From NCBI GenBank assembly GCA_951406725.2, contig OX597819.1:85312001-85376000 (forward strand): 64,000 nucleotides of DNA. Reading direction: 5' to 3'. The DNA is from Octopus vulgaris (taxonomy: Eukaryota). Shown here in pieces: positions 1-64,000 of the stretch; the first letter of the stretch is position 1, and each line of letters begins with the position of its first letter. The translations under genes and the position numbers were made by a program. Below the pieces are notes generated by a model that was not told the origin of the DNA, ran no database searches, and saw only the letters and a list, made by a program, of their open reading frames with translations.

Positions 1-89
1 AATGAAGTGACTTATAGCAGTGGAAGCCTGTACTTTAACGGGATTTTCCCACAAAGAACGTTTCCAGTTACTTTCGGGGGCACCTCCTC

Positions 90-126
<37 letters not shown>

Positions 127-130
<4 letters not shown>

Positions 131-262
131 ATCCAAACAAGAAAGCACAAAAAAAACACAACAACGCGAGGACGTGGAACAAATATAGTATTATTGGACG
201 CTCAGGAAAGAAGGAAAGAAGTAGGGTTTAACGTTTCGAGCGGAGCTCTTCGTCGGAAACAT
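127..262 (-). mobile_element. Short PLE pLTR-like fragment with a minimal hammerhead-like motif, flanked by (TA)n
   Basis: Minus strand 260->226 reads GTTT-CCGACGA-A-GAGC-TCC-GCTC-GAAACGTT-AAAC. It sits between TA tracts at 91-126 and 261-272. Confidence 0.55.
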
Positions 263-958
263 ATATATATATGTACATATATATATTCTCTCTCAAGGTA
301 GTACCCGAGCCTGGTCGCATTACAATGACTATAACCGAAAGAAAAAACAGAATAAAGGCAAAGTATATTCATATATGAATATATGAATATATGCATGTGT
401 CTGAGTGTATGCCTCAATTTTCACATTTTTCTATGTATACATAAGAGTTATGTATGTATGAGAAAAATATGTCTACTCATGTTTCTTTGTTTTAGTTACA
501 TTTTCGTCTGAAAGTATTAATGCTTTGCTCGGGTGATTAGAACAATCAGTTGAGACATTAGAAGTTGATATGCTCTGTGCTAGAGACGTAGAAACAGACG
601 AATATCATTAAAAAATTAATTTCAAAAGTGTGTTAAAAAGCAAATGAGATTGTTGCTCTCATACAGCAATGCCACAACGTAACTTCAATTATAAGGAAGA
701 CATCATTATTGCAATAAATTATTTAATTAGGTTAATTATAAAATAATTCTTTGCTATCGGCATTCCCATGCTAGACTATTCAGAATCAATGACATATGAA
801 AATTAGTGTTGTAGTTTAATTTTGATGTATATCTCTGGATATTATTCCATTCCTCAAACCAAATCGAATGAATAGGAAATATATCTACATTAACATTAAC
901 AATATTTTCTCTATGAACAACTTGGTTGTTTTACTTGTAAAATTATAGCAGCCAAATA

Positions 959-1871
959 TGCGGTGATATCAAAAAGTTCCTGGACTAGTGTGTGCTGCCA
1001 ATAGATGGCAGCACACGGTTGCATGCGCAGTGAGAGCTAGCAGTGACTTTCACGAGGTAGTGTACCTGAGTGACATCACTGTGTTTACTTTGCAAGTTGT
1101 GAAACTTGTGTTTTTGTGATCACGTGTAAGCTATAGTCTACGCTTTTGTCATGGACAAGAATAAAGAGCCAACGGGAAATTTTACTTTAAACATGGGAAG
1201 TCTACCACAGAGACATAGAGCATGCTTCTGCAAACTTACGACGACGACGCAATGGGTCGTTCCACAATGTTTCGAGTGGCATGGGCCCTTCAAAAGCGGA
1301 GGAACGTCCATGGAAGACTATGAGCGAACTGGGAGACCTACTACGAGCGTAACCCCCGGAAATGTGGTATTTTGCATCGAGAATTCGTCCCCCAGGGCCA
1401 GACCGTCAATTGAGTGTTTTACTGCGAAGTTTTGAAGCGCTTGAGGAGGACATTCGTTGAAAGCGATCGGATCTGTGGCGCGCGAAGAATTGGATTCTTC
1501 ATTGAGCTCTTCTCAATCGTGAGTTTTTTGCCAAAAGCAACATGGTATCACTTCCGCAGCCGCTCTATTCGGTAGTTTTAGCCCCTGCGGATTTCCATCT
1601 CTTCCCCTATGTAAAGGGAAGAGATGGAATGTCAACGGTCGCCGTTTCACACCTATTGTCGAGATCCAGAGCGAATCGCAGAAGGTCCCCGACTCGCTTA
1701 CGGAAAACGACTTCCAGGCCAGATTTCAAAAGCGACAAGAACGCTGGGATCGGTGTGCTGCTGCGCAAAGCGACTATTTCGAAGGAGATGGTGTTAAAAT
1801 TTAGGTAAATAAGATATTTTTTATGAAAAATACCTTGTCCGGAAAACTGGAAAACTTTTGATACCCCCTCG
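959..1871 (+). mobile_element. Internally deleted mariner relic
   Basis: Imperfect TIRs (..gatatcaaaaagttcc / ..aaacttttgataccccctcg) flanked by TA. Transposase fragments FKSGGTSMEDYERTGRP, EFVPQGQTVN and PLYSVVLAPADFHLFP (degenerate YSPDLAP-D motif). Confidence 0.8.
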
Positions 1872-2392
1872 TATCTCTCAAATCACACCCTACTGTCTTT
1901 AAAAAGTAACAAACATTGGATAATGCAGTCTTGCGTATGCACCCACTAAAAGAAAGAACTGATAATCAAGGTTGAAATATATTTGATCAAAAGTATGCTT
2001 CATCACGGCTGATTTTTAAGTTACAAAGTAACTTATTTTCATTTATATAACGTGGAAAATTTTCTTATGTCAGCTTTATAAGTGAACTATGTATATAGAT
2101 GTTAGAACAGCCGGTGCCGGCTAGTACGATATGCAGTTTGAATTGAGCTGAGTTTTAAAAATAACTCCGAATAATCGTAATAACATTTTTTTAATGTATT
2201 GTGTTAAGAGTGAATTCTTTGCAATTACTTGATCGTATCAAGGATTTATTGATATTCTTTTCAGAAATTGATTTTAATCCTATAATTTTATTCAAGTTAT
2301 AATTAGTACACGATATTAAAAAAAGTAGTAGTAAACTTACTTCCCGAATCATATAGGCTCATACGGCCAGTTTCTCGGTTTTCAAAGGCGTA

Positions 2393-2850
2393 TATTGGGT
2401 TGGCAACTAAGTTCCCACGGTTTTTTTAAATTTAAATTTTTAAAAAGTTTAATGAAAAATAACAACTCAAAGATATGGGGGTGAATTCTGGCGTGCAGAT
2501 TAGTCAGAACGCTTGCTGTGTACTTTCCTGCCGGCCACGGCTTCATAGTCTTCGTTGCAGTTGTCCATGTCACGTTTTGCAGCTTCTACAGTGTCCACAG
2601 AGTATTGAGCAACATAAATCATGTGGGCATTTTGATACCGGACGCAAATAATCATGATACAGGTAATCCGTTTCCAATATTCAGATGGCTTTCGGTCCTC
2701 CATATCAGCTAACTTTTACTTAACTTTAATCTAACGATTCTGGCAGCTCGCCGCCTTCCTTTAATCTTACATATATTAACAATCTTACACATACTGACAT
2801 ATATATAAGCCTCGACAGCACTCCCAAAATAATAACTAATTTGCACCCGC
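2393..2850 (-). mobile_element. Tc1/mariner remnant (TIR plus transposase N-terminus)
   Basis: TIR-like TA-TTGGGTTGGCAACTAAGTTC at 2393. Minus ORF 2500-2703 resembles a Tc1-type N-terminal HTH. Confidence 0.5.
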
Positions 2851-3139
2851 CGACTCAAACGCCCGCTCAATTCTCGAACAAATGCAAAGACGAAACCTGA
2901 CTTTAGTACATGGCAGTACACCACAACACAGTGTGAAATCAATCAATTAATTTTCTTTTTAATCAACAGAAAAGTACGGTCTAACGAAGGGCCGATCAAA
3001 CGAAACAACAGTTCGGGCTGCTAACCCCTGTTTATCTGATATAAATGAACATACATACAGTCCTACACACTACTAATATTGAGTTGAAATAAGTAAAAGC
3101 TTTCTCTAACATTTTTTGATGTCTCTCTGGAAAGAATTT

Positions 3140-3258
3140 TGCTTACTGACCATATGGTTTTGGTTTCAGTCCTACTGTGTGGCACCTTGGGCAAGTGTCA
3201 TCTACTATAGCCTTGGGTCGACCAAACCCTTGTGAGTGGATTTGGTTGACGGAAACTA
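3140..3258 (+). mobile_element. tRNA-derived SINE, family A (5' half)
   Basis: Box-B-like ggtttcagtcc followed by the CORE-like ccttgggcaagtgtc...ggaaact. At least 7 homologous copies in the window. Confidence 0.75.
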
Positions 3259-3496
3259 TACATACATACATACACACGCACGCACATATATATACACGTA
3301 CATATAGGGAAATATTTTATTCTCAAACGCATAATAATAATGCTGAATAGCATAAAACAGCCTTATATTGTAGAAACATTTGTTAGTGTCCGAATTTGTT
3401 AGAGACTCGAACGCACATGTCTATGATTACCGGTCAAAGTGCTTTACCTTTTACCTAAACTGCCCGCTAACAAATCTGCACTTTTTTAACCTATAA

Positions 3497-3539
<43 letters not shown>

Positions 3540-3970
3540 TGTGTGCGTGCGCGCGTGTGTGTGTGCGTTTGTGCGTGTGTATGTGTATGTATTGAAGCTG
3601 TTAATGCTATTCTAAGTTGAAACACCGAGCTCACATGCTTCAAGTGTAGCGACTTCATGAAGTGGAAACACATTACGTAAAGAGCGGCAATAGAAGTTTT
3701 CAGCTTCGTATGTAATATAAATAAACTCCACTCTATGAACAGAGCGCCCGTTTTCTCTTGTTCATAAGTTGAAGTGCATATTCATTCGTACATGAATACG
3801 TACGCGCGCGCGATGCTAATGCTTCTGAGTTCATACACCTTGAAATGGAAAAGGTGACACTGAATTTGCAGATATATCTTGATAAACTTGATACTCTACT
3901 TAAATTGTATCGAGTGGTGTTGTCGTTTCCCTTTTATATATAACTATAATTAAAAACAAACAAACATACA

Positions 3971-4050
<80 letters not shown>

Positions 4051-4107
4051 TACATACATACGTGCATCCATACATACATACATGCATGCATACAAATAGT
4101 TATACAT

Positions 4108-4388
4108 ACAGATCTAACCCATCACTGGAACTGTAAAAATATGTAAAACTTTCCAGTAGTTTATCATTTAAATATATATGAGCATGTCTAGATATGCAAC
4201 TATACGCATGAGAATACATACATACATACATACATACATACATACATACATACATACATACATACATACATACATACATACTATGTTGTTGATGTTGAAA
4301 TTCCAATGAAGGAGCCTTGGATCTAGGTTAGAAACCGGTTCTTTCTCTATTGGCAAGAAATCTTGAAATAAACTGAATAATGGCATAC
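4108..4388 (+). mobile_element. 3' end of an (ATAC)n-associated RLE LINE
   Basis: Homologous to the minus-strand copy at 21206-21718, which keeps the RLE C-terminus. Has an internal (ATAC)n and ends ..aaactgaataatggcatac. Confidence 0.7.
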
Positions 4389-4517
4389 TAGCTGGCACAA
4401 CTTCATCAGTCGTTCAGGCGCAGAGGACCGTTGAAAATTTCCCTTTGAACGATTTCATCTACATTTATTCCGACTTCTCTAGCCTAAACCATGAAGTGGT
4501 TTATTTCTCCTCTTATA

Positions 4518-5785
4518 TCAGGTCATCCCATAAGTTCTATCCGAATTTTGAATAAAGAAAACAAGTGTTCAAATGTTATATTTAAATGTAATTTAACCAT
4601 TAATGTACTTTCCCTGATTATCTATGACGTCCTTCCGTCTATTTACAAGCTTTTTAACCCCATTAAATGTAAAATTATTTTGGTTTCAAAGCAAAGAACT
4701 CTGAGATGTCAGTTTCGACCTCCTCCTGGCTTGCGAAAGTTACGTCATCCTAATGATTCTGTAAACTACGAAACAAATGGTAGTCTGAAGGAGCCAGGTC
4801 AGGATAATAAGGTGGATGAGGAATTTTTTCCCAACCAAGCGCTTCGATGTTCTGTGATGTGATGTGTGCAGTGTGGGGTCGCGCATTGTCCTGATGAAAC
4901 ATCACTCCTTTTCGATTCACTAAAGTGAGTCTTTTTTTCCTCAAATCTTGGTTCAAACGCTCTAATTGCTGACAGTAGACTTGAGCATTGATTGTTGTAT
5001 TAGGTGGTAACAATTCAAAGTGAATTACTCCTTTGCAATCCCACCAGATGGAAAGAAGAACCTTTTTCCCATGAAGTTCGCTTCTCGGTTGTGGTTGAGC
5101 TTTTTCCCTTTTACCAAGCCACTGTTTACGACGTTTAACATTTCGATAGAAGATCCCTTTTTTCGTCACCAATCACAAGTATATCCAAAAAGGGTGAAAT
5201 GAGTTCGCGAGAATGGAGAGAAGAGCAGATATCAACTCGGGATTTGCAGTTGCTTTCAGGAACCTTTCCAAGTTGTTGAAGATGACGATGAACAGTTGTA
5301 TGGTTTGAACTAAGCTTTATTGCCAATTCTTCAACTGATAATGCAGGATTTTCTTCAAGTAATTTATCATCAATGCCTCAAGCAATTCATCATCAAATTC
5401 AACTGGACGTTCTCTTCGATCTTCATCTTCAAGGCTGAAATCTCCACTTCTGAATTTTGCAAACCATCTTCTGCAAGTTCTTTCATTCATACATTCTTTC
5501 CCATTAACTGAGTGTGTTTCGAGTCGATTCGGCAGCAGAGTTTCCTTTTTTGTACTCATAAAGCATTGTGTGCCTCAAATGCTCTTTGAATACTTTCAAT
5601 TTTAATTAAAAGAATTTAATCAAAGAAATTTTAATTATCTTATTCTGTAAAATAATATTTAATTAGTTTAAATGTACACAAATGCATAAAAATAATTTAA
5701 AATTCCATTAGACATTCTAGAATACTATTAAATTTCATTTAATTTTAAAAAGGTAAAATCGGACAGAACTTATGGGATGACCTGA
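4518..5785 (-). mobile_element. Near full-length mariner (DD34D) element with a disrupted transposase
   Basis: TIRs TCAGGTCATCCCATAAGTTCT / AGAACTTATGGGATGACCTGA, both TA-flanked. Motifs WFAKFRSG, GDEK, HQDNARPH and PYYPDLAPSDYHLF are spread over three frames. Confidence 0.93.
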
Positions 5786-5888
5786 TAGATAAGAGAAACG
5801 CCTTTTGCTTACCAACATAGCGTTATTCAGACCGGCTTAAAAAATATACTATGTGGATATTCGGTAACACGATCATGGCTGAAATTAA

Positions 5889-5891
5889 TAA

Positions 5892-5928
<37 letters not shown>

Positions 5929-5986
5929 GCCGCTTCCACCACCACCACCACCACCACCACCACCACCGCCACCACCACCACCACCA

Positions 5987-6017
<31 letters not shown>

Positions 6018-6066
6018 ACCCACCACCACCGCCGCCGCCGCCACCACCACCACCACCACCACCACC
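5889..6066. repeat. Compound trinucleotide microsatellite (ACT)n/(ACC)n/(GCC)n
   Basis: Seen directly. It explains the poly-T/A/V ORFs. Confidence 0.95.
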
Positions 6067-6149
6067 ATGTCTGCTTTAATTGCTGCCATTGAGAGGCTTA
6101 CAAAGGCCTTAGCAACAATTCTTTCACTTTGAACTGAGAGGTGAACGAT

Positions 6150-6565
6150 CATCTCCAATGTAATAAATATTTCAAAAGGAATAGGCCAAGGAGATAGTCT
6201 TGTAATTCTCTTGATTTTGAGCAATAAATCTGTCAAAATTCCTGCTACAAAAATCAAATGGCTTATTGTTAGGGACGAAAATTGCAAGAAATATTGATTT
6301 ATTCCATAATTTCTTTGTGGATGACCTCGATGTTTATGCTAAAACTTTTAACGATGCCCCCCCCCAACAAAAGAAAACAAAAACAACTGGAATTTTTTTT
6401 AAAATCAGCTGATATAGGAATGGGATTTGGTCAAAAGAAATGTTCATATTTGATTGTTGAACGGGGAAACTCCGTGCTCCAGATCTAATAGCTCTGCATC
6501 AAAGGTTTCACTATCTTTCCTGTCCCACACAAAGAATGCTACAAGTACCTAGGCATGATGAAAAC
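6150..6565 (+). mobile_element. Degraded RLE/R4-like LINE RT, left part (split by a MULE)
   Basis: KGIGQGDSL, FVDDL, DIGMGFGQKKC and YKYLG. Continues after 8600. Confidence 0.75.
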
Positions 6566-8600
6566 GGTTCTAGGTCAACTTCCTGACTGATATCTGCCCA
6601 ATGGGGACAACTGCCCGATAGATATCTGCCCGATAGATATCTGCCCGATAGACACTTTAACTTTATTTTTATTTGTCATTCATTTCACTTTACTTGTCAT
6701 TCGGGCGAATCTTCCTGTACTCAAAAATGGTATTTTTCCTCAGTTTGCTGAAGTAAAGGACCACCAAGTGTCGAAAGGCCTATCAACTCTATTAATAGTG
6801 AATCTCTTGAAACTTTTTTCATCTTAGTTTATATACAATTGTTAGTACCCATGCATTTCCTTAAAACTCAACTTATGTCTACGTTAAGAACAAGGACTTG
6901 TCATCTGGAAATACATTCTACGAATGTGAATGCCACCAACATAACAATTGCAAGGCCAAAATTATAATGTGTGGAAAAGAAATAATCAGCCAGACACACG
7001 AACATGCTCACGCTGCAGATATTCTTCGTCAAGTTCTCCTACATGTACGTGAAAAATTGAAGACGACAGCCATTACAACCCAGCAAACTTCGCAACAAAT
7101 TATAACAAAAACTTTACAGAATATTTCGGAAACGTCTCTACTCAACTACCGGTCATGAGCAATATCAGGCGTTAAATCAGAAGATATAAGGAAGCTATAC
7201 ACGTTCCACATCTCACACCGAGAATCTTGCATGACATGGTCATTCCAGATGAATAGAACAAACGTGCAATGAGGAAAATTTCTTATTTTACGATAGTGGG
7301 CCCAGTGAGAACTGTATACTTCTGTTTTCTACTGAGAAAAATGTGCGACTCTTACTATCTTCAAGTGATCGATTTTATGTTGGTACATTCAAAGTAGTAC
7401 CAGTACTGTTTCACAAACTCTACTCCATTCACTATTTAATCTCTAATAGAATGATTCCTTGCGTATTTGCATTATTGCCAATTATACGCCAAGCCATCTA
7501 TGAAGAACTTAACTTTTCAGCCAACTTTGGGCTATTAACTCCAGGCTCAGCCCAGTTAGGATTTTGATCGATTATGAACAATCTGCCAAGAATGTAATTA
7601 TCGAAATTTTCCCAAATGCAATTATCAAAGGATGTTTTTTCATCTCTCTCAAGCAGTATATCGGAAGGTACAATCAAAGGGATTGCAATCAAGATATCAG
7701 AGTGATGTTGATTTTGCTCTAAGCATTCGCATGATACCAGCCTTGGCTTTTGTGTCAGCAGATAATGTTGTAATAACATTTGAGCAATTACAAGAAAATG
7801 TGTGCCATGAAGGAAATCCAGTCATTGATTACTTTGAAGATGCTTATATCAGTAGAATACGACGGCGAAACAGAGGCAACCCACTCTTTTCTATTTGTAT
7901 GTGGAACATGTATAACTGCGTATTCAAACAATTAATTCCTTGGAGGGATGGCACGAACGTTTACAGGCGAATATAACATCAAGCCATTCAAATATCTGGC
8001 GTTTTCTTCAGGTATTGAAGACGGAACAAGCACTTAACGATACGATCATCAACCAAGTACTAGTAGGACATCAGCCTTCCCCCAAAAAGAAAAATATCAA
8101 GATTTAACGAAAAGAATTGCTAATACTGTGGAAGATAATGAAAATCGAGAAGTGATGACTTTTTGAGAGGAATAGCGCGTAACTTAAAGTTTTAGGTTTT
8201 TTTTTTACTATTTTCCAAACTACATTGTTATTCATGATATTGATAAATTATCTGTAAATAATATTGTTTAATGTATTTTCTTTTTTTTTGTTAAAGTTTT
8301 GTCTCTGCTTTTACAAATAAAACATAAATTCTATTTTTTATACTTTCATGTTACCTTTGAAAAAAATTAATTTCTTTTTTATGTTACGCAATGACAACTA
8401 AAAAGGTTTAATATAATTTTAGTTTAGTTAATTTTAGTGTTTTTATATTTTAGTTTCAATTTACTTTAAAATTATCAGGCAATTATCCATCTGGCTGTTG
8501 ACGATTGATTAATTGTCAGTCGGGCACTTGGCCGTCGGGCTCTTGGCCGTCGGGCTCTTGGCCGTCGGGCTCTTGTCAGTCAGGCACTTGTCCGGATACC
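6566..8600 (+). mobile_element. Mutator-like (MULE) DNA transposon with a decayed transposase
   Basis: 9-bp TSD GATGAAAAC / GATGACAAC. Ends GGTTCTAGGTCAACTTCCTGACTGA and rc GGTATCCGGACAAGTGCCTGACTGA. 15-bp subterminal repeats. FLYWCH-like C..C..H.H, GTFKVVP..QLYSIH-like, CFFHLSQAVYRK and YFEDAY motifs. Confidence 0.9.
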
Positions 8601-9815
8601 GATGACAACATATCACACGAAGGTACTGTGAATAAAGGTAGTGACCTGAGAATATTATGCCAGATTAAAAAAAAAAATGTTAGCCGGAACCTTCCTCTTA
8701 CGACAAGACAATATCTTACAATGCATTTGCAATGTCAGTACTGATTCCAACATTTGACATCCTGGTCTATAGAAGAAATCAACTTCATATACGTTAAAAC
8801 TCGCAAGATACTGACAACAACTGGAAACCTCCACTGAAATAGTGATATCGACAAGCTCTATCTAAGAAGAGGTAAAGGATATAGAAGTTTGAGATTAGTG
8901 TAGACAGCTTTGAATGTTGTATAGTCTCTCCCAGACAGCAAAAATAAATACATTAACTTCGGGCTGAAAAGTGAAGAGAACAATATTCTAGGTATCTGCA
9001 GTGAGCTCTTTAGGAAGCACTCTCTTCCTCATGAACTCTCATACAGCCCCAAAATAACCGGACTAACATACCTCAAAGAAGACCTGGGAATGAAACGCTC
9101 AACATAAAAAATGTCCATGCATGGGTTTTCCCGAAAAATTGAAGAAAAATCGTAATATTGGTTTCAAATTTTGGCATAAAACCAGTGGGTTTGAGGGAGG
9201 GGTTAAGTCGATTACATCAACCCCAGCGCTAGATTGGTACTTATTTTATCGATCCCGAAAGAATGAAAGGCAAAGTCGGCATCTGAACTCAGAAATGCCA
9301 CTCAGGCACGCTAACGATTCTGCCAACTCACCACCTACAAGAAGATAATGATATTGATGTGAAATATCTCTTGGACTCGTGTCCGGGCATCACATCGCAC
9401 TTCGAAGACTACGTATTCACTATTCAAGAACAGAAAATTCACTATCTATTTTGTTTACTAGGTACTAAATACCAAATAAACAAAAGAAACAATAAAGCCA
9501 ATGTAGCTCCAAAATGTAAGCGAAAATGTAGATTATGTCATATTTCTGTGAAAGACATCAAACTGCTGATTAGAATCTGTCCCAAAATCTTATCAGGGTA
9601 CTACCTCCCTATGCGACACAACGCTACCGCAAAAGCAATCTACAATGCGACTCGAAGAAGAAAAATACTTTCCTGGAATAAATATAGAGAGTCTCACTGT
9701 TACTGGATACATACACAAACATCAACACAAGGAACACTACTGGAACATTCCTATAAAAAACATCTGCCAAATGTAAGCACAACAGCCCGGATATTGAGGT
9801 TTTGGGACACAGAAG
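8601..9815 (+). mobile_element. Degraded RLE/R4-like LINE, right part
   Basis: Continues the RT remnant. DIDKLYL.R and CRLC..RHN zinc-knuckle/RLE remnants. Interrupted by a SINE at about 9160-9335. Confidence 0.65.
9160..9335 (-). mobile_element. SINE family E (Nin/Deu-like central domain)
   Basis: rc of ctttcat(c)ctttcgggg/atcgataaaataagtacca. Copies also at about 15588-15770, 17238-17350, 18935-19100, 25253-25467, 31323-31480, 31523-31645(+) and 31725-31935. Confidence 0.7.
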
Positions 9816-9859
9816 AAATAGTAATAATAACAATAGTAATAATAATAATAATAATAATT

Positions 9860-10090
9860 CAGGGACCTTTTGAGCGGGATGGGTTACTCGATCTGAAGAA
9901 AATTATAACTGGGCTCCACCTGCAAGGTCATGTGCTGTTTATCTTGATATGAGATCACCATGTCGCGCACATATGGTTGTGATGCATGTGCCTGGTGTAC
10001 CCTTATCAGACGGGTAGTCATGATGGGTATACTGGGCTTCGTATATTTTACCCCAGTGTCACTTTGATGGCATGCTCTGCTCGCTCACTC
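9860..10090 (+). mobile_element. Retroposon 3' tail inserted in (TAA)n
   Basis: Non-coding segment bracketed by TAA tracts and running directly into (AAT)n at 10091. Confidence 0.45.
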
Positions 10091-10122
<32 letters not shown>

Positions 10123-10139
10123 TAATAATGATAACAATG

Positions 10140-10205
<66 letters not shown>
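10091..10205. repeat. (TAA)n microsatellite
   Basis: Seen directly. Confidence 0.95.
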
Positions 10206-10209
<4 letters not shown>

Positions 10210-10819
10210 TAATGATGCTAAGATTCTCTCTGGTCGGACACAACTTCTCTATTCACAAACAATACAGAACAGCCCTTCCTTAATTTTTCGTAAGGCTAAT
10301 AGTAGTAAACATTTGAACTTTATTTGACCGATAGGACCCCACCTAAAAAAAAAAAAATATCACTGATGGTGATGGTGATGATGGTGATGATGATAATAAT
10401 GATAGTAATAGTGCTGATAATCTATTTATCTATCTACACACACACACACACACACTCAAAGAGTTCAACCAACACAAACCTCACCTCGGCTCTATTGTTA
10501 ACCAAATATGAAAGTATTATTTGACAGGCAAGAACTCTGGCGTTGAAGACAGTCAGCCAGCCAACCACCAAGCCAGCCAACGAGACAGACAGACACTACT
10601 GTGATGGTGATAATGATAAAAAAACAAAAATAACAATAATAAGATACTGCTGTGACTACACATAAAACAATATCATTGATGATGATGATGATGATGATGG
10701 TGATGGTGATGATGATAATGATGATGGTAATGGTGGTGATAATGATGATAGTGATAATAATGGTGATGATAATAACAATAATAAGCCGACTACGGCTGCT
10801 ATAATGGTACGATTATAAT

Positions 10820-13800
10820 TGTAACGGCAATGATGGCCGTCTCCCCACGAGCCATTCAAAGCTCAAAAATGATAACATTATCGTAGCACCAAAATGTTTT
10901 TGGAAACTAAAAGGAAAACTAAATCAGTATACCAAATCGCTTGTCCTATGGTTAATCTGGAAGCGCGTCCCCCAGGGAAGAGCCAGCCTGGGATCGAAAA
11001 GTCATCAACTGGCACAAACTCTTCTCCGAATACGGACATGGATGGTCACTTGAACGGGAAATCCCCCAACTCGAGCCCTCCAAGTTCACCACCACAACCA
11101 CCACAGAAAGAAAAATGTAAGCGGAACAAATGGACCCGAGAAGAGTATAAAGAAGTAATATACACTTATTACTATGCATTAGGTAGGCCATCTCAAGAGA
11201 GACACACCGCAAACTCTTACAGTATATGGAGAACACGGAATCAAGACAGTAGGCTCTATTTGGACGAGAACAAATTAGCAAATGTGAGGAGGGATATCCT
11301 TAGAAATAACAGACTCACAGACAGTGAAATAAGCGCGATCAAGCACGCAACGGAAAATGACATAAATATAAGACACAAAGGAAATGAAGAATCAGATGAA
11401 CAGTATAGCCCGCCACGAGGCTTAATTGAAAGACTGCCATCTGACCAAAGTACGCAAAGGCCTGAAGATACAAGAAATTCTATTGTACCTGTTAAAGATA
11501 GCCAGGAAAATGATAAAACAACAGTAACTGAAGATCTCGCATTTGCTGAAGAACACAGAGAGTTTATGGCAGAAATGAGGCAGAAAATCTTGAATACGCT
11601 TGAAGTTGTAAGACATACAAGTATGAATGATAGAGAACCACTTCATAAACTCTCAAATACAAACCAAAATAAAAAACAAATCCAAATTGGCAACTATGTA
11701 ACAAATGAAATAATACAAGAATTAAAACCTGATTTTACTGAGTTAAATGAAATTATTTACGCTTCTGCTAGGGCAATTGAAACCAGCTGTATGCCCCCGA
11801 AAAAACAAAGAAAACCAAACCTGGGAAGAAATCAAACCTGGAGAAGTAAAATTGAAAAAAGAGATTGAATTTATGAGAGGGGAAATATCAATATTAAATG
11901 AACGAATCTGTGGAGATAATGTAAGATCCAGAAAAGAAAGAAAGATGAAGAGAAAATTTGGATCCTCACCAAGAGAAGAACTGATATCAATAAAAGAAAC
12001 GCTGAAACAAAAAGTCCAAGCAAAAGCCCAAAGAATACGAAGATTTGAGAAGAGAAACAAGTTTTACAAGCTAAATAAGCTGTTCACATCCAATGCCAAA
12101 AAATTCTACAGAGAAATAGGGAAGGAGAAAGTAACCGTTAAAGACCCCCTCCCATGGAAGAAGTTCAAAACTTTTGGAAAAGGATTTGGAGTGACAAGAA
12201 GACGTACAACATAAATGCAGACTGGATTATACAAACTGAAGGATCCTACCAAAATTTACAACAACAAGCATGGGAAGACATCACAATAGCAGACCTAAGA
12301 AAGGCACTCACGAAGGCCCATAATTGGAAATCCCCCGGTAAAGATAGGGTGCCGAATTTCTGGCTCGCATCGCTCCCATGCGCACACGGTAAGCTAGTTC
12401 AGCTGCTCAATGGAATTATGAGAGACCCAAAGAAAACACCCGAATGGTTAGCAAGTGGTATTACTTACCTACTCCCAAAGAATAACGAAACCAACCTTCC
12501 AAAAAACTATCGGCCTATAACCTGTCTATCCACCACGTATAAAATCTATCCTGGCGGAGAAAACATATGCATTCATGGAGAAGAACGATATTTTCCCCAT
12601 TGAACAAAAAGGGTGCCGCCGAGGCTCTTACGGATGCAAAGATCAACTGCTAATTAATCGTATGATCCTTGAGAACTGTCACAACAAGCGAAGAAATCTC
12701 AGCTCCGCATGGATTGACTATAAAAAGGCCTTCGACAGTATACCGCATCCATGGATCTTGAGATGGCTGGACATCTTCAAAATTTCCCCTGTGATTTCAA
12801 ACTTCCTGAAGCACAATATGTCGTTGTGGAATACGAATCTCCAATTATACCACTCTAATGGAGTACTTGCCTCAGAAAATATAAACATCAACTGTGGAAT
12901 TTTTCAAGGTGACTCACTTTCACCTTTAATATTCTGCATAGCCCTAATACCCCTTACAAGTGAATTAAACAGAACAGGGTATGGGTATAAAATTGCCAAT
13001 AAAAAAATAAGCCATCTATTTTATATGGATGACTTAAAACTCTATGGTAAAGACAATAATGAACTTGAAGGCCTACTGCGCACTATGAAAGCATTCAGCG
13101 ATGACATCGGGATGGAGTTTGGGCTTGAGAAGCGTGCCAAGGCCACTTTCCAGAAAGGGAAAGTGACGACCACAAATTCAGTCGTGTTAGATGTTGTCAC
13201 AGTCATAAGAGAGCTTGAGCAAGAACAAACATACAAATATTTAGGGATAAATGAAGGCTCTGGTATTCAGCATGCAAGCATGAAAGAGAAGATCAGGAAG
13301 GAATGTTATAGGAGAGTTCGTGCAGTCCTGAAATCTGAACTAAATGCACGTAACAAGGTGTTAGCTATAAATTCCTTAGCAGTTCCAGTTGTTCTTATAG
13401 CTACAATGTGTTGAACTGGAATATGAGTGAAGTAAAGAATATAGATAGGAAAATACGCAAGCTGCTGAGTTGTAATAGGATGCACCACCCAAAGGCAGAC
13501 GTAGATCGCCTTTACCTTCCCAGAGCCCAAGTAGGTCGAGGCCTGATCCAATTGGAACTAGCTTACAAAACAACCACAATTGGACTGGCCAAATATCTCG
13601 AAATAACGAATGACTGGATGCTAAAGCTCGTGGAAAATCACGAGAGACGAAAGAAGCTTCATTCTATCATAAAGGAAAGCAAAAAATGTGCTATTGATCT
13701 CGTGCAGGATTCCCAAACTGAACAACCCGAGGGAAGTACGGCAACTATTGTTGCAAAGAAGGTGAAAATAATGGTAACGAAAAAAGCGCACGAGCAATTG

Positions 13801-14745
13801 GCTGATAGGTGGGAGAAGAAACCTCTGCACGGCAAATATGTGGCCCGCAGCAAACAAGCTGATGTTGACCAGAAACAAACCCATTAGTGGCTACGGAGCT
13901 CAGGGCTAAAAGCAGAGAGCGAAGGTTTCATCCTGGCTGCTCAAGATCAAAGCCTATTAACCCGGAACTACCAGGCCAATGTGATGAAAAATGGAGCAGA
14001 CCCAAAATGCCGATTCTGCAACGACATGATTGAAACAGTGGACCACCTAATCTCTGGATGTAAAGTCTTAGCACCAGTGGAGTATAAATTAAGACATGAC
14101 AGAGTTGGCCAATATCTACACTGGCTAATAAGTCGGCATTACAATATCAAAACTGCCGACAAGTGGTATAATCACCACCCTGAGGCTGTAACTGAAGGAG
14201 AAAATGTAACCATTCTGTGGGACTTTCCAGTACATACAGACCGAACCATCAAGGCCAATAAACCAGATATTGTTGTGAAAGACAAAAACAATAAAGTTTG
14301 CTTATTGATCGACATGAGCATCCCCTGTGATCATAATATCTCAGCGAAAGAGTTTGACAAGCTCAGAAAATATAAAGACCTACTCATTGAAATTGAGAAA
14401 ATGTGGCATCTCAAGGCTGTTACAATACCAGTGATCGTAGGAGCACTAGGAATGATCAAGAAGGGAACCGAAAATTATATGAGAATGATCCCTGGCTTAT
14501 CATCCCTGCAAGAAGTGCAAAAGATTGTCTTAACTGGTACATCACACGTATTGAGAAGAGCATTGTCGATGTGAAAACGGTTGCTGCTCATGTATTTTAA
14601 TTTAACTTAAAAAAAAAAATTTTAATGAACGAACTATTGAGTTTGGTTTAATGGCCTACCAATGTATACTATGAGTTTCTTTGCCCTAGGAGTCGGGAAG
14701 ACACTCGGCAAGAAATGGAAGCAAATTTGAAAGAAGAAAAAAAAA
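10820..14745 (+). mobile_element. Nearly full-length R4/Dong-clade non-LTR retrotransposon (RT + CCHC + restriction-like endonuclease)
   Basis: Single long ORF in pieces. About 170-bp 3'UTR ending in an A-run that joins (TAA)n. Flanks are TAA/GAT-rich. Confidence 0.93.
10894..14574 (+). pseudogene. R4/Dong polyprotein with about 4 frameshifts and 1 stop
   Basis: NWKSPGKD, NYRPITCL, WIDYKKAFDSIPH, GIFQGDSLSP, HLFYMDDLKLY, YKYLG, CRFCNDMIETVDHLISGC, RHD, PDIVV..IDMSIP..K..KY and PVIVGALG. Lesions near 11860, 12150, 12550 and 13395, plus TAG at 13885. Confidence 0.92.
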
Positions 14746-14785
<40 letters not shown>

Positions 14786-14790
14786 TAAAA

Positions 14791-15500
14791 AAAACATGTA
14801 ATGAAAACATGTAATGAAAAGAAATATAACAAGTAACTGCAGAATATGTGGAGATGGACAAGAAACAAGAAATCATATTATCTCTAGCTGCCTAGTCCTG
14901 GCTAAGAAGGAATATATTCACAGACATGACAGAGTTGGAACCTACATACATTGGAAGCTATGCCAACATTATGGAATAACAACAGAAAAAAGATGGTATA
15001 GGCACAAACCAGAAAAGGTCACAGAAAACGAGAAAGCAACCATACTCTGGGATATGCCGATACACACAGATAGAAAAATTAAGGCCAATAGACCAGCTAT
15101 AGTTGTCAGAGATCATGAAGAAAAAAATGCTTTCTAATTGATGTATCAATACCGGCAGATGACAACGTGTCTCTAAAATAAATGGAGAAACTCTCAAAAT
15201 ACAAAGACCTGGAAATAGAGATAACCAGAATGTGGAATCTAAAAACAGAAACAATTCATATCATAGTAGGTGCATTAGGCATGATAAAAAAATATTCAGT
15301 CAAATACATAACAAAAACACCAGGACTTACAAACACATATAACATACAGAAAATTGCACTACTAGGCACTGCACACATCCTACGCAGAACACTTTCCATA
15401 CAAAAACCATCAGAGCATCACAAAAAATCACAGCACATACCTATGGCACACAGAGCTGCGCTCGGTAGTGAAGTGAAAGCACGCTATAAAAATAAAACTA

Positions 15501-15506
<6 letters not shown>
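14791..15506 (+). mobile_element. 5'-truncated R4/Dong LINE, second family
   Basis: CRICGDGQET..H..C, RHD and RLE motifs. Highly similar to 62517-63218. Flanked by (TAA)n on both sides. Confidence 0.9.
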
Positions 15507-15577
<71 letters not shown>

Positions 15578-16299
15578 TAATAATAATGGTTTCAAATATT
15601 GGTACAACGCCAGCTGTTTTAGAGAAAGAGGTAAGTCAATTGCATTGACCTCAGTGCTCGACTGGTCCTTATTCCATCGACACCGAAACAATGTAAGGCA
15701 GAGTCGACCTAGGCATCACTTGAACTGGGTGCGTAAGGCCGCTTAGCATTTTGTCCGGCGAGATAACCACCAGTGTCGATAATGGTTTGACTTGATGTTG
15801 TAGCTGTAGTCAGCCATCAGCTGAAGAAATAAAAGTATAATTACAATCCTGAAGTCTTCTTTAAAAGTAACTTTAAAAACTTTAAAATATACGATTTTCT
15901 GTGATTACTTAATATTTACTGCTTCTTCGAATACGCTAACATCTGCCCTCTTTTCTCACATGAACCCTCTTAAACACCTCCAACTTTTTCTCATTTAAAT
16001 TTCGTTTAAAGTGAAAATCTGCGACTCTGTGACTATATAATTTCTTGCTATTAGCACAAGCTAACACTTCTCTTTTATAGCCAACAAAAAATTTGAAGCA
16101 CCTCCAAATCACAAAACTCAAAACATTCTCCAGAATTAATAACAAATAACGTTCAAGAGGCCTATTGTACTGTATTGTATTTTCCAGCAAGGAAATCCGA
16201 TACGGAATGAATATACTTAAATTGAAGGAAGGAAAAAAAAAATTACCAATAGCCAAAACATAGATAGCAATAAATTAGCTTCTGTTCGTAGGAACATCA

Positions 16300-17880
16300 T
16301 AAAGAAAAGGCTATTGACTGACCTGGACACCCAACAGGTTCAATTATATGTTCGAGCCAATAATCATACAAATAATGATTCAAGTAATGATACAAATCAT
16401 CTCTCCACTGTGCATGTAGAATCTAACACGACAAATGCCAAAAACGAGGTACTCGGAAATTTGCCCCAGACACTGATTACAGTGGAAATGGAAACACATA
16501 TATTGAACACCACAGTTTAAAAGCGAACATTCTGTCAGAGTGGCCGATGGCCAAATACACCGAACTGGTGTATTTGTAATGATTTTCCAAAGATTGGCAA
16601 CTTAATCATTACATAATTTTCCAAAGATTCGCAACTTAAAACAAGCTAATAGACTAATAAGCAAGGTAAATGCAATTATAAAGTCTTATCAGTGAAAATG
16701 AAATAGGTTTCATTTTGCTAAACGATCTACTTTTTGCTGCAGCTTCAACAACTAGTGGTCTGTATAGTATTCCGGTAAAGAGAAAGAATCAACACATAAA
16801 CAGGAAACAAGCATAACAAGTGAGAATTAGAAATAGAATTAGTGTACACAGATCTGTACAAGAACATCAAGTGCAAAATAGATAAATATATAAATAAAAA
16901 TATACTAAAAGCTAAGAAACTGAAAAGAAAATATGAAAGTAAACGAAATCAATGAAGTAATTTAAAAAATCAAGCAAATTATCCAAGTTAAAGTAGAACG
17001 GATAAGGAAAGTTGAAAAAAGAGTAAACTTTTTCAAGGATAACAATATATTCTGGAACAATCCTAAAAGTTTTTACTGGAAAATAACAAAAGCTAATATA
17101 ACCATTAAAGACTACATCTCCCGAAGGGGAAAGTACTAAAGTTTTGGACAATGATCAGATTACATCTGAAAGAATATAATCGTGATGCTCTCTGGTTTCA
17201 TCAACATGCTAAACATCTTAATATATTTTTTCTCCTCTAAGCACAAGACCCAAAATTTTTGGGAAAGGGGGCCAGTCGATTAGATCGACCCCAGTACGCA
17301 ACTGGTACTTAATCTATCGACCTCGAAAGGATGAAAGGCAAAGTCGACCTAAAAATGTGATGCACCCACACAAACATTTAGGAAACAAGACGAAGAAGAA
17401 AGAGTAAGCAACTGGAAAATGAAACCACTGCATGGGCAATACCTTAGAGAAATCGAAAGAAAAGATAATATCAACACTTAGAGATGGCTAAGAAAAAGTT
17501 ATGTGAAAGGATTCACTGAGTCATTGATATACAGTGCTCAGGAACAAGCTCTGGAAACTAATTACACCAAGTTCCAAATAGATAGGAGTAGCGAATCGCC
17601 CCTTAGTAGGATGTGCAGCAGCAGAAACGAAACAATCTCGCATATTGTGAGTGAATGTAGCAAGCTGGCCCAAAATCACTTCAAAAGAAGACATGATAAC
17701 ATAACTAAGTTCGTCCACTGGAGGCTATGTGAAAAGTACGGTCTGAACATGAAACAGAAGGAGTCACAGAGAACAAGGAACATAAGATACTGTGGGATTT
17801 TACAATCCAGTATGACTCCCTAATCGAGGCTCGGAGACCAGATATTGTTGTGGTAGATAAAGGAAAAAAGGATATCATAC
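16300..17880 (+). mobile_element. Heavily degraded R4-like LINE remnant
   Basis: PLHGQYL..WL..TESLIYSAQEQAL..RMCSSRNETISHIVSEC..RRHD..RPDIVVVDK at 17420-17870. Upstream N-terminal remnants are weak. Confidence 0.7.
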
Positions 17881-17899
17881 GTGGTCTGGGCAATTACTC

Positions 17900-18180
17900 T
17901 TCGGACTGATGCCATAGTAGCAAAGCTAAAGCACGCAGAGTGAAGCCGCTTGGCACAAATTGACAGTAAACTTTGTTGTGCATGTGCACTAAGCTTTAAC
18001 GTTCTAGCTTACTTCTGCAGTTTACAGCAATGCTTGGAAGGAAAGGGTGTAGTGTGGGATCGTCACATTGGCAATGATTAAGAAAGTTGAGCAGAGAATC
18101 TGCATCAATTTTGACAAAAGCTTGGTGATACCTGCTCAGAGGCCCACGCAAAGTTTTCAAAAAAGTGTTCATCGTTCTCG
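17900..18180 (+). mobile_element. Mariner-derived fragment (same family as the 47867-48388 MITE)
   Basis: ggactgatgccatag..gctaaagcac..gagtgaagccgcttg is shared with 47890-47940. Confidence 0.7.
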
Positions 18181-18915
18181 ACACAATCAAGGACCGAGAG
18201 CACTATACTGATAGCGCAAGACCTAACTTTGGTCACGAACTGGAGGGTCAACCTTAGGAATGAGCAAGTGTCTCCGCTGTGCCGCATCTGCAATAGAGTG
18301 GATAAAACCATTGCCTATATCAACGAATGCCCGAGACTTGCCCAAAGCCACTACAAGTTGTGGCGACAAGACCAGGTAGCGAAAGTGCTACATTGGAGAC
18401 TGCGAAAAGTGGGGGCCAGAGAGAGGTAAGACGTGGTACGAGCACAAAGTTTGGAGAGTGGCGGAGTAGGAGACTAGCAAAATCATCTGGGATTTCCCAA
18501 CCCAAACAGATTAGGTGCTAGATTATAACAGACCGGACATACTGGTGGTGGACAAGGAGCGCCACATATGCTATATAGTTGATGTTGCATGCCCATTTGA
18601 CCTACGAATAGTCAAGGAGGAAGGGGAAAAGATAGATATGTCCAACCCTCCTAAGAACGACATACCCCGCTATGGAAAATGAAGAAGGTGTAGATAGTAC
18701 CAATTATTGTTGTGTCCTTGGGAACAATATCAGAAAGCATCAAGAGGACTATAAAGGAAATTGGAATAGAGTGCACAGTAGAACTGTTACACAGCCAGAA
18801 TTATCAGGAAAGTATTCGATAGCTGAAAAGAACGGATAGCATGGTACTGTAGGCTGCAGGTAGTAAACCCGCTACGTGTGCAAGACTCCAGGAGCTTCAA
18901 CAAAACCTTTGATAA
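18180..18915 (+). mobile_element. 3' fragment of another R4-like RLE LINE
   Basis: SPLCRICNRVDKT..EC..QDQVAKVLHW, WDF, RPDILVVDK..IVDVACPFD and VPIIV. Ends near a short TAA run. Confidence 0.8.
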
Positions 18916-19299
18916 AGAGAAATAATAATAATTCTGATGTTGGCACAAGACCAGCAATTTTGAAGGAATCGATCCCAATGCTTGACTGGTATTTTCTTTT
19001 ATGGACACCGAAAGAATGGAAGACAAATTTGAAATCTGTGCCGTCAGAAACCAGAAGAACATATACCACAAAGCATTTTCCCGACGCTCTAACGATTCTA
19101 TAACGTTTCTGTTAGAGGTAGATTTTCTCTTATATTTCATAGGTGAATTTAGGCGTACTAATATCTACCTAATTAGGTTAAAGAAATCAAATTTTAACTA
19201 AAACCGGGGTAACTTCAAGGAAAGAAGAAAAAAGAATGAAATACCTTATTAAAAAATTCAAATCTATCATGAAAAAGTCAGCGATTAATTTTAAAAGAA

Positions 19300-21080
19300 A
19301 ATAGTAAAAATAACATATAATCAATGCCAAAAGAAGAATGAATGAGTTCCAGTTTTAATTTAATCGTATGTAACTTGAAAGAAAATCTTACCTTTGAAGT
19401 TATATGTGATTAGATTATAAGTGGAGGGAGCACGAAGAACGTTCGGAGTTAAGGAATAAAGAAGCCATTAAAGGAATAGTGAAGCCATTAAAGAAATAAA
19501 AAAGCCATTCTTCAATTGTGGTGGATTTCTGAATTTGTGAATGAGGTCGTGAAGCATAATGAAAAAGCTATAGAAGTTAGTCTATGTAGGTATGTCATGG
19601 ATTTTTGCACTATATTTATAAACCGTATCACTTTCCAAGGGATTCTAGGTGTGTATGTTGAAATAATTGATTGTATATTGGTTGAGATTTTTTTTACTAT
19701 AAAGCTGCAAATGGAGTTTCTGTATTTTAGAAGCTAGGGCTTAGCAAAATTTAGTATGGTCGAGTAAGGAACTTTAACAACGCTCTTATTGAAAACTCGT
19801 AGCGTTTATGGTATAGTTGTAAAGTATCTGTTAAATAATTTAAAGAAAGATATGGCTGTTGATGCGGTTACAGATATCTTAAACGGGCGGTAATACCAAA
19901 GAATATTTTTTACCTTACAAAGCCCGTAGTAATCATAAGAAGCAAACCTCTTAGATAAAATAATTCCGAAAGTTAAAACAACTTTAGGAATTTTTATATC
20001 ACTTTTACATTTATGGCAGAACACTTAAGAAGTTATAGAACGATCGAAGCATATTTATAAAGAAAGCATTAAAATTTAACGGCTCAGTGGGAAAAAATAC
20101 TAAACTCCCATCCCACTTCCATTTATTAGTAAAGGCTCTTCCAAAAAAGTCTATAAACCACATCAAGGACTGCGATAAAGATACAACAAGCAAAAGGACG
20201 TAAAATGATTATAAGCTACAGAGACACTAAAAAATCGTCGAACACTCATTTGTTGCAAACGGGGGCGCAAGCCATATACTAACAGAAGTGAATGGCCTTC
20301 ATCCGGGTTGAGAACCTGGGATTTACAAGATTTGGTTTTGCAAGTAAGAATTTTCACTTGATTTTACATGAAGTAAATAATTTTTTGACTAGTAGATAAC
20401 GCTATAAATAATAACGTGCAGAATATTGGATGAAAAAAACATGGGCGTTAAGAATGTAGAAGGCTGCCCTTGTATCGTGTGTCACCGTTTAAAAAGAAAA
20501 AAAACCCAACCCTTTACTTCAAATCTCTCGTAGCTTCTAAATTATTATAATGTAAAAACAACTTCAAAGCAATCTAAGAATAGAGCTTCTAAATGAATGA
20601 ATGAATGAAATAGATGAATTCTTAATGTATGAATAAAATTCGTAGTGTTGCTTCACTGCGAGTTTACAGGAAATGAGAGTTTGAATCACGCGGGATGCTC
20701 CCGTTTTCTTTCTACCGAAGAATGATTTTATTCCAGTATTCTATACGTAATTATAGCTTTATCTACTTCGAGTTTCACCGTTAAAAATTATATACCTAAT
20801 ATCTCAGGTAGTTTCTAAATTTTTCATGATGTATAAGTAGTATAAAAGGTGAAAATTCGATGTGTTCCTTGGTATAATAGAAAGTTTGTTATTTTATTGA
20901 AGACGTGGGTTCGTGTCTCAAGAGTAGTCTTCAGCTTTTTTCCATCCAAGGGATTTTTAAGCCGATATTGTGCACCCTTTATTTATAGCTTCATCTACTT
21001 TCTACTTTCCCGTTAAAAATAATTTACTGTATATCAAAATATAGTTTACGGAGAGAAAATATTTGATACAGAAATTTAAC
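19300..21080 (-). mobile_element. Degraded Penelope-like element (RT-to-GIY-YIG linker plus pLTR-like DNA)
   Basis: Minus strand NILWYYRPF..FFKLFNRYF..VFNKSVVKVPYS matches the PLE linker pattern IIWFNPPF..F.KL..KHF..IFN.NT.KVSYS. Degenerate hammerhead-like motif at about 20893-20940. Confidence 0.6.
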
Positions 21081-21103
21081 GTACTAGTTTGACCAGATAT
21101 GTG

Positions 21104-21142
<39 letters not shown>

Positions 21143-21161
21143 TGAAATAAACTGAATAATG

Positions 21162-21205
<44 letters not shown>

Positions 21206-21213
<8 letters not shown>

Positions 21214-21718
21214 CATTATTCAGTTTATTTCAAGATTTCTTGCCAATAGAGTAAGAACCCGTTTCTAACCTAGATCCAAGTCTCCTTCATTGGAGTTTCA
21301 ACATCAACAACAGGGCATTTTTGTATGTATGTATGTATGTATGTATGTATGTATGTATGTATGTATGTATATGTGCATGTATGTGCATATTTTTTTGCAT
21401 ATCTAGACATGCTCATATATATTTAAATGATAAACTTCTGGAAAGCTTTACAGATTTTTACAGTTCCTGCGATGGATCGGATCTATAGTCTTCGAATTAG
21501 CTTTCTCCTTTCAGGTTTTGAGAAGCCCAGTTTCTCAAGATTGGTATTTAGGCAGTGTGTTACATATCCCATGACCCCAATAATTACAGGTACCTGAACT
21601 TGTAATCTGGATAATAACCTGAACTTGTAATCTGGATAGAGTAACTATGTATATCTCCATAGTTCAGCATAGGTGTTCTCTTTTTCACTGATCTTCAGCT
21701 TTATGTTAACATCTGCTG
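21206..21718 (-). mobile_element. 3' end of an (ATAC)n-associated RLE LINE
   Basis: Minus strand ADVNIKLKISEKENTYAEL..PVIIGVMGYVT..GTVKICKAFQKFII*, then a 3'UTR shared with 4108-4388. Confidence 0.8.
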
Positions 21719-22779
21719 TACGTATGTATGTATGTATGTATGTATGTATGTATGTATGTATGTATGTATGTATGTATGTATGTATGTATGTGTGTGTGTG
21801 CGTGTGTGCGCTCAATTACATGTATTACACGAACATCATAGAATAACCAATATTCTCCCAGATAGTTTTCGATGCTGTGAGCCAAGGAAGAAACTATTTC
21901 TACATAGTTGTTTGATCTGCTAGAAGTAGCAAAAAAAAAAAAAAAATTCTCGCTAAGTACACGCTACAATATTCAGAATAGAGTGATTGGCTAATGTGAT
22001 GAAGGGTACACATATTCAAAAGGTCATGATGGTCATTTGTGGATCATTTTGGTCATGTGTTTTCTCTTCCAAGACTAACGTGGGCTCCCTTTAGGCGACC
22101 GCAACTAAGATTCATTTCACCATGTCTTGCTAGGAAGTTTTGCCCCTCATTAGTTTCAATAGATCTTCGGTTTCACTTGTGTGCTTTTGCTAATAACATC
22201 AAAATAATTTAGTAGCGTCCATTGTCTATTATTTCCGGAAGTCTCCAAAATATAACATACCATATGGCCTAGTGTTCACACGAAATAATGGCCAGGAAAA
22301 CCTACTCCGCATTACAGAACAATAATAGGGACAGGTGTCTCAAAATCTCCTTTTTGACTTAATTAATTCCAGATCGAACAGACCTTCAATCAAAAGTGTT
22401 CCATCCAATCTCTTTATCAATAAGCTATCTCGGATTACATTATCTAATTAGATCTTTTTAAAACAAAGGTGTGATTGGAAAGCAATCAAGGTTATCGAGC
22501 TGCACATTACAATTCTAGTTGTTTATTCAGCGTTATACTTTGCCGAGTGATAGCTATATACATATACATTATTCAGCCTAGAGACTTAAAAATTCTTTTG
22601 ATTCAAACATACACACACACACCAAATCGATGCACATACATATATACACCTATAATTAAATTAATTTGGCATTCATTGTTTTTATAATTTATATAGCTTT
22701 ATAGATTTTTTCAGATAAATTACGAGTTATTTGCAAAAATACATTCATGAATAAATATATTGCATGACTAATAGCCACA

Positions 22780-22918
22780 GTAGTGGCTGCTTGGTAAGAA
22801 ATTTGTTTCCCAACAACATGGTTTCGAGTTCAGTCCCACTGTGTGGCATCTCTTATAGTCTCAGGCCAACCAAGGCCTTGTGGATGGATTTAGTTGGCGA
22901 AACTGAAAGATGCCCGTC

Positions 22919-22920
<2 letters not shown>
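22780..22920 (+). mobile_element. SINE family A followed by (TATG)n
   Basis: Box A tggctgcttgg, box B gttcagtcc, and the shared body. Confidence 0.75.
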
Positions 22921-22951
<31 letters not shown>

Positions 22952-23029
22952 TGTATGTATGTATGTATGTATGTATGTATGTATGTATGTATGTATGTAT
23001 GTATGTATGTATGTATGTATGTATGTATT

Positions 23030-23174
23030 CTTTTATTTGTTTCAGTCATTTGACTGCGGCCATGCTGGAGCACCGCTTCTAGTCGAACAAATAGAACCCA
23101 GGACTTATTCTTTGTAAGCCTAGTACTTATTCTGCCGGTCTCTTTTGCCGAACCACTAAGTTACGGGGACGTAA

Positions 23175-23213
<39 letters not shown>

Positions 23214-23392
23214 CATATATATATACATGACGGGCTTCTTTTAGTTTCCGTCTACTAAATCCACTTACAAGGCTTCGGTCGGTCCGGGTCTATAGTAGGA
23301 GACACTTGCCCAAGGTGCCACGCATTAAGACTGAACCCAGGAGCATGTGATTGGGAAGCAAGCTTCTTGCTACATAGCCACTTCTGCGCCTG
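23030..23392 (-). mobile_element. Composite SINE: family A head, internal microsatellite, conserved 3' tail
   Basis: Head at 23392-23228, (TA)/(TG) tract, tail at 23177-23030 (gtttacgtccccgtaacttag..ccagcatggccgcagtc..actgaaac). Confidence 0.75.
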
Positions 23393-23848
23393 TATATATA
23401 TATATATATAATCTGTGTTTGTGTCTTTGTGTCCGGGTTTGTTTCCCATCGCTGCTTGACAACTAGTGTTGGTGCGTTTACATTCCCGGCTTGGCAAAAT
23501 AGACCGATAAAATAAGTACAGGGTGCTATTCGTTCGACAAAAATTCTTCAGGGTGCTGCCCCTGTAAGGCTGCAGTCTAATGAATGAAACGAGTAAGACA
23601 TAAAAGATAAAAGATAATACATTACTAAATTCATACGAATGACTACTTCAGCTAACTGTTAAATTTACGTGATGGAAATAAAATATAGATATATTTATTA
23701 TAACGAGCACCGAGAGGCAGGGAGCCAACGAAGGGACCATCTGGGTATGACTGTTTAACCTGTTTGAAATTGGAAGGAAAATTTTCACAAATTACAGTCT
23801 ATTATCTTTATATAGACACATTAGCTAATGTAATACAGGACACACACA

Positions 23849-23889
<41 letters not shown>

Positions 23890-24829
23890 TTAGAAGAGAC
23901 GTTAGTCGTTGTAGAATTGTTTAGTGATATGTTTCCTGGTTTAAGAATGACTTGGAGCGAAACAAGACCAAAATCTCGGTTTCCGGTCGAACGTATTACA
24001 TTTGAAGTGCGTCGCTTATTTCCTTCCAGAAATCGTAGATGTAATTACTTCCTATCCCGCTTCACCTTAAAATATTGATTCTTGCCGCTAGTAAGAAGCC
24101 ACTATAAAAAGTATACTAAGCGGTTGTTGAACTAATGAGATCATTAATATAATATTCGTATTCTAAACAACTAAATTCACGACCAATTTCCTTTGTCGCT
24201 TGTGGGTGTAATCCATTAAAATAATTGCAGACAATCATTAATAGTTTATTGGGTCAAGTGGACGGGGCATAATCGAATGGTTAAGCTAATGCAGCAAGAC
24301 TATCCCGCCTAGTTAGAAGTCTCTGGGTCTAATTTCTCTAAAGTTACATTCTCTTTATTAAGGTGGAGTGCGATTTAAATGTTTTCACTGTTATTTCTGG
24401 AAGGTCAAGCAACCGGTGGCGGATGACTTTCTCTGACTAAATATAAGGTAGATATTGCTTACCTCTATGTTCACACATGCATATACACGCACACATACGG
24501 ACACATACACAGACACACGCAGACACACATGCACACACAGAGACGTATGTATCCATGTATGCATGAGTGTATGTATGTGCGTGTATATATGCACATATTT
24601 ATGTATGTATGTATTTTGCATGTGTGTACTTGTGCGTTATGCAGCACTACAGTATATATCAAGTGGTTTTTTTTCGCCAGTGCTGTATGTATTGGCTGGT
24701 GGAAAGTCCACTTTTATGATCACGAAGATATATTGCATGACATCGTATTTACGTCTGTTTATACATATAGTGTTACCAACAATCTATACATATTTTATAT
24801 CCTGCACTGTGGCAAAGAGCGTACTATCA

Positions 24830-25160
24830 CACATTGAAAGCCTCACTGAAAGCCTTCAACATCGTCCATGACACTTGGGAGCAGTCTGCTCTAAACAGAG
24901 AAGGTTGGCGATCAGCTGTCCACAAGGGTGCCAACACATGCGAAACCAATAGGATCGCTGCTGCAGAAGACCGCAGACAAGCCAGGAAGAACAGAGCTAA
25001 CAACCCTGTAGCAGGCACTACCATTCCCTGTTCACACTGTCAAAGACTCTTTCGGGTGCAGATTGGCCTCACTAGCCATCCACAAACTCACGAAACAAGC
25101 CCATCCCCCACCCCCAGGATGACTAGATGGTCTTCGTCGCATCGACGGACAAACTACACA
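24830..25160 (+). mobile_element. RTE-clade LINE 3' end
   Basis: KASLKAFNI..WEQSALNREGWRSAVHKG..CSHCQRLFRVQIGLTSH, a typical RTE/BovB C-terminus with a C2H2-like finger. Ends in (ACT)n. Confidence 0.85.
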
Positions 25161-25174
25161 CTACTACCACCAGA

Positions 25175-25228
<54 letters not shown>

Positions 25229-25600
25229 GTTGCAGATGCTGCTATCACTAATGGCTTCAAATTTTGGTATGAGTCCAGCAGTTTCAGGGATGGGGTTAGT
25301 CGATTATACTTGACTTCAATACTAGACTGATAATTTATTTTATCGACCCCGAGAGCCTGAAAGGCAGAGTTGACCGGCGTGAAAAGAAATTAGACCGTAA
25401 AGAGCCGAAACAAATGATGCTAAGCATTTTCTCCGACGCCTTAACAATTCTGCCAGCTCACCGTCTAAGTTCTTTCTATTTTTGAGACAAAGCTGAGAAT
25501 GTTGAAGGGAGAGAGCAAGTCAATTACATCGATCGCACTACTTGATTGGTACTTTGTTTTATCTATTTAGGTACCTCGTAATCAGGGACAAGCATATACA

Positions 25601-25843
25601 GGGCTGCGTGTTGTGTTCTTGAGCAAGACACTTTATTTCACTTTGCTCCAGTTCACTCAGCTGTAGAAATGAGTTGCGACGTCACTGGTGCCAAGCTGTA
25701 TCGGCCTTTCCCTTGGATAACACTGGTGGCGTGGAGAGGGGAGGCTGGTATGCATGGGCGACATCACTCGGACATGTGCCTGGGAGGGTAACTTTCTGGG
25801 TGCAATCCGATGGTCAGTCATGACCGAATCGAAGGGGGTCTCA
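25601..25843 (+). mobile_element. SINE family B (5'-truncated)
   Basis: Homologous to 28530-28850 and to the rc of 54025-54292. Confidence 0.8.
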
Positions 25844-28097
25844 GCAGCAGTAAGAAAGTGGAATGATTCAATCTAAAGAGTAATGATGTTCTAAAGTTCA
25901 AATGATGGTGTAATCAACTTGATAAAATAAATACCAGCATAATCATTCAATTGATTATACGCCTGTATTATAAATTTTGTGTTATTTTGCAGAGTGTAGA
26001 AAAACACTTTAAAGAGAAAAGATATTATCAATAACAATCTGTGTATCATACTTAAAGCAGATGCAACATGAAAAACCTAATTAACTGCGGTTTTCGTCCC
26101 GAGCTGGGATCTCTTACAGATTTACAGTGTCAAAAAACAAAGCTATACCTGTACCAGGCAAAAATCATCCTGCAGCAGTGGTAGTATTGCTAAATGCTAT
26201 TTTCTGCCTCCTTGGGCTTAGTCAGTAGCAAGTATCCACTGGCAACTGCACGCTAAGTAAAAATCTCCTGTTATTGATACAGAAAAACAGTGATTAACCC
26301 CACCACTGATGTTGCAATTATGTAACAATAACAAAGCATTATTCATATTTTATATCGTGTGGAGTAAAGCACCATGCAGTGAAATTTCACCGTCACATGA
26401 ACAAATTTCACCATCCTGAGTGGTTGTTTTTCCATGCTAATTCATAATGCTTACATTGCTTATAACTATGGAAAAGGTAGTAGGATCACATCAGCTGAAA
26501 CATATATTTTGGGCGTTGTATCAGTAATTAATATATGCAGAACTGAAGTGGTGCTCTCTAATATGCTAGGTTATTGTGTTGTTAAGATGACAATAAAATT
26601 TTCATTTTCCCTTAATGTATTGCGTCCAGATTCCGAGAGTCAGTTGGAAACTAGTCTCTCCTATATTATTCGAATGCATTAGGGATTGTGATGTAACATT
26701 TGCGATATAAATATGGTGAGATTCTTTAAATCAGGAATGACAAGGGTGCACGCATGACTATTTGGTCAAGAAAACCTCTCTACAAACATGTGATTTCAGG
26801 TTTGATCATACTGTGCTACGCATTGTGTAAGGCGCTTCCACAATAGCTTAGGATAGACTAATACCATATGTATGGGATTAGCTTGAAGCTTATTGAGGCT
26901 TTCTGTTTAATAGTATGAAAACTAAAAAGAAAGGATCTCTTGATTCTTATTCCAATGCGATGGTACTCGTGCATATGCATCGATAGAGTTAAGAAAAGAA
27001 AAGTAGCTGTTTGTTTTGATTATAAAAGCAGCATAACCTATCGCAGACTATCTTAACGAGATTATCTGTTAATGGAATGAAGCAAGAAAAGTTAACTTTA
27101 AAGCAAATTTAATAATTTACTCAACTAATCTATAACTAATATGAGAAGATTGTTAGAAAGACTTAAAAAATATTCCATAACGAACGGTTTAATGATTATC
27201 GTTTTACAGAAATATGAAAATGATGACAATGTTGCATCTATTCACAATTATACAGCATCAAGTGTAAGCTATGCATATTCATACGACAGGCTTCCCACCA
27301 GGATGAGTAAGCCAACTCGGGAATTGAACGATCGAGATAGCAGTTGTGGAACAAATATATGCCGGTCGATCAATGGTATATCGCGCCCAAGTATTATCCA
27401 CCAAGTTGTAAAGATCGGTTGCGTGGGCAATATATTGCAAGCAAGTAGAAAAGAATACAAAAAAAAATATAATAAAACGGCATGCGTTCATAGTGAGATA
27501 CTCAAGACAGGTCAAAAACATAAGGAGAGAAAGAAACACCATCCTAATAAGGAAATCGAACTTTCCTGAAACCTCCACGGAATAGAGAAAAACACAGCTG
27601 CTAGATATTCTAATCACAGTTATCTGCTGGTCCTCAGCAAAGCAACAGAAACTAAAGTGAAAATAAAAGGATGTGGTTTGAGAACCACTGATCGATTCAG
27701 GTTTGATGTATGGTTCTCAAAATTTCATATTGGACGTCATCGACTCCTCTCGGACAGATTGCCTGTATTTGTCTGTGATAAGTCTTCAAGTGACCAACTG
27801 AAAAGTTAAAATCTGTATAGGAACTCTTAATACACTTTTTTAAAAACCTAGATTTAAATACAATATTGCTAAGTCATATTAGCTGTAAAAAAAATCTACT
27901 GAAGATGAATATTTCAGACTTAATACAATGAAGGCTGGCGGAGTGTTTCTACTGCTGTATAATTTTAGTTCAACTCTCCGTAACTGAATGGAATAGTTCC
28001 TTTATGAGAAGTTTTGCATTGTAGGCAAACAAAAGTCATACTACATTATATTGTTTTAACATTTTAATGAATATAAAATGAAATTGCGTCCCGACGC

Positions 28098-28256
28098 AGA
28101 CGTGGCCGTGTTGTAAGAAGCTTGCTCTTCCCAACCGCATAACTCTGGGTTCAGTCCCATTGCGTGGAATCTTGGGCAAGTGTCTTCTACTATAGCCTCG
28201 GGAAGACCAAAGCCTTGCGATTGTATTTTGTAGACGGAAACTGAAAGTAGCCCATC
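28098..28256 (+). mobile_element. SINE family A
   Basis: A/B boxes and the shared body. Confidence 0.75.
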
Positions 28257-28262
28257 TATATA

Positions 28263-29832
28263 CACAGCCATGACAGAAGTAAAGAAACATAAACCATTGT
28301 TTTATGTTTATTCTAATTTGTAAAGGTTTATATTTTTCATTAATTGACATTTTCATGTTTCAGGTTCTATATGTGGCTGTTTAATCATGCCATGCACAAA
28401 AGAAGCCTTGAAACTGTCTGAATTTCAAAGAGGCCGTATTGTGGGTCATTCTGAAGGTAGACATAGTCAGTGTAAAATCGCAGAAAACCTTGAGATCCCG
28501 CTTTCTACAGTTAATAGAGTAATTGTATATGGCTCAGTGGTTAAAGCGTCATGCTTACGATGGTGAGTTTGTGAGTTCGATTCCTGGACCGGGCTGCGTG
28601 TTGTGTTCTTTAGTAAGACACTTTATTTTACGTTGCTCCAGTTAACTCAGCTGTAGAAATGAAATACATCACTGGTGCCAAACTGTATCGGCCTTTGTCT
28701 TTCCCTTGGATAATATCAGTGGTGTGAAGAGGGGAGGCCGGTATCCATGGGCGACTGCTGGCCTTCCACAAACAACCTTGCCCGGACTTGTGCCTCGGAG
28801 ATAACTTTCTAGGTGCAATCCCATGGTCATTCATGACCGCAGAGAGTCTTCTGTACAATTCACTAGAATGGAGAAGAGCCCACACAGCCTTATCCAGATC
28901 AACCAGGGTCCTATGACAGGACTCTTCTCTTTGTTAAGAGAAGTGTGGAGGATAATCCTCGTTGCAAGGCCTCTGACATAGCAGAACAAGTTGATGTCAG
29001 TCCAGAACAGCTGTCAAGTATCTTCACAAACATGGTTACTATGGCAGATCAGCAAAAAGGAGGCCACCGCTTCGACCAGCCAACATCAGACGGTGAAAAG
29101 ATTGGGCCAGTGAGATGGTGGAGAGGTTACTAGCATTTTGGGACACTGTCATATTCTCTGATGAGTCCAGATTGCTGCATTTCCCGACAGTGGTCAAATG
29201 TGGGTCTAGACACTCAGTGATCAAGAATTTGATGTGAAAAGAGTGCAGCCAACAACGAAACATGGCAATTATTCTGTGATGGTCGGGGGAGCAACTTGGA
29301 ACGATGGTTGATCAGAGCTGGTGGAATGTGAGAGAAACATAAACTAAAATAAATATGCGTCCATATTGTAGAAAGGATTCCTTCCAATCATCTCCAGTGG
29401 TGAAGTGATTAAAGAAGACTCTTTATGGAAAGTAAGGCTCCTAGTTATACGGTTAAAATGACACAAGATTTGCTGGATGAGAATGGCATTAAAAAGCTTC
29501 CATGGTCAAGCCAGTCATCAGATATGAACCCATGAACCCCATTGAACACCTTTGGAACATAATGGACAGGAAACTTCATAAAAAGAACAAGAAAGCATCT
29601 TCAAAACCAGATTACTACCTGAAACTTGGCGAGAAATTCCGCAAGAGAATATTCGTCATCTGATCAGTAACATGCTTAATAAGGTCCTTGCATTGAAAAA
29701 TGCAAAGGATATGTCTACTAAATATTAAATATTCACATTATAACAATTAATAAATAATTTGAATGTATGATTTCAGATTTAAATAAATTTTAATGATTAT
29801 AATAGTGTCTATTTACTTCTGTCATGTCTGTG
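28263..29832 (+). mobile_element. Tc1-like (DD34E) element, decayed, with a SINE insertion
   Basis: TIRs CACAGCCATGACAGAAGTAAA / TTTACTTCTGTCATGTCTGTG, TA-flanked. Motifs [26 protein letters not shown] and WSSQSSDMNP..IEHLW. Confidence 0.9.
28530..28850 (+). mobile_element. Full-length SINE family B inserted in the Tc1 ORF
   Basis: Box A tggctcagtgg and box B gttcgattcc. Flanks tgtata / tgtaca. Confidence 0.85.
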
Positions 29833-30059
29833 TATATGTAACCACCATACTTTATTTTTTATTTGTTTCAGTTATTAGATGGAGGCCATGCTGGGGCACC
29901 ACCTTGAAGTATTTTTAGACGAGTGAATTAACCCCAGTATTTATCTATGCTAAGTTACAGGGAAGTAAACACACCAACACAGGTTGACAACCAGTGGCCT
30001 CTGTCTAATAACTGAAACTATATAATTAGTGACATACATTTTCTCTGGTAGACCAAGGA

Positions 30060-31000
30060 TTAATTAATCACCCTGCTGTGTAAGAAAGTTGTAAAAAACA
30101 GGTTTTTTAAAGACATTGAAGCTTTATATGAATTTTCTAAAGCTTTGAAAATTATATTTCTAAAAATACTCAATGCAACGTTTGAGAACCACTGATAGAG
30201 TAATTTTTTTAATGTTCGTTTGTTTCTGTTTTCATATAAATGATTGCAATAATACATTTCTTTCAATTTGATAGGCTCGTTTTTTTTTTTTAGCATTGGA
30301 ACAATCTATTATCTTTATCATCATTTTTTTAAACTTTCACATCAGAATTTCAAATAAATGGCAACCACAAAAATATCGATATTTCCTTTTCTGATTTTTC
30401 TGAATATCTTACAAGGAGTTATTGAAAGACCGAGCATGATCGCCATCATGCTAATGTTTCACTAACCTTGATTTTTTCAATTTCATAATATATCAGTGAA
30501 TGTCTTCCCCTTCATATTATATGACACATGTTTCTGGAAAATAGTTACAATTCGAATATAGTGTGCACTTTGGTACTCATTCATATTACATCAAAGTTGA
30601 TGAAAGCTATCACTTACGTTTTTATACGAGCAGTGACAAAGAGCTTCTATATTTCCAAGAAAGTTTCAAACAGCAGACTGAAGTACTGGTTAAACTTCAA
30701 ACACAGGTCATCATACATCAATTTCCTTTCCTCATATTTGTACTCCAACAAAACTAGCATGCCAATATTGCTTCAGTAACTCTGCAAAGTTATTTGAATG
30801 TACCATTAATTAAAAGCCTCTACAAGTTTTTACCTTAGCTTCATGTGTCACTGTTTGACAGACGAGTCTTTCTTGGATACCAAAAGCAGGCAAAAATATT
30901 ATTTTTAGGTGTCAAGTCTTTCTGTAAACATGACATATGCTACCTCGAGTATGGTGGTATGCTGGAACATGTGTACTATTATTCTTACAGGTATGTAGTT
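30060..31000 (-). mobile_element. Possible hAT transposase remnant
   Basis: LYQWFSNVALSIF..FKALENSYKASMS weakly resembles the hAT dimerization domain (FPNV..AL.IF..FSKLK..K..LRSTMS). Confidence 0.35.
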
Positions 31001-32557
31001 TGTCATTGCTTTTAAATCTGGGGATAAAATCCTTTGTATTCATGATAATTAGTTTTGACAGGAATTCCAGAAATTATTCAAATATTTATAGCAAACACCT
31101 GATTTCGTGTTATTTAAGATTGTTCACTTAAGCAGTTATTAATTTGCTGTAAATGAGTTTTCCTCGAATCACTTATTTCCCATCTGTTATATTTAAACGT
31201 TGATGTTTCAAGAATTGTATTATACTCTTAAGATACTTATTAAAAATATTATGTGACAATAGGTTATTTATTTAAATAGCATGTTAAATATTCTGACTGT
31301 ATTATATCTATTTGTGATATCGGTTTCCAAGTTTGGCACAAAACCAGTATCTCCGGTGGGGATGGAAAAGTCGAATACACCGATTCCAGTGCTTAACTGG
31401 TATTTATTTTATCGATTTCGAAAGGATTAAAGACAGAGTCGATCTCAGCGGAACTGGAACTCAGAAGGCAAAGATGGAAGAATTCGTAACATGGGTTAAA
31501 AAAACCAAACAAACAAAAACAAAGGCAGCGGGCTGGCAGAATCTTTTGTACACAGGCAAACTGCTTAGCAGCATTTCAACTATCTTTATGTTCTGAGTTC
31601 AAATTCCACCGAGGTCGACGTTACTTTTTATCCTGTAAAGACCGATGACATGCCGATAAGAATTTTGCCCAGTGCAGTAACGATTCTTCCAGTTCATCCC
31701 ATTCATATCAATTTGTAATATTAGTTTCAACTTTTGGCAGAAGGCCAGCAATTTTGTGGGGAGGGTAAATCGATTACATCAACCCCAGTACTGAACTGGT
31801 ACTTATTTTACCGACTCCGAAAGAGATTAAAGGCAAAGTCGGTTTCGCCAGAATTTGAACTCAGAAAGTTAAAACGGGCGAAATGCCGCTAAGCAATTTG
31901 CCCGACACGGTAACAATTCTGCCAGTTCACCTTCTTCACATCAAATTTGTAATATTACCTCAAAGTCTGATACACAAATTTGCAAGTATTACGTATTGCT
32001 GTAAGAAGGCTCACTTAATATAAATGTACACACACTTATAAGCATGTATTAAGAGATATTACCACGCTTAATATATACTTATAAGTATATATTAAGAGAT
32101 ATCACCACGCTTGAAGTTCAAAAACAAAATAGGTTGAAAGTTTCTTCCACTTGACTTACACGCTTTCTTTTGTTGCGTGCGCACACATATACACTGACAC
32201 ATACATGTGTGTGTATATTTGTGTGTGTTTGTGTGTGTGTGTGTGTGTGTATGTGTGTGTGTGCACGTGTGTGCACGCATGCGCATATATATATATATAC
32301 ATATATATATAAACACACATGGAAGTTCAAATGACTCGACGGCGGCAATAGCAGCACCAGCCCAGGCGAGAATGGTTGAAGAATGGGATCATAAGCTTAG
32401 GTGATGCAAATAAAGGTTAGCATGAAGTGAAGTAGGTAGGGAATGAGAATGGTTATTGAAATTTTTATTCTTCTACCATTTGATATTGTCTTTGCTGTTG
32501 CTGCTGTTGTTGTTGAGCAACAAGACGACTAAGGGTGATTAGGTGATGGTCTAGGGC

Positions 32558-32692
32558 TTAGGGGCGGGAGACCCCAGACCGTGATCGTCTTGTTGTAGTC
32601 GAGGACTCTTCGTTAACGCCCGACACCACTGGAAGCTGTCCCTCGAAGTCGCTGGAAATGGAAATCTCCAGGTCCATATTCTTGAACGGCTG
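32558..32692 (-). CDS. Candidate terminal coding exon of an unidentified host gene
   Basis: Non-repetitive GC-richer island. Acceptor ..ttctactattctacag| opens a 44-codon frame QPFKNMDLEISISSDFEGQLPVVSGVNEESSTTTRRSRSGVSRP* with many G/C-ending codons. Confidence 0.5.
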   Translation of the reverse strand, partial: QPFKNMDLEISISSDFEGQLPVVSGVNEESSTTTRRSRSGVSRP

Positions 32693-32895
32693 CTGTAGAA
32701 TAGTAGAATATATTAGGGGAGACTGTTTCTCTGCTGAGCAGTGGGACAAGTTAATGAAATGATTAAAATAAAGTTTGAGGAACGTGTGAAGTATGTGTAT
32801 GTATGTGTGTGCATACATACATACATACATACATACATACACACATACATGCATACGTACGTACATACATAACATACACACACACACACACATAT

Positions 32896-32931
<36 letters not shown>

Positions 32932-32933
<2 letters not shown>

Positions 32934-33220
32934 AGGCGCAATGGCCCAATGGTTAGGGAAGCGGACTCGCGGTCGTAGGATCGCGGTTTCGATTCCCACA
33001 CCGGGCATTGTGAGTGTTTATTGAGGGAAAACACCTAAAGCTCCACGAGCCTCCGGCAGGGGATGGTGGCGATCCCTGTTGTACTCTTTCGCCGCAAATT
33101 TCTCTCACTCTTTCTTCTGTTGGCCTGCTCACTTAGCCAGTGGGGTGGCGTTATTTGAAGGCTAAAACATTGTGACCAGCGATGTGTAGCAACATCTAAT
33201 AGCCTGCTCGGTCACGTGAT

Positions 33221-33228
<8 letters not shown>
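32932..33228 (+). mobile_element. SINE family C
   Basis: ggaggcgcaatggcccaatggttaggg..ggtttcgattccc (A/B boxes). Second copy at 34953. Confidence 0.85.
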
Positions 33229-33258
<30 letters not shown>

Positions 33259-33808
33259 GGCACAATGGCCCAGTGGTTAGAATATATACGCCGTAGAATC
33301 CGGAAAACTGACTTTATTAGCCTTTGGTTTGAGAAGAACCATTGATTCTTTTCATACATGCGTATTTCATAATTAGTTTAGTATATTTTAGATTAAAAAA
33401 GAACTTTGTTTAACTTAATTTTAAAAAATAAAAGAAGTATTAAAAAAACCGCATTATTTATAGGATGACCCAATAGTATATATAAAAAGTATATATAAAA
33501 GAGAAAGTATGAGCGGCGACAATTAAAGAAAATAATGTTACAAAATAAATATTTATATTTATGTATTTGTAATTTGTTATTAAACATTGAAAAAATGATT
33601 TCGTTTTATATGCAAAGTTATTGTTGAATTCAATTGTTTTCATAAAATTTTATCAAATAGAAGGACAATCAAAAAATATGAAATGCTATCTGTTGCCAAT
33701 ATATCTTTTTTCTCTTTTATTCTGTTTATGCAGATATGCATACGCAAACGCATAGACATACGTACACAAAAACACACACATGTAGGGAAGAGAAGAAAGA
33801 GAAAGAAC

Positions 33809-33839
<31 letters not shown>

Positions 33840-34056
33840 TGAGAGAGGGAGGGGAGAAAACGAACGAGATCGATATATGAATTAATCGAGAGAAAGAGAA
33901 AGCGAAAGAAAGAGAGAGAGAGAGAGAACTTAAAATATAAATAAAAAGATATGTTTATACACTTTTCCGTTTCTTTGACAGAAATGAAAGAAAGCTTCTG
34001 AATTTAACAACTTTACACGGAACATGACATTTGTTTTGCTATATTTGCATGTATAT

Positions 34057-34218
34057 AGGTGCAGGCGTGGCTGTATGGTAAGGAGTTTGGTTCTCAACGA
34101 CATGGTTCCGGGTTTAGTTCCACTGCATGACACTTTGGGACAGGTGTCTTCTACTATAACATCCTCCCGACCAAAGCCCTGCGAGTGGATTTGGTAGACA
34201 GAAACTGAAATAAGCCCG

Positions 34219-34220
<2 letters not shown>
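34057..34220 (+). mobile_element. SINE family A
   Basis: Shared head and body, followed by (TA)n. Confidence 0.75.
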
Positions 34221-34261
<41 letters not shown>

Positions 34262-34265
<4 letters not shown>

Positions 34266-35905
34266 GTGGGGAAGAAAGCTTGGAAAATAATAGAGAGTTC
34301 TCTAAATTGTTTATTTTACAACAACCAGCAGCCTTACATTGATATAATTTTAATACAAGTTTATAGGAGCATTACGAAACAACTTATTCACTATGTCTGC
34401 CTTCGTTGTCCATTACAGTTTTCCCACGCCGCCTGAAAGCGTTACAACTCTTCATGATAAAGTACTCAGACATGCTGACTCACTCTTCCCTCCCCAGGAC
34501 TTGCTTAATATGATCAACACTTATATGCCAAGTTCTGTTGTTAGAATGCTCCAGTTTTCCCCATACGGCATAGTTTAGGGGGTTCAAGTCTGGGGCTGGA
34601 GGAAGGCCAGAAGTTGGCAGGACAAAAGTCGGCGAAGTTGTCTCTACAGAATTTCTGCACTGTCTTAGCCGTTTGAGCAGGAGCACCATCTTGGGTCCAC
34701 ATACAATTACCGTTGGGGTAGTTAGACTTCAGCCAAGGCAAAACTTTCTACCGCAGTACTTTATAATATACTTTAGCCTCCAATTTTTCTTCAGACTTGA
34801 AACAATGGACAGGAATATTTTTCCTTCAGATGCAACGACTCCGAGTACCATGACTTTAGCTGGGTGCATGGTCCTAAAGACGCCCTTCACTTCAGAAGGT
34901 AACTTGGCAATGTATCGATCATTGCGACAGTTTAAAATAGCATCAACGGTTTTGGAGGCGCAATGGCCCAATGGTTAGGGTAGCGGACTCGCGGTTTCGA
35001 TTCCCAGACCGGGCGTTGTGTGTGTTTATTGAGCGAAAACACCTAAAGCTCCACGAGGCTCCGGCAGGAGGTGGTGGCGACCCCTGTTGTACTCTTTCGC
35101 TCCAACTTTCTCTCACTCATTCTTCCAGTTTCTTGTCCCCGACTTCCTACGCAACCGCTGAGCCTGGATGCACATTAATCCATCCGACGATGGTCTCGGT
35201 GTCGGGGGTTGACTTGCTTTCTCTTCTGCGGGTCTTACGAATAGCAAAGGACCACGTTTCGGACTTCTCCCACTAATGGGACGAAGACCGCTTCGATCAA
35301 CAAACAAACAAACAAAGCATCATCTGAAAAAATTTTGACAGTTTGTCCATTGTGCTTCAGGTATCACAACACCTTTTGGCCCTTTCATGCCTTCTGACTT
35401 TCATTGCATGGGTCAGTAGGGGTCTCGGGGTCCTCACGTATTACCCCAACTGTTAATCAGTGTGTACAGTATTTCTGATGTTTTTTGGATTAACTTTCAT
35501 GTCCGTGGACAGTTTCCTCATGGATATTGTTGGGTCTTTCGAAATTTTAGCTTAGTGAGATTTGAGAAATGCATTATCTTCTTCATTATTTATGCCTCCA
35601 CTTCCTTGCTTTCTCTTGAGCCTCCCACATCCAGCATTCAGTTCTTAACGTTGTACACAATGCTCACAGAATCCTCGACAGTCTCAGCAATACGTCTAAT
35701 TGCAACCCCGGTACGAAGCAAATCTGCAATGCGTTGTCTCTTGGCTTCTTGAGTGGACATGCTAGACTGTATGACTGGAACATCTGCTTAAATTAACTCT
35801 ATATACCTCCGTCCTGAAATAGAAAACAATATTTTAGTATTTACGCTCACGAATATATATAAAATAAGGCTTCCAAAATATTCTAAGTTTTGCTTCCCCA
35901 CCCTT
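34262..35905 (-). mobile_element. Tc1/mariner DD37D (maT-type) element, decayed, interrupted by a SINE
   Basis: TIR-like GTGGGGAAGAAAAGCTT / AAGTTTTGCTTCCCCAC. N-terminus MSTQEAKRQRIADLL. KIFSD, then QDGAPA..WPSSSPDLNPL(N)YAVW with 37 residues between the 2nd and 3rd catalytic positions. Confidence 0.85.
34953..35315 (+). mobile_element. SINE family C inserted in the maT element
   Basis: tRNA-like head and (CAAA)n tail. agcatca occurs near both junctions. Confidence 0.8.
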
Positions 35906-36249
35906 ATATAATTTCCTATAATTTAACACCAGGAAAATGTGTCATGGCCAGTTGGAAACGGTGTTTCTTGAAGCTAAATAGCAGTAGCATTCTTCCCTTT
36001 CATGGGACAGTCACATTAAGTTGATAACATATCATCACCTTATCGTGCCGCTACAGTATAAATCTCTCTGAGAGATTTAGAAAGGTAATATTTCTATTTT
36101 CGAAATCAGTGAATGTATTTCACTTGAAATATATGCTTTCAAAGGTGAATAAGCATCGACAGCTACCAAGCCACTTTTCTTGCTGGTTTTTGAAGAACTC
36201 TAGCTGAATTTTTTGTGCGAAACCACCATTGTTGGGTGGAAGTGAATAA

Positions 36250-37690
36250 TTGAGAAAAACGAGAAGTTATGCAGAAGCTACTGGCGGCCGAGTTCCCCTA
36301 GACCGAAGTGTGCTGAAACAGGAGATGGTACTGAGATGTAGAGCTGATAGAGAAATATAGAATTATGGTAGAGAAGGAAGGGTCAAATATAAAACTGACC
36401 CTACCAGAGGAGGATAAAGTGAAAATGGAAAAGAAGACGGTCATATTTAGAATATTTTCAAATATAAACAGAAGTGAAAACGCGCCGCAGGAAGAAAGAG
36501 GAGACATTTCGGAAAGACATATAGGAGACAGCATGGTGTTCTTTACGAGACGAAAGAGATACGAATCTTTGTATCAGAAGAGGAGGCAGAAGAAATCTCC
36601 AACAGGATGATACAAGGAGACAAATGGACATTGATGCCAAACTGTTTGGATAAAAGAATTGTCAGAATTAGGGTGGGAAGAATCCCACCGTGGATAGATC
36701 CAGAGTGGATAATAGCGGCGATTTTTTATTCGGAGATAAGGAAGGAAAGCGAAGACGTGAAGATGGGCATGATAAGCCGAACCCAATAAGTGAAGTAGTG
36801 GGGTTACGGATTAGAGATAATTTGTGCAGTGAGCCCAAAATATTACAACAAAATACCCAAAACTTTGGAGCTACCAAGTGAAGAAAAGCTGGAGATAATG
36901 TTGAAGGGGAAACCCCCTAAAGTGTTATAAATGTGGTGAAAGAGGGCACTTGCGAAAGAAATGCCATAGAGCAGCGGTGAAAATCGTAGAGGAGAGTATT
37001 CAGGAGAATATAATCGTAGAGAGACAGCAGAAACAGATAACAGAACAAGGTGGGAATTTTGCGGAGGTGAAAGCAAGAAAAAGAGAGAGAAGGAAATCAC
37101 AAACGATAGTGGAACTGAAGAAGTACAAAGCGATGGAAGAGGTAATCCAACCTACGACGAGAAGCGGGGAAGATTTACCAGTGGGATCACCAGTAAAGGA
37201 CTTACAAGTACATAAACTTTCAGACCCACAGACATTCAAACACACAGACATACAAACTCACAGGAATGTAGACGATCAGAAACAAGATAACTCAGAATTA
37301 CAAAAAGCTAAAAACATAGACAAACAGACGAAACACGCAGAATTACTGTCAAACGAACACACAGACATACAAATACACAAGCACACAAACACAGATACAA
37401 TCACAGGAAAGCCAAGAATTACAGAAATACAGAGAAAAAAGCACAAACACGCAAGACACAAACAGAAGTAAGGTTTATAATGCAATATAGGACACCTCAA
37501 AGTAAAAAGAATTTCAAAATTGAAAGACATTATGAAAGAGTGAAGCCATTGGGGCCAGAGGTGGATGTTAAACCTCGCGCCTCACTGGTGAATTACGTGG
37601 ATGAAAAGAAGAAGATGAAGTGGTGAAAGACTGAGAAAAACATTTGGTTAAACTTTTTTTTTTCTTTAAAAGGAAAATAAGTATAGCCTG
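36250..37690 (+). mobile_element. Degraded ORF1/gag-like element (Tx1/L1-type) with no adjacent ORF2
   Basis: RIRVGRIPP (RRM-like) and the CX2CX4HX4C knuckle KCYKCGERGHLRKKC at about 36919-36963. ORF ends ..PLGPEVDVKP..KW* at 37626. Confidence 0.65.
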
Positions 37691-37734
37691 TAACTAATTT
37701 TTGTATTACCCGCAAGGGGCTAAATATAGATGGG

Positions 37735-38501
37735 ACAATACACACACATGCAAGGACAATCAACACATGAAAGAATGGAATAGTGAAATTATACAATGAT
37801 GATGGAACGGCCACCCCAGCCTCGCTCCCGGGTGGTTACGTTATTTAAATTATTTCAACAGTTTTTCAAAATTATTTTAACAGTCTTCAAATGTTCTTTT
37901 CAAAATTATTTCAATAGTTCTTTTGAAACTAAAACTCTAATTACCATTTTATATATTTTATATAGTTCTTAATTTCCTCATAGTTCAACCCTGGAGCGCT
38001 GGGTTCGAAATTCACATCGGGTCCCAGTGGGTTTATATCTGATGGGAAAGCCTCTTTTAACTTTCTATACTTATCTTTTTCCATCAAAATCCATCTCGTT
38101 TCCTTATCGTAACCATCCGAGAGGTCCACTTCAACAATGTCTGTCGTTTTAGTTATTTTCCTTTCTATTTTTTTGTGTCGACCGATATGTTATCAAATAT
38201 ATTCTGATAAGTATAGAAAGTTAAAAGAGGGTTTCCCATCAGATATAAACCCACTGGGGCCCGAAGTGAATTTCGAACCCAGCACTCCAATGGTGAACTA
38301 TGAGGAAATTAAGAACTATATAAAACGGTAAGTAGAGTTTTTTTTTGAAAAGAACTGTTAAAATAAATTTGAAAAGAACTGTTGAAATAATTGAAATAAC
38401 GTAACCACCCTGGAGCGGGGCTGGGGTGGCCGTTCTATCTTCATTGTATAATTTCACTATTCTATTATTTCATGTGTTGATTGTCCCCGATGTGTGTATT
38501 G
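37735..38501. repeat. Imperfect inverted repeat (arms about 37735-38075 and 38206-38501) formed by two 3' ends of the ORF1-only family
   Basis: Both arms encode DKYRKLKE.FPSDINPLGP.VNFEPS..NYEEIKNYIK on opposite strands and share the UTR. Confidence 0.85.
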
Positions 38502-38996
38502 TAATATATAATTTAGCGTAATATATATGACATAATGGTATTTTCTTGTGCCATTTCGTTTTGCCTGTCATCACATTAATTTATTGCTTGAAAGATGAAT
38601 AGATGAACATGTTTTATGTCTGTCGATCTCTTTGCTAAGCTGGATTACAGTCACAATTATTTTCATTATGATTTGCGTTTTTTTAAAAATATTAACTTCG
38701 GTTATTAATACGCTCTTTGTAAGCATTCTTTTGTATGGAAAGAGATATTTTTCGGCTCCTTCTATGGCTTCCATGTGTTAATTTCTATACATCACCGACT
38801 ATGTATGTAAGCAGTAATTTTTTTTACTATAGACTCCCATCTGGTATCTACTGCTGATAGTTTCAAAACCAGTTATTTTACTGTTTCAAACGCTAAAACT
38901 ACGAGTTTGTCAAGATATTAAGGCTGTAATTCAGTGGGATATCTTAAAACAAGAAACAATGGGATTTGTAGGACTTTTGGTGGAAATGGTTTTATC

Positions 38997-39140
38997 TTTT
39001 ACTTGCTTTAGTCATTACACTACAGTCATGCTGGGGCACCACTTGAAGGGTTTTGTCAAGCAAATCAACCCCAGTACCATTATACTTTAAGTTTGGTACT
39101 TATTCCATCGACCTCTTTTGCCGAACCGCTAGGTTACGGG
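38997..39140 (-). mobile_element. 3' tail of a composite SINE split by a MULE
   Basis: Tail homologous to 23030-23177. It resumes at 41072, and its head is at 41176-41340. Confidence 0.7.
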
Positions 39141-39347
39141 GGTTCTAGGACAATTCGACCCCGGTTATTTCATTGTCGGTTAATTTGTCCCTGGTCAATT
39201 CGACGTTGATCAATTCACCCCCAGGTCAATTCGTCGCTGGCCAATTCGTCTCAAAATTCTCTTAAATGTGATTTTTGAGGGAAAGATTAGAACAATCACT
39301 TCAGAATTAAAATTGTCGGAGAGTTTTAGATATTTTCCCTTTCTTTA

Positions 39348-39388
<41 letters not shown>

Positions 39389-41071
39389 TAAGTATCTGTG
39401 CTGAACAATTTATGAACAGAAATTTTCAAGCAAATCGAATTAAATGTATTCAATACACCTACCCATCAACTTGACTACCTGCAAGACCATAACTTCAGAG
39501 AAAGGAAAAATCAAACTGGTCGATCAAGAAAATAAACATAATGCACAAAAAATAAACATAATGCAGATGGATTGAAGTTATACTAGAGGTGCAAAAACCG
39601 AGACTTCATACTGATGAAAATTATAAAGAGCTTAAGAAGACTGGGATCCATAATCACGCTTCTGCAGAGGTAAATACAAGGATAATAGTTTCAAATATTA
39701 AAGACTATTTCGTCTTGTGATGCCCCTCGCTCAATTATCGCTAGTGAAGTTCAGAATTTAAACGACTGTACATTGTCACAAATACCTCCGTTTGCACAGT
39801 TTAATAGGAATATTAGACGTTGGAGGCAAGCCGATTCCAACTATCCTGCCACCCCACTAACAAATGTTGGGTTTTCCATTCCAAATAAATACTCCTATCT
39901 TGACAATGATGAAACGTTTTTACAGTATCACAGCAGGATGGCAGATTCAAAACGAATACTAATATTTGTAAGTGATGAAACACTTCGACAGTTAAAACAG
40001 CACAAGAGCTGGGCGGCATTTGGAACATTTAAGTGCTGTTCTACTATATTTTTTCAGTTATATATACTTCACATTCAAATTGATAATTTTAATGCTTCAC
40101 AGTTGTTCGCATTGCTTTCTTACAAAAGTCAAGACACATATAGTAGACTTTTTTGCCAAAATAAATGAATTACTGCAGAATGAGGGACCTGATAATATAA
40201 TTATGGATTTCGAAAAAGCAACCCATAACGGATATCTAGAATTGTTTCATGGGTCGAATTTGGCATGCTGCTTGTTTCATTTAGGACAAAATGTATACAA
40301 GCATGTTGTGCAAGGAATAAAATGCAGATATCATAAAGATGATAATGTTAGTTTAAAAATGAGGTGTTTTGTTGCCCTTGTCTTCCTGGTCGATGATTTC
40401 GTAGACGGATATGAATAACTTGTAGATGATGATGATATTCCTCTGTCGATTATATCTTATTTTGAAAAAGATTATATAGGATTACCTAGAGGAAGCGGAC
40501 AGAGGAAGCGACGCCTTGTACATCCATTTCCATTAGCTTTATGGAATGTTTGGGATCGATGTATGATGGGGATTTCAGGCCTTGTGCCTTTAATAGAATG
40601 GATATATGACGGGGATTGCTCGTACTACAAATAGTTTAGAAGCCTACCACGGCGCGCTGAAAAACACAGTGAATATTAGTCATCCAAATATTTGGTAACT
40701 TATTTATGTGATTAAGTGTGAGAAAAGGTTTGCTAGTACCAAATTGAAGAAGTTTATGGAAGGAGAAGAACCAAGCCGAAAGGAAAATACAGAGATATGA
40801 ACATGCGTATAAAAATGTAATTGAAAAATATAATACAAGTCAAAATTATTTTTCTAAATGCAATTGCACACAATCATAAATTTTAAGAAAAAATAGATAT
40901 GTAATAAAGCAAACCTTAAAATAAACGCTTTCTTTTTAAAATTCAGATATTCGTTCTTCCATTTCTCGTATGATCTCGACGAATTGACCTGGGGACGAAT
41001 TGCCCAACGACAAATTGTCTGGGAACAAATTAAACGACGACAAATTGGCGTCGACGAAGTGACCGGACACC
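39141..41071 (+). mobile_element. Second MULE DNA transposon, decayed
   Basis: Ends GGTTCTAGGACAATTCG / rc GGTGTCCGGTCACTTCG. About 15-bp subterminal repeats. GTFKCC..QLYILH, MDFEKA..CLFHLGQN and YFEKDY motifs. Confidence 0.88.
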
Positions 41072-41340
41072 GTAATTGAGATGTATACACTCCAATACCT
41101 CCAAGACAAACACAGACAAAAAGACACACACATAGATATATACATATGCGCGCGTGCGCACAAACACACAATCTACGACGGGATTCTCTCAGCTTCGGTC
41201 TACCAAATCCACCCGCAAGTCTTTGGTCGGCCCGAGGCTATAGTACAAAGCATTTGCCCAAGGCATCACGCACTGGGATTGAACGCGGAACCATGTTGTT
41301 GAGAAGTAAGCTTCTTAATACACAGCCTTGCCTGCACCTG
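41072..41340 (-). mobile_element. Head and microsatellite part of the MULE-split composite SINE
   Basis: Family A head at 41340-41176, a TG-rich tract, then the start of the tail. Confidence 0.7.
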
Positions 41341-41865
41341 TTTAGAATTTTGTTTTATAAAATCGATTGTAATACTGTCAAGGAAGCGTTTCAACCTCAC
41401 TAACCAAACCACAGCCTATCTGCCTCCGTTTGGCTCGAATTCCTTTCGATTTGACCCTTTATATTACCTATTTCTTGACCATCACATTACTTCTTCAATC
41501 AAAGTTGCTTTAATTTACTGCTTCCAGCACAAGCAACGTAATTCTCCCGAAAAGGAAGTTTGAAAAAACAGATTTTACATATCCTATTATTAAATATAAG
41601 TTCGGCGCTGGCATAGATATATATTTGAGCATTTCGTTTTGCAACCAAGTAGTTCTGACTTTGAGCTCACTGCACCACGACTTGTAAAAGTCTCTTCAAT
41701 GCATGTATTTTATTGCTATGTATGTATGTATGTATGTATGTATGTATGTATGTATGTATGTATGTATGTATGTATGTATGTATGTATGTATTTATGTATG
41801 TATGTATGTATGTATGTATGAATGTATGTATGTATGTATCCATCCATCCAACCATACGTCCCTCC

Positions 41866-41912
<47 letters not shown>

Positions 41913-44482
41913 CATCCGTCCGTCCGTCTGTCTATTTATTGCTCTGTCAGTCTATCTGTCTGTCTGTCTGTCTCGTGGTGAATATTTGTCGTTCGACTAT
42001 GAGAATTCAACTGAATTGCTTGATTCTGAACTAATGTATCATATAAATGCCTGAACATTCCACAGACATGTGTACTCTTAACGTAAATCTAAGGCAGAAT
42101 AGCATGACACAGTATGTGTTAAGGATGTGCTATTGAAGCACAGGTACAATCCATTTGCGGTTCTTGTCTCCTGGATCTTATCCAGGTGTGGGTTGACCGC
42201 GGCTGTAAAAAATATTCGACCAAAATGTCGAGCAACGGAACCTCGTGGTTGTGAAGTGAATTTCTTACCCTTTCGGCTATCTTGCGCCCCCCACATACAC
42301 ATATATTTATATATTTATTTATTTACATATGTGTATCTTTATCTATGTGAAATCTTTTGATGATATATGGTAAAATGCCGTGCTGCAGGCAAAGTGTCAG
42401 GAGATGCATCGAATTACAGTCATTCCCATGTTAATTTCACTGCTAGATATTCAGTGAATCGGTTATTGATTCGTTACAAACCATCTGACCAACAACGCTT
42501 TTGTTCACAAAATTGCGATATAAAATAAAATAAATAGATAAATAAGTCAACTTATCGAACTTGCCTACTTTTATTATTTTAAGATATTGCTTAGCAAACG
42601 GAGTCCGTGCTTTCTACGCGTTATTTTCTTCAAAATAAACGGTTGAATTTGTTGTAGAACTTCATTGAACAGTGTTAAATGATTCTGAATTCTGTAAACA
42701 TAGTAATTAAAATGTATTTAATTAGCATTCATATGATAGTAATTAAGATATTGGTGAAACTTTGTTTCATAAAATATTAAGAACAAAACAATTAATGTTG
42801 TTTAGCTGCGGTATTTTATTCTCATATATTCAGGTCTGCAATCTTGTTCAACGCGTTACATTTAGCATTTATTCATCTGCAAAATGTTTATAAAAGATCT
42901 GTTGGACAGCAAGCATTTTTCATTACAAATCTCTGAGCTCCTTCCAATCGATCGATTCACTTTGTAATTTTAGGTTAAGGTAGCAATGTTAGGGTCAAAT
43001 AAATAGTTCAATAAAGGTGGTTCTTTTAAGATGTCCACCTACCTGCAATTGTTGTTTCTTTATTTGTTAGGTAAGTTGGAAAGAGTATGTACATAATTGA
43101 TTTCGGACATTAAGTAGTGAGAAGAGAAAGAGAGTGAGGGAGAGAGAGGGGGGAAGAGAGGGAGAGAGATAGAACGACATAGAGAAATCACATACTTTCA
43201 TGAATTCAATCAAGACCAAAACTAATCGACCTACAATAAACACCTCGTGATGACAACCTGAATGCTTGAACAATACAGAATAAAAGGAAAGAAGAAAAAA
43301 TATTTAAAATCTTGTGGCCAATAATTATTAAATGACCAACAACCTAGTTTCAAAGAAGTTACAACGAAACATTGTCAGTGACCGGATCGAAAATTTTGAC
43401 ACTACGTGATAAATGATTTAGGGAATTTAACAGTTTCTGTGTGTTTTTGAATTGCTAAAATGAATCTTCCACGTTGTTAATTGCTTTATCTCATCCCAGA
43501 ATATATAAAAGTTACCGCAGAAGCAATTATTGACGATCAGTTAGATTAAATCAGATAGGAAGTGTGTGACAAATAACTTGATTTCCCCAGACAAGCTATA
43601 CCAGTCACCGTTGAAAAGCCACGTTGATTTCAAGCTGTGAAGAAAAAATAAATGAGTGCACGTAATTTATATAGTGGTCCTGTTGTTTGTTGAAGTATGT
43701 ATATAACGGATACAATGCCGTTTTATAATTAAGTAAACTTCTAAAAAAAATCTTCATACTGGAGTTTATATGATAGTAAGGTTATCAATGTTACGTTTTA
43801 TGGGTCATTGAGTGAAGCCTTGTTTTTTTAAAATATTTTATTATTGTATTAAAGAAATTCTAATAAAAACCATATCTTTTAAACTTACAACAACTATCGT
43901 AGAATTTGAGCAAAATTTCACCAATTTAGGAAAAATAAGTAAATAATCATCGATTTTCTAGTGATTCTGTTGAGTACCCTCACTCTGTACCTCAATTAAA
44001 AGTTTCAACTATAGACACGGGTGTGAGTTAGTGACAGATGACCCTTCGACTACCATGCTAATACTATTTTGACCTCGAAAATACTTAATACGCACTATTT
44101 CATTAAATTTCTGAAATTAATTTACTAAGTAGTTCTCTGTAATTTTTGCAAAGAATCAAACATTTGTTTGCTGTCTGAAAAGTTGACAATATTCAAAATA
44201 TTCGACATAAACAAATTCCATCTTTTCTTGTGATTAATCGGATTTTTAGAGAGAAAGTGGTTTCGTTGTGTCTGTTCGAGATAAATTTTGGAAAGAGTAA
44301 CTATATTCTCTACATTCCATCATTTAGTTACGGGTTTGGTGTGTTATTAAGAAATTACATTCAATTCTAAAGGAAAATCATGTTCAGGAAACTTTTAAAA
44401 CCATTTGTTAAATATAATCACTTATGAAAATGTATTAGTTGTATGAATATATTCCTAAACGATCTGTCATCGTAAACGCCGC

Positions 44483-44540
<58 letters not shown>

Positions 44541-44866
44541 ACACACACACACACGCACGAACCACTAAAAGGTTTTACAGGACAGTACTTATAAAATTGG
44601 GGTTTTGCAAAGTATACTATATCTACAATTAAAATATATACTCTTGATGAAATTTGAAAAATGGAGATGAATAAAAAAAAATTTTTTGTCGAAGTAAGAT
44701 TATTTTTAATATGTTTTCTTATCGACACTTCTTGAAAGGGACGAAAGTTTGCTAACTTTTCTGTGCAAAATAGTGATTATAAAATAGTGGTTAATTCTTG
44801 GGTTATCGATTGGCAATACTTGTTGGAATCGTTTTATCACGTTTGCTTCAAGTGTTATTTAATCAC

Positions 44867-44930
<64 letters not shown>

Positions 44931-45464
44931 CATATATAACTTCTATGCATAAAATTGAATATATATATATATGTACATGTATAACTTATATTCATAAAAA
45001 TATCAAATTGTATATATATATATATATATATATGTACATGCATAACTTCTATGCATAAAAAATCAAATTGAAAGCATTCGAGCCACCTTATCACACTACT
45101 GAGAGATAGACGTAAATATACGATTCTTATCACTTTATGTTGTGTCCTATTCCTGTATAACATAGCTTATTTATTAGAAAGTGCTTCTGGTGATAGACAC
45201 TGATCTTTAAATAAATGAAACTTTCGTTTCTACGAACGTATATTATTTTATTCTTTTACTGGTTTCAGTCATTAGATTGTAGCCATGTGGAGGCCCATAC
45301 TTGGAAAACTTTAGCCGAATGAATCGTATCCAGTGCCTTAAAACATTTTTTAATGCCTAGTACTCATTCTGTTGGCCTCTTTTGCCGAACCGCTATGTAA
45401 ACTCAGCAACGCTGCTTGTCTAGTGCCGGTGGGGGACAAACACAAACACACACGCACAAATAGC

Positions 45465-45965
45465 GGCAGTTGGCTATGAGCTTTGGTTAAGTTAATTGTG
45501 GCCGGTTCATCTGGATGGAACTGCGTGTTGGTTATGCATTAATTGGTCTAGCCTTAGCGTCTGGAGTGATAGTGGATAAACTAATGGCAAGAAGAACCAG
45601 ATAAATTTAATGCGACTGTTTTTTATTGCAACTGCTATAAAAACACATGGCAAATGACTTACATATTGAGAAGTAACTGGTTTGGTAATCCATGGCTTGG
45701 TTTTGTGTGCTGGGGAGCGTTGTTCTGTGTGTTGGTAAGCGTCGGCAACATGAAAAAACAGGAAGACGTCCGCTTGGCTTGTGATATTGCTTCTCTCTTC
45801 TCTCTCTGCTCTGTAGCGTAAGGACCTTCCTTATATAATAGATGCTAAGTAGGAAGAGGATATTTCTGCGTTGGGATAAAAACTGTGGCTCAAACACCGA
45901 TTGACTAGTTAAACCCATCCAAAATTTGCAACGGATTTAGCCGAGTAGACAATATGCTTGTTACA
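45465..45965 (-). mobile_element. Possible solo LTR
   Basis: Minus strand starts TGTAAC, then has a TATA-like TATATAAG and a downstream AATAAA. No coding sequence. The far end is not defined. Confidence 0.4.
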
Positions 45966-46089
45966 AACATACAACCATACATACATACATACACACATAC
46001 ATACATACATACATACATACATACATACATACATACATACATACATACATACATACATACATTACATTACATTCATACATACATACACA

Positions 46090-46129
<40 letters not shown>

Positions 46130-46134
46130 TATAT

Positions 46135-47852
46135 ATAATATTAGGTTGTATAACTCCAAATTTACAGGGAAAAATTCAATTTAGTATGAAATCAAATTTC
46201 ACAATATAAATACATAAAATATAAATTAGAGATAAAACCACTAATATACAATTCAAACAATGATAGACATAAACCAAAACATAAATAACAAATAAAAAAT
46301 ATTTTATAAAACATATAACTGGATCACAAATAGTATAAAAATGAATAATCAATATATAATAACTAAAAAAAACTACGTACGTTTCATGGCTATAATTAAA
46401 TTCAAATTACAATTAAATTTAAATCTAATTGAAATGAATTCAATTTAAAATTATGGTCAATCTTCAGGTTAACAATAATAGTTAAATAAATAAGCAAATA
46501 GAGCTAAATAATATTTATTTAAAAAATAAATAACATAATAATTTTTCTTATAGAAGAAACTCCATTAACTAAATTTGAAACTTAAAACATTAGGATCAGT
46601 TTCCTACAATACATTTATTATGTTAAATATTTAAGGTAAAAAAAAATAGAGTAAATAGATAGAAAAATGTATTTATTTGTGAAGATATAATTTAGCTTAA
46701 AAAACATTAATAAGCTATAGAATACCTTTAACCTACTTATACTCCAATATTTAATTACCAATCTATTTAACAAAACATTCACTCTTAATATTCTTAGATT
46801 TTAGCTCACATATAATAATTATAAAATAACAAATACATAAAAAAAGTATCTAAATTATAATCAACAAATATAGTAATTAAAAATCTTTATTTTTTTCTAT
46901 CAATAAACATATAAACATATAACCAATAAATAAATTAGTCCATTATTATTTACATAAATATTATAGATATCTTTAGAAGAAATTTATGAAATACAATTTA
47001 AGAATTGAACAATTCCAAAATAAAAACGTATAACCTATCTTTATAAAATAATTATTATTACTATTATTTTTCAATCTAGATCGCAAAATGACTAACTAAT
47101 ATCTTAAAATTTACGTTCAGATATAATAATTATAAACTAATAATAATTAAATAAATGCATATATCTAAATTATCATTAACAGATATATAAAAATTATAAA
47201 TTCATATTTAACAATCAATAGTTATATAGAGTGCAATAATATTTCTTAAATAAAAAAAGTTTACTTATCTCTCAAAAAGCGTATCTTTAACTAAAAAATT
47301 TCAAAACGGTAAACGTCTTATTAAGCGTTTATAAAACCTCGTGGAATTACATTGTTTACAGGAATAGAACAAAAAGATGGAAATATACATTTTATCAATG
47401 AAAACTACGAATATCTTTTAGCTTTAATAGATAAAGAGAATAAAGTCACTAATAGAGAATAGAATCACGATACACTATAATATCTTTCACTAGAAAACTA
47501 AAATTTAGAATTAACTAGGATAAATTATACTCAAATCTCCATAAATTAAAATAATTTATATAACTACTATTTACTGTATATTCTCTAATAATCTTATACA
47601 AATTTTTTATTTCAAATATATAAATATGGTTACGTTGGATCTCCCTCACTCTCTTTCTTTTCTCAGTACTTAATGTCCCAAATAAATTATGTACATACTC
47701 TTTCCAACCTACCTAACAAATACAGAAACAACAATTGCAGTTAGATGGACATCTTAAAAGAACCACATTTATTGAACTATTTATTTGACCCTAACGTTGC
47801 TACTTTAACCTAAATTTGCACAATAGTGGTTTTATCTCTAATTTATATTTTA
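46135..47852 (-). mobile_element. Very AT-rich non-coding PLE-like insertion with a hammerhead and an inverted terminal segment
   Basis: Hammerhead at 46371-46470(-). 29-bp inverted repeat at 46215-46243 / 47824-47852. Bounded by microsatellites. Confidence 0.55.
46371..46470 (-). ncRNA. Type I hammerhead ribozyme-like motif with a long AT-rich stem II
   Basis: AAC-CTGAAGA-T-TGACCATAATT..AATTATAGCCA-T-GAAAC-GTAC-GTA-GTT. Confidence 0.65.
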
Positions 47853-47866
47853 TATATATATATATA

Positions 47867-48388
47867 CGAGGTCTAATCAAAAAGGGTCTGGACTGATGCC
47901 ATAGAAACGAAGCTAAAGCACACAGAGTGAAGCCGCTTGAAAAAATTGATCTTGTGCTGTGGATGTGCACTTAACTTTAACATTGTAGCTCACTTCCGCT
48001 GCTTACAGCAGTGCTTGTCTGCCAAGTTTGTACTAAAACTAATTTCAGCTGACCAAATAGACACTCGGGTTTCAGTTGCACAAGATCTCTTCCACGATAT
48101 TGAGAACGATGAAAACTTTTTGAAAACTTTGAGCAGGTATCGCCAAGGCTTTTCAAAATTTGATGCGGATTCTCTGCTCAACTTCCTCTGTCATAGTTAA
48201 TGTGACGATCACACGCTACAGACCTTCCTTCCAAGCACTGTTGTAAACAGCGGAAGTAAGCTAGAACGTCAAAACTTAGTGCGCATGCACAGCAATGTTC
48301 AAGATCAATCTTTACCATACGGCTTTACTCTACGTGCTGTAGTTTAGTTACAATAGCAACAGTCCAGATACTTATTGATAAGACCACA
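47867..48388. mobile_element. Mariner-derived MITE with long imperfect TIRs
   Basis: TA-CGAGGTCTAATCAAAAAG..CTGGACTG / CAGTCCAGATACTTATTGATAAGACCACA-TA. About 150 bp of inverted similarity. Confidence 0.8.
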
Positions 48389-48395
48389 TATATTA

Positions 48396-48556
48396 CGAGG
48401 GGCTTCTTATAGTTTCCGTCTCCCAAACCCACTCACAAGGCTTTGGTCGGCCCAAGGATATAGTAGAAAACACTAGCGCAAGGTGCACACAGTGGGACTG
48501 AACCCGGAACCATATAGTTGGGAAGCAAGCATCTTATCACACACCCACACCTGCGC
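48396..48556 (-). mobile_element. SINE family A
   Basis: rc of the shared head and body. Confidence 0.75.
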
Positions 48557-48944
48557 TTATATAAAACATGTAAGAGTTATAAGACTCTTAAAAATAAAGA
48601 CATAAAAGAAAACAGCGCACCATTCCTAAAACGAGACACAATTTTATGTGTGAATGCACCTAATAAGACTTAGAATGCAAAATGGATGCAACACATGTTG
48701 AACGGAGTCCCACTCCTAAGGGACAGTAACAAGATGGGTCGAGCGACCGTTGTACAAAATAGAAGTTTATAACAAATTCATCTTCTGGTTACTTAATAAA
48801 TTATCATTATCTCAACTAACACTGCGGAGTTCCTGAAGCAGATCCAAAGTAAATATTCCTCAACTGTGGATGACACCAGGTAGCCCAAACTGTGTCAGTG
48901 CTCTACTCAACACTTCAACGCACTAATCGACATATACATATTAG

Positions 48945-48979
<35 letters not shown>

Positions 48980-48986
<7 letters not shown>

Positions 48987-49354
48987 CAAACAAGAAAATG
49001 GTGGAGAACAATAGGTTGTTCATCAACTTTTGGACATTAAAATGTTAACTTATTTATTTATTAAACTGATAATTATAATAACATACATATAGCATATAGC
49101 ATATTATTCTTTACATATAAGATATAAGATATAAAATATATTAATATATAAGGATACCGATAATTATTATAAAAAATATTTACCAATTTATATTCAAGTT
49201 TTATCTTATATCTTATATGTAAAGAATAATATTCTATATGCTACATGTATGTATGTTATAATTATCAGTTTAATAAATAAATAAGTTAACATTTTAATGT
49301 CCAAAAGTTGATGAACCACCTATTGTTGTCCTCCATTTTCTTAGTTGCGATATA
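48980..49354. repeat. Fold-back inverted repeat (arms about 155 bp, spacer about 60 bp)
   Basis: atatcgc..catcaacttttggacattaaaatgttaacttattta.. is mirrored as ..taaataagttaacattttaatgtccaaaagttgatg..gcgatat. Confidence 0.9.
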
Positions 49355-49525
49355 AATTAATGGTAAAATATCTCTTTACCTTCACCCATTTAGTACACTA
49401 GGTAATGTAATTGCAATGCAATAAAAAACACTTGTGTATTAATAACTGGGTATTCTACCAGCAGTATATTGTATAGATATTATCCCTTAGTGTGTTGGAT
49501 TCATAACCCCTAATTTTCTTGGAGT

Positions 49526-49568
<43 letters not shown>

Positions 49569-49603
49569 GTATATATATATGTGTATATATATATACATAT
49601 ATA

Positions 49604-49639
<36 letters not shown>

Positions 49640-49720
49640 CTAATACATCTTTTTGTTTGTACACCATCTGCCTTCGTCTTTTGTTTATTTTCGTAAATTT
49701 TCCCTTTATATATATATCTA

Positions 49721-49862
<142 letters not shown>

Positions 49863-50599
49863 CGTATGTATATATATGTATATATGTATATATAGATTAA
49901 ATAAGTAGATTTTTATAAATTATGTGAAATATATTCTCATTGGAGTATAGCTAAGCAGGAAGAACACTCCCAAGAGCCCCTGAACACAAATGTCAATCAA
50001 TTTTCACTCCTACTTTCACATCGCTAAGTTAGTAAAATCCCAAGGCAGCTGGCTTCCTTATATAACGCAGGTGCTAAACTGTAATTATGTATTTTGACAT
50101 CTTCCAGCCTGTTAAAGAAGTGCTTAATATTCTTGTATTTATGAAAATATTTTGCTCTCTTTTGCAATGTATCACCTTAGTTTTACAAATATAGTTAATC
50201 CGTGTGACGTAGACATTACGGAGCAGTGATAACCCTTTAATTCATTTTGAATATTTTATTGAGCGCTTTTAATATTTTTGCTCAATGTTGAAATAAACTA
50301 AGACGTCATCTGTGGAGCACACATTCATTTGCTTGTATAGTGTACTTTCTGATGTGCGCAAGTATTTGTAATTTATAAAATATAATTTTAAGTATAAATT
50401 AAGGGTTTTACAACGAACACACAAACACTGCAAGTAAAGCACTCACAATACGCACTGGCACACACACACACAAACACACACACATACACACATACATATA
50501 TAACAAACTTATATACAAATATTCTACATGATTTAGACTTACTGCCATAAAATATTGGGTCGAGAAACATAGACAAGCGATCCCCAGTACATTTACTGT

Positions 50600-50785
50600 A
50601 ACCTAAATACTAGACGCGGTCAACGTCATCCACGAAAACAATGCATTCCTTTTCAATGGAAAAAAACTATCTCCAAATTCGAGGCACAGCTATGGGGACA
50701 CAATTTGCTCCACTTTGCGCGAACTCAGTATTGGAATACTTGGAGCAAAAAAAAATTGAAGAGAACTACGGCATGACCTTTAATA
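50600..50785 (+). mobile_element. Penelope-like RT, left part (Neptune-type)
   Basis: ENNAFLFNG..YLQIRGTAMGTQFAPLCAN..EYLE. Continues at 52640. Confidence 0.8.
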
Positions 50786-52640
50786 CGTCCAGGAATGCTA
50801 GCTGATTGTCTTTTTCTTTTTCCATTGTGAACTGTCTGGATGGCTTTATTGAGTTCACAAGATCTAACGGCACTTAGACATCTTCCTGACAGGGCCAGAG
50901 TACGAAGGTGTCATCGGCATATCGCAGCCATAGGGTTGGTTTTAGTGCTGTTAAGTCTAAAGCCAAATTTTCAAAGTATTCCATGTATATATTAGCTATT
51001 AACGATGATAATAGCGAACCCATAGCTAAAACCTCTTCTTGTCGATATATATTAGTGTCCATACTGAGGTAGGTAGTTTCTACACACAATGTCAACATTT
51101 CCATCAAGTTTCTTATTGGTATACTAGTACGTTCTTTTAGATGGGTGTCTGTTACTAGTTTTTCTTGAATCACCAATAGTGCTTCAACAGTTGGGACTTT
51201 GGCGAACAGACTTATCACATCTAGACTCACCATCTGGTTTGATTTAATGGGGGTATCCTTGATCAATTCTGTGAAGTGGGTGGAATTCTTCACGTACGAT
51301 GTTGACTTTCCTGCTAATGGACTGATTATATCCACAAGGAAGCGGATCAATGGATGACATGCTGAAACCTCTATAACTCACTATAGGTCTTAATAGAATA
51401 CCATCCTTGTGAATCTTATGAAGACCGTACATGTGTAGTAGTTAACTGTATTGTTGAGTCAGTTGTCTATACTTCATTGGTGTAAAGTGATCCTTGTTCT
51501 TGATCAAGATCTGTGACAACTTCCTCTCTGTTTTCAAAATAGGGTCTTTCTTTACTTTGCCGTAGCTACCATCGCTTATAAGACTTGCCAGTTTTTCCAA
51601 GTAGTCAGACTTGTTCATTACCATGGTAGCATTTCCCTTGTCTGCTGAAAGTATTATGATCTAATTGTCACTCTGTAGTCTTTTGATAGCAAACTTTTCT
51701 TCCTTAGTGATGTTTGGTTTGGGAAGTTTCGCTATTTCTAGTACCTGTTTCACTTTCCACCTTAGTTTTTCCCTGAGCTTTTGGTATCTTTATGGCTATC
51801 TCTTCAATAGGGGCTATTATGCCCAAGTATGGAATGCGCTCGATGGTTGTCGCAAAGTTGAGACCTTTGTTTAGTACTGCTTCTTCAGAGCTTTCTAGAT
51901 GTCGGCTATTTACATTAATTACTACTTTCATAGCTGGGTGACGGACTTCAGTCTTCATTCTCTGACTTTGAGTTTCATAAACTTCTTAATCTGGTATGTC
52001 TTCACCATTTCAAATTCTTTCATGTATGACTTTTGTAGATCTTGTTGGATTCTCTTTTTATCACCATCTCTGGTTATTTTCCTAAGTAATAAAGATAACC
52101 TCTCTTTGATTTCGTTATTTAATTGGTTTTTTTCCAACGGTTGTATGGATCCTCTCACGGACGAGGGTGTGTCCTGCCCTTTCTGCTACTCTTCTAGCTT
52201 TATATGAATCCACTGGTGTCATTATATTCAAGCCAGGTGGTATTAGCTATGAGTTTCTACATCTACACAGGAAAGTTAGATGGTTTGAAAGACGAGCTAT
52301 CCGTCAATCGTAAATAATGCAAATATTGTACATAATTCCTCATCTATTAAATATAGAACTGTATTATCTAATCGGTACGGAGCCGACATTAGACTTTAAT
52401 CGAGACATATAGAGACACTCCACCAAAAACTAGCTCGTCTTTCAAACCATCTAACTTTCCTGAATACCTTAGGAATGAGAATCCAGGTTCGAAATTTCCC
52501 CAAGACACCTGATGGAAGCTGGAGGGTATATCAGCGGAAACGTTGTGCTAGCAACATACAAGATGAGGACAAATATCCGTCAATTGTAAATAATATAAAT
52601 GGTGTACATAATTCCTCATCTCTTAAATATAGAACTGTAT
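50786..52640 (-). mobile_element. Penelope/Poseidon-type element nested in the other PLE, with inverted and tandem pLTR pieces
   Basis: ADKGNA, YGLHKIHK..LRPIVS, SLDVISLF, LAMGSLLS..ANIYME, WLRYADDTF and FTMEKE..LAFLDV on the minus strand. pLTR duplications at 52268-52642. Confidence 0.9.
52505..52548 (+). ncRNA. Degenerate minimal hammerhead in the pLTR
   Basis: CAC-CTGATGG-AA-GCTG-gagggtatat-CAGC-G-GAAACGTT-GTG. Confidence 0.55.
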
Positions 52641-53980
52641 TACCTCGATGATTGTTTCCTAATTTGGACAAAATCCCTAGAAAATCTGGAAGAATTCATC
52701 CTCCTCCTCAATAATCTACACCATACACCCTAGTCTTAAATTCCTAAGAAAAATGAGCACTACATAATTACCATTTCTTGACATAATGGTAATTGAAAAC
52801 GCAATCATATCTGATATTTTTTACAAAAGCAGAGATACACACCAGTACCTAAACTTCAAATCATTCCACCCAATACACACAAAACGCAACATCCCGTACT
52901 GTCTAGCAAGGGAAATTTATACTATAGTCGATGATCCAAATACCGGAAACAAACGACTTGTAGAACTCAAAGGATTTCTGCTCAATCAAAATTACTATCT
53001 CCTACTTATAGAAAATAGTATACAACAAGCAAAAGAGATACCTATAGAATAACTTAGAGCTACACGAAAAAGACGAACCTATCAAAGGAACACAATGCCA
53101 TTTCTAGTAACATTCAATCTGCATAACCAAAACATATTTAACATCAAAACAAATTTGCCAGTCATAAAACAACGCGAAAAATTATAAAACATAATAACTA
53201 ATCAAACACTTATCTTAAGCAGAAGGCAACCACATAACCTAAAGAAGCTATTAACGAAGGCAAAATTCAACATGAACAAACGGGATAACACACTCACATT
53301 ACCCAAGTGTAATGATAACAGGTGTGGAACGTGCCAATACATGCATACGGGTAGATCCATCAGCACAAAAAATGGACAGATTTTTGCAAGTGCAGATATG
53401 AACTGCAAAAGCAGAAATTTGATCTACTGCATTAAATGCCAGAATTGCGAGGAATTATATGTAAGCGAAGCAGGGAATGCATTATCGGAACGTCCACAAG
53501 TCCACAGACAACAAATCCGGAAAACCAATGTTCACCAAATTCCAGAGAGTGAATGTATAGAGACATATGGTCAGAAAATGTTTTTAATTTTTCCTTTCCA
53601 CAAACTATATGACACAAGTGAGGTTGGAAGAAAGATAAAAGAAAAACAGTTTATTAAAATGTTCAAATCTGTTCTGAACGGAAATAACAGCAATTATATA
53701 ACAACCAGTTAATGATGAGGATTAATAAATATAAACAAGTTAGAGAATATTGGTACGCCTGGCAAACTATGATGTTTAAGAGCATGCAGATTGATCGAAA
53801 AGGTATTCTAAAAATGCAACTGGTTGGAGCGTTCTTAGAGGTACTAAAGTTGTCAAGAACTCAACTGCCAGTTAAAAACATTTGAAATCTCATGAGTACA
53901 CTATGTATGAAAGCAGTAATTTTGTTAAAATACCATAATAAAAAGCGTGAAAACCAGACTATGTTTTAACTTTATTCAAC
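52640..53980 (+). mobile_element. Penelope-like element, right part (RT C-terminus plus GIY-YIG endonuclease)
   Basis: YLDDCF, LPFLD, YL.FKSFHP.HTKRNIPY, CNDNRCGTC and NCKSRNLIYCIKCQNCEELYVSE. The extra cysteines are typical of the Neptune group. Confidence 0.88.
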
Positions 53981-53982
53981 TG

Positions 53983-54017
<35 letters not shown>

Positions 54018-54024
54018 AAAAAGG

Positions 54025-54292
54025 GGTAAAGACCCCCTTCGGTCATGAATGACCATGGAATTGCACCTAGAAAGTTACCCTCCTAGATACAAGTCCGGGC
54101 AAGGTTGTTTTATGGAAGACCAGCAGTCGCCCATGCATACCAGCCTCCCCTCTCCACGCCACCAGTGTTATCCAAGGGAAAGACAAAGGTCGATACAGCT
54201 TGGCACCAGTGACGTCGCAACTCATTTCTACAGCTGAGTGAACTGGAGCAACGTGAAATAAAGTGCCTTGCTCAAGAACACAACACGCAGTC
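54025..54292 (-). mobile_element. SINE family B
   Basis: rc of 25601-25843. Confidence 0.85.
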
Positions 54293-54583
54293 CGTATATA
54301 TATGTAAGCTAAAAACTAGTTCTAAAATCTCTGCGATGATTGCAGTAGTTGTACTAGCAAGTAATGTTCCTAGCCACTTCAATATGGGTGTTCCGTTCGA
54401 TCGAAATTTACTGCGATTTTTTAACCCCAAGAAGGCATCTCCTTTAGCTGGATAACGATGCACAGCTGCATCCGATATATTGTGAGCAGGGGAAAGAACC
54501 CTTACTACCTTCTAGTGACAGGGCTCACATACCAGTCTGGTTTGGGGCTATTGCTTGCCTTTCTTCAGTACTGGACACCCGTC

Positions 54584-54634
<51 letters not shown>

Positions 54635-55284
54635 TTAATACTAAACAGAAATACACACACACTTACATGTACATACATAATTAACCCTGTTTCATCTCCT
54701 GTTACTTCTGTATATATGAAACCTCGTCATTTTCTGTCACATGTATTCGTTGTACGTCATTGTTAACACCACATAACACACATTACTCAATTAGTCCATT
54801 GTTAATAGATCAATTAGTCACCGACTAACTGACGAATTAAAAATGAAGTAATCGATCAATTAGCCGCTTGTTTATAGCTCTCTTAAGTTAACTAGGGTTA
54901 GCTATATAACGCTCGTACTCAACCTAAGATTAAAAATTCAATGTCATCCAATTGAGAGGCTCAATAAACTATTCGTCTTCGAAAGAAATAGAGTTGTTAT
55001 AGATATACGAAAGTATTTTCCCTATCTCTTTCTATAGAATCACATTCGTTTTTCTCATCTGTTGCGTTTCTGAGAAGGGAAAATTTTGTCATAGCGCTGG
55101 TATCCCTTTAAATCAATTTAAAATGTTTTATTGAGCAGTTTGGATAGCTTAGTTTCCCATATGATCAATTATAAATTAAGATGTACTCTGTGAAACCCAT
55201 GTGATTTTAGCTTTTATATGTATGTACGTATGTATGTATGTATGTATGTATGTATGTATGTATGTATGTATGTATGTATGTATG

Positions 55285-55330
<46 letters not shown>

Positions 55331-55368
55331 TGTGAATGTGTATGTATCCGTGTGTATGTATATCTATG

Positions 55369-55456
<88 letters not shown>

Positions 55457-56808
55457 CACACATGTACTTGCTTACATATTCATCCACACATTTGTATGTC
55501 TGTTTTGATATATATTCATATATATATATATATATATCGGCTGGCTTCCGCACAATTTCCGTCTTCCAAATTTTACTCTATGAATTGGATAGATGCGAGC
55601 TACAGGAGAAGACAGTTATCATTGTTATGAAATATAATGCAATTTCAAAAAATATATACATACAGCAACATTTAGGCAAATAATGAATGACAAAACTTTT
55701 TCGACTAAAAATAAAATGAGTTATGTTTTCTAAACGCAATAACCTCAAGGCACAAAATTCAAAGACACAGCAAGTTCTATACAGATCCTGTCGCCCCCCA
55801 CCGCTTTATATAGCAATTATATGAACGATAAATTAGATATCAATCATAATATTGATAAAAATAGTAATGACAATGATAATGATAATTTTGTTGTTAATGC
55901 TATTTGTGTAAAATGTTAACGACGATAAGGATGATGCTGGTGATTTTGTTTGCGAAGATGATAATGATGATGGAAATGATAATTGCGACTATGATGATGC
56001 TAATGCTAATGATGATGATGATGATTAAGAAGTTCTGGTGAAAATGATAATAACAATGCTGCTACTGCTGCTGTTGTTGTTGAAGTGAGGGAGATGACAT
56101 TGATAGCAATGGTTGTGAATCCTTTATAGTGCTCAGCTCCTGTTTGCCAATTTGTGCAACGTTTTGCTACGTACGTATCAAGAGCAAATTATTCTAGTTC
56201 TATATGATATCTTCAGCTGGTGAAAAGAAAGCTGTTTAAGTTCTTTTGAAAGCGTAATGGCTAGTGCCTGAGGTTTCTATATTTCGGAATCATAATTTTC
56301 TATGCAGCGTTGGAATCGTTTCTGCGTAAATACAGAAATATCTGGAAAATGACTGGAAGAAAACAACAACACCAACAATTTTAAAATGTCGATGGTTTTG
56401 TAGGAGTGGAATTTTGAAGTACAGAAACATTTTTTTTTACTCGTAACGTATAGAAATTATGCTATTGTTGGTGTAAAACGTGATCTTATCAAATGTTTAG
56501 GATATGATCAAAGGTTTGAAATAGCTATATGAGTGATTCCCAATCTAGCTAACACACTTCATGACGTTCTTATATCTATCAATACAATACTAAAATGTTT
56601 TACCTCGTACCACTAATCTCATTGAAAAAAATATGATATCAAATTGAAGATTAATGCAACTATTCATGGCAAAGTGTGAATGACTTTTCAGGACAAATTG
56701 ACGTGTGGAGACAGAGAGAAAAAGTGACTCATCAAGCTTAAACTACTCATGTACGTGTGCTCAAATTGACCAAAATATTGCAAATAAATATATAGCGATT
56801 ATCTATGT

Positions 56809-57062
56809 CAGTGATTCTCAGCCGAGGTCCACATGATTCTTGGGGGTCCATGTTAGATTTCGCTGTTAAAAATAATATGCAATAAATTGATTTTACTTCT
56901 AAAATACGCAAAATAATTCAACAATTCTCTTTATACAATTCTTAATAAAATTTAATTATAAAAATATAATAGGACTTTTATACATCAAATGATTTGTGGG
57001 GTCCTTTCGAGTAAAAACAGATATTAAGGGGTTCCATAGGAAAAAATGGTTGAAAAACATTG
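56809..57062. mobile_element. hAT (Charlie-like) MITE
   Basis: TIRs CAGTGATTCTCAGCC / GGTTGAAAAACATTG. 8-bp flanks ATCTATGT / ATGTATAT match at 6 of 8 with a central TA. Internal ggggtcc repeats. Confidence 0.75.
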
Positions 57063-58008
57063 ATGTATATTTTAATAATTGGGCTACAGAACATAATATT
57101 AAGGTAACAGTTTGAAATTTGAATAAGTTTGTATACAGTTGTGAAATGATAATACTGACATTCGAGTAAAACCTTTTGTATAGAAAAGTTTAATTAATCA
57201 TTTATGATAATTTTGAGATTTAATAAATTTGAATGATTGCTTAGATTAGTTCTCAATCGTCTTTGTTCACGCGACACGTTTTGATCTTTCAAAATCACGG
57301 ATGCCATCGAATATTACATTACATTTATAGTATACCATATAGCCACCTTCAAATTTCTGATAACGCCTTAATGATTTTTTACAGCTTGTTTAGAGTAAGA
57401 CTGTGCAAGACTGTGCGAATTTCTTCTCTTTAACTGCATGGTGTGTAAATATATCACGGTATATTTTTAGCAACATTTTAAATCTTTGTGATATCTAGTG
57501 ATGGATTCTGATGTGTATGAGTCTGGTTTCAAATGCAATTCTGGAGAATCGAAGCGGCAAATTTACCTTGCTCATTTTGCGATAATTTTCTGAAATAGTG
57601 TTCAGTTTATGTTATAATGTTGTTATAATGTTTTTAATGTATGTAGGGAAGGCTATTTACTTAGCTGATATAGTTTCTATAAGGTAGTGAAGATTTGTAA
57701 AACTATTTTGTCTCAAAGTCAAAAATGTAATGAAATCGTCTCATTTTCCCCCTCCCCCACACGTAAATGTATAGTTCTTTTTTGGAACGGTGAAACTCTC
57801 TCTCTCTCTCTGTCTCTCACACACATGAGAAAAATAGATGACAAAGAAATAAACGATTATCTTATGAACTTCATTATTTTACAGCTGTTTCCGCCATAAG
57901 ATGTGGTGGACTCATAATTGAGTGCCTGAGTAACACCTTTTAGCCTCATCAGAACCTCAAACATGAGGTGCACTTCAAACACACACACGTATATATGTGT
58001 ATGTTTCT

Positions 58009-58093
<85 letters not shown>

Positions 58094-58531
58094 TACAGTC
58101 CCTACCCAACACTAGGGGCGTCTCCTGCAATATAAAGTAAATGCTTAGATATATGATACAATGTGCAGTAGTGCAGTAGAATTAAGTTAAAATTTACCAT
58201 ACAGCTGAGTGTACTAGTGGGTTAGCAATAAACTACATGGTGCATTTAAACACGTATCTTCTTGATAGAAAATTCTAGTTAACCAGAAAATCTGTAACAC
58301 AAATAATACGGAACTAATCCATAGGGCGACATTTATAGTGTTCTCTGTCTATAACATAATACATATAACAATGTACGGGCCGATGTAAACCCCGATTTTG
58401 TCTTCTCAAGGAATATCTTCAATTGCTTCAGGGTATATCGGAAATGAGAGCTTAGAAAACAAAACTGATCCGCTGAAAACACTTCAACACATGACATGAA
58501 GTGAAGCTGTAGTCGTTCATGTTAATGAGGG

Positions 58532-58599
<68 letters not shown>

Positions 58600-59201
58600 C
58601 GTGAGAGAAGACAGAAAATATGAGAGAGCGAGCAATATTTACAAAAATATAACCAGTGACGGAAAAATTTTATGTGACAAACAGAAAATAAACGAATCAG
58701 GGATAGCCAAAAATCTCATTTGAAAACGATACTCTTAAATAGAGAATAAAATAAAGCACTCCCAGTAAAAGAAGAAAATAGAAAAGGAGGCTACAGGAAA
58801 AAGTAACGAAAAAAAACGTCAGTTTTAGTGAAACACAAGCCAGAGAAAATTGTTCCAAATAAACAGCTCATAATGGCAAAATGAAATACTGAATGAACAA
58901 TTATCCAAAAGTGCCTCCAGAACCCACGTGGGATGCATGCAGATACATAAACTAGACGAGTTATTGCAGTTCTACAAAGGATAGTGGTAACCATTGTTTA
59001 ACTCGATATAAAGAAAAACATGTAATACCGAGAGAAAATGCATTTACATTCACTAATTGAACTTGTGTTTCTCACAAGTCCCTTGATAATATGCAAAAGG
59101 CTCCTGCAAGACGAATTCAAATACTTTTCCTTGCAAGTAGTAATTTCCTAGTAAATTAAAAAAATGGCATATGATTTATACTTAAGAAAGTAATACCACA
59201 T

Positions 59202-59321
<120 letters not shown>

Positions 59322-60794
59322 AATGGATATATTTTTAATTAATGTTTGTCAGCACAAAACATTGGCAAAAAATGTTCCAATAGACTAATATCCGGATTAT
59401 AGAAGAATACAGACATTGATACGATTCAGCAAATACATGAGAAAATAGATACGAAAGTCGCACATAGAATTATAATAATCAAATGCATGATTACTACGTA
59501 ATAGATGAATGCATAATGAATATCTTCATAGATTGGTCTAAATAATGCGTGCACGAGACCATAAACTAAAACTAAATACATGTTGCAAAAACACAAAATC
59601 CGATATCCTCATTTATAGCACATCACAACCGTGTACACCTAAACCAAGCAGCTAATGACCAACGTAGCTACAAATTTGGTTGTAAAACTCACAGTTGTAA
59701 ACTTCAGGACTCAAGCTGTTACATGTGACGTATTATTTGAACGCTCTCAAATGGGCTTACCAGGTATTTAGAACAAGGAGCAATCGTAACACAGCACCAT
59801 ACACCACAAAACAAATTTAGATAGAAAAACTTGTTTATTATATAAAATTCCTCATAGAAATAGAAAATCAACTATGGAGGCAATACAAAACACAGAGGTA
59901 AGAAAAAGAAACAATGAAATGGACCAATATCTGCCGAGTCTGCAAGTAAATATGAGATCTAGCTTTATCCTGAACGAAGAACAACACATCCGATTGGTTA
60001 ATTCTGAAAGCTTTCCATTGATTGTTCATTTAATTGATCAAATTGGAAACAGTAACTATCTGAATTCAATGCCTGATTTTGCAGGAAGAGCTCGAAATAC
60101 ACAAAGCTCTTCCAATTTCAACAGATACAGACGGCTTTTGGAGTAATTAAAGCTGGTTCCTACAAGTCATACTACAAATGGTGAATAGCTTATTGCAACA
60201 GCTGGGTGTTTGTCGTCTGTTTACACCAATGTGTGGGACGTTGATTTCACCTACGTTTGGAGAGCGACTGTTGCTGTTACATAATCGCTGGAGAGTTTGA
60301 ATAGACTAACAGATCCTAAATAACTGAACTCTTCTTAAACTGTTCTTTTCTTCTGAAGATGGGATTTTGAGCCAGAAATATAAGGATTTTATTGAACTTT
60401 GCGAATTATCAGGAGCTGTCTATTTTCTCTTTTTAGATTCTTCGATATTACAATGCTTCAAGCGAACTACAACGTACTTATGGTTTCTTTTGTTTTCTCC
60501 GGGACCTTTTTTCGCCCCACATTGTTGTTAACAATTCGTTTTTTATCCCCTGTGATTGTTGTTTCAAAACTGGTTGTGTTCTTGTTGCTTTTGTGCAGAG
60601 ATTCGCAGAGAGAAATGCACATATATTTTTTGCTCTTTGTAGAGCATTTTTACTTTTCTGGAAATAGATCATTGAAAAATAAAAAACAACAACAACAACA
60701 AAAGAAACAAAATAAAACAAAGCAAAAAGAAAAAAGCAAAAATGCAGCTCATTTTCTCCCATATTAACTTTTGAATAGAAACAGTAGAAATAAA

Positions 60795-60854
60795 CATACA
60801 TACATACATACATACCCCCCATATATATATATATGTTTTTGTATATATATATAT

Positions 60855-60885
<31 letters not shown>

Positions 60886-60950
60886 CATATATATATATTA
60901 TATATATATGTATATATATATACATATGTATATACATATATATATCTATA

Positions 60951-61040
<90 letters not shown>

Positions 61041-61063
61041 ACAATAATATTAAGGAATGACCC

Positions 61064-61108
<45 letters not shown>

Positions 61109-61132
61109 GGGGTATATATGTATGTATGTATG
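60795..61132. repeat. Compound (TA)n/(ATAC)n microsatellite block
   Basis: Seen directly. Confidence 0.9.
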
Positions 61133-61174
61133 ACCACTGGTGGTGGTGTTACACACCATACTAATCATATCTGA

Positions 61175-61402
61175 CAGGCATGTGGAAGAGAGTGTAATTC
61201 GGCAGGAGGACTTAAACGACATGCAAAGGTACATGAAACCCAGTTACACCTACAGCCGGCTATTACCGGTAAAGGTTTTAGTTACCAATTCTGTATAAGA
61301 CATTGTAGATCTTTGGCTGGGCTAAAAAGTCACATTCGATCACAGCACCAGTAACAGTTAAGCTTCGTGCAATGGCCATACTCGATGACGAGGGGGCAGC
61401 CA
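61175..61402 (+). mobile_element. RTE-like 3' end with two C2H2-like fingers
   Basis: [18 protein letters not shown] and CRHC..LAGLKSHIRSQH. Short tail joining (TAA)n. Confidence 0.6.
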
Positions 61403-61416
61403 TAATAATAATAATA

Positions 61417-61470
<54 letters not shown>

Positions 61471-61473
<3 letters not shown>

Positions 61474-63218
61474 TCTGATATTATCTGATGATAATATCTG
61501 ATATGCTAAATAGAACTGGATGCGGATATAAATGTTACGGCAAAACGATCAGCCACCTTTTATATATGGATGACCTAAAACTATACGCTACAAATGACAA
61601 ACAGCTGGAAACACTATTAAAGACAGTTCATGGATTTACCAAAGAAATAGATATGAAATTTGGATTAGAAAAATGCGCCAAAGTAACCATGAAAAGAGGA
61701 AAACTAGTTAAGAGTAACAACATCACACTAGATAAAACCAATGAAATAAAAGAATTAGACCAAAGCCAAACTTACAAATACTTAGGAATCCATGAACTAG
61801 ATAAGACACAACACACACAAATGAAAGAGAAAATAAAAAAAGAATATTATAGACGAGTTAGATCAATACTAAAAAAGAGCTCAATGCTAAAAACAAGATA
61901 ATAGGTATCAACACTTTAGCTGTCCCAGTTATAAGTTACAGATACAATATCCTGAACTGGACACGAAATGAACTGTCCAAAATAGATAGGAAAACAAGAA
62001 AAATACTGACAGGATCTAGGATGCATCACCCAAAATCTGACATAGAAAGACTATATATACAACGTATAGAAGGTGGTAGAGGCCTTATACAGCTGGAAAA
62101 CTACTATAAAATAACCACCATAGGACTGCAAAAATACCTACTTCAGAAGGAAGGAAAACTGATCCAGATAGCAGCAAAACACGAGCAAAACAAAAAACTG
62201 TTCTCAGTATTTAAGGAAGCTGACAAATACAAACAAGAAATCATACCACCTAATAAACACAAAGAAGAAGAAGATGATGAAGAAACAACAAAAGCTATAA
62301 AACAAATGAAATCCAAACTAAAAATAGAACAGCAACGAGCCATGATAAAACGATGGCAAGAAAAGCCCCTTCATGGTAAATACTGCACTAAACTAAACGC
62401 AAAAGAAATAGACAAAGAAAAATCTCAGCAATGGTTGAGAAGCTCAGGACTCAAAGCAGAAACAGAGGGATTTTTAATTGCAGCACAAGACCAAAGCCTC
62501 CCCACCAGAAATTACCAAAAACATGTAATGAAAAGAAATATTACAAGTAACTGCAGAATATGTGGAGATGGACAAGAAACAATAAATCATATTATCTCTA
62601 GCTGCCCAGTCCTGGCTAAGAAGGTATATATTCACAGACATGACAAAGTTGGAACCTACATACATTGGAAGCTATGCCAACATTATGGAATAACAACAGA
62701 AAAAAGATGGTATAGGCACACACCAGAAAAGGTCACAGAAAACGAGAAAGCAACCATACTCTGGGATATGCCGATACACACAGATAGAGAAATTAAGGCC
62801 AACAGACCAGATATAGTTGTCAGAGACCATGAAGAAAAAAATGCTTTCTAATGATGTATCAATACCGGCAGATGACAACGTGTCTCTAAAAGAAATGGAG
62901 AAACTCTCAAAATACAAAGACCTGGAAATAGAGATAACTAGAATGTGGAACCTGAAAACAGAAACAATTCCTATCATAGTAGGTGCATTAGGCATGATAA
63001 AAAAATATTCAGACAAATACATAACAAAAACACCAGGACTTACAAACACATATAACATACAGAAAATTGCACTACTAGGCACTGCACACATCCTACACAG
63101 AACACTTTCCATACAATAACCATCAGAGCATCACAACAAATCACAGCACATACCCAAGGCACACAGAGCTGCGCTCGGTAGTGAAGTGAAAGCACGCTAT
63201 AAAAATAAAACTACTGAA
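61471..63218 (+). mobile_element. 5'-truncated R4/Dong LINE (same family as 14791-15506)
   Basis: HLLYMDDLKLY, YKYLG, PLHGKY, CRICGDGQETINHIISSC, RHD and RPDIVV. (TAA)n on both sides. Confidence 0.93.
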
Positions 63219-63331
63219 TAATAATAATAATAATAATAATAGTAATAATAATGTATGTATGTATATATATATATAATATTATTAGTGAATTGAAGAAATG
63301 GAGTTGAACGAAGATTGAACAGAAATCGTTT

Positions 63332-63424
63332 TATTGCATTCTACACGTGTTTCGAAAGGCACAATTTACCAAATTCCGATTGAATAATGAGACCATATTG
63401 TGTCTTTCTCTTCAGGAAGAAATA
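63332..63424 (-). ncRNA. Type I hammerhead ribozyme (mirror copy)
   Basis: Exact reverse complement of 63702-63794. Confidence 0.75.
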
Positions 63425-63701
63425 GGAAATCCGTTGGAAAAAACAAAAACAGAACAGAGGCGGAGCAAAACAAATCGAACGAGGCTCCTAAGAGCCCATG
63501 GCCAAACTGTTTATCAATGTATGTTGAAAACGGGTGGTGGGTGCGTTGAAGATTGTAACGGGTCCCGTTAAAATCTTCAACGCACCCACCACCCGTTTTC
63601 AACATACATTGATAAACAGTTTGGCCATGGGCTCTTAGGAGCCTCGTTCGATTTGTTTTGCTCCGCCTCTGTTCTGTTTTTGTTTTTTCCAACGGATTTC
63701 C

Positions 63702-63794
63702 TATTTCTTCCTGAAGAGAAAGACACAATATGGTCTCATTATTCAATCGGAATTTGGTAAATTGTGCCTTTCGAAACACGTGTAGAATGCAATA
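63702..63794 (+). ncRNA. Type I hammerhead ribozyme with a canonical core
   Basis: TATT-tc-TTC / CTGAAGA / GAAAGACACAAT..31 nt..ATTGTGCCTTTC / GAAA-CACGTG-TA / GAA-tgc-AATA. Predicted cleavage after GUA at 63784. Confidence 0.8.
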
Positions 63795-64000
63795 AAACGA
63801 TTTCTGTTCAATCTTCGTTCAACTCCATTTCTTCAATTCACTAATAATATTAAAATTCAATTATCCGCACCAACGCACGGTTGCAACACCATATGGTTGT
63901 ACCTCCAACCGTGCTGTCTTCTGCTGTGATTTTTGCTACCAAGGTATCGGTGAAACTTTTGATTAATCTGCAACGAGATTATTCATCTTTCTATTTCACA

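Follow-up and report, generated by a model that had tools for sequence, protein, structure and literature searches.

Penelope-like elements (PLEs) of the Hydra clade belong to the C-terminal EN+ PLEs and, as described by Craig et al. (2021, PMC8557442), have DKT in place of DKG, an RWK motif, no CCHH motif, a CxCx5C linker and a preference for (TA)n. The same work treats inverted 5'-truncated pLTRs and tails as standard PLE features, and its supplement lists the Hydra-clade element Penelope-13_HM with a 5'-truncated inverted copy and a hammerhead on both strands. Palindromic head-to-head junctions in the Penelope families of Adineta vaga have been read as the product of self-priming, and small-RNA silencing is discussed for the same families (Arkhipova et al. 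2013, PMC3846280). Metazoan PLE hammerheads are described as type I, with a short palindromic stem III, dimer-dependent and weakly active; opposite-strand pairs 100-700 bp apart were reported from Schistosoma in the same paper (Cervera and de la Pena 2014, PMC4209133). The Poseidon PLE of Anolis, PAc, cuts and extends both target strands in vitro, using two fixed internal RNA starts that match genomic tail ends, and its hammerhead is protein-assisted and dispensable in vitro (Frangieh et al. 2024, PMC11167929). Tandem retrozymes have also been tied to PLE pLTRs (bioRxiv 10.64898/2026.07.22.740005). Head-to-head pLTRs, both-strand hammerheads and palindromic junctions are, on these accounts, already published for PLEs, including a Hydra-clade element.

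The locus considered here lies at the right-hand end of a 64,000-nt stretch of the Octopus vulgaris genome (contig OX597819.1, positions 85,312,001 to 85,376,000; the window). It contains a palindrome with arms of 289 nt (63274-63562 and 63564-63852), a 1-nt apex (T63563) and a single mismatch between the arms (63555/63571). Recomputation recovered each of these values as given in a first-pass annotation of the window, and the palindrome is confirmed as a real feature. In the rest of the window, the best palindromes with a loop of at most 10 nt have arms of at most 50 nt, and the largest of these sit in simple repeats. The palindrome forms part of an insert of 725 nt (63276-64000), flanked on both sides by (TA)n, which reads from left to right as (TA)n, inverted arm, direct arm with 150 extra nucleotides, and (TA)n (Table 1). 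The left end of the element lies at about 63276, the outermost 2 bp of the palindrome being chance TA pairing. On the right the insert continues 150 nt beyond the arm, up to 64000, and is followed by a 59-nt run of (TA)n.

Table 1. Parts of the two-armed insert and its flanks. Coordinates are window positions unless a contig is named; u, position in the 3734-nt family unit.
Feature	Coordinates	Strand	Remark
Left (TA)n target run	63262..63275	.	preceded by an older non-LTR retrotransposon's (AAT)n tail
Inverted tail-less pLTR arm	63276..63562	-	outer end is the fixed internal family site u3584
Type I hammerhead motif, mirror copy	63339..63418	-	
Apex T	63563..63563	.	compared with the PLE family sequence
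Direct pLTR arm	63564..63850	+	u3298-3584, 5'-truncated 3' UTR of PLE
Type I hammerhead	63708..63787	+	core, stems, predicted cut 63784/63785
150-nt tail	63851..64000	+	stops at the second fixed family end, u3734
Right (TA)n run	G000:C6:85376001-85376059		directly beyond the window edge

Other repeats lie next to the insert and elsewhere in the window. Immediately to the left of the insert (61479-63252), a non-LTR retrotransposon (RVT_1, zf-RVT) is represented by its 3' end, which is frameshifted and terminates in (AAT)n. Right after the insert (G000:C6:85376021-85376653) lies a 633-nt fold-back element, 87% self-complementary and placed between (TA)n runs, which looks like a DNA-transposon MITE. 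Nested inverted repeats with arms of 113-120 nt (93-94%) are present at 37754-38486.

The arm sequence gives 1624 first-look candidates in the 2.8-Gb assembly. Longer copies contain, upstream of the same 3' sequence, a single ORF of 895-908 aa, and of the 30 best loci, 23 have this ORF (about 900 aa, RT plus GIY-YIG-type) intact. The family unit is 3734 nt long (u1-3734), with an ATG at u50, the end of the ORF near u2760 and a 3' UTR of about 970 nt, with a short repeat inside it and the predicted hammerhead cut at u3518/3519. The suggested link to PLEs holds, the same 3' sequence directly following intact RT-EN ORFs. The first-pass annotation had also reasoned that an adjacent PLE ORF downstream would reduce the palindrome to an ordinary inverted pLTR. 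Such an ORF is present in the longer copies, upstream of the apex, whereas none was found in the 64-kb window or in the 19 kb downstream of the insert. Over 437 nt the window's direct arm and the 3' end of an intact copy (L065) are identical at 429 positions, which together with the single arm mismatch agrees with the recent insertion proposed at first. By its sequence the insert is a 5'-truncated copy of an abundant young PLE family, a known kind of element.

The RT part of the ORF contains the motifs FDxxxFYPSI and YRDD. In L065, where the ORF is 904 aa long, DKT lies at 122 and RWL, a variant of RWK, at 37. The endonuclease has AVY..YVG and R..H, with one C between AVY and YVG and without CCHH, and the C-terminal CxxC..E..N..CxH appears as CNLCVSE..N..RCPH in most copies and with RFPH in L065 (last C to F). 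Searches with the ORF returned 107 homologues, one of them from Argonauta, with 31-44% identity at the top, and most carry the same motifs. Among homologues of at least 670 aa, DK[TS] is found in 66/66, RW[KR] in 54/66 and the CxCx5C linker motif in 46/66. The octopus family differs in the last of these: CxCx5C is absent from all 11 EN regions found by motif search among 23 loci, where a stretch rich in Ser and Asn stands instead, together with the conserved run NAVLISExNP..RIRF. In L065 the Ser/Asn-rich linker spans residues ~640-785; it is lineage-wide in the genome, and (TA)n targeting is kept. An Atlas search gave, as a lead, RT-containing eukaryotic clusters at 0.92-0.96, with RVT_1 clusters at 0.95. 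Since Pfam returned no family for the ORF and a PDB sequence search no match, the probable assignment of the family to the Hydra clade rests on motifs, homologues and the Atlas lead. The absence of CxCx5C may be read as a secondary loss, and the lineage is therefore filed as a Hydra-like variant.

Shared with the Hydra clade (Penelope-13_HM, Hydra-1_Obim; PMC8557442) are the single RT-EN ORF, DKT, an RW motif, the lack of CCHH, the C-terminal CxxC and CxH, the (TA)n target and a canonical hammerhead. Relative to the clade as described there, the unit is longer (3.7 kb vs <3 kb), the protein reaches 904 aa with Ser/Asn-rich inserts, RWL replaces RWK, the CxCx5C linker is missing, the tail measures 150 nt instead of the usual 30-40, and stem II of the hammerhead is long with a 31-nt loop. 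Compared by eye, the hammerhead and the N-terminus of Hydra-1_Obim, as published, are unlike those of the present family, which is therefore a different one. Single RT plus GIY-YIG-type ORF, inverted 5'-truncated pLTRs, optional tail and pLTR hammerhead motif, the feature set of PLEs, are all found here. pLTRs from partial tandems are found too, with tandem units in L068 and L188/L189. At G000:C1:119514367-119525313, four same-strand hammerheads spaced 3624 nt apart mark a head-to-tail full-length array with intact ORFs (L188, L189), a candidate source locus.

Across the genome, the tail-less end followed by (TA)n has 302 exact matches and the tailed end followed by (TA)n has 1117. Both patterns included TA, and ends recovered without TA in the query likewise adjoin (TA)n, so that the proposed role of (TA)n as target is upheld. 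We sampled 90 of the 302 tail-less-end matches, all on contigs C1-C5, 30 as 1.5-kb flanks and 60 as 8-kb stretches; they are 90 of 100 listed ends, of which four were left out as adjacent or already included and the last six omitted. Two arms are the norm among these copies (71/90), the opposite arm ending at u3705-3734 and in 62 cases at u3733-3734. The other 19 comprise seven single arms beside TA, five that reach the edge of the stretch and seven of other kinds. There are thus two fixed outer ends, 150 nt apart, at u3584 (or nearby u3577/u3586) and u3734, and inner ends that vary between copies. Either arm can bear the tail or the ORF.

These copies bear on whether the palindrome might be a fold-back chimera of sequencing or assembly. 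Among the contig matches listed, no independent record spans the exact apex or the flanks, which an artefact would explain. A chimera would, however, mirror the tail and the flank, whereas here the flanks differ, the left arm halts at a fixed site of the family, and one base distinguishes the two arms. Many other apices are represented by fold-back joints in contigs of three independent DNA runs, from separate studies; in two of these runs, loose ends of (TA)n occur at u3577 or u3584, the tail-less sites. We consider an artefact exceedingly unlikely.

Classification of 69 two-arm copies (the 71 minus two complex loci) revealed several arrangements. In 19/69 the arms are symmetric within 10 nt and nearly spacer-less, against 4.8 expected by permutation (p<1e-4); with the u3340-3365 hotspot removed, symmetric copies number 14/49 against 3.3 expected. 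The tail-less arm is longer in 21/69 and the tailed arm in 13/69, and in 16/69 the arms do not overlap at all. Anchoring the sample on the tail-less end inflates the class with a longer tail-less arm and cannot create non-overlapping copies. Overall the tail-less arm reaches further upstream in 37/69. Of the non-overlapping copies, 13 have a tailed arm of only 30-55 nt; these arms cluster at u3680-3705 and have the length of the classic PLE "tail". Like the window copy, eight copies have arms that both span the whole hammerhead with a loop of at most 10 nt. Three further near-spacer-less palindromes have arms of ~280-370 nt, and the arms of L069 measure 3124 nt.

Microhomology of at least 2 nt is seen at 32 of 42 insert-free junctions, compared with 17% at random, and inserted bases occur at 27 of the 69 junctions. 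The two arms of a locus diverge by 0.7% and arms of different loci by 3.1% (40 loci), with the within-locus difference below the median in 38/40. Private alleles are common to both arms in 15 cases and confined to one arm in 36. Inner ends have a hotspot at u3344-3360, which holds 20/85 tail-less and 9/69 tailed inner ends. It corresponds to about 63610-63626 in the window and adjoins a short AAACAGTTT palindrome; an RNA 5' end or transcription start, an RT stop or a palindrome effect is possible. The hammerhead cut site as a truncation hotspot finds no support, because only about three inner ends fall within 1 nt of u3518/3519.

We therefore propose, as the likely origin of the insert, a PLE copy in (TA)n whose two arms were reverse-transcribed from one RNA, primed on both target strands. 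A GIY-YIG-type endonuclease would make cuts in both (TA)n strands, and of the two 3' ends so released one would prime at u3734 and the other at u3584; the RNA at each site is AU-rich and might base-pair with a TA primer. The 3' ends of the two cDNAs would be joined, presumably by microhomology, and filled in. Where both cDNAs halt at about the same place, for instance where the shared RNA begins or is broken, the product would be a palindrome without a spacer. In every two-arm copy, both DNA strands run out of (TA)n into antisense sequence of the element that begins at a fixed site, as expected from both-strand priming. In L1 twin priming, the second target strand primes internally, giving an inverted 5' segment with a microhomology joint; the internal site is variable and the arms barely overlap. 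Here, unlike L1, the internal site is fixed and the overlap of the arms often amounts to hundreds of bases or more. Both-strand priming agrees, by analogy, with the in vitro behaviour of PAc (PMC11167929), which resembles the octopus family in its two fixed RT starts, tailed and tail-less ends, cutting and extension of both strands, AT-rich target and pLTR hammerhead. The PAc starts lie inside the ORF, whereas here both fixed ends are upstream of the next ATG (u3734 by 49 nt).

The first-pass annotation had instead proposed snap-back priming, in which the palindrome arises by self-priming of one strand within the same PLE family; asymmetric copies would then come from later central deletions. 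The 19 symmetric apices among 69 are its best point, and five symmetric copies have identical inner ends at short native palindromes, e.g. TTTCGAAA or GGCTCTTAGGAGCC. The alleles common to both arms agree with it too, as does junction microhomology, which fits deletion repair equally well. The idea is not new: self-priming is the published reading for the Penelope families of Adineta vaga (PMC3846280). Those families share head-to-head inverted pLTRs, junction palindromes, an optional tail and Asn-rich linker inserts with the octopus family, and differ in their low copy number, in their short palindromes of 18-38 bp and in that self-priming is presented there without a copy-level test. Snap-back requires that synthesis of the copied arm stop at the same fixed site and that the arm be joined to (TA)n every time. 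Because the tail-less arm must lie within the tailed cDNA, snap-back fails for the 37 copies whose tail-less arm reaches further upstream unless later deletions are invoked, although the symmetric copies fit it. Even among the latter, the tail-less arm extends further in than its supposed template in 7/19, and in the window copy the apex T matches the tail-less arm. The 13 short tailed arms of the non-overlapping copies end ~100 nt beyond palindrome reach, and non-overlapping copies are not older than symmetric ones (private alleles 0.30% vs 0.40%); both points argue against deletion, the age comparison having low power. Snap-back may apply to a subset of copies, possibly including the window copy, and as a general account we regard it as unlikely.

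Both-strand priming makes its own demands. We infer that the excess of symmetric apices reflects both cDNAs stopping at a shared RNA end, a reading supported by the u3344-3360 hotspot in both arms; the excess is also predicted by fold-back, and both-strand priming needs the extra assumption of a shared stopping point. Arms of one locus could alternatively be so similar because two RNAs of a single source gene were copied, or because of gene conversion. For the window copy the sole mechanistic clue is one base: T63563 matches the continuation of the inverted, tail-less arm, and the next C is compatible with either arm (1-nt microhomology). New are the fixed arm ends 150 nt apart and, with them, the 37 copies whose tail-less arm reaches further upstream, 16 of these without overlap; simple snap-back cannot produce such copies, and both-strand priming appears to fit them best. 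Also new is that a lineage without the Hydra CxCx5C linker still inserts into (TA)n. A literature search by titles and term counts, covering few subscription papers, found no paper applying twin priming or snap-back to PLEs.

Each arm was initially annotated as carrying a type I hammerhead, and all named parts of the motif are present on both strands. On the + strand these are the core CTGAAGA (63711-63717), stem II (63718-63729/63761-63772; 11 of 12 pairs, 31-nt loop), GAAA (63773-63776), the stem III sequence CACGTG (63777-63782) and GTA ending at 63784. The core of the mirror copy on the - strand is at 63415. The hammerhead pattern has 1865 exact matches in the genome. Rfam gave no match at gathering score across the window and, at E<=10, ten matches with no hammerhead family among them; the miRNA matches reflect the hairpin only. 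A set of 14 diverged hammerheads from the same genome keeps CUGAnG, CGAAAC and GUH. Their stems I-III covary, with 95.6% of cells paired (29-50% in slid controls), 8/10 pairs changed on both sides and 0/500 shuffles doing as well, a count that is not a probability because the 14 are related sequences. In 12/14, stem III consists of six self-complementary nucleotides (CACGUG, CAUAUG, CAAUUG). A further hammerhead-like core, CTGATGA ... GAAA CAGCTG TA, with a poor stem I, occurs at 57952 (-) next to a (TA)n run.

The claim that the RNA can fold as an active ribozyme fares less well, and modelling makes it doubtful. The active hammerhead fold differs from the minimum-energy fold (z=0.57), and the whole insert is predicted to fold as a 287-bp duplex (-524 kcal/mol). 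For stem II, the predicted pair probability is ~0.06 when the arm is folded by itself and 0 when the insert is folded as a whole. As a monomer, stem III is predicted to have one C-G pair and a palindromic loop, and as a dimer a duplex of -12.3 kcal/mol; the palindromic stem III thus implies a dimer, and only one sense hammerhead is available per strand of the insert. A read-through transcript is accordingly predicted to contain a single, masked sense ribozyme. The hammerhead is likely an ordinary pLTR ribozyme carried along in duplicate, whose cleavage would need a second sense copy or protein help. Type I architecture, a short palindromic stem III, dependence on a dimer (here predicted) and opposite-strand pairs also characterise the metazoan PLE hammerheads described in PMC4209133. 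Twenty sequencing runs contain the family, all as contigs, 11 of them RNA by guess or record; the sole run recorded as RNA is a metatranscriptome (share 0.33). The insert was also considered as a non-LTR retrozyme and rejected: those described (bioRxiv 10.64898/2026.07.22.740005) are short non-coding units in head-to-tail tandem, whereas the insert is head-to-head, with one sense hammerhead per strand and an autonomous parent.

The first-pass annotation had gone further and suggested an undescribed class of (TA)n-associated fold-back ribozyme retroelements. Such a class would be non-autonomous and move as a hairpin unit. In its favour, short copies with two arms number in the hundreds, and the same layout recurs in at least two further families of the window. 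Yet all arms are fragments from the 3' region of a PLE that encodes an ORF, the window's own arm being the 3' pLTR of an autonomous, probably Hydra-clade PLE with its ORF in longer copies. Apices vary by copy, also in the further near-spacer-less cases, so the hairpin is not the replicated unit; among the 69 copies, repeated use of one apex or of the hotspot was seen in only two pairs. Such a class seems highly improbable to us.

Three other intervals had been grouped with the insert. Two of them, 46135-47852 and 48980-49354, indeed share its layout of fold-back and one-sided tail beside (TA)n. The first, extending to 47863 on the - strand, is a long 3' part of another PLE family, with a type I hammerhead at 46467 that has CGTACG as palindromic stem III; its inverted piece (47816-47863) is 48 nt long and its two fixed ends lie ~64 nt apart. 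This family has a very AT-rich 3' UTR of more than 2 kb, and a Hydra-like EN lies upstream in 2/10 loci (L214, L215). The second, 48980-49529, folds back on itself, lies between (TA)n runs and has a tail of ~170 nt on one side only. Its family has 1929 first-look candidates, no canonical hammerhead was found in it, and its parent element is, as a guess, Naiad-like. The part 48980-49354 was tried as a DNA MITE, which the shared one-sided tail rules out. The third, 226-260, is no fold-back and belongs to a short, abundant (TA)n-ended repeat (127-262, -) with a variant minimal core (CCGACGA or CTGACGA) and the stem GAGC/GCTC, matched in about 17 loci examined for other reasons; it is either SINE-like or PLE-derived.

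The feature itself is ordinary PLE anatomy, and its value lies in the data set that it opens. Craig et al. (2021, PMC8557442) name the origin of tandem and inverted structures and the microsatellite bias as unsolved. A young family that has many copies with intact ORFs, primes at two sharp sites and offers hundreds of resolved junctions makes both questions testable. The data favour both-strand priming over the published self-priming idea and weaken the proposed link of the linker zinc finger with (TA)n targeting. Tentatively, and with somewhat less confidence than we place in the origin of the insert, the family may show that inverted pLTRs of PLEs arise by twin priming of one RNA at fixed sites, with palindromes forming at a shared RNA end, that (TA)n can be targeted without the linker zinc finger, and that the genome holds hundreds of hairpin loci with masked ribozymes, a possible source of dsRNA. 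If this is true, the long hairpin loci could feed dsRNA to editing or small-RNA pathways.
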